Source: Trichodelitschia bisporula (taxonomy: Eukaryota). From it: a stretch of DNA of 64,000 nucleotides. This document shows, piece by piece, positions 1 through 64,000 of this stretch (its first letter is position 1; each line of letters begins with the position of its first letter). Made by a program: the position numbers and the translations under genes. The notes beneath the pieces were generated by a model. The model had not been told where the DNA came from. It did no database searches and was given only the letters and a program-made list of their open reading frames with translations. The stretch is taken from the NCBI GenBank assembly GCA_010356995.1, contig ML996702.1:186001-250000 (forward strand), in the 5' to 3' direction.

Positions 1-82
1 GCCCTTGACGGTCCGTCGTCTCGTGCTTTTTCTAAAAGTTACCGGAACTAGTCGTTCTGACGTCTCAGACTCCGACGCAAGG

Positions 83-1338
83 ATGGCCTCAATGTCATCC
101 GTCCCGCGTCCGAAGCACATCACGGACCGGTACAAGATCATTGGTTTCATTAGTAGTGGAACCTATGGCCGAGTGTACAAGGCCAAGGGCAAAAATGGCC
201 ACGTCGGCGAATTTGCGATCAAAAAGTGAGTTCCGATTTTCGTACTCTGCTCCATCTCACGTTCCTCCCCAGGTTTAAGCCCGACAAGGAGGGCGAGGTC
301 GGCTACACCGGCATCTCGCAGTCGGCGATCCGTGAAATGGCCCTCTGCACAGAACTCTCGCACCCGAACGTGGTGCACACTGTCGAGATCATCCTCGAGA
401 ACAAGTGCATTTACATCGTATTCGAGTACGCCGAGCACGACCTACTCCAGATCATTCACCACCATTCGCAGCCGAACCGGGCGGCCATCCCCGCGCGGAG
501 CATCAAGTCCATCATGTACCAGCTGCTCCACGGCTTGCTGTATTTGCACCGGAACTGGGTCATGCACCGTGATCTGAAGCCGGCCAACATCATGGTCACC
601 AGCAAGGGCGAAGTCAAAATTGGCGACTTGGGCCTTGCACGCCTCTTCCAACGCCCGCTGAACACGCTTTTCACGGGTGACAAGGTGGTCGTGACCATCT
701 GGTATCGCGCGCCAGAGTTGCTCCTCGGTGCTCGCCACTACACGCCTGCTATCGACCTTTGGGCGGTGGGCTGCATATTCGCGGAGCTGCTCTCACTGCG
801 ACCGATCTTCAAGGGTGAGGAGGCCAAGATGGATAACAAAAAGTCGGTCCCGTTCCAGCGCAACCAGATGCAGAAGATTGCCGAGATCCTAGGACTACCA
901 ACCAAGGATCACTGGCCGCTGCTGAGCAGCATGCCTGAGTACGCACAGCTGGCGAACCTGTCGGCCGGCAACTCGCGCGTCGCCAGCCCCCAGACTCTGC
1001 ACAAGTGGTACTGGAACATTGTACACATGAATAAGTACCCGAGCGATCCTGCCAGCATGACGCCAGGCAAAGAGGGGTTGGCACTGCTCAAAGGACTGCT
1101 TGAGTACGATCCGCAGAAGCGCCTGACCGCGGAACAGGCACTGCAGCACCCCTACTTTACCGATGATGACAAGCCAGGCGAAAACTGCTTCGAGGGCAGC
1201 GGTATCGAGTATCCGCTACGCCGTGTGAGCCAGGAGGACAACGATATTCGCACCTCAAGTCTCCCAGGGACCAAGCGCAGCGGACTTCCGGACGATAGCT
1301 ATGGAGGCCGTCCTGCGAAACGCCTCAAGGAGGCTTAG
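83..1338 (+). CDS. SSN3: Mediator-associated cyclin-dependent kinase (CDK8/Srb10)
   Basis: join(83..225,273..1338) with a 47-nt GT-AG intron giving AIKK|FKPDKEG. Kinase motifs: [17 protein letters not shown]8-type helix [23 protein letters not shown] in place of [30 protein letters not shown]. Confidence 0.97.
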
Positions 1339-1475
1339 GGGCTCTACTACTATGGCGTGGCGCAGTGATAGTGGCTTGCTCGCTGTTTCGGGCTTAGCTG
1401 CGGCGCGGCCCGCGGAGCAACCCGTCGACCGGCTGGACTACAAAGCGACGCGCGCGCCAACATCATCGGATCACC

Positions 1476-2596
1476 ATGGCCAACACAACGTCGTCCACAA
1501 TGCGCGCCTGGATGCAGTCTGCCAGGGGCAGCATATTTGAGAAGGCTGTCCTTGCTGACATTCCGCTGCCTGGTGAGCCCACTGGCTCAGACATTCTCGT
1601 CAAAATCTCGCATGCCGCGCTAAACCCGGTTGATTTGGAGCTCGCACGTGTTATTCCCACCTTCTGGCCATTCCCGCATAATCGCGGCATCAGCCTGGAC
1701 TTCGCCGGTCGTGTCGAGCGTGCTGGGCCACTCGTCCCCCCGGAGCTGGGCCCTGGCGTCTCAGTCTGTGCCGCACTCGGTGTGGCGCAGGTGTGGGCTG
1801 GCAAGGGCGCTCTCGCGGAGTACATCGTTGTGCCTTGCAATCTGGTTGCGGTTACGCCTCAATCTCTGACGTCCGCCGTTGCCGCAGGACTCGGCATCAC
1901 CGGCCAAACCGTTGCATTGATGATGCGCGAGGCGAAGGTCAAGAGTGGCGACCGCGTGCTCGTGAACGGCGCGAGTGGCGGTGTCGGGTCACTATTGGTA
2001 CAGGTTCTGAAGGGCAAGGGCGCACATGTCACGGGTATCTGCTCGGCGGCGAATTTTCCCCTGGTGCAGCGGCTGGGTGCCGACGAAGTAAGTTCTGGCG
2101 TGACTTTGCTCCGCCGCTGACCAGGGAGGTTGTCGATTACACCAGCGCACCGGTAGCTGAGCAGCTGGCCGGGGTCGAACAGAACTTCGACTACATTTTC
2201 GACACCATGCGCAACCAAGCCCTGTTTGAAGGCTCGCCCGCTTATCTCAAGCCGAGCGGGCTGTACCTCAACATCGGATCGCGCGGCAGCTCTTTCTGGC
2301 AGATGAGACTACTCGACCTGAAGAATGACTGGCTGCCGGTGTTCCTGGGGGGCACACCACGCAAATGGAAGACGTTAGCTCACCGTCCGAGCGGGGATTT
2401 TCAGCGGATGGTCACAGACTGGGTCAACGCAGGTCTCATAACCGATGTGCCTATCGACTCGGAGGTTCCGATGGCAGAGGCGCTCAAGGTACGGCCCCCA
2501 CACGAGCCTCCGCAACTCTACTGACCACAACAGGGCTTCGAGCGACTTGAGACTCGCCACGCGAAGGGCAAGGTCATCATTCGGATCCAGGATTGA
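1476..2596 (+). CDS. Zinc-independent medium-chain reductase (NADPH:quinone oxidoreductase / enoyl reductase-like)
   Basis: join(1476..2087,2129..2488,2534..2596). Motifs AALNPVD, LDFAGRV, GALAEY, Rossmann VLVNGASGGVG, LGADE|VVDY, C-terminal RHAKGKVII. No catalytic-zinc GHE motif. Confidence 0.88.
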
Positions 2597-3182
2597 GGCT
2601 GCTGCTTTGATAGCTATGTAGCTGTAAAAACTATTTTACCGAGTGTCTTTTGGCACCGGTCAGATCGCGGGCTTCCTGCAGGGCGTAGCGTCCGATTCGC
2701 GGTTTCTCGTGTCAGTCATCGGGTATGGTTACGTGCATAGTGACACAGCGCCTTGGAACATTCCCGTCAATGGGAGCGGCTGCCGCGTCTCAGGTCGATT
2801 GGTCCTCCTTCAGTGAGTGCGTATCGCTCATCATCTATCACTGACGCCTTTCCAGAGCGGAAATACGTGGCATGGCATTATTTGGATGCGGCGTAGTTCA
2901 CGCGAAGGTTTGAGACGCCCCGCGAACCACCTGCACCGCTGCCTTGCCTCGCCGCTCCTCTGCGACGAACCGCGGGTCTCCCTCTGTTTCCACAGCCTGA
3001 TTCGGCTGCCCGCAGTCCCGCTTCCTTGGCATTCGACCGATTATCTCTCTCGATACCTTGCTGCTTTGACAGGTAGGCTGGTAGGCTGCCGTTGCTCCGC
3101 GTCTGCCTTGTCGGGTGGTTTTAGCTTTAACCTGCAGGCTTGTCTCTTCTCCGGTATCCAGTGCTCGTTTCGTCCATGCTCT

Positions 3183-3275
3183 ATACGCAAGTTCTTCAAT
3201 CTGACTTCAAGTTAACACCATCCTGCTCAATACACAAGTTCTTCAATCTGACTCCAAATTGACACCATCCTACTC
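3183..3275. repeat. 47-bp-period tandem duplication immediately upstream of the ZNFX1-like ATG
   Basis: Copies at 3183-3228 and 3230-3275 (atacRcaagttcttcaatctgactYcaaRttRacaccatcctRctc) with 5 mismatches, all transitions. Confidence 0.9.
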
Positions 3276-3280
3276 GCGTC

Positions 3281-6200
3281 ATGGCTCCGGGTGCTCGGCG
3301 AGGTTCTAACAATCGTGGGCGTGGTGGTAGTTCGCGTGGTGGTGGTCGAGGCGGCGGGCAGAGCGGTGGCTGGAGAGCGCAGAACACCCTGCCTTGCCGT
3401 CATGGGGAGAATTGCACATATGGTGCACGCTGCAAGTTTTCTCACGACTCGCAAGACAATGGCCGAAGCACCCAGAGATCCGGGGTCTGTAACAATGTTC
3501 TCCAGGGAAGGGAATGCTCCTTTGGAGCCAGGTGCAAATACTCGCACGACGTTCAAGGTGGCTCGGTACGGCCTCCGCGTCCTCCTCGTCCTGAGCCAAC
3601 GGCCGAGCAAGAAGCGGCTAAGGATGCATACCATGCGTGGAAGCGGCTTATCAAAGCACCACCGACGAGTATGGACCTGAGCCGGACCAAAAGGGTGTGG
3701 GACGGAGCCCTCGATATCCTCAACGCCGACAACCGCGATTCGCACCAGAAGCTCCCTAGGGATCTGGATTTGGACGAGACTTATGGCCATGACTATATCC
3801 TGGCCGTCCTGACGATGCACCCGACGGCTTTCTCGCCCCTGAATGGTGTGGGATTCATGGATATCGTACATCCCTTCCTTCTGGTTATCACTCACACCGA
3901 ACTGATCGACTCCTTGTCGCTGGATACCTATGTTGGCGCCATCTACAACTTCATCAGCGGCCCCCACGGCTCTCGGGCCATTCCCTTTTTCAAGCGCGTC
4001 GCCTTGAGCTTGAAGGACCACCTGGCGTTGTATGCGGACAAGATGATCGGTCCCTTGTGCACTGCGCTCTGTGTGACGCTGAGGCGGGAACCCCGTACAT
4101 CGTTTCAGGAGGAGCTGTCAGAAGTCCTTGACATCCTGGATGGCGTACTCGTGTCGGTGACGCCGGAGACTAAAAGCATTGCCGGGAATGTGCTCGAACA
4201 GTTACATGCGATCGCGCGGCGTGCTCAATCTCTGCTTGGACGCGAGGAAGAACTGGAGGTCGGTGATATCGCTCCCACGGCTTCCACATATCCACGCAAC
4301 CACGTGGTCCCCGGTGGGCGGCACGACAACGATTTTGCCGATATCACGCAGACGGCAATTTTTCCCAGCGCGGACGAAATCCGATACCGCGGCCTGAAAG
4401 ACCTGCCTTCAACGGATCGTGACGAAAGTCATCATCTCAGCGACCCTGCGGAGAGGCACATTGATACGCTCTTTAGACTGCTACGTCATGACATTTTTGG
4501 CGAGCTGAAAGACGCCTTGAACATTCTTCTGCACGATGCGGACGCAGATCCTCGGGTTTTCGAATCCCAGAACATAAGCCTGGGCAACATCCGGGCCCAG
4601 GCATACACTGGGGCGCGCGTTGCGTTCATCTCCCCAGAGCTGAGGCAGGGCTTCGACATATCCATTTCTTTCACTGCTCCCAAGGCGATTCGCAAGCTTA
4701 AACCGGCTGAGCGGCAGCAATGGTGGGAGCATCCTCGGCGCCTGTCAGACGGGACACTGCTCTGTTTTCTTGTTCACATCAACGGCAAGAGCGAACTGAC
4801 ATTTCTTACGGCTGGGCAGAAGAGCACTGACCCGAACCAACGGCACTCGCTGATGGCTCCTAAACCGGTAATCGTTGCACGGTCGCTCTTTCCTAGCCAG
4901 TTCAGCGTCGAGCTCCTCGTACAACTCAGTTGCTCTCCCGCATCGGGGCTTCTCATCGACTTCTCTGGTGTACTTCCTGCCACCTTCGTTCCCGTATTGG
5001 AGACCTTGCAGCGGATTCAGAAAGAGAGCCGCTTGTCTTTTCGCTCCTGGGTCTTACCCGAACGCGTCCAATCTGGCACTCATGTCGAGATTCTCGACGT
5101 CCCTCCACCGGTCTATACCCGCAACGCGAGGTTTGCCTTTTCACTCGCTCCCATTCTGAAGGACTCTGGCGATGAGCTCTTCATCACGCGTGATGCGCGG
5201 GTCGACGACGAAGCACTTGTCAGCCAGATTGTGAATCGTACGGGACTCGACATGGGTCAGGCTAAGGCACTCATTGCCGCACTCGTTCGTGAATTTACCT
5301 TCATCCAAGGTCCGCCGGGATGTGGCAAGACTCACTTAGGCGTACAGCTCATGCAGGTTCTGCTGCACGCTGCACGCAAGGGCAATCTTGGACCCATTAT
5401 TGTCGTGTAAGTTTTTGTGCCACTCTCGTTCCACATCTGACGAGCGGCAGATGTTATACCAACCACGCATTGGACCAGTTTTTAGAACATCTCATCCAGA
5501 TCGGCATCACCAAAATCATAAGAATGGGTGGACAGAGCCGGTCGCCGGAACTGGAGGGCAAGAACCTTCGCGTTGTCACGAAGGCAGAAGGTAGCACTGG
5601 GTTTGAACGTTTTCAGGTTGCAAAAATCTTTGAGGAGATTCAAGAGCTCTCCAAGGACGTCGAAGTCACACTCAAACGTCTTAGCGCCTTAAAACGGAAA
5701 CCTCAGTGGTCAAATCTCAGCCACCACCTCCGCCGCCACCATTCAAAGATCTACAAGCAATTTGTGCCGGGTGACACTGATTGGACGCTCGTTGGCGATG
5801 CATTCGACATTTGGAAATTGGTCAAAAATTTACCGAAATATACTGACGGAGACCATGCTCCGATTGAGTCTGTCCTGGTGTTGGCCGAGGGAAACGTGAA
5901 CGAGGTGTCCCCTCTTGATCGGGTCCGTCTCGTCCAGTACTGGGTAGACGAGAGCTGCAAAGAAAAGCGAGACCATGTTTACGAGTGCGTTCGCGAGGCC
6001 GAGCAGCTTCGCCGACAGTTAGACGACGTTCGAAGCGAAGCTGACAAGCGGATTCTCGCATCAGCGGACGTGATTGGAGTCACCACGACAGGCCTCGCAA
6101 AGCGGATCGCGGTACTGCAGCATGTCAAAGCAAAGGTTGTGCTTTGCGAAGAGGCTGCGGAAGTGATGGAGTAAGTATTTCTCCTTTTGTATCTCACGCT

Positions 6201-9200
6201 GACCCGGCAGACCACATATGGTGTCGGCCTTTCTCCCGAGCGTCGAGCATTTCATACAGATTGGCGACCACCAGCAGCTGCGTCCACAGATCAATAACTA
6301 TTCGCTATCGCTAGAAAGCGACACAGGGGTGCGGTACCAGCTTGACCGCAGCCAGTTTGAGCGGCTCTGCAAGGGCGAGCGGGACCGGCCTCTTGTTCCC
6401 GTGGCTCAGCTCAACGTTCAGCGCCGGATGCGGCCTGAGATTTCGACTTTAATTCGAGAGACGGTGTACAAGCGCCTTCAGGATCATGCGAGTACGCAGG
6501 ATCTTCCTAACGTGGTGGGTATGCGCAAAAACGTCTTTTGGCTTGATCACAGCAACCTGGAGGGCGAGCAGGATGACCAGCGGTCCCACTGCAATGTCTG
6601 GGAGGTTGAAATGGTCAAAGCCCTCGTGCTCCACATCGTTCGCCAGGGCGCGTATAAAAGCCAGGACATCGCGGTCCTTACGCCATATACGGGCCAGCTT
6701 CAAAAATTGCGTGCTGCCATGAAGGCCGAATTTGAGGTTGTGCTGAGCGACCGGGACCAGGATACGCTTCTCCGAGACGGATTCGATCCTGAGGCCTCCG
6801 ATGAGGACGGCCCAAAGCGCCCGCTGGAGAAGAAGCGCATGGTCGAGCTGCTGCGTCTTGCAACCGTGGTCAGTTATTCCGTTCTTGGATTTATTTGCTC
6901 CACTAACGCTGGCAGGACAACTTTCAAGGCGAGGAGGCGAAGCTGGTCATCGTGTCACTTGTGCGAAGCAACAGGACCCGCAGAGTTGGATTCCTGCGGA
7001 CTGAGAACCGCATCAACGTCCTTCTGAGCCGCGCGCAGCATGGGCTCTATCTCATCGGGAACTCCGACACATACGCCAACGTGCCGATGTGGGCCCGTGT
7101 TCTCGGAATGCTGAGGGCGACAGACTCCGTTTCGACGGCTCTAGGCCTTTGCTGTCCTCGACACCCAGACACGGAGATCCAGGTCTCTCAGTCAGAAGAT
7201 TTTCGACGCAAAAGCCCGGAAGGGGGCTGCGAGTTGAGTTGCGACCGGCGCCTCTCGTGTGGCCATCAGTGCGAAGCGAGGTGTCATTCTGATTATCTCC
7301 ACCAGGTGTTCTCATGTCCCCAGCCGTGTCAAAGGCTACACACGCCATGTAACCACCCTTGCCAGAAGGCGACTTGTGGAGAGGACTGCGGGTCTTGCCA
7401 GATCAAAATCGACAATGTGCAGCTGCCCTGCGGCCACGATGTGGACGGCGTGGCTTGTCACCGCACCCAAAAGCTGGACGCAATTTTCTGCCCTACTCTC
7501 GTTAACAAAACCGTCCCGCGCTGCAGTCACGTTATAAAAATCGCCTGCTCGAAGAGTGTTAGCGCCCCGAGCTTCAAGTGCCCCACGCCGTGTAGTGCGG
7601 TGCTCGAATGTGGGCATCCATGTCCCGGTACCTGCGACGACTGCCGACAGGTGTCGGACGCTGAAGTCATCTTCAAGCATGCTAGCTGCCCCAAAATTTG
7701 CGGCAGAAGCTTGCCGAGGTGCAACCACAGTTGCCAAAGTACCTGCCATGCCGCTGAAAGCAAAGACTGCGGCCTTTGTCACGCTCCGTGCGAGGTATGT
7801 TTTAGAATTAGGCCTCTCCGCTAAGTCTTTCGAGCTTCTCGCAGAGTGAACCCCTTTGCCTTTCAACCGCTAACTATCATAGGTTCGATGCAAGCACTCG
7901 AAATGTTCGTTGAAGTGCCATGAGCCGTGCGCGCCTTGCATTGAGAAGAGATGCAGCTGGCAGTGCGTGCATAAAGGTGCTTGTACACTCCCCTGCGGTG
8001 CACCCTGCAATCGGCTGCCATGTCAAGAGCGCTGCGCAGAAAACCTCGCATGCGGCCATCGCTGTCCGACTGTATGTGGAGAGGACTGTCCTGAGGGATA
8101 CTGCCAGGCCTGCTCTGACAAGCTGGATGCCCGTGTCGACATTCTCGAGATGAAGACGTACGGTGAAATTGACCTCGACGAAACGCCCATTGTGGTCCTA
8201 GGATGTGGCCACTTCTTTACCTTCGAGACGCTCGATGGTCTTGTCGGAATGCGCGACGTTTACGAAGTCAACGCTCACGGCGAGTACATCCGGATTCTTG
8301 AATCACCGGCCCTCGCGGATTCCATTCCTCGCTGCCCCGATTGCCGAAGCCCATTCCGACAGTTTGCAACTACGCGGTACAACCGGGTGGTCAACCGGGC
8401 GGTGATTGACGAAATGACGAAGCGCTTCCTCATTAGCTCGCGCGCGGAGCACGCCGAGTTGGAGGCTAAGGTTGACGCATTGGAGGAAAGCTTTGCAAAG
8501 GCCCAGTTGGCACTCAAGGCCGCGACCCCAATGCCCTTGCTTGGACGGAAAGGTCGCGCCGCACCTTCAACGGACACTGTGGTTATGTTCAACAGAACTT
8601 ACGTCGAGGCCACCCCTCTTGTTAACTCTGTTGATTGGTTCTGTGCCAAAGTCGAGGCTAAAAATGAACCGGTCAGAAAACTCCACGACGCGATTGTTCA
8701 AGCGGCGAGAGAGTCGCAGCCGCTCGATGAGAAGGTGGCTGGAATGAAACTCGCGAAATCTCTCTACGCCGCTTCTCGCGAGAGCCGCATCATCATTGGT
8801 AGCCAGCTACTGCGGGCTCGGATAAGATTCACCGCTCTTGCTCATCAACTCGAGCTTGCTCGAATCCGGAGATCTTGGCCTGCTGATATCGGCTTGAATG
8901 TGAAGTCAGGCTCAAATCCTGCAAAGACGGCCCCTAATATCTTTGCCGCTTGCGAAAAGCTGATCGGTGTATCCGGAAGGGAACGACTTCCAAAGTTCGC
9001 TGTGGAGGCTACATTGCATTATGCACAGTATGCTCATCTCTTACGCTCTTACCGCAATACGGCACCGTCCATAGAAAGCGACAAATTGACGAAAAAGGCG
9101 AAAGGGTTTGTCGAGCAAGCCATCGCGCTGTGCGACCGTGGTTTTCAGAATGCCGACAAGTTGCGGGAAGCTCTGCAGGTGGTAGCGGAGTCTCTAAACA

Positions 9201-9497
9201 GTGAGTGGTATGAGGAGGTAACGGCAGAAGAGATTGCGGCCATCAAGAACGCTATGGTGACTGGGAGGGGTGGCCTTCCAACACACTCGGGACACTGGTA
9301 CGAATGTCAGAATGGCCATGCGGCAAGTTGCCTTTTGACTTTTCTGGTCTCCGCTAATGTACCTCCAGTTTGCGGTAGGAGAATGTGGGATGCCCATGGA
9401 ACTGGCGCGGTGTCCTGAGTGCGGTGCCCAAGTGGGTGGTCAGCGTCATAATCCCGTCGCGGGAGTTGCCAGGGCGCAGTACATGGAGGACGACTAG
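3281..9497 (+). CDS. ZNFX1: ZNFX1-like protein: RGG + 2 CCCH fingers, Upf1-like SF1 RNA helicase, NF-X1 zinc-finger array, RING-like segment, C-terminal RZ finger
   Basis: join(3281..5406,5451..6170,6211..6868,6916..7794,7883..9322,9369..9497). Splicing restores the SF1 motifs QGPPGCGKT, VVCYTNHALDQF, CEEAAEVMEPH, IGDHQQLRP, SQFERL, QRRMRPEIS, ATVDNFQGEE and NRINVLLSRAQHGLY. Also PGGRHDND, repeated CGHxC..CH units, and the terminal GHWYECQNGHAFAVGECGMPMELARCPECGAQVGG. The symbol denotes a homolog of the animal gene. Confidence 0.93.
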
Positions 9498-11409
9498 GTT
9501 ATGGGTATTGCGAGAGGAACGAAGTCCAGTATCTTGTCAATGGACCATGAGACCCACAAGTACCCGATGAAGAATAATTATGGGAAATGCCACGTGATTG
9601 TGTCACGGCCGTCAACGACGGCGCTCTGATTCAACATGTTTTCCTTCCGGTGATCAGCTTTCCTCACTTCTTTATACACAGGGACGCCATCATCATCGCA
9701 ACAGAGCCTCTTGGACACTTGGTATTGCTTTCACAGATCGATCAGACTGCTTGAGGTACTTTCGACCAGGTAGGGAGTTTAATCAATGCATCGCTTATGC
9801 ATACCTGCTTCTCTTACTCTACTGCTTCCCCAAGAGCGCTTGAGCCCTACCCCGTTGAGCTGTCGAGGTGGGTATGGGTCTTAACTCCCCGTTGTCATAG
9901 GCATGCAGCCTTCGATTGAGATGGATTGACGATCAAATCACGGGGCATGACCCGCACAATTTATGTCCTCTTCACATCGTTGTTTTCATCATCCTCCGTC
10001 GCGGCTGAGATGGCGAGGAAATCGATGGGAAGCCTTACAATTTGACAGCCACACATCGTGCCGGCACTCTACGATTTTCACGATGCATCCGCTGCTCTCA
10101 AACCAAGGCCATATAGTTACAGTTGTAATTACAAGACTGCTCTGTAGGTCATGGCCGACGATGTCGAGCATTGCCAATCGCGAATCGCAGCGTTTCGATA
10201 TGGAATCAAACGGGCTAAGCGGAAGCGGAATAAGGGCACCCCGTGATGTCGGCGTGGGTGCGGAAGGTGAACCTTCACTTTCTTTCATCTCTTGAAGAGT
10301 AGTAAAGAACTCGTTTATACTGTCTACGAAGGAGAGTTCAATGCTGGTACATTCATCATCTTATGCCCTGTGTTGCTCCGGACAAGGCCCCTCAGCCTTC
10401 CCATGAATGTGGCGGTGCAGTGGCTAGTGAAATCTTCGCGACGATGATATCCTCTTTCGGCTTGAAGCCTCAAGGCTCAAAAACAACGTCCATGATGGCC
10501 CTTGCACTCCACATCTTCACAATCCGCGCTATCATTATCAGAGATCTACGGTCGGCATCGACGGCGCGAACGCGTCAAACTGGGCGTGATGACGATCCAA
10601 TTCTCGTCCATCACAACAAGCTCTCCTCTTTTCCCCTTTCAGCTTCAAGACAGGGATCAGCTGGACGACACAACCGTATCCCTCAAGACCGTCCCAAACC
10701 ATCATTCATGCGAATGAGCTGAAGTCGCGTCCCGCAACGCAACATCTCACACCCGCACACCAGTCACATCCTTCCCCTCAAGCACTCGTCGCCCGCACCG
10801 GCGCCTGAGACGTGATGACCTAACACCGCGCGCAGGTGACCAGTAACAGCAAATCTGACGCCCGCCATCACAAAACCCGACAACTCAAATCCAACCGCAA
10901 AGTGACAAAAACCACCCAGCCGCAGCCGCGCAAACGCTCACTTGTGGCGCCCCTATGATGCGCAGAGCCCAGCCGTGGCGCCCCACTGATCAGCAGCCCC
11001 CGCCTCCCTACGCCGTGGTTGGCCAGGCTGCGAGCCCACGAAGTCGGCTCGCGAGGTTGCTATTAAGATGGTCGTGAAAACGGTCCTCGCGAAGCGACCC
11101 CGCCGTCCTGGAACGGTCATTTTTAACGCAGCGATGAGGCGGGGACCGCGTTGCACCGCGTAGGCGAAGGCGTGGGCTGCGGTTCCAGGAGCCGGGCACG
11201 CGGCACCGCTTACAGGCCCGCGGTGGCAGTGGCTGCGGGGCGCAAACTGCACGGCCGATCGGGTTGCGCGCGATGTGCGTCCGTTCCGTGGGGATGGGGG
11301 CCTGCACTTGGCTGGCGTGTTGGCGGGCGGGCCGGCTGGGACGTATATGTGGGTTAGGCCCCGCAAAGGTAGGAGTGGGTGTGCGTTGCGTTCTTGGTTT
11401 GGATTCGAG

Positions 11410-12465
11410 ATGCGTACCCCGCCGCCGGAAGTCATCGCGAGGTGGCCGAGGCCGAATTATGAGGACCCTGAGACGGTGGGGCCGGAGTTGACGATGGTGG
11501 GAGCGGTGTTTTTGGCGGCGGCGGCGGTGAGCGTTGCGTTGAGGGTGTGGACGAGGTTGAGGGTTACGAAGTGGTTTGGGTGGGATGATGCGTTGGTGTG
11601 CTTGGGTCTGATATTCAGCATTGGAGTCAATGTTGTCTTCAACCTGGGCGTATCGCAGTACAAATGGGCTCGACACATCTGGGATATCCCGCCCATGAAC
11701 ACTCAAGGTCAGTTAAAACGAAGCAGCGAGCGAACTGAACTGATGATACTAGCCCCCATGAAGCTCTCCTTCGCGCTCAAGCTCCTCTTTCTCCTCGCCT
11801 CGTCCTCAATCCACCTCTCCCTCCTCGCATTCTACTACCGCCTCTTCGGCAAGCATCTCTTTACCCGCCTCCGCTACCTCCTCCACGCAACCGTCCTCGC
11901 CCTCCTCTCCATGACCATAATCTTCTTCTTCCTCTTCATCTTCCAATGCCACCCCATAAGCGCATACTGGACCTTTGCTCCCGCCTCCTGCCTCGACGAA
12001 GAAGCCATCGTCAGCGTCTACGGCATCGTCAAAACCCTCTTCGACTTCCTCATAACCTCCCTCCCCATCCCCGTCATCCTCCGCCTCGAAATGCCCCCCT
12101 GGCGCCGCTACGCCGTCGCCCTTCTCCTCGGCCTCGGCTACCTCGTCACCATCGCCGGCATCGTGCGCACATATTACACCTGGCAGGCACTCCACACACC
12201 GGACTACGACCTGAGTTGGTACCAAGGGATCAGCGTCATCGCCAGCGCCGTCGAAAATGACCTCGCCATCATAACCGCCTGTGTGCCTACCATCCGGCCC
12301 CTCGTTCGCAAGGCCCTACACCCGCTGCTCAGCTCGCTGTCGCCGCGCGAGCATATGAAATCGTCCGCCGAGGCTGTGTTTCTCGAGGGCCCGATTCGTG
12401 CCTCAGAGCGTATGGCCCCAAGGCGGGGGAGCTTGCCGGACGAGGATGGCGATGCGGCGGTGTGA
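11410..12465 (+). CDS. PTH11-like (fungal rhodopsin-domain) integral membrane protein without CFEM
   Basis: join(11410..11707,11753..12465). N-terminus MRTPPPEVIARWPRPNYEDPET; motifs LRVWTR..FGWDD, RHIWDIP, FQCHPISAYW, DFLITSLPIP, AIITACVPTIRP; about 7 hydrophobic helices. Confidence 0.88.
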   Translation: MRTPPPEVIARWPRPNYEDPETVGPELTMVGAVFLAAAAVSVALRVWTRLRVTKWFGWDDALVCLGLIFSIGVNVVFNLGVSQYKWARHIWDIPPMNTQGQLKRSSERTELMILAPMKLSFALKLLFLLASSSIHLSLLAFYYRLFGKHLFTRLRYLLHATVLALLSMTIIFFFLFIFQCHPISAYWTFAPASCLDEEAIVSVYGIVKTLFDFLITSLPIPVILRLEMPPWRRYAVALLLGLGYLVTIAGIVRTYYTWQALHTPDYDLSWYQGISVIASAVENDLAIITACVPTIRPLVRKALHPLLSSLSPREHMKSSAEAVFLEGPIRASERMAPRRGSLPDEDGDAAV

Positions 12466-13082
12466 CGGGCGGGTGATGGGACGCCAAGGGGGCGGCTGGG
12501 TGGATTTCCTTTTCGGCATGGGGCTGGGCATGGGGCGGCGTTTGAGAGAATATTCGCATTTGCCGGTGCTTGGATTTTGATGCATTTTTAGCGGGTGGGA
12601 TGGGCTGCATTGCTGCTTTCAGTGCGGCATCGTATTTGACGACATATACAGTGGTAGCTTCTCTTAGAACGCGAATTCTGACACGGCTGTTCGCCGGTTT
12701 TATTCTTTCACTTCGAGGATGCCGATTCCCGTGATCGCTAACTCCTGCATACAGCCTCGCGCCACGGCGCCATGTTGCGGCGGAGATGCAACTTTGAGCG
12801 TTTAGTGGAGATGGAACGGGGTCTCGGGAGCGAGGGGAAACGGAGAAAAGTCCGAATGAGCTGTGATTTGAAGTTGGTTGGCCGGGAGGAAGCCGGTGGC
12901 GTAAATATCTCGCTTGAGGCGTTGCATTTCGACTTTCTGGGCCGATGGATCACTGAGGCGCCCCGAGCAATCCGAGCATAGCACATCGGGGGAGAAAGCG
13001 GAGACGACCTTCAGTTCTTGGGTCCGAGACCACTGCTGGCGATTCTTCTGAGACGAGACCTCGCTGAACCGATTCTCGTTCG

Positions 13083-15106
<2,024 letters not shown>

Positions 15107-15983
15107 ATGCCTCCGAATCTCAACCCCAACATTCAGGTCCTCGACCTTAACTACCAGTTCCCAGACGGGAGCACAGGGTTACACAATGTGCGCCTCGACC
15201 TACCAGCCGGCAGCCGCACGCTGCTAATCGGGGGTTTGGCACCCCGTTCCGCACGGGCCCGGCTAACACTATGCTGCAGCGAACGGCGCGGGCAAGACGA
15301 CGCTCCTGCGCTTGCTAAGTGGCAAACGCATGGCTCCCGGCGGAACGGTGAAAATCGGCGGTGTGGACCCGTTCACGCACTCCCTGGAGGGCGTAACCTA
15401 CCTCGGTGTCGAGTGGGTGCTGAATCCGATCGTGCGCACCGACATCGACGTCCCCACCCTCCTCAAGTCTGTGGGCGGCGACGCATTTCCCGAGCGCCGC
15501 GACGAGCTGTTGCATGTACTGGACATTGATACCGCGTGGCGGATGCACGCGGTGAGCGACGGGGAGCGGCGGCGCGTGCAGCTGGCAATGGGGCTGTTGA
15601 GGCCGTGGACCGTGCTTTTGCTGGACGAGATCACGGTGGATTTGGATCTGCTGTCCCGGTGGGAGTTTCTGGCATTCTTGAGGCGGGAGACGGAGAGGCG
15701 CGCCTGTACGATTGTGTATGCGACGCATATACTGGATAACTTGGCGATGTGGCCGACGCACCTGGTGCATATGGGCCTGGGGCGGGTGAAGAAGGCGGGG
15801 AGTATGGAGGAGCTGGAGGTTGAGAAGGAGGTGCCGCAGACGGGGAATAGTGCGCTGGGGGAGATGGTTATGAAGTGGTTGAGGGAGGATTTGGTGGAGA
15901 GGGGTCCGCGGAGGGGCGGAGAGGAGAAGACGTACGCGGAGGAGGGGATTGGAGGGTATGGATATGAGAAGCTGCCGCAGTAG
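15107..15983 (+). CDS. CAF16: Soluble single-domain ABC ATPase, CCR4-associated factor 16-like
   Basis: join(15107..15233,15280..15983). Walker A GANGAGKTT is formed across the intron; family signature WRMHAVSDGERRRVQL, Walker B LLLDEITVDLD, YATHILD. No transmembrane domain. Confidence 0.9.
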
Positions 15984-16157
15984 ACTGCATTTGGTGATAG
16001 CATGATAGACCATGGCCTCAACGCCTATAGATCAAAAGTAATTCAACTTCTGATATCTCCGAATCCGAAACTTCCCCATTGGGCTGTGACGACAAGGATG
16101 TAACGACACTTCACGATAGAACCAGTCCAACAACCACCATGACACCAAACTTCAGCC

Positions 16158-17339
16158 ATGGACCGAATAAACATCCATATCCGAGGTATCTTCCCCCATC
16201 TCCCCTATCACGTCCAACTGCTAACCCCACAGACCTAATTACGAGCTATCAAGAGCTCAACCCGTCCACAATCCCCGAGCTGTCCGACCCCCCAAGCGCC
16301 CTCGAATTCATGCGCTATGCCGCAACCAACCGTCCATTCATTCTCCGCAACGGCGCAGCCGACTTCCCCGCAGTCCAGAAGTGGAATGCCGCATACCTAC
16401 GTGAGGTCATGAACGATGCGCCAGTCAACGTCGCCATCAGCGCGGCCGGGTGCGTCGTGCGCTCCCCAACCGCCCCTAACCCGCCTAACATTATAGGGAC
16501 GCCGATTCCGTGCTCGAGCGGCCCGACGGGGAACTCTGGTTTATAAAACCATGCGAGGTGTCGGCTCCATTCGGCGCCGTGTTAGATGCGATCCAGCTGC
16601 AGGAGCAAGACGCAGGACACACAGGCCCAGTCCTCTACGCCCAAACCCAAAACGACAACCTGAGGAACGAATACGCGCCTCTATATGCCGACATCCCTCC
16701 CACAATCCCCTTCGCGCGCATCGCCCTCCAACGCCCCCCCGACGCAATCAACTTCTGGCTCGGGAGCGCCAGGTCCCGAACAGCCCTTCACCGCGACCCA
16801 TACGAAAACATATACGTCCAGGTCCTAGGCACCAAGACATTCACTCTCCTCCCGCCCACCGAAGCACCCTGCGTCAACGAGCAGCGCCTGCGCGCCGGGA
16901 CGTATGTCCCCGCCGCCGAGACCCAGGCCGAGCACGAGGCCGAGGGCCCCCCGGCCGCTGTATACCCCACGCTCGACTCCCCCCCCGCGTCCATCCCATT
17001 CCCGACCTGGGACCCAGATAACCCCGCGGTACGGCCCTCGCCCTACTCGCACCTAGCCTGGCCCATCCGCCTCATGCTTCGTCCAGGCGACATGCTCTAC
17101 CTCCCAGCGTTGTGGTACCACGCCGTCGCACAGGGGAACGGGAACGAGGGCATCAGCTGCTCGGTCAATTACTGGTATCCACTCCCCTTGCTTCCCTCCC
17201 CCCCGGACGCTGACAGCACAGGTACGACATGGACTACAGTGGTGCGTTTTACTCGCTCAGCGGTTTTGCACGGGGTGTTGGGCTCGCGAGTATGGGGCGG
17301 GAGGAGGATGGAGGTTTTATAGATGCACCGGCTACATAG
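16158..17339 (+). CDS. JmjC/cupin-8 2OG-Fe(II) oxygenase, JMJD7-like
   Basis: join(16158..16185,16233..16449,16497..17174,17222..17339), three 47-nt introns. Motifs PSALEFMRY..NRPF, YAQTQNDNL, NFWLG, TALHRDPYENIY (HxD), GDMLYLPALWYHAV, VNYWYDMDY. The start codon is slightly uncertain. Confidence 0.88.
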
Positions 17340-17849
17340 CGGAAGCATGATCAATCCCGTACTGTGGTACCATAATGGGACCAACGGACCTTCATGTGCA
17401 ACAGGTGACTGAAACCTGAAGAGTGAAATAGAAACGAGGAGAGAAAGAGAGGAAAAGACTCTCGAGACTAGTTACGTGATGCCAAGTATCCTCCTGAATT
17501 ATGCTCCTGCCTCCCATCATGCGCACAGTACATCATGTTCCTTCCCAAGAGTAATATGCTCTTTCCTTCCATATTAATGCTCCTGCCTTGCTTACATCAT
17601 ACCACGCCACAGCGCATGGTTACGGGGGAGAGGGCATCAACTGCTCCATGAATCACTGGGAACTCACTTCCCATCCTTGCCGTCTCCCGACCCCCACGAT
17701 GCTGACGACATAAATAGTATGTACGACATGGATTGCACGGGATCGTTCTACGCGCTCAGCCGCTTCGCCAGCAATATCGGACTCGCAAGCATAGGGCGGA
17801 ACGAGTCCGCGGATTATTAGATACATGTACATAGCCACCCCCAGCAAGC

Positions 17850-19601
17850 TCAACCCCTTACACTCTCCCACACACTCCTCCCCACCGCAAACGGCAATTT
17901 CCTCCCCCTAAGCCTCTGATCCACCAGCCACATCCCAACCACAAACTCCTCGCGCCCCAACCCCCGCGCCCCAGGCCGCGCCACAAGGTCCCACACCCTG
18001 CCCAACTCCTCCGCACCCAATCTACTTCTCCCCCAAATCTCCCTTACAACAAGGTTAAGCACCTCCCCCTCTTTCTCCACGGCCGATGCATCCCGCCCCC
18101 ACCCCACCCCCCGATTCACAGCCCAAACACCCTCGTACCTCCGCTGTTCCTCGGGGCGCACAACGTCCGCGTACCGCCTCCTCGTGCCCTCGCTGTGCTT
18201 ATTCGGTGCGCGAAGTCGATGCTTCCGACTGCGCTTTGCATCATCCCCAGAAGACTCAGAACTCGATCTGTGGCGCAGCGTGGGGAGCAAGTGCGGAGGC
18301 GGCGGGGAGGGGCGCTGCCGGGAAGCGTCGGGATTAGCCCGCGTAAGCGCCTTACTCGGCTCGAGGGCGCGCTCGCGAGCGGGACTGGGCGAGTGCCGGT
18401 GTATACTCAGGTGCCGATGCCGCGGGGGTGCGTCGCCGGTGCGGGTCGCTGTAAGGGCTGCGGCGGCGGTGCTTGCGCTGATGGCGCCGGCGAGGGCTGG
18501 GTTCGGGTTAATACTGCGGCGTGGCGGTGGGGGTTGAGGAGCGGACGGGGTGGGACTGATTGTTGTGAGGCGCCTGTTGGTTGAGGGAGGCTCGCTGGTT
18601 GTGGGAGGCTGGGCGGTGCGCCGGGGTTGAGGCTTCGGAGGAGGGTTGTTGATTTGCGGTGCCGAAGGTGCGGGCGAAGGAGAGGGTTGTTGTGCTCTGG
18701 GGGCGGGAGGGAGAGGCTGCGTTGGTTGCTGCTGGGTCGAGGACGGGGTGAGTCGGGGAGGCATATTAGGCGGCGGAGAGGGGGCATGGTTCAGGTTTGA
18801 TGGGGGAGGAGAGGAGATTCGAGTTGACGGAGAACTAGGTAGTGATGTCGGGACCGTTGCAGGCGGAGGGACTTGCGTTCTCGGACGTGGCTTCGGCGGC
18901 GGACTCGTAGCTTCGACTTCTCGCTCGATGACGGTCAGGTTCGCAGGTTTCGGTTTCGGTTTCGGCGACAGCGTAGGTGTACCCGTAGGCGTAGGTGACG
19001 ATATATCAATGGCGACAGAAGGTTTCGGCGCACGCGGCGGCGGAGGCTTAGTCGCCGGCTCCTGCTTAACGTGCCATCCCTCCCCTCTCAACATCTCCCC
19101 CTCTCTCCCCTTCTCCACCGGCTCCTTCCTCGCCGCAATATTCGCCGCCGCACTCGCCGCCGCGCTTTCCGCCCGGCCCCCCATCCTCCCCGCCGCCCTC
19201 GCCGTCTCCCTCCCTCTCTCGGCCGCCAATCCCGCAGCTAGCATCTCCGGGCTCTTGACCATCCCAGGCAGCGCCCTTCTCCCAGTATCCCCTCCTCTAG
19301 ACACACTCTCCTCCCTCACCCTCCCGCCAGCGGCCAAACCCGCCGCAATCCGCTCCGGGCGCGCCAAACCAGGCAACGCCCTCAGCGCAGGATTCTCCCC
19401 TTTCATACCATTCCCAGTCCCCGCCTTCACACTATTATTCCCCGTATTCCGCGCAGCCAGCATCGCAGCTGTATGCGCCCCGTTTCCAGCTCCGGATCCA
19501 GCTCCGGCCGCGGCGCCGGGACTTAGGGCGCGGGCGAGGGAGCGGGGTGACGAGACACGGGGGCGGCGGGGAGGGGAGGATGAGGGCGAGGGGGCGCGCA
19601 T
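17850..19601 (-). CDS. IRS4: Proline-rich protein with C-terminal EH domain (Irs4/Tax4-like)
   Basis: Single 583-aa ORF. The C-terminus has KHSEGTRRRY..RRYEGVWAVNRG..VLNLVVREIWGRSRL..LGRVWDLV..LGREEFVVGMWLVDQRLRGRKLP..VWESV, typical of the fungal Irs4 family. Confidence 0.75.
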   Translation of the reverse strand: MRAPSPSSSPPRRPRVSSPRSLARALSPGAAAGAGSGAGNGAHTAAMLAARNTGNNSVKAGTGNGMKGENPALRALPGLARPERIAAGLAAGGRVREESVSRGGDTGRRALPGMVKSPEMLAAGLAAERGRETARAAGRMGGRAESAAASAAANIAARKEPVEKGREGEMLRGEGWHVKQEPATKPPPPRAPKPSVAIDISSPTPTGTPTLSPKPKPKPANLTVIEREVEATSPPPKPRPRTQVPPPATVPTSLPSSPSTRISSPPPSNLNHAPSPPPNMPPRLTPSSTQQQPTQPLPPAPRAQQPSPSPAPSAPQINNPPPKPQPRRTAQPPTTSEPPSTNRRLTTISPTPSAPQPPPPRRSINPNPALAGAISASTAAAALTATRTGDAPPRHRHLSIHRHSPSPARERALEPSKALTRANPDASRQRPSPPPPHLLPTLRHRSSSESSGDDAKRSRKHRLRAPNKHSEGTRRRYADVVRPEEQRRYEGVWAVNRGVGWGRDASAVEKEGEVLNLVVREIWGRSRLGAEELGRVWDLVARPGARGLGREEFVVGMWLVDQRLRGRKLPFAVGRSVWESVRG

Positions 19602-19854
19602 CGTGCTATCGCCGGTCGGGGTGCGGGCATGAGGGTGTGGTTACAGAGGATTGAGTGCGAGAGCGGACGTGAAGGTGAAGTTAGGGAGGAGGACGTGGGA
19701 GGTCTATGCGTCAGCGAGTACGGACGGGCGTGGAAGGCTGACGCGCCGCGCCGCGCCGCGTGTGGCGCAGGTGGGTGTGGCTGGGGGCCTCGGGCGTGTC
19801 ACGGGACGACGATATCGAGACCCACATCAAGCTCGACAGCTCAACGGGCAAGGG

Positions 19855-20067
19855 TCCAAGGGACCCTCATAAAAGTCATGTCCCTCCCTCCCGGCTTTTG
19901 CTAGAGGCCCTCGACGAATTCCCGACACGACTTTTTTGCCTAGCCGTGGGTCCAAGGGGTCTCTCAGGGACCAGGGGCTACCCGAAAAAGTCTTGTCCCC
20001 TCTCACCAAAATTTGGCAGACGTCTAGTTCGCCGGTGTGGACATGACTTTTTCAATGAGCCCTTGGA
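19855..20067. mobile_element. Candidate ~210-bp MITE-like element with imperfect terminal inverted repeats
   Basis: Left arm tccaagggaccctcataaaagtcatgtcc (19855-19883) versus reverse complement of the right arm tccaagggctcattgaaaaagtcatgtcc (20039-20067). Two further internal copies of the core at 19924 (rev) and 19985 (fwd). No clear target-site duplication. Confidence 0.45.
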
Positions 20068-20541
20068 GCTGTAGCTCAAGTAGCGGGTAGTCACCAACCT
20101 GGCTGCCCAGCACCAACCTGAAGAAGCCCAGGCGATAACCTGTATTACAAGAACCGTGATATCTAACCCGCCATCTACAGCCACCACACCTGGTACACTG
20201 AAACACGCCCTTCCCCACAATCACCTTCATCTACCCAGTCTATCGTCTATCCCACCCAACCCAATCGACAATCCGCACACGCGAAAAGGTATCCCCACCG
20301 CAAAAAATGCCACGCCTCAACCCCAGCCAAGACGCACACAACACCTATCGACACACCTCACCAATCGTACAAGCAGCTTGCAGGAAAAGCACCGAGCGCA
20401 CTGGCGCGCTCAATTCAATCGCTTACATCTCGTTCTATCTAGACACTGGCCGAAAGCCGTGCAGTAAGAACGAGATTAAGGGGGCGGTTGGTCTCAGCAG
20501 ATGGCATATAACCGAAGGAAGGCCTGGGACGCGCTCTGCGT

Positions 20542-22378
20542 TCACTCGCGCGAGACATCACGGCCAAACATCTTAGCCTTGACCCAGTCCATGATAACGA
20601 GGATGCGGTTGCGAGCTAGCATGGTCAGCACTCATTCAAACCCTCAAAATCAGAAAAACTCACTAGAGAAGCACATGCTCAAGTAGGCCGAGCGCCAGAA
20701 GAAGTACGTAAGAGTACCTCCCGTCGCCAGGTTGCCCGTCAGCCACGAAATGTCGGCGACCGCCTTCTCCGACCCAATGTACGCAAGACTGCCCTGGTGG
20801 GAGTACTCAAAGGGCCCCATCTGCTTGACGCGGCGTAGGCGCTTCTGGTTCTCCTTGATCTGATGAAAGACGGCGTCGCGGGCTTCCTTGGTAGGGGCCT
20901 TCTCCTGCTCGTCGGAGAGCTTCTGGAGCTCCTGCTCGATCACATCGGACTTGCCCATTTGGTTGAACAGCCGGGCCAGGAAGGCGCCCTCCTGGGAGGC
21001 CACTTGCGCGGTGGGGGCGTAGTTCGCAACGGCGCAGTCGCCGACGGCCCAGATGTTCTCGGTACCCTTGACGACGAGGAACTCATTGACCGCGAGGCCA
21101 CGGCGGGAGTCCTTCTGCGCGGGAATCTGTCCCATCAGGTCCTTCACGACCGGACGCACGGCGTTGCCAGTAGCCCAGACGAGCAGGCCGTACGGGATTT
21201 GTTCCAGCCTCTTCTTGCCGTCCGGTCCCGCGGACTCAGCCTCGATGTACTTATCCGAGACATTCTTTACCATGGTCTTCGTCCGGATCGTAATCTTCTC
21301 CTCACTGAAAGTCTTCTCAGTGTACTCAATCAACTGCTTAGAGAACATGGGGAGGACGTTGGGCAGCGCCTCCACCAGCGTCACGTGGAAGTTGTCGGCG
21401 ATCTCAGGAATCCACTTGCGCAGATCGTTCTCAAAGAAATCCTGGAGCTCGCCGGCGAACTCGACGCCGGTGGGGCCACCACCCACAACCACCATGTGCA
21501 GGAGCCGCTTGATCTCGTCAGGATGCTGGTCCTTGAAGGTTGCGGTTTCACAGCAGTCCATGATGCGACGGCGGATGTTCTGCGCATCGCCAACTTCCTT
21601 GAGGAAAAGGCCATGCTCACGGACACCGGGGATACCTGAAGGTATTAGAATTGGCCATACCGAGTGTTTTGGCACTCACCGAAGGTGGCATTCTCGGCAC
21701 CGACACCTACAACCAGCATGTCGAAGGGTACCTCGGTGGCGGCCACGTCACCCTTGATCTCGGAGTCGTCGTGGATGTACACGACCTTCTTCTCATAGTC
21801 GATCTTGGTGCACTCCGCCTCGTAGAACTTGACCGCAGTCTTCTTATGACGGAGGAAGTTGCGCACCGGCTCCATGATAGAGCGATGCTCGATCGTGCCC
21901 GTAGTGCACGAAGGCAACAACGGCGTGAACAGGAAGTAGTTGCGCGGCGAAACCACAATCACATTATAATGCTCCGTGTCCAGTTTCTTGAGCAGCGAGA
22001 CCGAGCCCCAGCCAGTCCCTAAACTCATTAGCAACTCCACTGTCGCCTTCAGCCTACACACGTACCGAGGATGACAAGCGTCTTCTTAGACGCATCGGGC
22101 TCCATCTGCTCAGGCGGATTGCGCATTTCGTACACGCCATAGCCGACGTACGCCAGACCACCGACCGCGGAGAGATACGTAAGGCGCCACGACCACTTGA
22201 GCAAGCTGCGGAAGGCTCCCCGCTTGGGCTTCAGCGGCGCAGAGGTTGCGGGCTTGCTGGTCGCATCGGCGTAGGCGCGACGCTGGAAGGTGTGTTGCTG
22301 GACGCGACGCAGAACCGTTGGACGGCTTGTGACAAGGCGCGAGCGCGCCAATTGCGCTATTCTCGAGGTAGACGCCAT
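20542..22378 (-). CDS. NDE1: External alternative (type II) NADH:ubiquinone oxidoreductase, mitochondrial
   Basis: complement(join(20542..20615,20664..21635,21680..22018,22066..22378)). Motifs LVILGTGWGS, SPRNYFLFTPLLPS, VVVGGGPTGVEFAGEL, WAVGDC, APTAQVASQEG, HQGSLAYIG, FWRSAYL, FGRDVSRE. Confidence 0.95.
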
Positions 22379-23847
22379 GATGGTTGTGTTGCTGTGCTAG
22401 TTTGTGAGGGTGAGGGCAAGAGGGTGGAGGAAGAGGGTTCTGCCCCGATGACGCAGCGGTCGGCGGAGATTGCTGTCCCTGGACCTTGCTTTGCGCTGGC
22501 TGGTAGGGCGACCTCGGAGAGTTGGCAGAATGTGGAGACGGGTGAGAGAGAGTGCGAAATCGCGCGTGCTAAATTGGAGGTCGAAGGTGTGAGCTGTTAA
22601 GAAATTTTGTTGTCAGAAGGCGAGCATTTGTGATGACAGAGAAGAGAAAGTTGAACTGCTCAAGGAACTTTGTAGGGGCCAGGAAACGGCGATAAGCTTG
22701 TGCAGCTCTTGGGGATCAACCAATCGATAAGCCGCTCAGCAAGCACGGCGACAAGGGAGGAGAGACTGCAAGGAAAAAGCAGTCGGATAGGATGAAAAGA
22801 CTTACAGCGATTTGCGCAAGCAATTGAGAGGCGGAGGCGAGATGGGATGAGATGTAAGAAGAGAACAGTCACAACAACAGAAATATCTTCACCTAAAAAT
22901 CTTGCCCCTTCCCGTCACCGGGCCCCCACTCAAATTCCACCCCACAATAGAGGTGTGCTTGTAGGGCTGCGGCTAATAGCGCCTCTAAACAATCGGACTT
23001 GACCGTGACACAGCTGCGGTTTTTAATAGCACGCGCCCATACCGCTCTCGAAGCAGCTATGGAGGTGCGGAAAAAGGCCTCGCCCAGTCCCAGCTGCCCA
23101 CACATGAGGCAATCAAATCGTTCGTGATGAGCTGCGTGTTGTGCATGACCCCGCGCGGGATCTCTCAGCATCTTCTCAGCGTGGGATGGAATCACAAGCC
23201 ACGCGCTACGCAAGCGTTGAATCTTTTTTTTTCTTCCGTCCTAACTCCCGTCCCAACTACTGATGCTAATTGCCCGCGCTACTCATAGTCTGTCTGCTAG
23301 AGCAAAAGGCCAACGATGTCGTTTTGGTCACTCAGTCTCGACTTCGCGAGCACGGCCCACCAGCATATCATTATCGTGGCCTAGACACACAAGATACGTA
23401 TTTCACCGAGGACGTCGAAATAGGAACGGGACATGACGACAACGCGCGGAACGCGCCCGACAGCGCGGCTCCGATCTCCCAAGCCTCATGTGAACATGGA
23501 CATCCATGCCCCGGGCAAAGTCGGGCCTCCAGGCCTCCAGACGCATTCTAGTTCTACATAGCACTCTGCGCCTGCTTGCCTTCATAGTAGTACATCGCGC
23601 CCCTCGGGGCTTTTAGGAACAGCGAATACAGCGTGCGGAGCCGCCGTATGAGCATGTTCAGAACGTCTCCGATCACACCCTCCACTACCTGTGTCGCAAT
23701 CGTCATTTCCACCTTCAACCAGCTCATCCACCGAGCCTCGGCCCGCATTAGAGCCCAAGCCGAGAGCCGCACCGACTCGCGCTCGGCAGCCTTATACGTA
23801 ACAGCCAAGTCGAGTTCCCAGATGTAACAGCCAAGTCAAGTCGAGTC

Positions 23848-25102
23848 CTAGAGCTTCCCCTTAATCCTCTCGTCCTCCGTCCTACCTCCCGCCTTCTCCC
23901 CCTCAGCCTTGTCTCCCTCCCCCTTCCCCACCGTCTTCACATCCTTCTTCCCCCGCGCCGCAAACGCCGTCGTAACCGCCACACCCGGCGGCATCCTCAA
24001 CAACCCATCCTGCACACACGTCGCAACATGCACCCCGTCCTCACGCCACAGCTTATAATTCGTCATCGCGCGCCCATGCGCAATCCGCGTCACCTCGATC
24101 TCATGCAAGAACCAATACGGCTTCCCCGTCGGGCCGATCATGTTCAACCCATCAGCCTCGACGTGCAGGATGACGGTGTGGCTCAGGCTCGCAATCGCCT
24201 GGTACTGGTCACCGAGGTCGAGGAAGTTAGGTATCTAGGCGCGTTAGCCATGGCAAGTGTATGCGGAGAGGGGGTGCGAACTGGGAATAGCCCATTGCGG
24301 TCGCTGGCGTACAAATGCGCACACGCATGCAAATTTGGCTGTTCCTTCACTGGCGGCATATCGCCAATGATGCTGTAGTACTGCAGCTGGCGCTTTTCAA
24401 GTGTCGCCTTGCCTTCGTTGTACGCGCTCATATCGACCTTACGACTCTGAAGCCCAGGAAACGGATCGATATACCCGCGCTCCCTCTCCGTCGTCCAATA
24501 ACTGCCCTGCCGTTAGCCTCGCCCACATCCACACAGTGAACAACTTACTACGGTGAATCTACACCCGGCGCCTCAGGCCAGTCCTCCGGCCGCTTGCCGT
24601 CTAGCACAGCTTTATACTTCGCCCTCAAATCCCCCTCATGCTGGCGATCATTGTACGTCGGCTCCGGCCGCTTAAACGAGCATATCGCCGTGAAACAGAC
24701 CCCCTTCTCCAAATCCGGCTCCTGCCATACATCCACTTGGCGCTGGCAATAACTCCCGCCCTGCCGCACGTTGCGCACCCGGTACACGAATGGCCGGCTC
24801 GTGTCGCCCTGCAGCGTGAACCACCCCGTGATGCTCTATTCCCCCCGTGTTAGCCCGATCCCCCCTCAGTATGAAAGGGACCTACACACGTGCAAACAAA
24901 ATCCTTTCCCCACCGTCTGCGCCGCTGCCCACGCCGCTTGCGCGTACACGTGCCCGCCATACGCGCGCGTGTTCGACCCGGGACTGAAGGCGGGGCTGCA
25001 ACTACGGAAAGTATCCTCCGTACCCTCTACGCGCTCAAGTTGTAACATTTCCGCGAAGGGCGTGTAGGCGTTGCCGTTCAGCCATTTGCCGGGGGGAGAC
25101 AT
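23848..25102 (-). CDS. Acyl-CoA thioesterase II (TesB/TES1/ACOT8 family, double hotdog)
   Basis: complement(join(23848..24234,24282..24501,24549..24835,24890..25102)). Motifs AYGGHVYAQAAWAAA, LHSITGWF, VRQGGSY, HACAHLYASDRNGL, IASLSHTVILH, HVATCVQDGLLR. Ends in GKL, a PTS1-like tripeptide. Confidence 0.9.
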
Positions 25103-26019
25103 GGCGCCGGTGTCGCACGCGGGGAGACGGAGGTGGGGGATGTCGCGGGGGAGTTGTCGAGTGGGTGTTAGGCGGCGAACACGATGGAAGGCCAATCTCC
25201 CAAAGCTTTGTTGTCGCTCTTCAATGTTTGGTATACCGTGTGGTGTTGCGGAGTGTATTGCAGAGTGCATCGAGCGCGGCGTTGCGCGTCACCTCCGCCC
25301 GCAGCCTGCGGCCGCACCCCCGCCCGCGGCTAGCCGAGCCGAAAGCCTAGGCTAGCGGGGCCGAGCGCGGGCACGTCCGCTCCGCATACCGGGAGACAGG
25401 AACTCGCGAACGGGCTTGGAGCTCGAGATTGCTGCCAGATTCGGCTGCGAGGGCGCAATTGGTATGGATTGGGGTATCCTGTCTCGAGGGAAGCGGGATA
25501 CATGGGTGAAGTGAAAAGGTGGTGTTGCATGTCGTCGGAGTGGAGCCGGGTGGCACATGTCACGCTAGCAGCGCAAGGCTGGCTGACTTCGCGCTTCGCA
25601 ACGTCGAACTCACATGTCTACACATAGCACCACACGTCAAGATGCGTCCTACGGTAGAACCCATCCTGTTACGGTACAGTAACCATGAAGTCAATCTACC
25701 TCCGCCTCGACCCTAACCCACACGATCTCACCCCAAACCCATCAACCTGTGATCTCCGCAAAGGGAAGGCTGGCAACTTCACAGTCACAGCAATGCGAAA
25801 CCGCCTCAGTAAACTCGAACCCAGCACCACAGTGCTCCGGCTTGAGTTTAAAGCGAAGGACGGGCTTACTTCTCTCAGAGTCCCCAAATATCACAACGAT
25901 GCGGGCCGAAGGTTGTGAGCTTTTGACATCAAATGGATTGAGAGGGCATTGAGAAACGCAAAAACAATATCACTTACTAAGGGAAGGGCTATCTTCCCAT
26001 GCCTCCATTTTCTTCTCCT

Positions 26020-27456
26020 TCAGCCACCCAACCCCAGCTCCTGCCTCATTACATCCCGGAAGCGTTCTGGAAAGAGACGTACGATGCACATCCCGTCACG
26101 ACCGACCACCATGCCAACGACTGCGGCATTGCGACCACGAATTGCGACCCCTCCGGAGAAGCCGTCCAAGATCGGCCCGAACACTCGCAGACTAGACGAA
26201 TCACAGGAAAGAACGCGTCCCAAAGTCGCCGTTCTGAAGAACGGCTTCGAGTGAACCTCGATCCCTATCCTACGAGAATCCCACCCGCCCGGCTCTTGGC
26301 CAGAACGCCTAAAATGTTGCTCCGGTGCAGCTCCATTATAGCCGACAATAGTCAGATATTCACCGACGATGAGGCAGGGCGCAAACTCGTGGCGTTCACT
26401 GATTCTTTCCAGCGGAATCCAGTGGGGCACGGGGCTATCTGCCTCAAACACTCCGATGCTCTCCACCTTGTCATATAGCACCAGCCGCACCTCTTTCGCC
26501 GCCGGATTGTCTGTCTTCCCGAATCTGTTGAAAATCTCAGTTGAAACTGACAGACATGCCACTCCGGGGTTCTGGTATGGGGCTAATTCGCTGGGTGTGG
26601 GGTATCCGAACACCCAGTTCGAGAAATTAAGGCTGGAAATGAAATGCATTGGTGATATCCAGAAGCCACTTTGTGCCGAGTCGTTTAGCTGGTTGTACAG
26701 ACGGCCTGCTGCTTGTACTAGCTGTCGATACTCTTGTGTTGAACAGATCTTGCTTCCATCATGACCATCCGTAAAGACATAACCCTCACTGTCTGTGCGA
26801 AACCAGGTGGCCCATTCCTGGTATTTACGGTTCCAGAGTATTGTTTCGTGCAAAAGTTTCTCCTCGGGCGTAGAGACATCGGGTTTAGACTCTAAGAGCC
26901 AGGTGTCAGCAAGGCCCTAAGGGATAAAACGCAGGGCAAGGAGGATACCTACCCTGCTCATCGTCTGGGTAGGGAATTTTTGGTACCCTAAGAACCTGGC
27001 CGGCTGAGTTGTCTTCTCCGGGAAAGGGTTCAAACAACCCGCGAACCCGTGGTTGCCCTACACCAGGCGTACGGGAGTGTGTACTCATATTCGCCCAACG
27101 TCCTTGCCTTTGCCCGCTGCTTGGTTTTTGTGATGAGAAGAGGGATTCGGGTTCGAGGTTGATCTGACGGCAAGGGAACCGACAATGCTCCCCAAAAGCG
27201 CTCCAGAATCTAGTCTAGGTACTGCTTCCATGCATCAATAGCTGATGAAAAGTGTGCTCACTGTATCAAGGAACCAGATATTGTGGATGCGGAGGTTCGA
27301 ATATAAGGCTAAGGAGAAGTTAAATAACCTCTCCCAGAGTCTAACGTAGTCACAGGAAGGGAGCGTTCTTACTTTGGGAGGAACATCCATACTCTTGGGA
27401 GGATTCATAACTGGGGAAGTGTCAGGGAGGTGATGGAAGGGGCCATGGAAAGACAT
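26020..27456 (-). CDS. Orphan protein (~419 aa) with C-terminal trypsin-like peptidase fold; possibly a pseudo-protease
   Basis: Model complement(join(26020..26891,26953..27209,27262..27308,27373..27456)); all three GT-AG introns keep frame. The best-supported intron is 26892..26952 (gtaggt/gctgac/tag). An alternative start at 27088 gives 335 aa. Motifs SGFWISP, GEYLTIVGY, ILDGFSGGVA, VVGMVVG. Confidence 0.6.
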
Positions 27457-27513
27457 AGACAACAGTGTGTGTACCTAGCTATGAATAGACCCAGATACCC
27501 TCGTGTCTCTTCC

Positions 27514-27523
27514 TTTTTTATAT
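27514..27523 (-). promoter_or_regulatory. Possible TATA box of the trypsin-like gene
   Basis: Minus strand reads gaTATAAAAAAgg about 60 nt upstream of the ATG at 27456. Confidence 0.35.
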
Positions 27524-28242
27524 CATTTATCTACGCTTTCACTCCGTGCTCGTTACCATCGCCCGTGACCGGCAGCCAAAATGGTTAGTCACTTCAAGAT
27601 CACCACCTCAAGGAAAAGTCGAAAAGTCCAAACTCCCCGAGACCCCAAAGTCCGCTCCCACCCCGGGCAGGAGCTCTCCTTCAGGGTGCAGGCCCTTGGA
27701 CCCATAATTGCCGCAACGGCGATGCAACCACAACAAGCGATGGAAAGACGACTAAACTTAGCTTACGGGCAGACCTAAGCGTCAGGGCTGTAGCTAACCA
27801 GTCCTTTGCCCTTTTCCGTGTTGTTGCAGAGTGATATCCCTTCCCGCGCCCATCAGAAGCACCGCCGTTTTCTCACCGACATGTCGTCAAAACACCGTAG
27901 ACGCTAGTTCTAGTCCATGGTTGCCCAACCCCTGAAAAGGGCACGTTTTGTACCTGAAGGAAGGACACGTTGCTAGCGAAAAGGTGTGCTGGTGCCTGAA
28001 ACTAACGGCCACACCAGCATAAGGAGCCCTCAACGTACGATGTGGTTGCCAACGTGAGGAGGCACGATGCTCACAGGACCCTAACCCACCGACCAGGGGA
28101 CCCTGGTCAAACCCTGGACAACGACATATCCAACTCCCCAACGACGACGCGGAGCGCTGGTTTGAAAACGCCGCCGCACACCAGTCGCATCATCCAGGCT
28201 CTCAGCCGTATTCACTACCCAACCCGCACATCACCGCAAGCA

Positions 28243-28320
28243 CATCTGCTTTTCCTATCAGGCCCGCGCATCCGCGCGAGCCATCTGTATTTTCTATCTA
28301 GCCCGCCCATTACCGCGGGC
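28243..28320. repeat. Diverged 39-bp tandem duplication
   Basis: catctgcttttcctatcaggcccgcgcatccgcgcgagc followed by catctgtatttctatctagcccgcccattaccgcgggc. Confidence 0.55.
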
Positions 28321-29001
28321 AAATATACAGACCACACAACCCTAGGCGTTCGCAAGAACAGGCCCGTAGGCCCCACCGTCCACCGAACCGAACCCCCAAA
28401 ACAAAAGAAGAGAACTCCCACGCAAGGAGCCCATATCTATGACCAGCGCCGAAAAAAATGCCACCTATGCCCGACAAAAGTCCGCTACCACCCATATGGC
28501 TGAGCAATGAGAACCGCCCCGAACTCACACTCCGCCCGGGTAACAGAAATGCGTCTATCGGTGAAGTAAAAACGCCCTCGTTATGCCCATGATACAATGC
28601 TGGTGCGCTCAGTTGCAGAAAGGATGCCCTGGTGCAAGATAATGGATGCGGTCCAGGGCACAAACATGTTCGCCCTCCTAATGGTACAAGACTGTGGTCT
28701 ATGGGTATTGTGCAGATGAGATGAGGACCGTTAGCGCTGCGTTGACTGCAGTCCAATCGTAGAATATGTACAAGTGTGGCTCGCAAGCCTAATTACAAGG
28801 GATGCTTGGTCGGATTGTTGATATCCTTGGAGGTAGGGAGGTGGACAAAGAACCCAGGATGCTGGAGTCTGGCGGTCGGTGGGGTCGTCCTCAAAGCCAG
28901 CGCTCAAAGCGCTGTGAACCCTTTTGGGCCGGCTAAGAGAGCACCTGGTTGATTCTGCATATCCGCGTTCCACTCGTGGGCGAACATGGCGATATGTTGC
29001 T

Positions 29002-29312
29002 GAAGCCATCCGTCAAGCCAGCATAAGTAGACTCTCAGGGGTGGCGACGATAGCAAGATGGTGACAAGTTGATGTCATGAAGTTGCGGAAGCTGATGGTC
29101 ATGAAGTTACGAAGGTCGTGTTGATGAAGTTGCGGAAGCCATCCGTCAAGCCCAGCGTGAGGCCATCAGGGGTGGCGACGATCGCAAATTGCTGGTGATG
29201 TTGCTCAAGGCACCCATCAAGCCCAGCGTGGGGCTATCAGGGGTGGCAACGATAGCAAAATAACGAGGATGTCATCCAAGCCACCTCCAGCCCAGCGTGG
29301 GCGGGCTATCAT
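29002..29312. repeat. Diverged tandem array (3-4 copies, ~70-130 bp) directly downstream of the cyclin stop codon
   Basis: tcaggggtggcRacgatMgcaa at 29035, 29166 and 29237; gaagccatccgtcaagcc at 29002 and 29135; gcccagcgtg at ~29150, 29221 and 29290; nested atgaagttRcg three times. Confidence 0.8.
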
Positions 29313-29327
29313 GGATGAGGAGAAGGG

Positions 29328-31510
29328 TTACTGGCCCTGAGAAGTGTTGGACCAGTTGTAACGTTGCGTGGGATGCGGCAAAACCCAGCGCTCCTGCGAA
29401 ATGTACGGGAGCTGGCCGCCGGCACGCCGCTCCGGCTGCCCAACCGTATGGTACTGCATCTGGTCCTGGCGCACCTGCATCGGCGCATTCTGCACCTGCC
29501 CAGAGGAAATCGGCGGGGCCAGCAATGTCTGAACCAGACGAATGGGACGGAAGGGCGAATTCCGATCGTGCAGATAGTGCGAAGGCGAAAGCCGGCGGTC
29601 TTGGCTCGGAGTGTGATTGCCCTCGTACATGCTTGTCGGCGAGGAGCCGTTCGAATGGATCGGGTACGGGCTGAGTTGACGTGAATTGTCTGTGGGCATC
29701 GGTTGCTGTGCTGGAATCTGGAGAGGAGGTACACTGGTGGGTGCGGCTCCAGACTGAGGATACAGATGCGGTGCCGGAAACACAGATGCCATGGCGCGCG
29801 GTCCAGGAAGATCTAGAGGAAGAGGAGGAAGAGGCAGCTGCAGCACCGCTGAAGATTGCCCTGGAATCGAAAGACTCAGTGGAGGCATGCGAGGAAGGGA
29901 CGGTGCGTGCACAGGTGGCAAATGCGGCTGATTCAGTTGATGTTCGGGAAGAGAATGCTGATAGATCGATGACGACGAGGGCTGGACGACGGAAGGCGGC
30001 ACAGGCAGCTGCTGCGCTGCCTGTGAAGTTGCAACATGTCCCGGGGGTTGTGGGCCGTTGCTGTAATATGTTAAGGGTATATGTCGCTTGGGTGGCGCTT
30101 CAAACCAATTCGCATCGTAGCTCCGCTTGCGCCCGTTGAACCTAGGGTCCAGTTCCGGGAGCGGCCCAATGGGTGACACCGAAGTCGAGGCAACACGGGG
30201 AAGAAGAAGTGGTGTAGACGAATTCGGGAGCCCATGTTGGACGTTATAGCCTGAGACGGAAGCGCGCCCCTCTTGGGTTGCCGACGGCGACGGTAGCGGC
30301 AGCCCATGAGCCGGGGCCGCTTCTAGGCTTTTGATTGCACGATCGATGTACGTCCCGAAAATGCCAAGTTTGACCTGCCAATCTTTCCACTGTTGCTCCG
30401 AGGTGTAGAGGCCGTAACGCATGTTGCCCAGGAATTCCATCTCCATGACATGAATTTCTTGTACCGAGATACCGGAGACATCTGCCCACGTCCTATTGGT
30501 ATAGGTATTGTCATCGAGAACTGCCGGGGTCAGTTAGGGTAAGTGTCAGTGTCTGAAGTGAACATACATTTGTTACCGAGCATCAAGGCTACGGTCAACA
30601 GCCGATACTCGCTACCGGCCTTCCCGCAGACATGCGCGTTCGCCTTCTTGAGGCGATAGATAAAGAGGAGGGCGAGGCAGATGACGTTCCGCGAGACTTG
30701 GGTGGTTGAGAGCAGTGTGGTTGCCCATTTTAAAAAACCGGGAGACGGGGGAAATTCGGCGCAATGAGTGCGGATTTGGCGGGGGTTCTCCTCGATTGCA
30801 GCGAGTGTACGACCATGCTCAAACCAGAAAAGACAAGTCACTTCTGCTGCCAACTGAGGCATGCTGGCCTGCGGAGCCCTGATTGATTTAGGAAGCCGTA
30901 ACGAGGGCGCGACAGAACTCCGCATTTTACCCTCCTCTGTATATCCCACCGAAGGACGTCCCGCAGTATTTTCAGCGGCTGTCTGAGGTTGAGTTTCGGC
31001 AAAGGTTGCAGGGGCAGATGTATTCATTATGTGCGCTGTCTGGGAAGGCTGAGTGGTAGAGGAGGGGGAGTTTGCGGAGTATCCGGGATAGTGGGTGCTA
31101 TCAGAGGCCTGGGGAGGTGCCAACGGGGGAGGTGGCAACGTCGGGGGCGCTGCATTCCATATCTGTTGCTGTGACTGGCGAACTGGCAATTCACCATGCC
31201 GTTGATGGTGATCCATAATCGTAGATGATGGTGGTGTTAGGAGGGTGACGATGTCCGAAGAAGAGTCGGAGAAGACGCTGGAGGCGGCGGGAGTTGCAGC
31301 CGTGGCATTCGAGTCGGAGTAGGAAGAGTAGGGGCTGTCCCTTGTGACTTGGAAGGTGAACGCCTTCGACGTGGGGAGAGAGTGAAAGTATTGAGCTGGG
31401 GGTGGAGGTAGGGTGCGTTGCGCCTTCCGCGTCTGCGACCACGACGGGGGGGATCTGTTGAGGAGCGAGGCGGAGAAAGGCATCGGGAGAGGTTGCTGGA
31501 ATTCAATCAT
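29328..31510 (-). CDS. Pho85-type cyclin (Clg1/Mug80-like) with long low-complexity termini
   Basis: complement(join(29328..30520,30568..31510)). Cyclin box LAAEVTCLFWFE..FLKWATTLLSTTQVSRNVICLALLFIYRLK..GSEYRLLTVALMLGNK|FLDDNTYTNRTWADVSG..HVMEMEFL. The start is uncertain (ATG 31510 or 31216). Confidence 0.88.
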
Positions 31511-33758
31511 TGAGTAGGAATATGTTTGGTGGAGTTGTAGGCGTTCTCGGTGTTGGTACTGTAGGTCTCGAAGAGTAAGGTCTTGATGCCAATACTCCAG
31601 CTCTCGCAGAGCCGCGCTGGTATTTATGGAGAGAAACTGGTGATGTTGTCCTTTCAATGAGCAAGAGCTAACGCCTGGGTCCTTGCGTGACGCAACTGCC
31701 TCGTACCCAAAAATCGGCAGTCGCGTAAGGTGACAGAAAGCTCCGATGCCGGTAGGACGCGTCGGAATCACTCATGAAGATCATATGTCGCGCGATGGCC
31801 AAATACGCGTCCTAAATATTTTTTGGTTATTCATTAAGGCCCAGCTAGTTCTACTAAGGACCCGTTACCCACAGTTAAAGCTTTCCAGACTTCGGAGTCG
31901 GCGACCACGAGTGACGTGTGAGAGGTGGGTGGTTCAGGGTAGACCACAAGCGCCGTGCGGAGTTCTGACTACATATTCCGATGGTAAACTAATGTTGCTA
32001 TGTCGTAGCGTGCCGCTGGAAGCAGTGGATGCGCAAAAGGGAGCGAGCGGTAACAGCGAGGCAGCCACGAGGAGGGCTAAGGCAGTTGGCACCAGAGTTT
32101 GTGGTGATGGCGGTGATGGCGATGATGGTGTGGTGGTCCGCGAGTATGGCAGGAGGTAGAGTGCCGTGGAATGGCAAGAGAGTGGTAACGACGTTGATGG
32201 TGCGGAAAAGGGTGTCTATGCGACGACAATGGGGAGGGAATGAGGGCGATGAGAGCTATATCAAAGAGAAGGAGAGGAGACGACGGGTCGGGATGTGACC
32301 GGATGCGGCAGCAAAGAGAATGGAGGACGTGGAGGTTAGGAAGTGAGGTGGGGGGGTTCGGCGTACTTTCCACATGGTAGAAGAAGCGAAGGGCAAGGTC
32401 GCTTTTGATAAAGCATGATCGTTCAAGGAGTTGTGACCATGTCCATCAGATAGGACAGGCACAAGTCTACTGCCGCCAGAGCGGAAGGTTCCAGGTCGGC
32501 AACGCATGGGCGCTCTGGGACAGGCATGAGGCAGGAGAAAGGCGAAGGCGAAGAAAGCCGCGAGAAAAGAGCCACCAGCTCCACCCGCCGCCGCGCCGCC
32601 GCTTGGATGGCGGGGGGTGTGGAAGGGGAGGGGTGAGTTTGTGGATAATAATGTTATGTGTTAGGTGAAGTTGGCTGGTGGTGTGCGGTGGGCACACGCC
32701 GAGCCGGCTACAAGCCACCCCTCCCTTCTTTCACACTGATGCTAACAACTAACGACGCACCCCCTCTTGGTCAGTTTCCTTCAAGCCCCGGGCCAATAAT
32801 AAAGTACCTTCGAATTCCGGTGGCCCCCGGCAACATCCCAAGAAGAGGCTGATCCTACCCCATCCTACAGGGCACGGAATGAGGAGACCAAGGTGAGAGG
32901 AGACGCCAGTCGGGTAAGCGTCAAGGCGGCCTGCGGTTGATGTCAGAGCCCATGGTAACAGCCAGAGCAATAGCAGCGGCAGCGGCAGCCAAAAAAGTCA
33001 AAGCTCAAGAGTCCTTTCTGTGGTGCCTGTAATGCAGGAGCACCATGGCTTCTTCCTATTACAACCCTTGTCGTTGCGAATTATATAGCCCATTTCGAGA
33101 CTGCGAGCCCGTCGGCCAGCTCTAACGGGTCCAAACCAAACCATGTGCCTGGCCCTAGGCATGCGAATGAGTTACTGGGGGGTTTGACGAGGCAGCATGC
33201 GGCGTGGACTGGCGCATTCGGTATTGGAGGGGAAGGGGAGGGATGTGAGGTGGTCAAATGTGAGTACATGAGGATCAGTCGTCCAAGGGGAGCACAAGAA
33301 ATGGGCCAGCCACAATTTTTTTTCTTTCGCCCGGATCCGTAGCCATCCATTCGAAAGTGACTTAGTGCTGGCTTTTCTAATGGGTGTGGGTTGCTCCGGG
33401 GGTTGAAGCTGCGCGCGCAGCAGATGCACGAGGCAGCGATGGAGACGGCCGGGATCCTTGTTACCTTGGCCTTTGAGTAACTTAACAAGGGCACAAGCCC
33501 CCCCGTGTATGATGACTAGGAATGTTTGAAGTACGTTGCTTGCTGAGTGAGCCCGGCTGTGCGTGGTGTAATGGATGAAGGAGGAGATGGCGGAGTCGTA
33601 GACTAGTACACCCGTTGGGACAGAAAATCGCAACGTAAATCAGCAGCTCATCAGAAGCTCAGGCTCGCGGAATGCTGCGGCAGTGAGAGTTGATGGCCAC
33701 AAAGCAAAGTGAGATGGACAGGTGCATTGTTGGAGAACTAAGTGCTGCTAAGTCTCTA

Positions 33759-33910
33759 CCAAATCAGAAAGTTGGGGCCGCTTGACTAGGGCCCCTTTGC
33801 AGGCCAAGACAGCTACGACTTTCCGTGGGCTTTTAGGTCCGGCGCGAAAGTTTATGACTACTCTCACTAGCAACAAGCCCCGGAACTGGCGCTTACGACT
33901 TTCTGATTGG
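33759..33910. repeat. Short inverted-repeat element, possible diverged relative of the 19.9-kb element
   Basis: Terminal inverted repeat ccaaatcagaaagt (33759-33772) / actttctgattgg (33898-33910); internal acgactttc (33815) and gaaagt (33846) in alternating orientation. Confidence 0.4.
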
Positions 33911-36900
33911 CTTGTGTCAACCTAGCAACGTTTAACCCGATGACCAAAGCATAAGTGGCAACAACTTCAGCCATGGTAAGTATCAGACAAGTAGCCCCGC
34001 GCGAGAAAAGCACCTCCCCAAACACCATCGCGCCTATGATAGCTCGAGGTTGGACAAACTTCAGCGATATATTGAATATATGGTACGGGGTATGTACAGT
34101 GCATCCTATGAATCAGGCGAAACCATAGCCGGCACAAAGTATTCTACCGAAATGCGCAAGGACACTCCTCCGCGTCATCTTCTTCCACACTTGGGGTCCT
34201 TGACGAAGCGCAAGCATGCAAAAGAATGTCATGTTATAGAAGCGATCATCCGGCGGTGTCTACTAGCCACTGATCACTATGCACTTACCTCAGACGGCAC
34301 ACACGCCGCCGCCGCTAAGTAACTAAAGCAAGGTAAGGCTTGACGACACATAAACGCATACGAGGGCACTAGACGCTATCCACGCAACACCTCATACTTT
34401 GTTATTGATAATAGTGATCCAAAGCGATACACGATGCTGACGGGATTCGCAGGCGGCGGTGTCCGGAGCAACGCGCACCAGAGGTCAGAGCGGAGACGAC
34501 ACGAGAGGAGCGGGGGCCTGGGCATGGATGGTGGAGGCTTGCAACATGCGCCGTCCACGGCGATGCCCAGCAATTTCTGCCCTCACCCCAACCCACGCAT
34601 ATCGGCCTCCGCGCTGAGCCATGCATCGTGACTGGATGCCGCACCGGCTATTACTCTACCGGAGAGCGGAAAGGAAAATGATTTTGTGCTATTAAAATGG
34701 GGCGCGCGTGCGCCGCGGTCGGTGCAGCCAACACGGAAACTGTGTTTTGGAGATGAGAGCTGGAGCGGGGGGGGAGGGGCGGGGTGGAATAGGGTGTGTT
34801 AGAGACACAGCGGAAGCAGATTTGGTCGCAGCGTTTCCCCGGTAGCACTGGTTGCTGCGCTGGGCGGAAGTGCCGCACACCACACACTGCACGGCGTGGT
34901 CTTTTTGCCTCTACCTGCGGGGCTAGGATTATGACCCTTCTCGGGGAGTCTTTGAGATGTCTGACGCTTTGCAGCATGTTAGGGATGATACGCGAGACGA
35001 GTGACGGGGAACGACGTCGATACGATGGCCAACGCGGGCGCCGCCCTCTCCACGCCAACAGGGCGGCGTTGACTCTAGCGCCGAGCTGCGGACTATCAGG
35101 CGAGCAACTTTTTCTTGCTCTCGGCCCGCAGAGAAAGGGCCAGGCAGCGGAAAACCCGGAGGGAGCGGAGCAAAGGGTGTCGCACCAGGCCGCTGTAGAC
35201 ACATCGATGGAACTATCCAGTCAGTACAAGCTGCGATGCAAAGTGGACTACAGGCCAGGGGGCGGGGTGTGAGATGATTTGATGGCGGGGGTGGGTTGTG
35301 GCGGTGGGCACGGTAAGTATCCCAACGTGACAGGCTTCACGGGGTTCGCGGTACGGACGGAAAGAGAAAACGCGCTTCGTTCACCACTTTCGCAAGCCGC
35401 GGCGCGACGCGGCCTTGCTCATCTGCGCTTCGACGGGCGCTGGCGGCGCTGCTGGTGGCATTCGGTAGGGGTGTCTGGTCAGGCAGTGGAATGAAACTCT
35501 CAGGCTGCTGGACTTCGGAGTGGTGGAGCGAAAAAAGGCCAAGGGGTGGCCGGCCCGGAGGGCTGTGGGAGAGAAAGTGAGTGGAAAAGAGACGTGGGCC
35601 CGTGCCACTCTCCTTGCAGGTGAGATGGGACGAAAAGCCTCCCAAGTCCGCCCCATGCTTGGGGAGGTTTGACCGAGTGAGATGGATCATGGAACGCCCG
35701 GATGGCCCTTTGAGGAGGGCGGGATGAGCGGGGATGAGCGGGGGGGAACAAGTCGGACCAGCCAGGTGAACAAGTGTACAGAACAGGCGAGAGGACAAGC
35801 AACCAAGCCAGCAGAGCAACCATCAGGCAACGGCATAGCAAAGACAACAATCAGCAAGGAAAGCCGAAATGCTAGCGCAACGTCAAGGATTCAAACCTCG
35901 AATAATCCAGCTGCCTTCCTCCTCTTTCTCTTACCCCCAAAACCCCACTTTCAGCCAGACGAGCCCTTGACGATCGAGCCCGGGTCGGGCTAGATGAAAG
36001 CATGAGGCGAAGACGACGGATTGGTATTGACTGGCGCTCACAGCTGAAGGTGTGAAGCATGCACGGAGGATTCTCGGCCACTGTGTACACATTTGCCCGT
36101 CACTACGGTGGCAATCGCAGCTGATGACCTCGTTTATCGTTGTCTTCCGGCTGTCTCGTGGGGTCCTGGTATCCTGGAGTTGATGGTGGGGAGTGCCGAG
36201 AGCGAAACCAATCTCGATGGGCCGACTGCAGCAATCCGCGACTTGTCACTGCTCGCGAACAATAACGCATCCCTTCCAAACATTTACTCGCTCGCCTTGT
36301 CGTTCCGCACGTAAATTCCACCCCTTGATGTTACGCCTATCTCCAGCGTGATGAGCGTGATGAGCGTCAATGGAAAAAGTGAAAGATGCCGGCGCTAAGG
36401 CAGGCCTCCCATCCAGCGACTCTCGAGTTGCAGCAATCAATGCCAGACGCAGCCTCCGAGGGCGCAAGAGGCGTGAAGGGATGCGCAAGTTGCAGGCCTG
36501 TACACCAAAACCTAGCAGCTTACTAGAGGTACAGACATAGGCGATGCAGAGATGCGTTTGTCCCTCGTCAAGATGCTTCAAGGTACTGGTAAGTTGGCAT
36601 GTAGTCTGGTGTCGTCTCTCATGCTCCCGTGTGTTGGGGCCTAACCGTCGACAAGCTGCCGTCGGTACCGGTAAGTGCTGGCGGAGCACATGGTGGCTCC
36701 ATATGCCATTTCGAGCGATGAAGCGATGCTGGGCTCACGGCCGCGATGTAATTGATTTTCACGTCGCTTTTGCCTCTTTCGGCCCGCATCCGCGCTTAAG
36801 CCTCGAGTGTGGAGAGTGAAGGTGTGGTCCTCTAATCCTCAACCCACACCCCCATGCTTTTTTTCCTTTCTCGCGCCCGACGGCAAGCAGCTGAGCAAAC

Positions 36901-39367
36901 TCCAAGGGCCGTTTCTCCGTAATCGAATATGCTCGGCGCAGTCCGCGTGTTACAACTCGCAGATAGACGACCGGGGGCCCGAACAAACTGCTCCGTAAGT
37001 GCGTAAAGCGGGTTGTAAATGATGCCAAAGGAGGCAGCGGGTTCGTGATAGTTAGGCCAACGCCGCAACCCACTCCGCATGCCAACGTTATCCCTTTGTC
37101 TCTCACCCATCCATGATGCTGCTGGGGCCGAAACGAGGACACGGAGTTTGTCACTTGGTCCTTTCTCACTTCCATTTCTCTTTCCGCTGCTTCCAACATC
37201 CTTTCATCCACTTTGCCGTCGTTACGTTGGCCCCCGCAGCGTCCACCCCCATCCATGCCTCGTCTGCCGGACTAGCTCGTTTCTGCAGGCCGCGCCTTCA
37301 TCCGTCGCCTTCCTTCATCCGTCGTACTCGTGTCAATATCAGTGCCCGCGCAGGCGAAGCGACGTCGCGACGCATCCCCGGGAAAGGAAGTAGCAAGCAA
37401 CCCGCAATCTTCTGCGTTACAGCCGAAGCCGCGACCGCGTTCACCGCTTTCCCCGTGCGGCAGATTGACTTTGGCTCGTTGAAAACTGACTTTTGGCTCG
37501 TGGAAGGTGGGGCTAGGTGGGCAGCTTCTTTAGGCCCCAGGGTCCAGGCATGAAGTCAATTCAGACAACTTGCCGGCTGCACAAGCTGGCTGCACAAGTT
37601 GTGAAGCCGTCTCTAAGATCGCAGCAGCCGCCTGCTCCACCTCGCCTCCAACTTTCGCCGTCGGCCGCGCACATACTTGCTCATTCCCAAACCACCCCCG
37701 ACATATCGCGCGCCCATCGCCGACTCCACTTTCTCTAACCGTCACGCCGGGATGAAGGAGCCGGAAGCAAGGTATCTGGCGCGGCAGGTGCTGCATCCAG
37801 TTGCCCGCGGCCGGTAGCCTCATCATGCCGCAGCACACCTGAGATTCTGGTGTTGCTGTGTTGCGGCTTGCCGCTCGAATCATAGCGGCGCATGAAGTAT
37901 GGAGTCAAAGTGACTGGGCGGCATTCAGTCACTTGGAATGCTGCGCATCAGGTGTCCGACAGCCGGCGGTGAACTGCAAATCGGCGCATGGCTCTCCCTT
38001 CCCTCCCTCCCGTCACAGCGTCCGGTGCTGTTGTGATGCATTCTTGGTTTGATTTACCCGCCAGCTGGGATCGAACCTTTCTCCCCCACCTCGCTTTCAA
38101 CCCAAGCTCCCCTGCACGATGCGTGCGAAGTCACTGGCTGGCTGGTTTAGCCTTGAGCTGTTACGACATTATCGATCTGCCGCGTCCTCCCTTGCTCCCC
38201 GATGATCCGAAGAGGAGCACGCAGTTGGTGGAGCAGCGCAGCCTGACTGCCGCCGGCATCGAATATCCATTCTGATACGAGCCAGCAAGCGGAGCAAGCT
38301 GCTAGCTGTGTGGCTTGACCCCTCCCACGCCGCCCTTCCGGACCCCTCCATTAGAGCGGAAAGAGCATTGTACCCCTTGACCTACACCCTATCATCAACC
38401 TTTTCAGTCCCGCCTGTCTTACCATCCCGTTTCCGCGCCGGTAAAAGGGCGAGTTTGCGCCTTGCGCATCTGGCTCCATCTTCCTCTAGCAACACCGCTA
38501 ATTAGCATGACGCTCATCTCACACAGAACGCTGCAACCATGGATGACGAGGGGCAAAGTCCCGCATATCCATTCCGCCTCGCGAAAGCTGACGACAAAAA
38601 GCCGACGATCGGCAGGTCGAACCCGTCTCCGCCAATGAGCGACGTTCGCTTTTTAGTCTTTTGCCTCGTTCCTCGCTCTCGACCAACCGTTAACAAGTTG
38701 CGTATTTTACCAACGTACTCCACTTGTTGACCGATCCCGGACGAGGCGCATGCACGCACCGCCCCAGCCTAGCCTTACTGCATCCGGGAATCAGAATACG
38801 TAGTTGATATCCCACGAATCCGGCTATGCGTTGCCATCGCCTCCCTCGCGCACCAGGCCAAAGGCAAAGGCCATGTCACCAGGCGTGCAAAGTCCGCAAC
38901 CATCTCCAGGCGCGCCAGGCTCCAGCAGGACCGGAAAGCAAGAACCAAAGCGGTACTGCGCAATCCGGCTAGGGTAGGAACCAGTCAAAGGACCTCGCAC
39001 AAGGCCGCGACAAGGCCGCGACCCTATCAAGCAGGCTTCCCACCCCACCGGACCCTTAGCGCTGATTCGACGGAATGCTCTGACTGAAAGAAGGCCGCGA
39101 AGAGCATATTCACCACTCGGCCGGTAACCGTGGTCCATCATTCCCCGCGCACCGCAGTACGTACCGTACTCCCTTTGCTACGTCAGGTCCGTCCTGTGCG
39201 GATCACACCCCGCGTGCGGCTGGCCGGTACGTACCATCGTCGTATTCCGCGCACGTCCCGTAATGTGCGCTTATCAAGCCGGAAGCGAGGCGCTCTCCAG
39301 TAAGCGGTCATTGATTCCAGCGGAGACGAGGCTAGGGCATCTCCACCGCAATCGTGCTCCGATTCCG

Positions 39368-40215
39368 TATCCCGATCCATCGCGGCGTGGAGCTATCATC
39401 ACAGCGAGGAGCTATCACCACAGCATGGAGCTATCGCCGTGATCAAGCACCGCTTCATTGCGCTGGGATTGCGTAATGCCGACTGACTCCTTGCTTGCAC
39501 TTTCAGGGTGGATACGTGTACCGCGTGCGCGCCTCGGCCGCCTCCACGGCAACGACCAGGCTAGGGGTATAACTCCCGCAAATGCACTCGATTTTATGTC
39601 CCAATCCACCACGGCGAGGAGCTACTACCATGGGATGGAGCCATCACCGCAGTGACATGCACCGCTTATTGCACTGGAGAAGTGTTCGCCGACTGACTCC
39701 TTGCTTGCTTCGCGGCTAGTGGTTACGTGTACCGCGTGTGCGCCTTGGCCGGGTCCACGACGACCATCAAGCCAGGGGTATATCACCTACAATTTGCACC
39801 CGATTTCATGTCCCGATCCATCACGGCGAGGAGCTATCACCACAGCGAGGAGCTACCACCACGGTATGGGGTCTTCGCCGCAGTGAAGGCACCGCTCATT
39901 TGCACCGGAATCGTGCTCGCCGACTGCCTCTTTGCTTGCTTCGCAGTAAGTGGGTACGTATGCCGTGTGCGCGCGCCGGCCGGCTCCGAGACGACGACCA
40001 AGCCAGGGGTATATAACCCACAAATGCACCCGATTCCTTATCAGATCCACCTCTGCGTGGAACTATCACCACAGCATGGAGGTATCGCTGCGGCGCAAGC
40101 ACCACTCATTGCACCGGAGTTGTGCTCGCCGACTAACTCCTTTACTTCCTCGCGGCGGGCAGGTTCGTACTGTGGTACGGTACAGCATGCGCGCGTCGGC
40201 TGGGTCCACGGCCCC
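39368..40215. repeat. Tandem array of ~4 diverged 210-230 bp units with a nested 19-bp subrepeat
   Basis: Anchor gccgact at 39478, 39688, 39919 and 40128 (periods 210, 231, 209). Shared blocks ggagctatcaccacagc, ttgcttgc, tacgtgtaccgcgtg, aggggtata, tgcacYcgatt. Confidence 0.9.
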
Positions 40216-40582
40216 TCAAAAGTCCCATCGCGCCCCGCAGAAATTTCTTGCCGCCCCTCGCTCAGCCCTTTGCCGAATCAGAAAGCAGAGACTATTGAAT
40301 GGGAGGGTCGAGATGACTTTTGCGAGGCGATATAGCTTTTGCGGGTAGTCCGCGGTCTCGAAAAGCATTTATCTGGCGCTGGTTCGTCCCCGATACCGGC
40401 CGGTTATGCTGCGCCCGGCCTGCTTTTATCTGGCCCGCCGGCCCCAGCCGGCCCCAGCCGGCCGTGCTGCGCCCGACCTGTTATTCCTAAGGCTGTGTGT
40501 GTGAGAGGCCGGCATGTGACATGGGGACAGGAATCGAATACCGAATTGGAGGGACGGAGTCACAAGTCGAAAGGGCCTGGCT

Positions 40583-40609
40583 TGGTCTGGTCTGGTCTGG
40601 TCTGGTCTG
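40583..40609. repeat. (TGGTC)5 microsatellite
   Basis: tggtctggtctggtctggtctggtctg; nearby (gccccagccg)2 at 40441-40460. Confidence 0.85.
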
Positions 40610-41389
40610 CTGGTGGAAGCTTTGGGCAGTTATGCGTATGCTTATGCGTTGCTGCGTGTGCTGGCCTGGCTGCTTGCCTGGGTGCCTTCCTCGCGGCCTA
40701 GTGTACGTTGCATACACGGTAAGGGGCCAGAACACTGTCCTGTTTGTGGCCGTGGGTTGCTGCGGAATCTTTGTACATTGCACTTTACTGTGCAAGTGCT
40801 CATCATTGTCCTGCCTGATTAGATCGGCCTTCCTGATGAGTGTGGCTGATGGAGATGAGCCTCAACTGAGGACAGACAATGAAAGGTGGACATGGGAATG
40901 GGTCCGTAGGATGTTCCGTCGCCGACATGTACACTATGGTTCGGGATCTCCGCAAGACCCAAGGTTCAGGGGGATCCGACAGCCGGAATGAATCTCGGTT
41001 CAAAGTAGTGACTTGCTCCTTGGGGGATCTTTGCGGAGGAGGAGGCTATGACTTTCTGGGTAGCCGTTGCGGATAAGGCTGGCTCCGCCTTCTCGCGTGG
41101 CCTTTGCGCCATCTGAAGACGGTGAGCCAAGTATCGGTTACGTTCTAGACCAATTAAGCGAATATATAAGCACACTAGCAAACTGCCCAAAATGTTACTT
41201 CCCTACATCCAAATCAGAACTTCCAGTGTGTTCATCTGCTCAACCGCAGTTTTCCTCAATTTTTTTGTCCAAACAACTTGTCCTAGTATGCCGTACCTTT
41301 GTCGAAATAGCTTCAACGTGTTCTGCGCTGTAAATCCCTGATATCGATGTCGAAACCGGAGCCTCCAGTGCGTTCGTTTGCTTAATCGT

Positions 41390-43090
41390 ATTCTCCTCCG
41401 GTTGTTTGGCCAAGCACAGTCTTCCGGCATGTCGTACCTTCATCGTGAAATGGGACCAACTTACTCTGAGCCCAAAGTCCCTGATCTGGATGCCGTGTTC
41501 AGCAAGCCATTGATGCAGTCCCGTGATTACAGGGACGCGCGTCTGGTCCCAACCTACTACGTAATCATGACCTCAGATGGCCAGTTCCAAGGTTCAACCT
41601 TGCGGCGGTCAGCCTTGCGGGGGGCAATCCTTTGCAGAGGAGCTCTGGGAGCTCCAATAGCAGAGGCCGACAGACAGTACACGATGGCAGACTCGCCAGC
41701 AGCGCACTGTGGAGTGTACTCAGCTCGAAGGGAAATTCTGAACCAGGCAGGCGCTACCGAGCCTGGGGGTTCGCCACCGCGGTGGGCAAGCATCCGTGTG
41801 TTGTGGTCAGGCTCATTTCAAGATCCGTGAACTGAGAGAGGGGTGGTCAGGATGACTGTATCGTCAGACTCACAACAAGGCCGCGTCCGACATGATATTG
41901 GGAATCCGATGAGGTATACTGAAGAGATTTGCAGAGTGGGAAAGGCTCTGTTGGACCGCAATGACGATCCCGATCCCAATGTCAAATTCAGCTAACCAGC
42001 GTTGAAATCCGGCAATTACAGGGACGCGGCTGGTCCCACTGTTCCAACGAGCCAGCCTGATCGTAACGTCAAACTGCTAGTGTCGGCGGTCGGCTTTGCG
42101 AGGGACAATCCAGTGCAGAAGAGCTCTGGGAGGTTCAGTAACAAAGCCGCGCAAACAGCACACGATGGCAAACTTGTCAGCAGCCCAGTGGGGAAGGTAC
42201 TCAGCTTGAAGGTGAAGTCAGAATCAGCCAGGGGCTCTCGAGCCTGGGGTTGTCCTGCCCACGGTGGTTAGGCATCCGCGTTCAGTAGTCATAGCTCATT
42301 TCAAAATCAGGGAACTCAGAAGAGTTAGAAATTGACGAGTGCATCGCCAGACTCACGGCAAGGCCGCGTCCGATTTGGTGTAAGGAAACCGATGAGGATC
42401 GAATTCTCCTCCAGTTGTTGGACCAAATCTAGTGTCCCAGTATACCGTACCTGCATCGTGAAAGATGTTCGACTTGTTCTGAGCCCTAAATTCCTGATCA
42501 CGATAGCCGATTTAGTTAGCCAGTATTGCAATCCGGTGATCACAGAGACGGGTCCGTTCCGCTAGCAAGAATCGTCAGCAGCAGCCTGTGAAGCGTTTTC
42601 AGCTTAAAGGGGACGCCAGAGCCGGTCAGGGGCTGTCGAGTGCGGGCCGTCGGCTCCATGAAGAGTAAGCATTCGTGTTCTGTAGTCATAGCCCATTTCC
42701 ATACCCACAAAATTGAAAGAGATGGGTGGGACGGCTGTATCGTGAGACTCACTGCAGTGCCTGCATCCGACGTGGAATAGGGGAAACCGCTGAGGACCGC
42801 AACCTCCTCCGGTTGTTTGACCAAATTTAGTGTTCCAGCATGCTGTAACTGTATCGTGAAACAGGGTTAGCTTGCTGAGGGCCCAAGTCCCTGATCCAGA
42901 TGCGCGATGCAACAAGCCAGTATTGCAATACGGTGATCTCAGGGACGGGTCTGGTCCGCTGGACAGAATCGTCAGCAGCGTAGTGTGAGTTGCATTCAGC
43001 TCAAAGGGGAATCACGAACCGGTTGGGGGCTATCGAGCCTGGGGTGGTTGAGGACTGCATGGTGATACTTACGGCAACGCCGCGTCCGAC
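41390..43090. repeat. Tandem array of ~4 diverged 400-520 bp units
   Basis: cagRgacg anchors at 41530, 42019, 42543 and 42940; ctcctccRgttgtt at 41393, 42406 and 42804; atcgtgaaa, cagcagc, cgagcctgggg, agactcac and gccgcgtccga blocks recur in colinear order with unit-specific deletions. Confidence 0.85.
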
Positions 43091-44186
43091 GCTGCGTGGA
43101 GAATGTGGTGAGATTTGTTCGTCCAGGGGAAACGGGAAGTTCGCCACCACAGGTGCAAGGGCCGCCCAGAGAATCGGAGCCGCTCTACTTGGGCATCTTG
43201 AAGGACACGATGGTCAGGACTTTACGAGGGCGGGGGCAAACTCACTGCATTTTTCCCCCTCGACCAACCTATACCGAAGGGCTCTGCAGTGGGAGATGCT
43301 CTGCTGAAGCGCCATGACAAGCGTAATGCGGGTTAGGGGGCTTCCGGGACGGGTGAAGTGCTCCGGTGTGACATGTGTATAGCAAAATGTTGATATAATT
43401 TGGGTGACTAGTCTGCGTGCTGTGGTACATCTGTGTGATGCCCTTGATTGAGTGGAGCGTCGGAGGCGGCGAAGAACTTAGGTGCGTCAGCGTCGCCGTC
43501 GCCGAAGTGAACGTTGCGAGTCTCGGAACGCTTCTTCGTACGCAGGCGTCTTGCCACCCACAAGCACGAGATTTGGTCGGGCATCCAGGCGGAGACTTGA
43601 TGCTTCTTCCGGAATCACCGAAGATTCCAGCAGAGTTTGCTGGAGGCGGACGAGGATGTGGGAAAGATGGCGCTGGTGACGCCTGTCGTTATCTGATAGT
43701 CATGTACCGGCCAGTTGACAATGCTTGGAAGTCATCGCCGCTGACAGCGTCAGCGCGATAACTCAATATGGGTTCAACATTAACTCAAACTCCGAGCTAG
43801 TTTGGCCTTCACTCAACCTCACAAACAGCCACTCCCTGGCCTACGTTAGCATACCATATTGGGTATAGTCCACGTAATTCAGCAACCAAATAACAGCACA
43901 TCAGCCCGGGAGCTCAGGGGGCTGGCATGAAAGAACCAGGTGTTGGACTGTATCATCCCGAAGACGCGTATGCTCGTCGTGAACGTGGTGTTGTGAACGT
44001 GGTGTCGGTGCCCTGTACACAGTCAAGGACGGTTGGGTCAGCCACCAGGCGTGCCTGTTCGGTTAATATAGCAGTACCATAGCACCAGCCTCTCAATTCG
44101 GGATGTCGTGACTGCAAGAAGGGACGATACACAGTATCATTCACGGACAGTGGTGGCGGGGCACCAGATATAAGACCGACTGTGAA

Positions 44187-44790
44187 GAGTTCCATTCTCA
44201 GCATCAATATGGTGTCCTGTCTCAAGTGATCTGGATCCGTCTCTCTGCGAGAAGTAAGCTGGGTATGGAGATGAAGATAGGTACCGATCTTCGCGTTGTC
44301 CCTAGCTGTAGCCTTCTTCACATGATGTCGGGCGTAATGTAGGCGATACGGCGTCACAATGTCCGTACCTCATGACTATTTAACATCAGTCTCCGCTCAT
44401 CACCGACAGCCCCTACCAGACCTTAACTCCTGCTCCCGCCTCGGCGCTCCGCGCGTCACCGCTGTACTAGGACCGAGTATATAGAGTTCCCTTTCAGTGT
44501 CAGCATGGCCTCCTGTGTCCAGCAGTCTGGATCTGCCCTCCTGTGAGATGAAGCTGGGTGCGGGGATGAGGGTAGGTACTAATCCTCGCGTTGTCTCTTG
44601 GCCGCGGCATCGCTATGCCTTCGGGGCACGACGTAGTGTGAGCACAATACGGCGCCACAATACCAACACCTAATGCCTATACCACACATCAGTATCAGCC
44701 TATGACCCACGAGTCCTAACAGTCCTTATCTCCAGCTTCTCATGTGGCAAGCGGCAACATCAGTCTCACTCCACCACCCACAGCCTCAGC
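44187..44790. repeat. Diverged ~297-bp tandem duplication plus a partial third copy
   Basis: gagttcc at 44187 and 44484; tctggatc, aagctgggt, taggtac, tcgcgttgtc, atacggcgYcacaat and acatcagt are colinear in both copies. Confidence 0.75.
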
Positions 44791-46513
44791 AGTCCTCACC
44801 TCTCGCTTCACTCCCTCCCGTCATCTTTCACCCCATCCCCGGGAACCGAATACCCCGAGAGCCGTCCCTCCCCTCATCCTCCACGCCATCCCTCTCATCC
44901 CTGCCCCAATAACCGAATACTCGGCGCCCCCCCCACCCCCCTGAAGTCGCCATGGCGAAGGTATCGAGGCTTCTGGGTGCGCTTCAAGTAGTGTGAAGGA
45001 CTCTGTGTAGGCCGCCGCCCAAAGCGTATCGGTTGTTCAGTAAGAGATCAAGTTCTCCGTCGATTGTTCCTCCTCCTCCTTTACCGGCAGGAAACTCCAA
45101 CTGCGTAAGGCGACGGCAGCTGGAAGTCCGGTTGAGTTAGGCGGCGTGGCAGGGACCAAGGCCTGCACTGGGGCCTTGGGTCGTGCTGGGAAGCATCTAG
45201 TTGCGCAATAGAAGCGTAAATGCCGCATCGCTTTCCCGTTAACATGAGGCTGTTGTATTGCAGAAGCCTGTTCCGCATCGCCGTCTCGGTGATGTTGACT
45301 TCGCGGCCCAGCAATTGAGTCTCTCCACAGTGCAGGCTTGCTCGGCCTTACTCGAAGCTCTCCAGCCTCCCCGTCTCACATCCCCAACCCCATGGCTGCA
45401 ATTATCCGCTCCCAGAGAGCCCAGTGTCGGGGTTGCTTCAGGCGGGCTGGTCGACGCAGACGGCGGAAGGCCCGCATGAGGCTCATAAGGTATTCGAATC
45501 GGGCAACGGAAATCGGGGACGACACTCTGCCAGGCCGGAGGGTTTTTTGAGTCGGAAGCGACAGGTAGGCGCACCGAGTAGTTGGAGTTGCCGTAGGTGG
45601 TAAGATTGGCTGTCATATGTGTTAGTGCTCCATATTAAAGCAAAGCTTCTCCGCCACGACATGCCCAGGAAAGGGTCTCCTCGTGCGATATTGATTTTGA
45701 TGGAAAGCAGGCCATAGTTATGACAGGCGGTTGGAGGTGACTCTGACTCCTTCCTAATGCAGTGTATATTGTAGCAGCGGAATCTCGAAACTCCTCCGTG
45801 TCTCACGAGGGGGTGTATCGGGCGGTAGCTGGTTCTCAACTGGGTGCGATCGCTTTAAGGGATATAGCCGATGATGGACGGAGAATTGCACTCTGTTCTC
45901 CAGGTCTATACGCTAGAACTAGTCTACCATACAGGCGGGGCGAACAATAAGGAGTCACACACGTTGAGCTTACGAAAGAACATTAGCTCGCAACAACGCA
46001 AAGAAGTTTAACAAACTTGGTACATGTAGCCCTAGCATCTAGGCAAATCTCCGGGCCGAGTTTGAGCAACTATCTATCGCTCGTTGCGATCGTATTGTCG
46101 TTCCGGGACCTGTCGGTGTACAATCTGGAAGCGGGCTCGTGTATACCTTTTTTGCCTCCGCAAGTCTATCCTTCTGGGGCGGGCGAACTTGATGCCGGTC
46201 ATATGCAATGACCCACCAGCCCGGGCCGGCCGGGCGTCGGGTATCAAGAGCAGCGGTCCGCATCGAGAGTGTGAGCGTTGTTCCGGCGTACATCGCAGGT
46301 CGGCTGAAGTTTGGAGCGTGTTCGGTCACCACGCCCCTGCGCAGAAGTCAAAGCATCATACTGGGAATGCAGAATAGGCTAGACCGATAATGGCGTCCGG
46401 TGGGGAAGTAAAGTGATGAAATTCTCGATATAAGATTCCAAAGATGTTAAGTGCTGAAGACCTGCTGCAAGTATTCCGCCAAGGCGCTATACCCGCACGC
46501 GGAATTGGGTCCT

Positions 46514-46608
46514 GGGGTCAATGGTTAGTCAAAACAGTGATGTTACCCCCCTCACCCGACTTTTGCTGAGGGGAGGCAGTATCACTTTTTCGATTAACCC
46601 TTGGCCCT
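46514..46608. repeat. Imperfect ~41-bp inverted repeat (long hairpin, 12-nt loop)
   Basis: ggggtcaatggttagtcaaaacagtgatgttacccccctca / cccgacttttgc / tgaggggaggcagtatcactttttcgattaacccttggccct. Confidence 0.65.
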
Positions 46609-49600
46609 GAATGCCGGGATAGTTATCAAACTCGGCGTTGGATCGCACCAGCAAGCGTCGTCTAGAGCTTCATTCAACATCACATCACTCCGTGTGCTTG
46701 CTCGCCCACTGCACTATTGTTGGGGTCCAGACAGCCTTTGCGATTTCGAACTTCAAGCTTGCTAAATCGGAACGCTAGCGTTAAGTGCCATCAGCTTGAA
46801 CCCCCTGCTGATTGTATTGCGAGGCTTTTCTCTGAGGAGGCTTCGGCAGAAGTTGGTTGCTCCTCTTGGGGATGATTTATATTCTGTTAGGAGTTGTGAT
46901 CTGAGGAAGACTGGCGCTTTCGGCTGTTATAACTGGACATGGTGTGGGCCTTATTGCCATTGACTGTCACTTGGTTTTCATCTGTCGGACATGTAAGTGT
47001 AATTCCTTTTGAGTTGGGGGAGTCACTATGTGCGGAGCCTTGGGACATTCGATATATCCCGGCGGTGAGTGAGGGCTAGCGAGGCCATTCGATTTCAATC
47101 CATAACTTTTGCTGTACCACATTAGATAAAAGGATCTAGGACAATCCACTGCGTATAACGGCATACCTAAAATGATTCGCTTCCTGTAGGCGGTGATAGC
47201 GACGTTGGCGAGCAATATTTGTCTCCAGTCAGGGAGCGGTGCTGCGACGACGAACACTTGAGATACACTGCCCATGCACAATGGCTGGTTGATATGGGCT
47301 TCACCTCGGTCTTGATCACACCTCTGGCTCCAGTTGAGCGACCATCAGCCTTGCATACTGAGTGTCCACGACTGAAGATGCTGTACACGGAGATGCTCAG
47401 CGAATTGATTGTGATTTCTTCCTCTGCATAGTGAACGGACTCGTTACTCCTTCGGGGTTTCTCGTCCGAGCATAAACTAAAATATGCCTATGAGAAAACT
47501 GTTAACGATAGCGATGTCTTACTGTCCGAATCCCGTCTGCTGTTATACCATGAAGCATTCGTGGCATTGCGATCGTGAACGTCCCCCGGATAAACGTTCA
47601 TCCTCCGACTTGCTGGAAAGTTATGACCGGGGTGCCCAGATTCCACATAAAGGCATCCATTTCTCGAATGCTTCGGTCCTCTGCCAACACAATTCTGCCA
47701 CAAGACATATTTTATCATCTCATCCGTCGAAAGTGCCCCAACTTCAACGCCCGAGTGGACATCGGGAGAAGAGGGCCTATATCCAAGACGGCAACCATAT
47801 TGGCCGCTACTTGTGGGGAGTGCCATGCGTAGACGTGCTCTCTGAGAGCGTCGTCACTAGAACTTCATCTTCAGTTCACGTCTTTGAGCATCTCTCTATT
47901 CTCAAAACTGTTACTCGGTTCTTATTAACTATGCTGACTCGGTCCCTCATGATTCCCTTCCAATAGTCAAATCCAAAGCCCATCCTACGCACGTCCGCTC
48001 CCCTAGTCGAAAGACCTACCTTCCACCGCGTCAAGCATCCCTCGTAGACACCAGGGCAAACCCAGAGCTTACGCACTGTTCTCACCCTCTGTGCGGAACA
48101 AAAGAGTGATTTCTGCGAAGCCGCTGGTGGGCTTAACGGCAGGTGGCAGTCGGTTCGGAACAGGGTTAAGAGACGCTGTTAGTAGACGCTGTGCGTGACC
48201 TTGGCTCAACGGCCTTCCGCGTACAACACTCCGTCATCTCTCCTACACGTAATCAGTGACGAACCCGAGTCTTCTCGGGGACACTCCATATGGTTGGGCA
48301 CTCGTCTGGGTCCCTCACAGCATTGAGCGCAACACTGTCTGCGGAAAGAGCGCTGATATGTTCCAGACGCCTGCAGCGTGTGACGGGTTATGCTGGCAGA
48401 TAGCTTGCGCAGGTGTGGGTGCGCAGAGCGTGTTCCGGGCGCTTCTTTGCGTCTCGAAGTTGGGCTGGTTGGTGTGTGAGATTGGCGAGTGGCAAAAGGG
48501 GCTGGCAAACAAAGAGGATCAAGGGCGTGTGTGACTGTTGCACACTGACGATCCATTGGAAGTGTTCAGATGGTAGAGGGTAACGACGCAGATCTAGATC
48601 CAGGTGTGCTCCTAAAGTGCTAGTTCAATCTCTAGCAAGCTTCAGCGCAGCGACGATGCGGTTGTACGCGTAGAGGGCCGGGTTACATGAGGCTGGTGTC
48701 TGGGCTAATCTGGTGTCTGTTGAGATCGTATTGCGTTATGTGAGACGAGGAGCAGTATTCATGCATTTATGTTGGCGTCTTCCAGTTTCCATGTCTTTCA
48801 CCTGTCATCAATCGTGGAGGACCCAAGAACGGGCTCAGTGTGGTCAGGCGACGCCATACCCTATATCGTTAGCTCAGCGGCGAAGGCAACCATCGCCACG
48901 TCAGCATGATGCGGAGATTAGCAAAAACTGGCCAGATGAACGAGGCGGTTGAGCCGGGCGGTTGGGAGGCAAACTCGCAGATCAAGAAATGAACATCGTA
49001 TATGGCCGCGAGTTCTGCTATGATGAGCTAGAACCGTGACGAGGCGTAGCTCCAAAAGGAACGGACGGAATTACGGTATGCCACAGTTCGGAAGAGTCAA
49101 GACGACGGCTTGGTTGAGGTGGCGACAGCGATAGCGGTTGTACGACGTCTTGGAGTACGAATCCAATCATCAACGCCGGCAGAGATCGACAACTAAGGAG
49201 GCGTGATGGAGGCTGCTGGATTGTTTAGGGGAAACGGCAGCTTTTGAGCCCCAGAAGCGATGATGGTCGGACAAGCGGCTGAGATTCAAGCTTATAGATC
49301 AGGTCGAGCTTACGAAGCCAAAGGGTTGAAGCGGGTCCAGGGATGACAGGAATGGAGTTTACTTATGCCGAATTCAAGGACGTAATTCGACTCAGGGGTA
49401 AGCTAGATCGGAGGCCGTTGCATCGTCGTCTACGTAATATACGGTCATCGGCAGATGGTAGGATTACTAGCTCGTTGGAGGTCGGACCGACGGCAGTACC
49501 GGCTTTCCGATCCTCGGCCAGCTGCCTAAATGCCGATGTACCCTACCTCCCCTATCGGGTATGTGTTACACAGCCGATGCGCTGGGAGGAGGGCAGAGCC

Positions 49601-49618
49601 GTAACATGGGCTGCCGAG

Positions 49619-50010
49619 AAATATCGGCAATGAGCCGGATAAAGATTCTGGTGTCTCAGGGGACGGACGTAGTTGTAGTAAAGTCACCCTATTGGGTATG
49701 CTTCTGATGCTAGTGCCGGTGTAGTCGGTTGGACCGGGCCGCGTACCGGATATGTCGGGAAGACACTAAAATGGGGAGAGAGGGCCCCGAAAGATGTCGG
49801 CAAGGGGTCGGATAGAGATTGCAGTGGCACCAGGGACGGATGGTAATTGCAAATAAGTAATTATGCTGCCCCATCATGTATCCTCACGGTTCTCATGTTG
49901 CTTCTGTGAGTGTGGCCAGTTGAACCGGGTCGGATAGCGGATATGTCGGCAGCGAGCCGGATCAAAATTTCGATGCCTCCAGGGACGGATGTAATAGGAA
50001 TGAAGTAAAT
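49619..50010. repeat. Three diverged ~150-175 bp tandem units
   Basis: atRtcggca..cggat..gggacgga blocks with anchors at 49660, 49833 and 49982; accggg..cggatatgtcgg at ~49733 and ~49924. Confidence 0.65.
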
Positions 50011-51273
50011 CTGCTACCCTTGTATGCGTGCTCAGGCTGCGTTTGTTGCTTATCTCTGGAGAAAGTTTCCGGGAGGAAGGGGGTTGTTGCGCTCAGGTGT
50101 GGCTGCATAGCTTCCACGGCTCGGTCCGAATGTGTTCGGCATGGCATAACATGCAGACATGGAGGGATCTTCAGGTCATCCAGGGTTGTAAAGGCTCCAT
50201 AATAATCGGCTTCGTCTCACTTCGCTCTCCACACTGCATCTCCCTACCACCACACTTGGTCCTCACAACCCACCTCCGCATTTTCGTCGGACATTTGGCG
50301 CGGTGACGTCCACCTTAGGAAATCCGGGAAAAACTCTGAGAGCAGCGGGATCATCGCGATGGATGCGGTGGCTCACATGATGCCTTAGTCGTCACGTCGA
50401 GGGAAGTCGTACCGAAATCTTGCGCATCTGGCCGCCATGGCATCGAGATCAAGTCGGATAGAAGTGTCGTCGGCGGAGGCTCGCGGTCGGCACGTGGCTA
50501 ACGCGTCAAAGCGGTAGAGATAGCCGTGCCGGCAGTGCCGGCAACGACGTGGCTGAGGGCTGGGAATGCGAGCTAGAGAATGGCTTTGAGGGAGAGAAGT
50601 TAAGGAGAAATAGCACCAAGCTCCACTCCAATCTGCTTCCGCCTTCATACACCTTGACTCTGACGCCTGCCACCATTCAAAAGGCTTATTGACCTGCTCT
50701 CCTGCATATACTCTTGGAAGGTGAGAGGGTGGTATCGTTGGCCTTGAAGGGGATGGTGTACGGTGAGGAGTCTATTGTGTGTTCGACGACCCTGGTCTTC
50801 CATAGGTGCTGCGAGACGGGTTGGCCGGTGAAGAACACAAATGCCCACGGCGGACCGCCGGAGTACTGTTTTCTACTTCCATTGTTGAATGCTGACGAAC
50901 GCTGCACGGTAAGCAACCGTCACTGAACAAGGATTTATTGATGCTAAAGTTGGTACGGTTGCTATGGCATCGAGCGACTGGCGATGTCGAAGACAGATTT
51001 AAGCTTCAGAATGCGCCAGAACCCGCGGGCCATGCGAAAAACTCGTGACCTCTCTCGTCCGCAAAGAGGCCCAAGCAGGGCGGCCATGATTTTTCCGGGT
51101 AGCCCATGGCTCGTCTAGACCTAAGGGGACTGCATGGCAGAGAACTCAGTTTCCACGTCAGCCCCCGACTGTAGATCTACTCAGCTGAATAGTCCATGCT
51201 CCTCCAGCCCACTCCCGACCGAGCTCCACTCCCGAGCACATAATGTACACTCACCCCCTAACCACGCTCCCAA

Positions 51274-52459
51274 TCACCACAGCATATCCCCCACCGCAAT
51301 CTTCTTCTTCGACACCTTCTTCGCCACCTTAACACCAGGCGTACGCCAGAACAAACTGGGACTCCGCCCCTCTTCCAGCGCATAGCTCAAATACCCGCGG
51401 TGCGCCGGATTACGGTAATACTCCAAGTCCTTACGGCCCGCAGGATCGGGTAGACGGTAGCGGTACCGCGCCGCCACCTCATGAGCCGCAGCCGAAGCTA
51501 CAGCCTCAGCGATCGGCCCGCGGGGCTTCGGCGCAGCTTCGGCCTCGACGGCCTTGGAAGCAGCATCGGCCGCGGCCTCGGCGTCCGCGGGCGGCGCGCT
51601 GAGCCGGCTGATAAACGGGTGCGATTCTCCCTTCAGCACGCGCCGGATCGATGCCTTGGTGTAGTAGCGCGTGGTCACGGAGCCGCCGGCTGCTTCGACG
51701 GCGGCGATAGCGGTGGCCGAGGCGCGGGAGACGACGATGTGGATAGGGATGCGGAGAGCGGTGGCGTCCTGAGGGTGTTAGGGTTAGGGTTAGAAGGGAG
51801 GTGGGGGACGTACGCGCGCGAGTAGTTTGACGCCGTCTTTTATGCCGTGGATGCAGCGTGTCGAGACGAGTTCTTTGAGCGTTATGGGCTTGGCAGGGTT
51901 TAGGCGGCCTTGGTCGATCCAGCTTTGGATGCGGTTGAGGTTTATGGGGGACATGTCGAGGGAGAATCTGGGGGTTAGCTGGGTTCGTGAGATGGGGGTT
52001 CCGTCTGCTGAAGTCGAGTCTGTAGCCGAGTCTGTAGCTATGATCCCTCTCTGCCCACCCACACGCTATTCCTCTCCGCTACAAAAGAAATGTGCCAACT
52101 TACTGATTATCATAGCCCCTCGTCCCCGACACAACAATATCCGGCGTCTGCCCCCCATTGAACCCGAACGGCACCTTGCCGTGCTGCTTCTGACCCTTGT
52201 GTCCACGACCGGATGTCTTACCCTTGCCCGAGGCAGGGCCACGTCCACGCCGTATGCGTTTCGAGTATGCACCTGGTGTGTCCGACAGGGAGGAGAGGAT
52301 GGAGGCTGATCGTGACTGCTGCGGCCGTTGATGGGAATGTGGTGCGGAGGTCGAGGGTGCGAGGAAGATGGGGGCGAGGGCGTGCGAGGTGCCGATATGA
52401 TTTGAGGGAAGAATTTGGGGCCGGAGCGCCCGCAGGAGCAGCGGGAGGCGGGGTGGCAT
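51274..52459 (-). CDS. MRPL10: Mitochondrial large-subunit ribosomal protein uL15m (YmL10)
   Basis: complement(join(51274..51768,51814..51967,52104..52459)). Motifs [72 protein letters not shown]; mitochondrial presequence. Confidence 0.93.
51778..51793. repeat. Short telomere-like tract (TTAGGG)2TTAG inside MRPL10 intron 2
   Basis: ttagggttagggttag read directly; on the sense strand it gives three CTAAC branch-point motifs. Confidence 0.7.
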
Positions 52460-55017
52460 TGTGGCGTGGTGTGTTGTGCGTTGAGAGTGTCAGTGGGGGG
52501 CCGGTGAAGTTGAGGTCCAGATATTTTGGGTCACGTGGGGGAAAAGTTGGCGTTGAGCGTTTTTGGCCTGGATGCCTCATATTGGCTCACATGGTCACAA
52601 CACAATTGAGCGCGATGACAGTATATGTTCATGAAACAATTGTATGAAGGTATACATTTCATCTGCTAGGGCTATAGTAATCTACATCGATGCCAGAACC
52701 ATATTTCTGCAGATTCACCTTCTCGATCGGCAAGGCTGAAGCTTCATGATGCCGAAGTCGGCTGTAGATAGGCCGGGGCTTTACGGCTCGTTTTTTTTAA
52801 AGCCGGTACATTCATACCTGCATGGATCACCTTTTATGGCCTTGGACGTTGTGCAAGGCGTTGTTTCCGCATTCATCCAGATGATCATCGATACCTGCTT
52901 GTTTTGAGCCCAGGCCCTTTGAGCTAATGGGTACTAAACAAGTAGGGCGAATGATGCGAACGGGCTCCACTGGCACAGTCGAAGTATTGGCAGAGATTGC
53001 AACTATACATCCTAATAAAGACACATCAGCTATCGCGTGCTCCAGAATGACAAAACGTGATGACAAGGCTGGTGATATCGATTGATGACTTGAATGGGTT
53101 AAGCCCTGCACCCGAGGCCACGATTGGATATGATCAGCGTCCGGTTGACATCCGGGAATCTTTCCCGCAGTCCGTGGGCAAATCACTGACCATCCCGCTG
53201 GCCGGATGCGAATCTGTCATATATGCGAGAAGACTTCGATGACGTTTCCAGTTGGCCAGCGCTCCCATTGAGAAAGAAAGCTAGTACTCGCAGAAGCCTC
53301 TAGAATTCTGCGCCGCTAGTCTCCGATCAAGCTACCGTGAAGCCGGTTCGGCAGTCATATACGTTGATATGAGCGTCTGGTCAGCCACCGGACCCCATAT
53401 GACCCAAGAATCAAGGAGCGAAGCGTGAAGCTCTAGAAGATACAGTAACTATGACCAGTTAGCATTGAGGACCTTTGAGGACAGGCAGTCGAGATTGCGG
53501 CTCACAGCCCCGCAAATCCGGAACAGTCTGGCCAGCACGTTGTAGGGTTTGTCGACTTTGAAGTGATCTGCGCGCCGAGCCGTCAGGGATTAACGGGAAT
53601 GCCCCAGGCTTTTGAGCCACGATAATGATAAGCTTAAACCCGCTGCAACCCTCTGACTCGTCTTCCGTTGCTCCCTGGCGAGCGCTGTAAGTTGGCTTGG
53701 AGACATTCGCGAGCCAAAGACGCCTTGTTGAGGAACCGAGGAAGAGAACGAAGCGCTCAAGCTGTTAGCCATCGGCCAGCCAGAAAGCCAGGAGCTGAGG
53801 GGCGAGGTTGATGCGAGAAGAAACATTGTCAATGTGCAGCCTCGAAGAAAACAAGCCGTTTCGGGTAAGTTGGATAACCAGAACCTTATTCAAAGGCCAG
53901 ACTCGCATCGGCCTTGGATGTGGGGTCTGGCCCGTGGAGCTTCCACGCGACTACCGTTTGGTTAATCCACATGGCCACGCGAGCACGATCAGGGAGCGAA
54001 GGGTCGAATCCACATCTACCTCCTCCTACGGCCACATGCCCTGCATGGCTCTGAAACGACGGCAAGCTCATCGATCACGTGGCAGCGTTCCCCGATATAA
54101 CCCTCGGGAAGAACTGAGATGCATCATGTTGAGAGAAAAGGATAAATCTTTAGTGGTGATTGCCATTGACTTTCGCGTATGCGGCTTTCGATCAGCGAAG
54201 CACTCAGCTGGCCAATAGCGGTGGGTCGCAATTCGAGGGTACAGCTGGTTTGTCTTCATTAATCCCAAGAACAGGAATTAGCTGTGCTTCAGATGGATAT
54301 TGAAAAGCCTTGCGCTGACGAGCATAGGAGTGCAAACTGCTGGCCTACAGAATGAAATGTCAATAAGCAGATGTGGATGCCAGTAATGGTGGAGCTGTCG
54401 CCAGTGGATAGGCTTGTTGTCGGAGATGGGAGTGTTTGAAGTTGACGTTGGCTTGCCCACACGAACTGACGTGAATGGGCCGACGTTTCGCCGACGGCAT
54501 GCTCCCCTCGTCAGTCAACCACCAACGCACCCGACGCTCCCAAGGCCATGCATGAAGTCACAGTGCTTGTTTGACACAACCACTCCACTCCCCAACTCCA
54601 CATTTGTGGCTACCTCTTACTCGCACACGTATGCCCTAGGCAGAGTGGTATGCGTGCCGGCACGCACGGAAGCCGGTGTGACCACTGCTCCATTACAAGG
54701 GGATCGTCCCCAGCATCATGTCTCATTGGCGATCACTCGCTAACATTGATGGCTATTAGCCTAGATATCTAGAGGCTGGGAAAGCCCATTGTCCGTTAAG
54801 GACCGGCTTTGCGGGTGCTCGCCCTACAAGCGCCGAGCCACCTTATTGTCGGCCGCAATCATGAGGCTTCTCCCATTGTCACAGATTCCGCTATTCACGG
54901 GGCGTCCCGCATGTGAAGGTATGCCGAGAATATATAGGGGATTCCACATCCAACCCACGCATTTTGTTTCCAAACCATTGTTTCCAAACGTCCTGCCGGG
55001 CGTTGCCGATCTACGCC

Positions 55018-56190
55018 ATGGCTCCAAAGCTGACTCTCGCTCTGTGGCTCCCGGTAGCTGCGTTCCAGCTTCCTTTCGTCTGCGGTCGTACATCATTTCA
55101 ACGCGATGCCGTCTCCGCTACCAATGCGCTCCAGCAGTGGTACAACCAGTCTACCGGTTTGTGGCAGACCACGGGATGGTGGAACAGCGCCAACTGCATC
55201 ACGACGCTCGCCGAACTGACTTCCTACGACCGCAAAGTGGAGCGCATCACAAGCCACATCTGGCCCAACACGTTCGAGAAAGCGCAGAACTATAACCTAC
55301 GCCAGACCAAGAGCCCACAGAGCTGCCCGACTACAGTCTGCACTCGGCGCCGGCGCATTCGGAGAGACGTGAAGCGCATAGGCAATTTCTACGAGGAGAC
55401 CAACACCAACCCGGCGGGCTTTCTCAACGGCTTCTACGACGACGAGGGCTGGTGGGGCCTCGCCTGGATCAAGGTCTACGACTTGACCAAGCAGCCGCAG
55501 TACCTGCAAGCGGCGACGGACATCTTCGAAGACATGGTCCGAACGGGCGCGAACGCCACATGCGGCGGCATATGGTGGGACAAAAAGAAGCAACACAACG
55601 TCGCCATCAGCAACGAGCTCTTCCTCCACCTCGCCGCCAGCCTCGCAAACCGCAAACCAAACGGCGATTACTACCTCGCCTGGGCCCAGCGGCAATGGGA
55701 CTGGTTCGGGCAAAGCGGGCTCATCAACTCCGAGAACCTAATCAACGACGGGATTAACATAACGACGTGCAAGAATAACGGGCAAGAAGTCTGGTCCTAC
55801 AACCAAGGCGTCATCCTCGGCGCCCTAGTCGAGCTCCACACCGCCGCGCCCGACGCGCGGCTCCTCACCCGCGCACGCCAAATCGCCACCGCGGCGATGC
55901 GCAAGCTCTCCGACCGCAACGGCATCCTGCACGACCCGCGCGAGCCCAATCTCGGCGGCGACGGGTACCAGTTCAAGGGCGTGTTCATGCGCAATTTGTT
56001 GGCGCTGCAGCGCGCGACGGGAGACGAGGCGATTAAGACGTATCTCGAGCGCAATGCGCAGAGTGTTTGGGATAATGCGCGGAATGGAAGCTTGCTGGGC
56101 CCGGTCTGGAGTGGTCCGTTTTATCCGGCTAATGCGGCGACGCAGAGTTCGGCGCTTGATGCGTTGGTGGGTGCGGCGGGGGTGCAGTAG
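55018..56190 (+). CDS. Secreted glycoside hydrolase family 76 (endo-alpha-1,6-mannanase-like)
   Basis: Intronless; signal peptide MAPKLTLALWLPVAA; motifs LQQWYN..GLW..GWWNSAN, catalytic YDDEGWW, CGGIWW, NAI-like NVAISNELF, INDG, WSYNQGVIL, QFKGVFMR. No obvious GPI tail. Confidence 0.92.
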   Translation: MAPKLTLALWLPVAAFQLPFVCGRTSFQRDAVSATNALQQWYNQSTGLWQTTGWWNSANCITTLAELTSYDRKVERITSHIWPNTFEKAQNYNLRQTKSPQSCPTTVCTRRRRIRRDVKRIGNFYEETNTNPAGFLNGFYDDEGWWGLAWIKVYDLTKQPQYLQAATDIFEDMVRTGANATCGGIWWDKKKQHNVAISNELFLHLAASLANRKPNGDYYLAWAQRQWDWFGQSGLINSENLINDGINITTCKNNGQEVWSYNQGVILGALVELHTAAPDARLLTRARQIATAAMRKLSDRNGILHDPREPNLGGDGYQFKGVFMRNLLALQRATGDEAIKTYLERNAQSVWDNARNGSLLGPVWSGPFYPANAATQSSALDALVGAAGVQ

Positions 56191-56898
56191 TTTGGGTATA
56201 TGGTTGCATTTACGGCGGGCTGGAGTTGGGCCGGTACTGCCCTAGAGGTGATTTTGCGTTGGATGGATGATGGACGGCTGGTATACCCCATGCATGATCA
56301 TGGCTGCGGTGTAAATAGACTCTTGTTTTGCTGTCGGCCACGACAGTTGCATGCAGTTTGCTCTGCCCTTAGCGCAGCCGCGCTTAGGGCCACGATACCC
56401 AAAGAAGAGCTCCTTTTGTCCACGAGAAACAAAACTGGGTTTCAGCTACTACCCTCTGATCGCGCAGTTTTGCTCATCTCCCACCTTACCCATCAAGCCC
56501 ATCCCCTCCGCCCGCCCACAGCCTCGCCTACCCCGCCAAGTTGTCCCTCAGCCAATAACCCCCCCCCCCCGGCCGACCCCGCCTCACGCACCCCGCACTG
56601 GTTTCCCCAGCAAAACCCGTTCGCCAGTATTCCCAGCACCGGTTCCATTCGCCGAAACTTGTAGAAATGTGGGGAGGCACCCACATTTGATCCCCCGCCG
56701 CTCAGCTGATGCGCGGAGACGTCATCCATTAGTTTCTAGCTTACCCCATATTTCCGTGCGCTTGCGAACCGGAGGCCCCACCGGGTGAAAAGGACACAGA
56801 TGGGAAAAGCTGAAATAGCAGGCTGCTTCGCTGGACATCGTGAACGACATATTGTAAGGACAAGTAGGAAATAGTAGGAGGTCATCGCAACCGCAGAT

Positions 56899-58869
56899 AT
56901 GTCGAGTGCGTCCTCATCTCCCTTTCTGTCCTCTGTTCAGATGACCGCTAACTAGGCCAGCAAAGCACTTCATCCCCGACCCCACAGCGCTGGTCAACAC
57001 CGCGCTGCGTTCCCTAACCCTCACCCACCCCGGCCTCTCCCTCGACACCGCCGTCAAAACCGTCTACCGCACCCCGCATCCCTCCAGCCCCTTCACCGCC
57101 CAAGTCTCCCTCGTCTCAGGCGGGGGCTCAGGTCACGAGCCCGCCTTCGCCGGGTACGTCGGGTCCGGCCTGCTGGCCGCCAGCGTAGCCGGGACAATTT
57201 TCGCCAGCCCGAGCGCGGAGCAGATCCGGCGGTGTCTGTTGGCGCGGGTGCCGAAGGAGAAGGGTGTTTGTGTCATCGTTATGAATTATACGGGCGATGT
57301 GTTGAATTTTGGGATGGCGGTGGAGAAGGCGAAGGCGTCTGGGGTGGAGGCCGAGATGGTGATTGTGGGGGATGATGTTGGGGTTGGACGGGAGAGGGGG
57401 GGGAAGGTGGGGAGACGCGGGATTGCGGGGACGGTGCTTGTGTTGAAGGTTGCGGGGGCGTTGGCGGAGAAGGGGTAAGTTGGATTGTCGGTGGGTTGGG
57501 AGTTGCTGACGGGCGTAGGTACTCGCTTAAGGATGTTACCCGGATTGCGCGGCTGGCGGCTGATAATGTGGTGTCCATCGGGGCCTCGCTGGAGCACGTA
57601 CATGTCCCCGGAAGGAGCACAGAGGTCGAAGACGCGCTGGGCGAAGACGAGATCGAAGTGGGCATGGGCATCCACAACGAGCCGGGCTCGGAGCGCATCA
57701 AGACGGATCTTCCGGGGCTGGTGAAGAAGATGCTGCAGCACATGCTGGACCAGTCGGACAGCGACCGGGCGTTTATCAACGTCAGCAAGGCGGATAAGAC
57801 GGTGCTGCTGGTTAACAATCTGGGCGGCGTGAGTGTGCTCGAGATGGGCGGGATTACGGATGAGGTGGTCAGGCAGCTTAAGGGCGAGTATGGCATTGAG
57901 CCGGTGCGCGTGCTGGCGGGCACGTTTATGACTAGCTTGAATGGGCTTGGGTTCAGTATTTCGCTGCTTAAGGTGCAGGATACGGGGCTCGGGAAGGGGT
58001 GCGGCATGCTGGAGCTGTTGGATGCGCCGGCGGAGGCGCCTGGGTGGTCGGCGGCTATTAAGACGGGGACGTGGGATGTTGGCCACAGCCAGGACCCTCC
58101 GGAGGAGCAGGAAAAGGCTGCTGATGAGGAACAGCCGAGCAACCTGAAATGTAAGTGTGGCATTTTGAAGAACGTAACGCGGGCTAATGAGCGTAGTCGA
58201 CCGCGGTTTGGCAAAGTCAGCTTTGACTGCTGGGCTGAACAAGGTGATTGCAGCGGAGCCCGATGTTACGAACTACGACACCATTGTCGGTGATGGCGAC
58301 TGCGGCATTGGCCTTCAGCGCGGGGCCGAAGGTAGCCCTAACCCCGACCCTCAACCCTGGTACTCGCCGCTAACTTCACATCAGCCATTCTCAAGATGCT
58401 AGAAAAGTCCAAGCCAACCGACGACGCAGTAGTCTTCGTCCAGCGCATCGCCCAAGTCGTCGAATTCAGCATGGACGGCACCTCAGGCGCCATCTACGCC
58501 ATCTTCCTGAACGCGCTCGCCCACGCCCTGCGCGAACAATCAGCCCTATCGCCCGCCCAGCTGGACGTTGAGAAGTGGGCCAAGGCGCTGCAGCAATCGA
58601 CCGCGGCATTGGGCCGGTACACGCCGGCCCGCCTGGGCGACCGCACGCTGATTGACGCGCTGCACCCGTTCGTCGGCACCCTGGCGAAGAGCGGCGACGT
58701 GCATCAGGCAGCAGCGGCGGCGGAGGCCGGGGCCCGGGAGACGAAGGGAATGAAGGCCAGCCTGGGGCGGACCGTGTATGTGGGTGGGGAGGACTGGCAA
58801 GGGGTGCCGGATCCGGGGGCGTATGGGCTGGCGCAGTTTTTGCTGGGGCTGAGTGAGGGGTTGCAGTAG
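56899..58869 (+). CDS. DAK1: Dihydroxyacetone (triose) kinase, Dak1+Dak2 domains
   Basis: join(56899..56905,56961..57474,57519..58150,58197..58331,58385..58869). Motifs SGGGSGHEPAF, GTIFASPS, MNYTGDVLNFG, VGRRGIAG, GMGIHNEPG, VGDGDCG, MDGTSGA, GDRTLIDAL, PDPGA. Confidence 0.95.
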
Positions 58870-59390
58870 ATTCTGGAGGAGTTATCTTCGAAATGATGTT
58901 CTGTATTTGGATTCTGCGATGGTGACGGTCTCTGTCGACTCTCTTGGGCTTTCTCTGCTGGGTACAGCACTGAGGAAGATACGAAGCATGTTGTCGCGCA
59001 TCGGAACGGAATAACGTTTCAAAGCACGCTTTCAACGCGGTGGACGCGCCAATACCATGACGCACGGGGCAGGCGGATAGATGATACGTTCGCTGGGCGC
59101 GACGGTGGTCCGTGCCCCCCTGCCCCGTCGCGTCCTGAGTGGATCCGTACTTTCAGGTGGAGTACCCGCCTCGTTGCTATGCCTCGCAACAAAGTATCTT
59201 CAACCTCCCAGCCTAACACTCCTCTCGCCTCCGAACACACTCCGCGCTCCAATTGTGCTCCTATAAAGGCACAAGGCTCTATCCACGAATCGTCGTCTAC
59301 CGGATCTCTCACAGCATTTCTCTCTAGCCTCACCCATCGTCGGCAGCTCGCGTAGCGGGACGCGGGCTGCACCGTACCCTCTCACCCGCC

Positions 59391-62300
59391 ATGTCCTCGC
59401 CATTCGTGTCCGGCGAGACTGGTTCGCCCTACACGCAGCCATGCCCCCACTTAGGAGACAACATGGACCATCATCGTCGAATTATGCGGGGTGGGTCTTC
59501 TGCTGCCTTACATACCCGCGACTCTAACCGTTTTGTCCGCCTGTAGTGAAGGTCCTGTACACGTTCGACGATCACAACAATACCAACTGCCTGGCGCGCC
59601 TCCCCAGTGCCCTCTCTATTCCCGTCCTCCAACTCAATGAGACCACAGAGATTGGCGTGATCGAGCTGAAAACCTGTATCCAGGCTATCATCCAAGCAAG
59701 GTGCGCGACTTCCGTGTTTCCCACTCGAACCACGGAAAGCTGATACCTAGGCAGCCCCGAGCTTATTGCCAAGTTGGAACATGACTACACAGTTTATGCG
59801 TATGACTTCTCCGAGGATGAGACGCCCCTCGTTGGACAAGGCATGCTGTCGCGTGTCCTCGCGTCAGCGTCCCCAACCCCGTTCGCCCCGGCCAGCCAGT
59901 CACAAACCATGATCACAGGACGCGTCTGCCAGAACGTAGTCGGCATCTTCGGCGGTGGCGCCAAGGAGACCCTGGAGGTCAAGCTCCGGCTTGTACCTGT
60001 GCCCTCGGCGTCGCAGAGCGAGTACCTGAAGAACATGGAGGCTTGGCGCAATGCCAACCGGCCGTTGGACAACTTCGACGCGCAGAGCCCATTCCTGCAA
60101 GCTGACTTCTTCGACGCTGGTATTGTTCAGCCAGAGCCGCAGCTCCACAGGGACCAGTTGCACGACTTGTTGCTACCGAATCTCCAGGGTGCGGAGGAGC
60201 ATCCAAACCCCCCTGCCGCCAACACCAGCACGCACAACAGCCGCGTGGCCAGCCCCGCGCTGAGCCAGCACTCGATGGGGTACCATGCCCCGCAGCAGAA
60301 TCTGACTCGGACGTACTCCCAGATGTCCAGTGGACAGCTGAGTGGCTACGAGATGGACAACTCGGGTCAGGACGAAGGGGGGCCTAAGAAGCGCGCTCGT
60401 CTCACTCAGGCAAATGCCCCTGGCCGGTCATCGTTTAGCAACAAGGGTGACTCACTCCGTGCTGTTGCCTGCACGACTGCCTCCATCCGCCACTTGCGTC
60501 CAAACGCCTCGGGAAACGCGTCGGTTATCACGGATCAGGTGCCACGGGTCCCTACCCCTCGGCCTACCGAGAAGCAGTTCACACAGCCTAACTGGCAAGG
60601 TCGTGGACCAATGAAGCGTGAGTCACGAAGAAGCGAGAGCTACAATTCTCCGTACAACAATTTTGATTCGGCATTCTTCTCCATTGAAGACGACGGCCTG
60701 CAAAGTGTCATTGACACTCCGAGCGACCTCCCCTCTTCGCCTCCAGAGTACACCTCGGGTGTTGCTTATTCTCCTTCGAGCCCTGGCTTGCCTGAATATG
60801 GACCACAGACACCTTTGACAACAGACGTAATTGCTGACAACTCTGAAGCCGGACCGCTGGAGTGCCTACCGGAATGGGAGCAGCCGGTCCCAGAATCTAC
60901 CCCTCCGCCACCAGCGACGCAAACCTCTATCCAACCTTCCTGGGAGCAGCCGATTCCAGAACCAACCCCTCAGCCACCAGCACCGCATGCTTCCGTCCAA
61001 CCTTCCATTCCAGCCCCCATCCAGCCAGGAGCACGGAATCAGCACTCGATACCATCGGCTGTTGAGGCCAGGAAGAAGCGTGAGGAGGCCCTTAGGGCGA
61101 GGAATGCTCAAGTTAACTTCATCGAAGTGCGTCCTGGCCCCAAGGACCTGCTTCCTCAGCACTCTTCGCAGCCTGATCCGCTAAGCCAGAGCAAGGCCAG
61201 GTCCGCCGTTATCCCCTCTTCGCCCACCAAGAGACCACATCGCATGTCGAGCACGCCCGCTCCGAGTCACGGTTCTTTCGTTCAGCCTCCACTGCCAGCT
61301 TCGTCAAGTGCCCAACAAGCACCCGTCCCGGCATCAACTTGCCCGGCTCCACTGGCTCCTCCATTTGCGGCTCCTCCCCAAATGCAAGCCCCGGCTGCTC
61401 CGTCCCAACAGACGCAGTCGGTGAACCCAACACCATTCGTCCCCGAGGGTAGCTACAGTTCTGTACCGAACTCACCTGTGCCACAGTCGGCCTCCCTACC
61501 GGCTCCTTCACAGGCCCCGCCTCTCGCACCCGCCCAAGTCCCGCATTCAGACCACGAGCGCGCCTCTTCACAGGGCCCCATGTCCAGCACCATCAGCCTC
61601 CCAAAACGCAACCCCGACTCCCGCCAGGGACAAGGGCGCTGGCCCGTTCCCACCCCCGTCCCCACCCCCGTCCCCACCAAACCCGGCACCTGGAGCCGGA
61701 AGAAGATCGTACCATACAGCGACGGCCCAAACCCCCCGTCATCAGACATCGATTCCGACGGGACCAGCCACAAGCGCCAAGCAACCGGGTCCGGCGCTCT
61801 GCGCAACCGGCAAATCCGAACGCAGCTCGCCAACGCCGTGCTCGAAGGCGCACCGATCAAGTTCTGCGCCAACTGCGGCGAAATCAACACCCCGACGTGG
61901 CGCCCCTACTGGGTGGTAGAGGAGGACGGGTCAGGCACACACCTCGAGATCGGTTCTGCGACGGGGATACACTGGGTCGAGCCGGTGGTTACCGACGAAG
62001 CCGGCACGGTCACGAGACACCGCATCTACAAGCAGATTTCACGGCTGACGCCGGATGAGAAGGAGAGTGGGCGGTTTAGCCAGCACTTGTTGTGTAACCC
62101 GTGTGGTGATCATGTGCGCAAGTATCACTGTGCGCGGCCGAGGGAGCGCTGGGATAAGAGCGAGAAGGAAAAGACGAAGAAGAAGAGGAGTCGCGGGAAG
62201 GCGAAGGTTGATGCTGCGCCGACGTCTGATGTGGCCCCTGACTTCGGTACGCCGTTTTTCACGGATCCGGTCGCGGGGCCGCCGGGCGTGCATTACCCTC

Positions 62301-63247
62301 CTCCGCACACTATGTTCGTCCAGACGCCTGCGCCGGGCCCGCCCCCGCCGTTCTCCGACTTCGGGCCGTATAACCCCGCGCCGAACCCGGTGCAGCAGGG
62401 CGCGACTCTGACGGAGGAACTCCGCCGTGTAACGGCGGAAGCGCCTACCGTGGTCGGGAGCCAGAGTTCACCGATCGAGATTGCGGATCAATCCCCAAAG
62501 TCAACGAAGCGTCTGCTGTTTCCGTCGCCGCGGCGCGCAGGCGAGTTTAAGGTGCTGGATGATCGGCCGGTGCCGGGGAAGGAGGCGTCGCTCTTTTCGT
62601 CGCCGGGGGCCACGGAGACGGTACTTGACGAGGGTGCGCCGGCGGAGTCTACGCAGGATCAGAATACCGAGAACGCAACGGACAAGCCGACTACGCCAAC
62701 CGAGCGTCCTTCCACTGCGCCTCCTGCGACACCCTCCCCTCGGACCGCCCGCGCCACACGTACTCCTCCGCCGCCGGCTGATGACCCAGACAACGCAACA
62801 GACAAAGAAAACGAGCCCCCTACCCTCTCAGACGACGACATGGCCAGCCTCTTCGGAAACTACATGCACTCACCCCTCAAATACACCGGGCGCACGCCCC
62901 CCTTCAGCCACCTCAAAGACCTCCTCCGCACCCCCACCCCACGCAAAACGCGCAGTCCGGGCTCTGGCAAGGGGGGCGCGCCGTTGTGGCTGGACTGGGA
63001 GGGCGAGTCGTTAACGCCCAGCAAACTGCATTTCAGTCCTAGGACCTTGGCGATGTGGGATGCGTTGCGGGAGGGGGGCGGGTTGGAGGAGGCTGGTCTT
63101 GGGGGGGCGGGGTTTTCTCTTTGGGAGGATGGGACGGCGACGGTGGGGGGGATTGAGGAGGGGGGGGCGTTGGTTACGCCTGGGGAGGAGGAGTTTCGGA
63201 GGGACTTTGAGGCGGAGATGATGAGGCAGGATCGGGAGGGGGAGTAG
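59391..63247 (+). CDS. ams2: Ams2/Spt21-like transcription factor with split GATA-type zinc finger
   Basis: join(59391..59490,59547..59700,59755..63247). N-terminal domain MRVKVLYTFD..NCLAR..IGVIELKTCIQAI..SPEL..DYTVYAYDFSE..TPLVGQGMLS..ITGRVC..KETLEVKLRL; FCANCGEINTPTWR...LCNPCG; RLLFPSPR. Confidence 0.85.
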
Positions 63248-64000
63248 GGGGCTTACTGGATTGTGTGGGTTTAGGCATGGCGTGGGTTGATATCCTGCAT
63301 GGGGCGGAGGGCGTTTGCATTAAGGTTGCTGGAGTGTGGGGTTCTATGTTGTATGCTGTATGATGGGCTCGCGTGTTGCGGGCGGGATAGGGCCGGGTAA
63401 GGTTTGATGCCGATGGGTCGGCTGCTATGTAGATTATGGAATGTGATGAGTATCATGCTATCCGTGGACGTTCGCAACTGCTTTACCCTGAAAGCCTTTC
63501 CCCTAACCGCTCCTCCGCCTTAGCATCCCTCCTACCCCGTCTACCCCAGTGTCCATCCTCCCCAACCCTAACCTACACCCTAGCCCGTCCCTCGAACGCG
63601 CCACCCCGGCACATGGCGAGCGGACTGCGCGGGACAGCTCATCCCCCGCATCACGTGCGTGCCACGCAGGTCAAACCCACACCATCCCTCCCATGGGGGC
63701 ACTACGATACAGCCGAGCTGTCACGCCGCGGAGGAATGGTACGGACCTCACAGGCCCGGGTCAAGGCGTTGGGGTGTGGGTGCCTAATCTGTTGCCTATG
63801 GCTGGCAGGCAGGAAGCTAGGCGGCAGCCTGGTCGGGGTTGGAAGGGCTGGCGAGGCGGGGGGGTGGGCTCTAAGCAGGACCTGCATGAGGGATATTCTG
63901 ATATTGATAAGCGAGGCTTTCGGGGGATGGGTGGTGCAGCATCATGACATTGAGCTCGTTTGGCAATTTAGATACAAAGCATGAAGAACGCAGGAAAGAA

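Follow-up and report, generated by a model that had tools for sequence, protein, structure and literature searches.

Human ZNFX1, an antiviral protein, has been described as an RNA-activated helicase that also acts as a two-module E3 ligase (10.1101/2025.10.14.682297; 10.1101/2025.09.05.674436; for the enzyme mechanism see also PMC13710534), and this joining of RNA sensing to an unusual ubiquitin ligase was shown only in 2025-2026. The Miz/Z-RING domain of the human protein, which binds E2 and is functional there, was likewise described in 2025, and its RZ finger is reported to be common to ZNFX1 and RNF213. Roles in small-RNA pathways are known for the related proteins Hrr1, SAD-3 and C. elegans ZNFX-1 (10.1101/220111; PMC5384783). 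The fungal silencing helicases are reported to be short (S. pombe Hrr1 999 aa, N. crassa SAD-3 1160 aa, Mucor RnhA 1231 aa), the zinc-finger region being described as absent from Hrr1 and SAD-3 and an NF-X1 finger being predicted in RnhA (PMC5384783; 10.1101/220111). In addition, two further paralogues of N. crassa, NCU09357 and NCU05861, are placed outside the SAD-3/Hrr1 cluster, and none of the papers retrieved for them appears to be a functional study.

Here, we analyse a gene from Trichodelitschia bisporula located within a window of 64,000 nucleotides (GCA_010356995.1, contig ML996702.1, positions 186,001 to 250,000 of the forward strand). What a first-pass annotation of this window stated about ZNFX1, the RZ finger of RNF213 and the small-RNA relatives agrees with the sources above (10.1101/2025.10.14.682297; 10.1101/2025.09.05.674436; 10.1101/220111; PMC5384783). 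Its remark that little functional work exists in filamentous fungi also fits the literature, where our search, which covered neither subscription journals nor supplements, retrieved no functional study of the full-length fungal type and no mycovirus literature on "NFX1-type zinc finger-containing" proteins. Judged by sequence, the gene is ordinary and well supported, encoding a full-length ZNFX1-family protein that carries a CCCH head of fungal type.

Gene model and transcription

The gene is transcribed and the six-exon model is right, since transcript contigs skip exactly the five intron intervals (Table 1). These contigs derive from two public runs of one sample in one study, X1 and X2, whose records carry no RNA label; the contigs are nonetheless spliced and omit exactly the predicted introns, five of five in X1 and four of five in X2. 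Removing the five short introns leaves a single open frame of 1983 codons and a product of 1983 aa, matching the five introns and the protein of about 1980 aa proposed initially, and the transcript then expected of a real gene is present in both runs as spliced contigs. A pseudogene is rejected on three counts, namely the unbroken frame, the spliced transcript and the complete set of catalytic residues.

The product is identical to the deposited protein P0001 except at residues 13-59. A sixth intron in the deposited model takes out the RG tail together with CCCH finger 1, whereas the transcript contigs keep both. No splice joint was found for this interval, and two X1 contigs cross its ends unspliced, one contig running unbroken over the finger. 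The interval also exceeds all five confirmed introns in length (40-88 nt), and its donor departs from the consensus. The public gene model is corrected here, in that the RG tail and CCCH finger 1 belong to the coding sequence.

Table 1. Features of the ZNFX1-type gene (positions in the window; residues of the 1983-aa product).
Feature	Position	Strand	Basis or remark
ZNFX1-type coding region, ATG to stop	3281..9497	+	open frame after splicing; start codon exactly 3281, stop codon exactly 9497
Exons (n=6)	3281-5406, 5451-6170, 6211-6868, 6916-7794, 7883-9322, 9369-9497	+	
Intron 1	5407-5450	+	donor GTAAGT
Intron 2	6171-6210	+	donor GTAAGT
Intron 3	6869-6915	+	donor GTCAGT
Intron 4	7795-7882	+	donor GTATGT
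Intron 5	9323-9368	+	donor GCAAGT; GC-AG intron, splits RZ finger
Transcript, minimum extent	3190..9609	+	X1 contigs 3190-3390, 3386-4356, 4357-9609 (spliced)
Sixth intron of deposited model (141 nt, GTGGGC...AG)	3315..3455	+	read here as coding
RG/RGG-rich tail, residues 6-31	3296..3373	+	residue counts
CCCH finger 1, C39-H55, C-x5-C-x5-C-x3-H	3395..3445	+	Pfam zf-CCCH_2 4e-6, residues 38-55
CCCH finger 2, C70-H89, C-x8-C-x5-C-x3-H	3488..3547	+	Pfam, residues 69-90
Conserved N-terminal region, residues 100-350	3578..4330	+	family conservation; position of human ARM domain
UPF1-like SF1 helicase core, residues 656-1218	5246..7065	+	Pfam, motifs, 9q9z_A alignment; spans introns 1-3
Walker A	5309-5332	+	motif location
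Walker B EEAA, residues 942-945	6148-6159	+	aligned to human EE1007AA
NFX1-type Cys/His finger array, residues 1226-1538	7087..8113	+	motif counts, 9q9z_A alignment; spans intron 4
Miz/Z-RING-like single-zinc cross-brace domain, residues 1544-1625	8129..8374	+	alignment, AlphaFold model
Putative zinc ligands of this domain	C1569 8204-8206, H1571 8210-8212, C1612 8333-8335, C1615 8342-8344	+	
Arg at linchpin position, R1616	8345-8347	+	
Helical bundle, Miz-like domain to RZ finger, residues 1627-1920	8378..9259	+	AlphaFold model
RZ finger, residues 1929-1975	9284..9470	+	Pfam, RNF213 alignment; split by intron 5
RZ zinc ligands C1936, H1940, C1956, C1959		+	
RZ putative nucleophile C1947	9384-9386	+	
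RZ putative general base H1968	9447-9449	+	

The protein is already deposited and named in public databases, and the fungal family is large: the E3 module (Miz-like domain and RZ finger) matches 1698 protein clusters. Short matches of 380-520 aa to this module were considered as stand-alone E3 proteins; exon-level ORF calls on unspliced contigs are more likely, because the matches start at query positions 36-90 of one long exon. In 9 of 120 homologues, the gene prediction is broken at a conserved intron that interrupts the RZ finger. Beyond these breaks and the correction of the gene model, the gene adds one more member, of the kind expected, to a large family.

Domains of the product

The first 36 residues contain five RG and three RGG, and an RG-rich start (at least three RG within the first 120 residues) occurs in 71/120 homologues. 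The second CCCH finger, recovered by Pfam as zf-CCCH (1.2e-8), zf-CCCH_4 (1.8e-9) and zf-CCCH_DUS3L (1.1e-10), aligns in the homologues and is the conserved finger of the family, whose profile matches tristetraprolin-type fingers in the PDB (1m9o, 4.3e-5; 1rgo, 1.1e-4). Finger 1, in turn, is absent from all 30 aligned homologues, and an extra first finger exists in only 2/120. The RGG tail and the two fingers of the first-pass annotation hold, the fingers with the stated spacings and with Pfam matches, but the presence of two fingers is atypical, the family norm being one. The protein cores of the two fingers match at 9/12 residues, but at the DNA level identity reaches only about 67% over 43 nt. 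Finger 1 is therefore either old or a product of mere convergence towards the family consensus, and its origin by a recent tandem duplication was rejected on the same grounds. Further downstream, residues 100-350 are conserved in the family and agree in size and position with the human ARM domain, which serves dimerisation and the binding of structured RNA; the family profile aligns with low accuracy, from about its position 236, to human residue 237 onward. An ESM Atlas look-up with residues 95-400 gave no usable match, and a complex prediction for ARM-like self-association with two copies of residues 100-350, whose fold is itself uncertain, scored 0.00 (mark 0.32), which speaks neither for nor against it.

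Within the helicase core, motifs I, Ia, II, III, IV, V and VI were all located and the whole deposited protein matched AAA_11 (3.8e-25) and AAA_12 (3.3e-39) in Pfam, bearing out the intact SF1 motifs noticed initially; NCBIfam added nothing beyond sub-threshold helicase matches. Motif II reads EEAA and not DExx, which is a ZNFX1 signature rather than a defect, EEA followed by A, G or S being present in 118/120 homologues. The human residues E1007 (catalytic), Y1043 (RNA stacking), L1051, F1210 and R1216 (RNA binding) and R1223 (motif VI) are conserved; the native numbering of 9q9z_A was obtained as chain index minus 87, verified on F1210/R1216/R1223 and on EE1007AA. Motifs Ia and II are separated by 232 residues, compared with 350 in human, and the helicase 1C insertion is present, albeit about 118 residues shorter than the human one. 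The segment that in human holds the acidic auto-inhibitory plug helix (native 828-836) has no aligned counterpart in the family profile alignment, where it lies within a gap, and human Y450, the RNA-stacking residue of 1B, corresponds to D/E in the fungal family.

The NF-X1 array proposed by the first-pass annotation stands on the alignment to human ZNFX1 and on a motif count above shuffles, but not on Pfam, where zf-NF-X1 gave no match at E<=1 with the whole deposited protein. Its 335 residues include 51 Cys, 18 His and four to five C-x-H-x-C-x3-C cores (shuffle mean 0.38; 14/2000 shuffles reach four). The first fingers align residue by residue to the solved human zinc fingers, within a third aligned stretch to 9q9z_A that runs from the helicase end through these fingers (2.3e-44 with the single protein, 6.7e-58 with the profile), and the zinc ligands equivalent to human C1264 and C1292, mutated in patients, are conserved.

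The stretch first taken for a degenerate RING (8102-8344) is real and conserved, and is better read as a Miz/Z-RING, probably the counterpart of the E2-docking domain of human ZNFX1. In a 43-row alignment, no row departs from the Cys and His of C-x-H, and the conservation of C-P-x-C is 90% or more. Only the distal zinc site has its four ligands, the second proximal-site positions having neither Cys nor His. A C-x2-C pair lies just upstream and could be part of the last NFX1 finger or of an incomplete proximal site. The linchpin position carries Arg here and Gln in human (Q, K or R in homologues), and the loop between the His and C-x2-C comprises 40 residues against 25 in human. Because the solved human chain ends before this domain, which in human holds the E2-contact residue F1575, the comparison was made by ligand pattern; the human ligands reportedly fit C-x-H...C-x2-C (10.1101/2025.09.05.674436). 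Foldseek with the whole 522-residue C-terminal model yielded only noise, from helical repeats and 14-3-3 proteins (E no better than 0.017), and therefore the Miz-like region was modelled alone. This gave a model with pLDDT 85.8, for which the Foldseek matches listed were only RING/U-box, with weak values (E 0.07-0.6). With VIA, the best match was APC11 (Z 5.6, in the range that the tool calls common), and the MYCBP2 RING, also used in the structural comparison of the Z-RING preprint (10.1101/2025.09.05.674436), reached Z 4.4. No SP-RING entry was among the Foldseek and VIA matches listed.

In the AlphaFold model of the C-terminal 522 residues, helices occupy model positions 166-459 (pLDDT mostly 75-96), for which only generic helical-repeat matches were found. 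The terminal RZ finger reported initially is well established, with Pfam ZnF_RZ-type (PF20173) at 1.1e-21 on the whole protein (76.7 bits, cutoff 27) and at 5e-15 on exon 6 alone. The spacing of its six zinc and catalytic residues, C-x3-H-x6-C-x8-C-x2-C-x8-H, is identical to that of human C1849/H1853/C1860/C1869/C1872/H1881 (10.1101/2025.10.14.682297), and the full six-residue motif occurs in 81/120 homologues.

Proposed activity and alternative roles

From these data, we consider that the gene encodes a full-length ZNFX1-family protein with a fungal head, by homology an RNA-activated helicase and two-module E3 ligase, with a probability of about 0.8. By analogy with the human enzyme, single-stranded RNA would bind the helicase groove and switch on the ATPase and E3 activities, while a ubiquitin-loaded UBC4/5-type E2 would dock on the Miz/Z-RING-like domain. 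Ubiquitin would then pass to the substrate directly, or first to C1947 of the RZ finger, with H1968 as general base, and from there to the target, resulting in self-ubiquitylated assemblies that trap RNA. From what is known of such domains, the RG tail and the CCCH finger(s), of tristetraprolin type, would add contacts to single-stranded RNA and may promote the formation of condensates, and the two fingers of T. bisporula could provide a bivalent contact. The coupling of RNA recognition to ubiquitylation put forward by the first-pass annotation is sound by homology, because human ZNFX1 has been shown to be an RNA-activated helicase and an E3 ligase. The antiviral or RNA-surveillance role it proposed, and the RNA specificity it assigned to the CCCH/RGG head, are hypotheses.

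The biological role is harder to assign. Cytoplasmic surveillance of foreign or aberrant RNA is our tentative suggestion, at somewhat less than even odds. In the family tree, the protein sits on a long branch (0.77), and the class labels require 10 changes against a minimum of four, indicating paralogy and patchy retention. A bolder and rather unlikely proposal is that the full-length ZNFX1 of filamentous ascomycetes provides a cell-autonomous defence, in which mycovirus or other foreign RNA is trapped in ubiquitin-coated particles without interferon, the CCCH/RG head selects AU-rich single-stranded RNA, and the scattered, paralogue-rich tree reflects an immune-type turnover. If true, RNA entrapment by a helicase-E3 would predate the animal-fungal split, and the silencing helicases Hrr1 and SAD-3 would be trimmed-down offshoots.

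Relatives of the same helicase take part in RNAi and its inheritance, in meiotic silencing and in epimutation (PMC5384783; 10.1101/220111), and a 2025 preprint reports that Hrr1 comes nearest in sequence to the human 1C insertion. Both observations would suit a protein working mainly in small-RNA silencing as the helicase partner of an RNA-dependent RNA polymerase and an Argonaute, as do Hrr1, SAD-3, RnhA and ZNFX-1, with the E3 activity being secondary. Nevertheless, the far shorter Hrr1, SAD-3 and RnhA, the reported lack of the zinc-finger region in the Hrr1/SAD-3 group and the two N. crassa paralogues outside the SAD-3/Hrr1 cluster suggest that the full-length proteins form a branch apart, with a distinct role, and the preservation of the RZ and Miz-like residues speaks for the importance of ubiquitylation; we regard a mainly silencing role as improbable. 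About equally doubtful is a regulator of the cell's own mRNAs, where AU-rich or otherwise marked transcripts would be brought in by the CCCH head and have their stability, translation or granule storage set by the helicase-E3, with no part in defence. The match of the CCCH finger to tristetraprolin-type fingers, the reported action of human ZNFX1 on host mRNA stability and the expression of the gene in a sample with no stated virus challenge are in its favour, but one CCCH finger alone, as is the norm in the family, is rarely enough for sequence-specific binding, and paralogy with patchy retention is less typical of a core housekeeping regulator.

Automatic annotation of fungal homologues offers yet another role, that of an NF-X1-type DNA-binding transcription factor. 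The deposited name of the protein points this way, and the Magnaporthe homologue MGG_11779 is entered in an expression table under DNA-binding transcription factor activity (PMC11091397). However, the core of the protein is an RNA helicase that resembles ZNFX1 and UPF1 most, Pfam detected no R3H or other domain specific to NFX1/FAP1, and the NFX1 fingers of human ZNFX1 form a rigid structural stalk according to a 2025 preprint, making this role very improbable. The RNA-activated helicase and E3 ligase remains our preferred reading. Since the fungal gene retains every catalytic element of human ZNFX1, genetically tractable moulds with homologues, for instance Neurospora, Botrytis, Fusarium and Penicillium, could serve to address the ancestral job of the enzyme. 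Neurospora also carries a shorter helicase of the Hrr1/SAD-3 type, and the co-occurrence of the full-length and short types in some moulds therefore allows a clean comparison of the two.

Comparison with known systems

Human ZNFX1 (9q9z_A) is by far the best match, with E 6.3e-103 for the single protein and 1.6e-165 for the family profile, followed by UPF1 (7.5e-29 and 3e-37, respectively). Both proteins have the same order of modules, from the N-terminal region through the helicase and the NFX1 stalk to the single-zinc RING/U-box-like domain, the helical bundle and the RZ finger, and in both, Walker A is found about equally far from the N-terminus (K683 here, K625 in human). In contrast, the RG-rich tail and the CCCH finger(s) are a fungal addition, no CCCH match being reported for the human chain, and the interferon context of human ZNFX1 is lacking for the fungal protein. 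UPF1, SMUBP-2 and SEN1 have the helicase core fold and motifs in common with it (E 7.5e-29 to 1e-17), but score far below ZNFX1, have a DExx Walker B and lack both the NFX1 stalk and the E3 module.

Hrr1, SAD-3 and RnhA are fungal proteins with a related helicase core that act on RNA in silencing, but the 1983 aa and the three C-terminal modules of the T. bisporula protein are unlike this short type. Given their length, Hrr1 and SAD-3 presumably lack the E3 module (Miz-like, RZ) as well; since they are shorter and reportedly have no zinc-finger region, the gene appears to represent a fungal branch apart from them, with an architecture closer to human ZNFX1. C. elegans ZNFX-1, which marks RNAs in germ granules, has the SF1 helicase and a zinc-finger domain in common with the fungal protein, but is reported to lack the RZ finger that the latter keeps (10.1101/2025.10.14.682297).

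Other likenesses are restricted to single domains. The RZ finger of RNF213 matches exon 6 without gaps over GEC, C-x2-C and H (8.3e-5 with exon 6 alone, 1.6e-7 with the single protein and 6.5e-11 with the family profile), but the dynein-like AAA core and canonical RING of RNF213 have no counterpart here. SP-RING/Miz (Siz/PIAS), U-box and RING domains are small cross-brace-type domains, as the fungal one probably is. Tristetraprolin-type fingers have the C-x8-C-x5-C-x3-H spacing of finger 2, but tristetraprolin has a tandem pair where the fungal family normally has a single finger, and the two fingers of T. bisporula differ from that pair in the C-x5 spacing of the first. Finally, the transcription factors NFX1 and FAP1 combine NFX1 fingers with an R3H domain and have no helicase, unlike the T. 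bisporula protein, which has the helicase and in which Pfam found no R3H domain over its whole length.

Gene structure and transcript evidence

On the forward strand, six consecutive stop-to-stop frames (between 3263 and 9497 of the window) join at five short introns into a single open frame of 1983 codons. The contigs of two public runs, X1 and X2, aligned with the window as transcript evidence, skip exactly five and four of the five predicted introns, respectively, and in X1 all five are absent from one 4988-nt contig extending to 9609. Both runs come from one sample of one study and the run type RNA in their label is a guess; their RNA origin follows from the contigs themselves, because contigs without the five introns can come only from spliced RNA. 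The ZNFX1-type gene is real and expressed, and the first-pass annotation, made by a model from the sequence alone, was correct in proposing a five-intron splicing and a product of about 1980 residues. Four introns have GT donors, while intron 5, located within the RZ finger between a zinc-binding His and the catalytic Cys, has the donor GCAAGT. The ends permitted by the contigs for this intron are only GG..CA or, one base over, GC..AG, so that intron 5 is genuinely of the GC-AG type.

Coordinates of the ZNFX1-type gene, its introns, its N-terminal features and its neighbours (nucleotides of the window, or residues of the 1983-aa product where stated)
Feature	Position	Strand	Basis
SSN3/CDK8-type kinase gene piece, upstream	157-1338	+	Pfam Pkinase 8.8e-59; yeast SSN3 7kpv_A E 9.2e-119
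ADH_N and ADH_zinc_N_2 matches, two overlapping frames	1398-2524	+	domain matches
ZNFX1-type coding region	ATG 3281, stop 9495-9497	+	spliced open frame
Introns 1-5	5407-5450, 6171-6210, 6869-6915, 7795-7882, 9323-9368	+	skipped by transcript contigs
RG-rich tail	residues 6-31	+	sequence composition
CCCH fingers 1 and 2	residues 39-55, 70-89	+	Pfam CCCH models match both
Fungal rhodopsin-domain membrane protein, downstream	11164-12465	+	PF20684, 2.7e-48
Class I Glu/Gln-tRNA synthetase, downstream	13083-14549	-	PF00749, 1.2e-54

The deposited protein of the same gene (P0001) is the predicted product minus residues 13-59 and is otherwise identical, as its model counts 3315-3455 as a sixth intron. 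This segment codes for most of the RG-rich tail and one Pfam-recognised CCCH finger; its donor, GTGGGC, is off-consensus, and its length is 141 nt, compared with 40-88 nt in the confirmed introns. The X1 contigs are unbroken across 3190-3390 and 3386-4356, crossing both ends of the segment unspliced, and no splice joint at this place was reported among the aligned contigs. The evidence favours the longer product of the first-pass annotation over the deposited model, with a rare spliced isoform being compatible with the contigs.

Helicase core, Cys/His array and N-terminal head

The SF1 helicase read from the sequence is strongly matched by the AAA_11 and AAA_12 Pfam models. Human ZNFX1 (solved chain 9q9z_A) was retrieved with an E-value of 6.3e-103 using the single protein and 1.6e-165 using a 43-sequence family profile, UPF1 coming next (7.5e-29 and 3e-37, respectively). 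In the mapped alignment, where native human numbering corresponds to the chain index minus 87 (checked on F1210/R1216/R1223 and EE1007AA cited in the papers), the fungal protein keeps the catalytic E1007, the RNA-stacking Y1043, L1051, the RNA-binding F1210 and R1216, the motif VI R1223, and the zinc ligands C1264 and C1292, which are mutated in patients. In contrast, Y450 of human ZNFX1 is replaced by D/E in the fungal family, motifs Ia and II are separated by 232 residues instead of 350, and the human segment with the auto-inhibitory plug helix lies within an unaligned gap. At the place of the proposed NF-X1 array, the Pfam zf-NF-X1 model has no match, but a dense Cys/His array is present (51 Cys in 335 residues). 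It contains four to five C-x-H-x-C-x3-C cores, compared with a mean of 0.38 in shuffled sequences, and its first fingers align with those of the solved human ZNFX1.

At the N-terminus, the RG-rich tail is indeed present and the two CCCH fingers have the spacings described in the first-pass annotation. According to the alignment, only finger 2 is common to 30 full-length homologues, finger 1 being an insertion in Trichodelitschia bisporula; of 120 homologues, 96 have a CCCH pattern close to the N-terminus and only 2 have two such patterns. Because the cores of the two fingers match at 9 of 12 residues but their DNA is only ~67% identical, the comparison points to either an old duplication or a convergence as the probable origin of finger 1. 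The family profile also matches tristetraprolin-type fingers in the PDB. This CCCH head is a fungal-specific addition to the known ZNFX1 architecture and, from what is known of such domains, the finger or fingers and the RG tail could provide extra contacts to single-stranded RNA.

The putative E3 module

In two preprints from 2025, human ZNFX1 is shown to contain an E2-binding domain that had not been annotated before, named Miz-like (10.1101/2025.10.14.682297) or Z-RING (10.1101/2025.09.05.674436). It has a cross-brace fold in which only the distal zinc site is kept (C1591, H1593, C1619, C1622), with F1575 as the E2 contact and the linchpin Q1623 directly after the last Cys (10.1101/2025.10.14.682297, 10.1101/2025.09.05.674436). 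The degenerate RING-like stretch of the fungal protein displays C1569-x-H1571 and C1612-x2-C1615, followed by R1616, with no Cys or His where the remaining ligands of a proximal site would be expected, a ligand pattern equal to that described in these preprints. Across a 43-row alignment, the C and H of C-x-H never vary and the conservation of C-P-x-C is 90% or higher, and the residue after the last Cys is Q, K or R in the homologues. AlphaFold models residues 1517-1663 with confidence (pLDDT 85.8), and the Foldseek matches shown for this model are all RING or U-box E3 domains, including APC11, RNF4, RNF20, TRIM proteins, LubX, RNF8, RBX1 and BIRC7, with E-values of only 0.07-0.6. In an exhaustive structural alignment, the best match was APC11 (Z 5.6 over 88 residues, rmsd 4.1) and the RING of MYCBP2 came third (Z 4.4); most of the other rows correspond to the trailing helix of the model. 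These matches are consistent with a RING/U-box fold, without being strong, and the probable Miz/Z-RING assignment takes most of its weight from the conserved ligand pattern. The comparison was made with the human ligands as described, since the solved human chain ends at native residue 1364, ahead of this domain.

In the C-terminal structure model, a long helical bundle separates the Miz-like domain from the RZ finger, as described for human ZNFX1. The terminal RZ finger was correctly recognised (Pfam match of 1.1e-21 in the whole protein); its spacing, C-x3-H-x6-C-x8-C-x2-C-x8-H, is exactly that reported for human C1849/H1853/C1860/C1869/C1872/H1881 (10.1101/2025.10.14.682297), and exon 6 alone aligns ungapped with the RNF213 RZ over GEC, C-x2-C and H. 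The full motif is found in 81 of 120 homologues and its first half only in 12. Nine of these 12 (9/120) diverge or end right after N-G-H-P, the place of intron 5, several continuing with residues expected from read-through of a GT donor; they seem to be faulty gene models at a conserved intron, not proteins without an RZ finger, which suggests that the intron is conserved in the family and often missed by gene callers. The other three, the database homologues P0066, P0068 and P0115, present small changes (three extra residues inserted ahead of the catalytic Cys, one zinc Cys lost, the general-base His lost), which may reflect either errors in the models or a real inactivation.

Family, genomic context and relation to known systems

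A named database record already exists for the ZNFX1-type protein, which belongs to a large family. Exon 1 is matched by at least 143 long proteins, and the named proteins among the 120 matches listed are all Pezizomycotina. The E3 module alone retrieves 1698 clusters at an E-value cut-off of 0.001, a number that falls to 327 at a cut-off of 1e-30. Many representatives of 380-520 aa (P0123-P0263) match only this module, and their matches start within positions 36-90 of the exon 5 query; rather than stand-alone E3 proteins, they look like ORFs called on single exons of unspliced fungal contigs. In a quick FastTree reconstruction of 85 named members, which takes two RZ-less Neurospora-group rows as its root and is no test of transfer, the class labels need 10 changes against a minimum of 4; for example, Penicillium adjoins Fusarium and Cordycipitaceae are found among dothideomycetes. 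The tree suggests that the paralogues are old and were retained patchily. The protein of the window, whose source species is a dothideomycete, lies on a long branch.

The upstream SSN3 neighbour named in the first-pass annotation is supported by its match to the yeast protein, and the dehydrogenase frames between it and the ZNFX1-type gene probably represent one intron-containing zinc-dependent dehydrogenase gene. The downstream rhodopsin-domain protein and Glu/Gln-tRNA synthetase have no obvious link to RNA surveillance and, altogether, the four neighbours look functionally unrelated.

All helicase, zinc-binding and catalytic residues required by the human mechanism are present in the fungal protein. 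By homology, RNA in the helicase groove would trigger ATP hydrolysis and switch on the E3 module, a ubiquitin-loaded E2 would dock on the Miz-like domain, and ubiquitin would pass to the substrate directly or via the RZ cysteine, resulting in ubiquitylated assemblies holding RNA. The Z-RING preprint reports Arg as optimal at the linchpin position (10.1101/2025.09.05.674436), and with R1616 in this place, direct transfer could be more efficient in the fungal protein than in the human one. Overall, almost every point of the initial observation is confirmed, and homology to an enzyme characterised since then gives good support to its molecular interpretation. As a hypothesis, the biological role of the protein may be in defence, in small-RNA pathways or in the control of the fungus's own mRNAs.

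Our literature search yielded no functional work on the full-length fungal type; in one paper, the Magnaporthe homologue is listed as a down-regulated "transcription factor" (PMC11091397). The silencing helicases Hrr1, SAD-3 and RnhA are described as having 999-1231 residues, and N. crassa as having two more paralogues outside their cluster (PMC5384783). The zinc-finger region common to worm and mammalian ZNFX1 was stated to be absent in the fungal orthologues then considered (10.1101/220111). As far as these descriptions go, the full-length fungal type is set apart from Hrr1, SAD-3 and RnhA.
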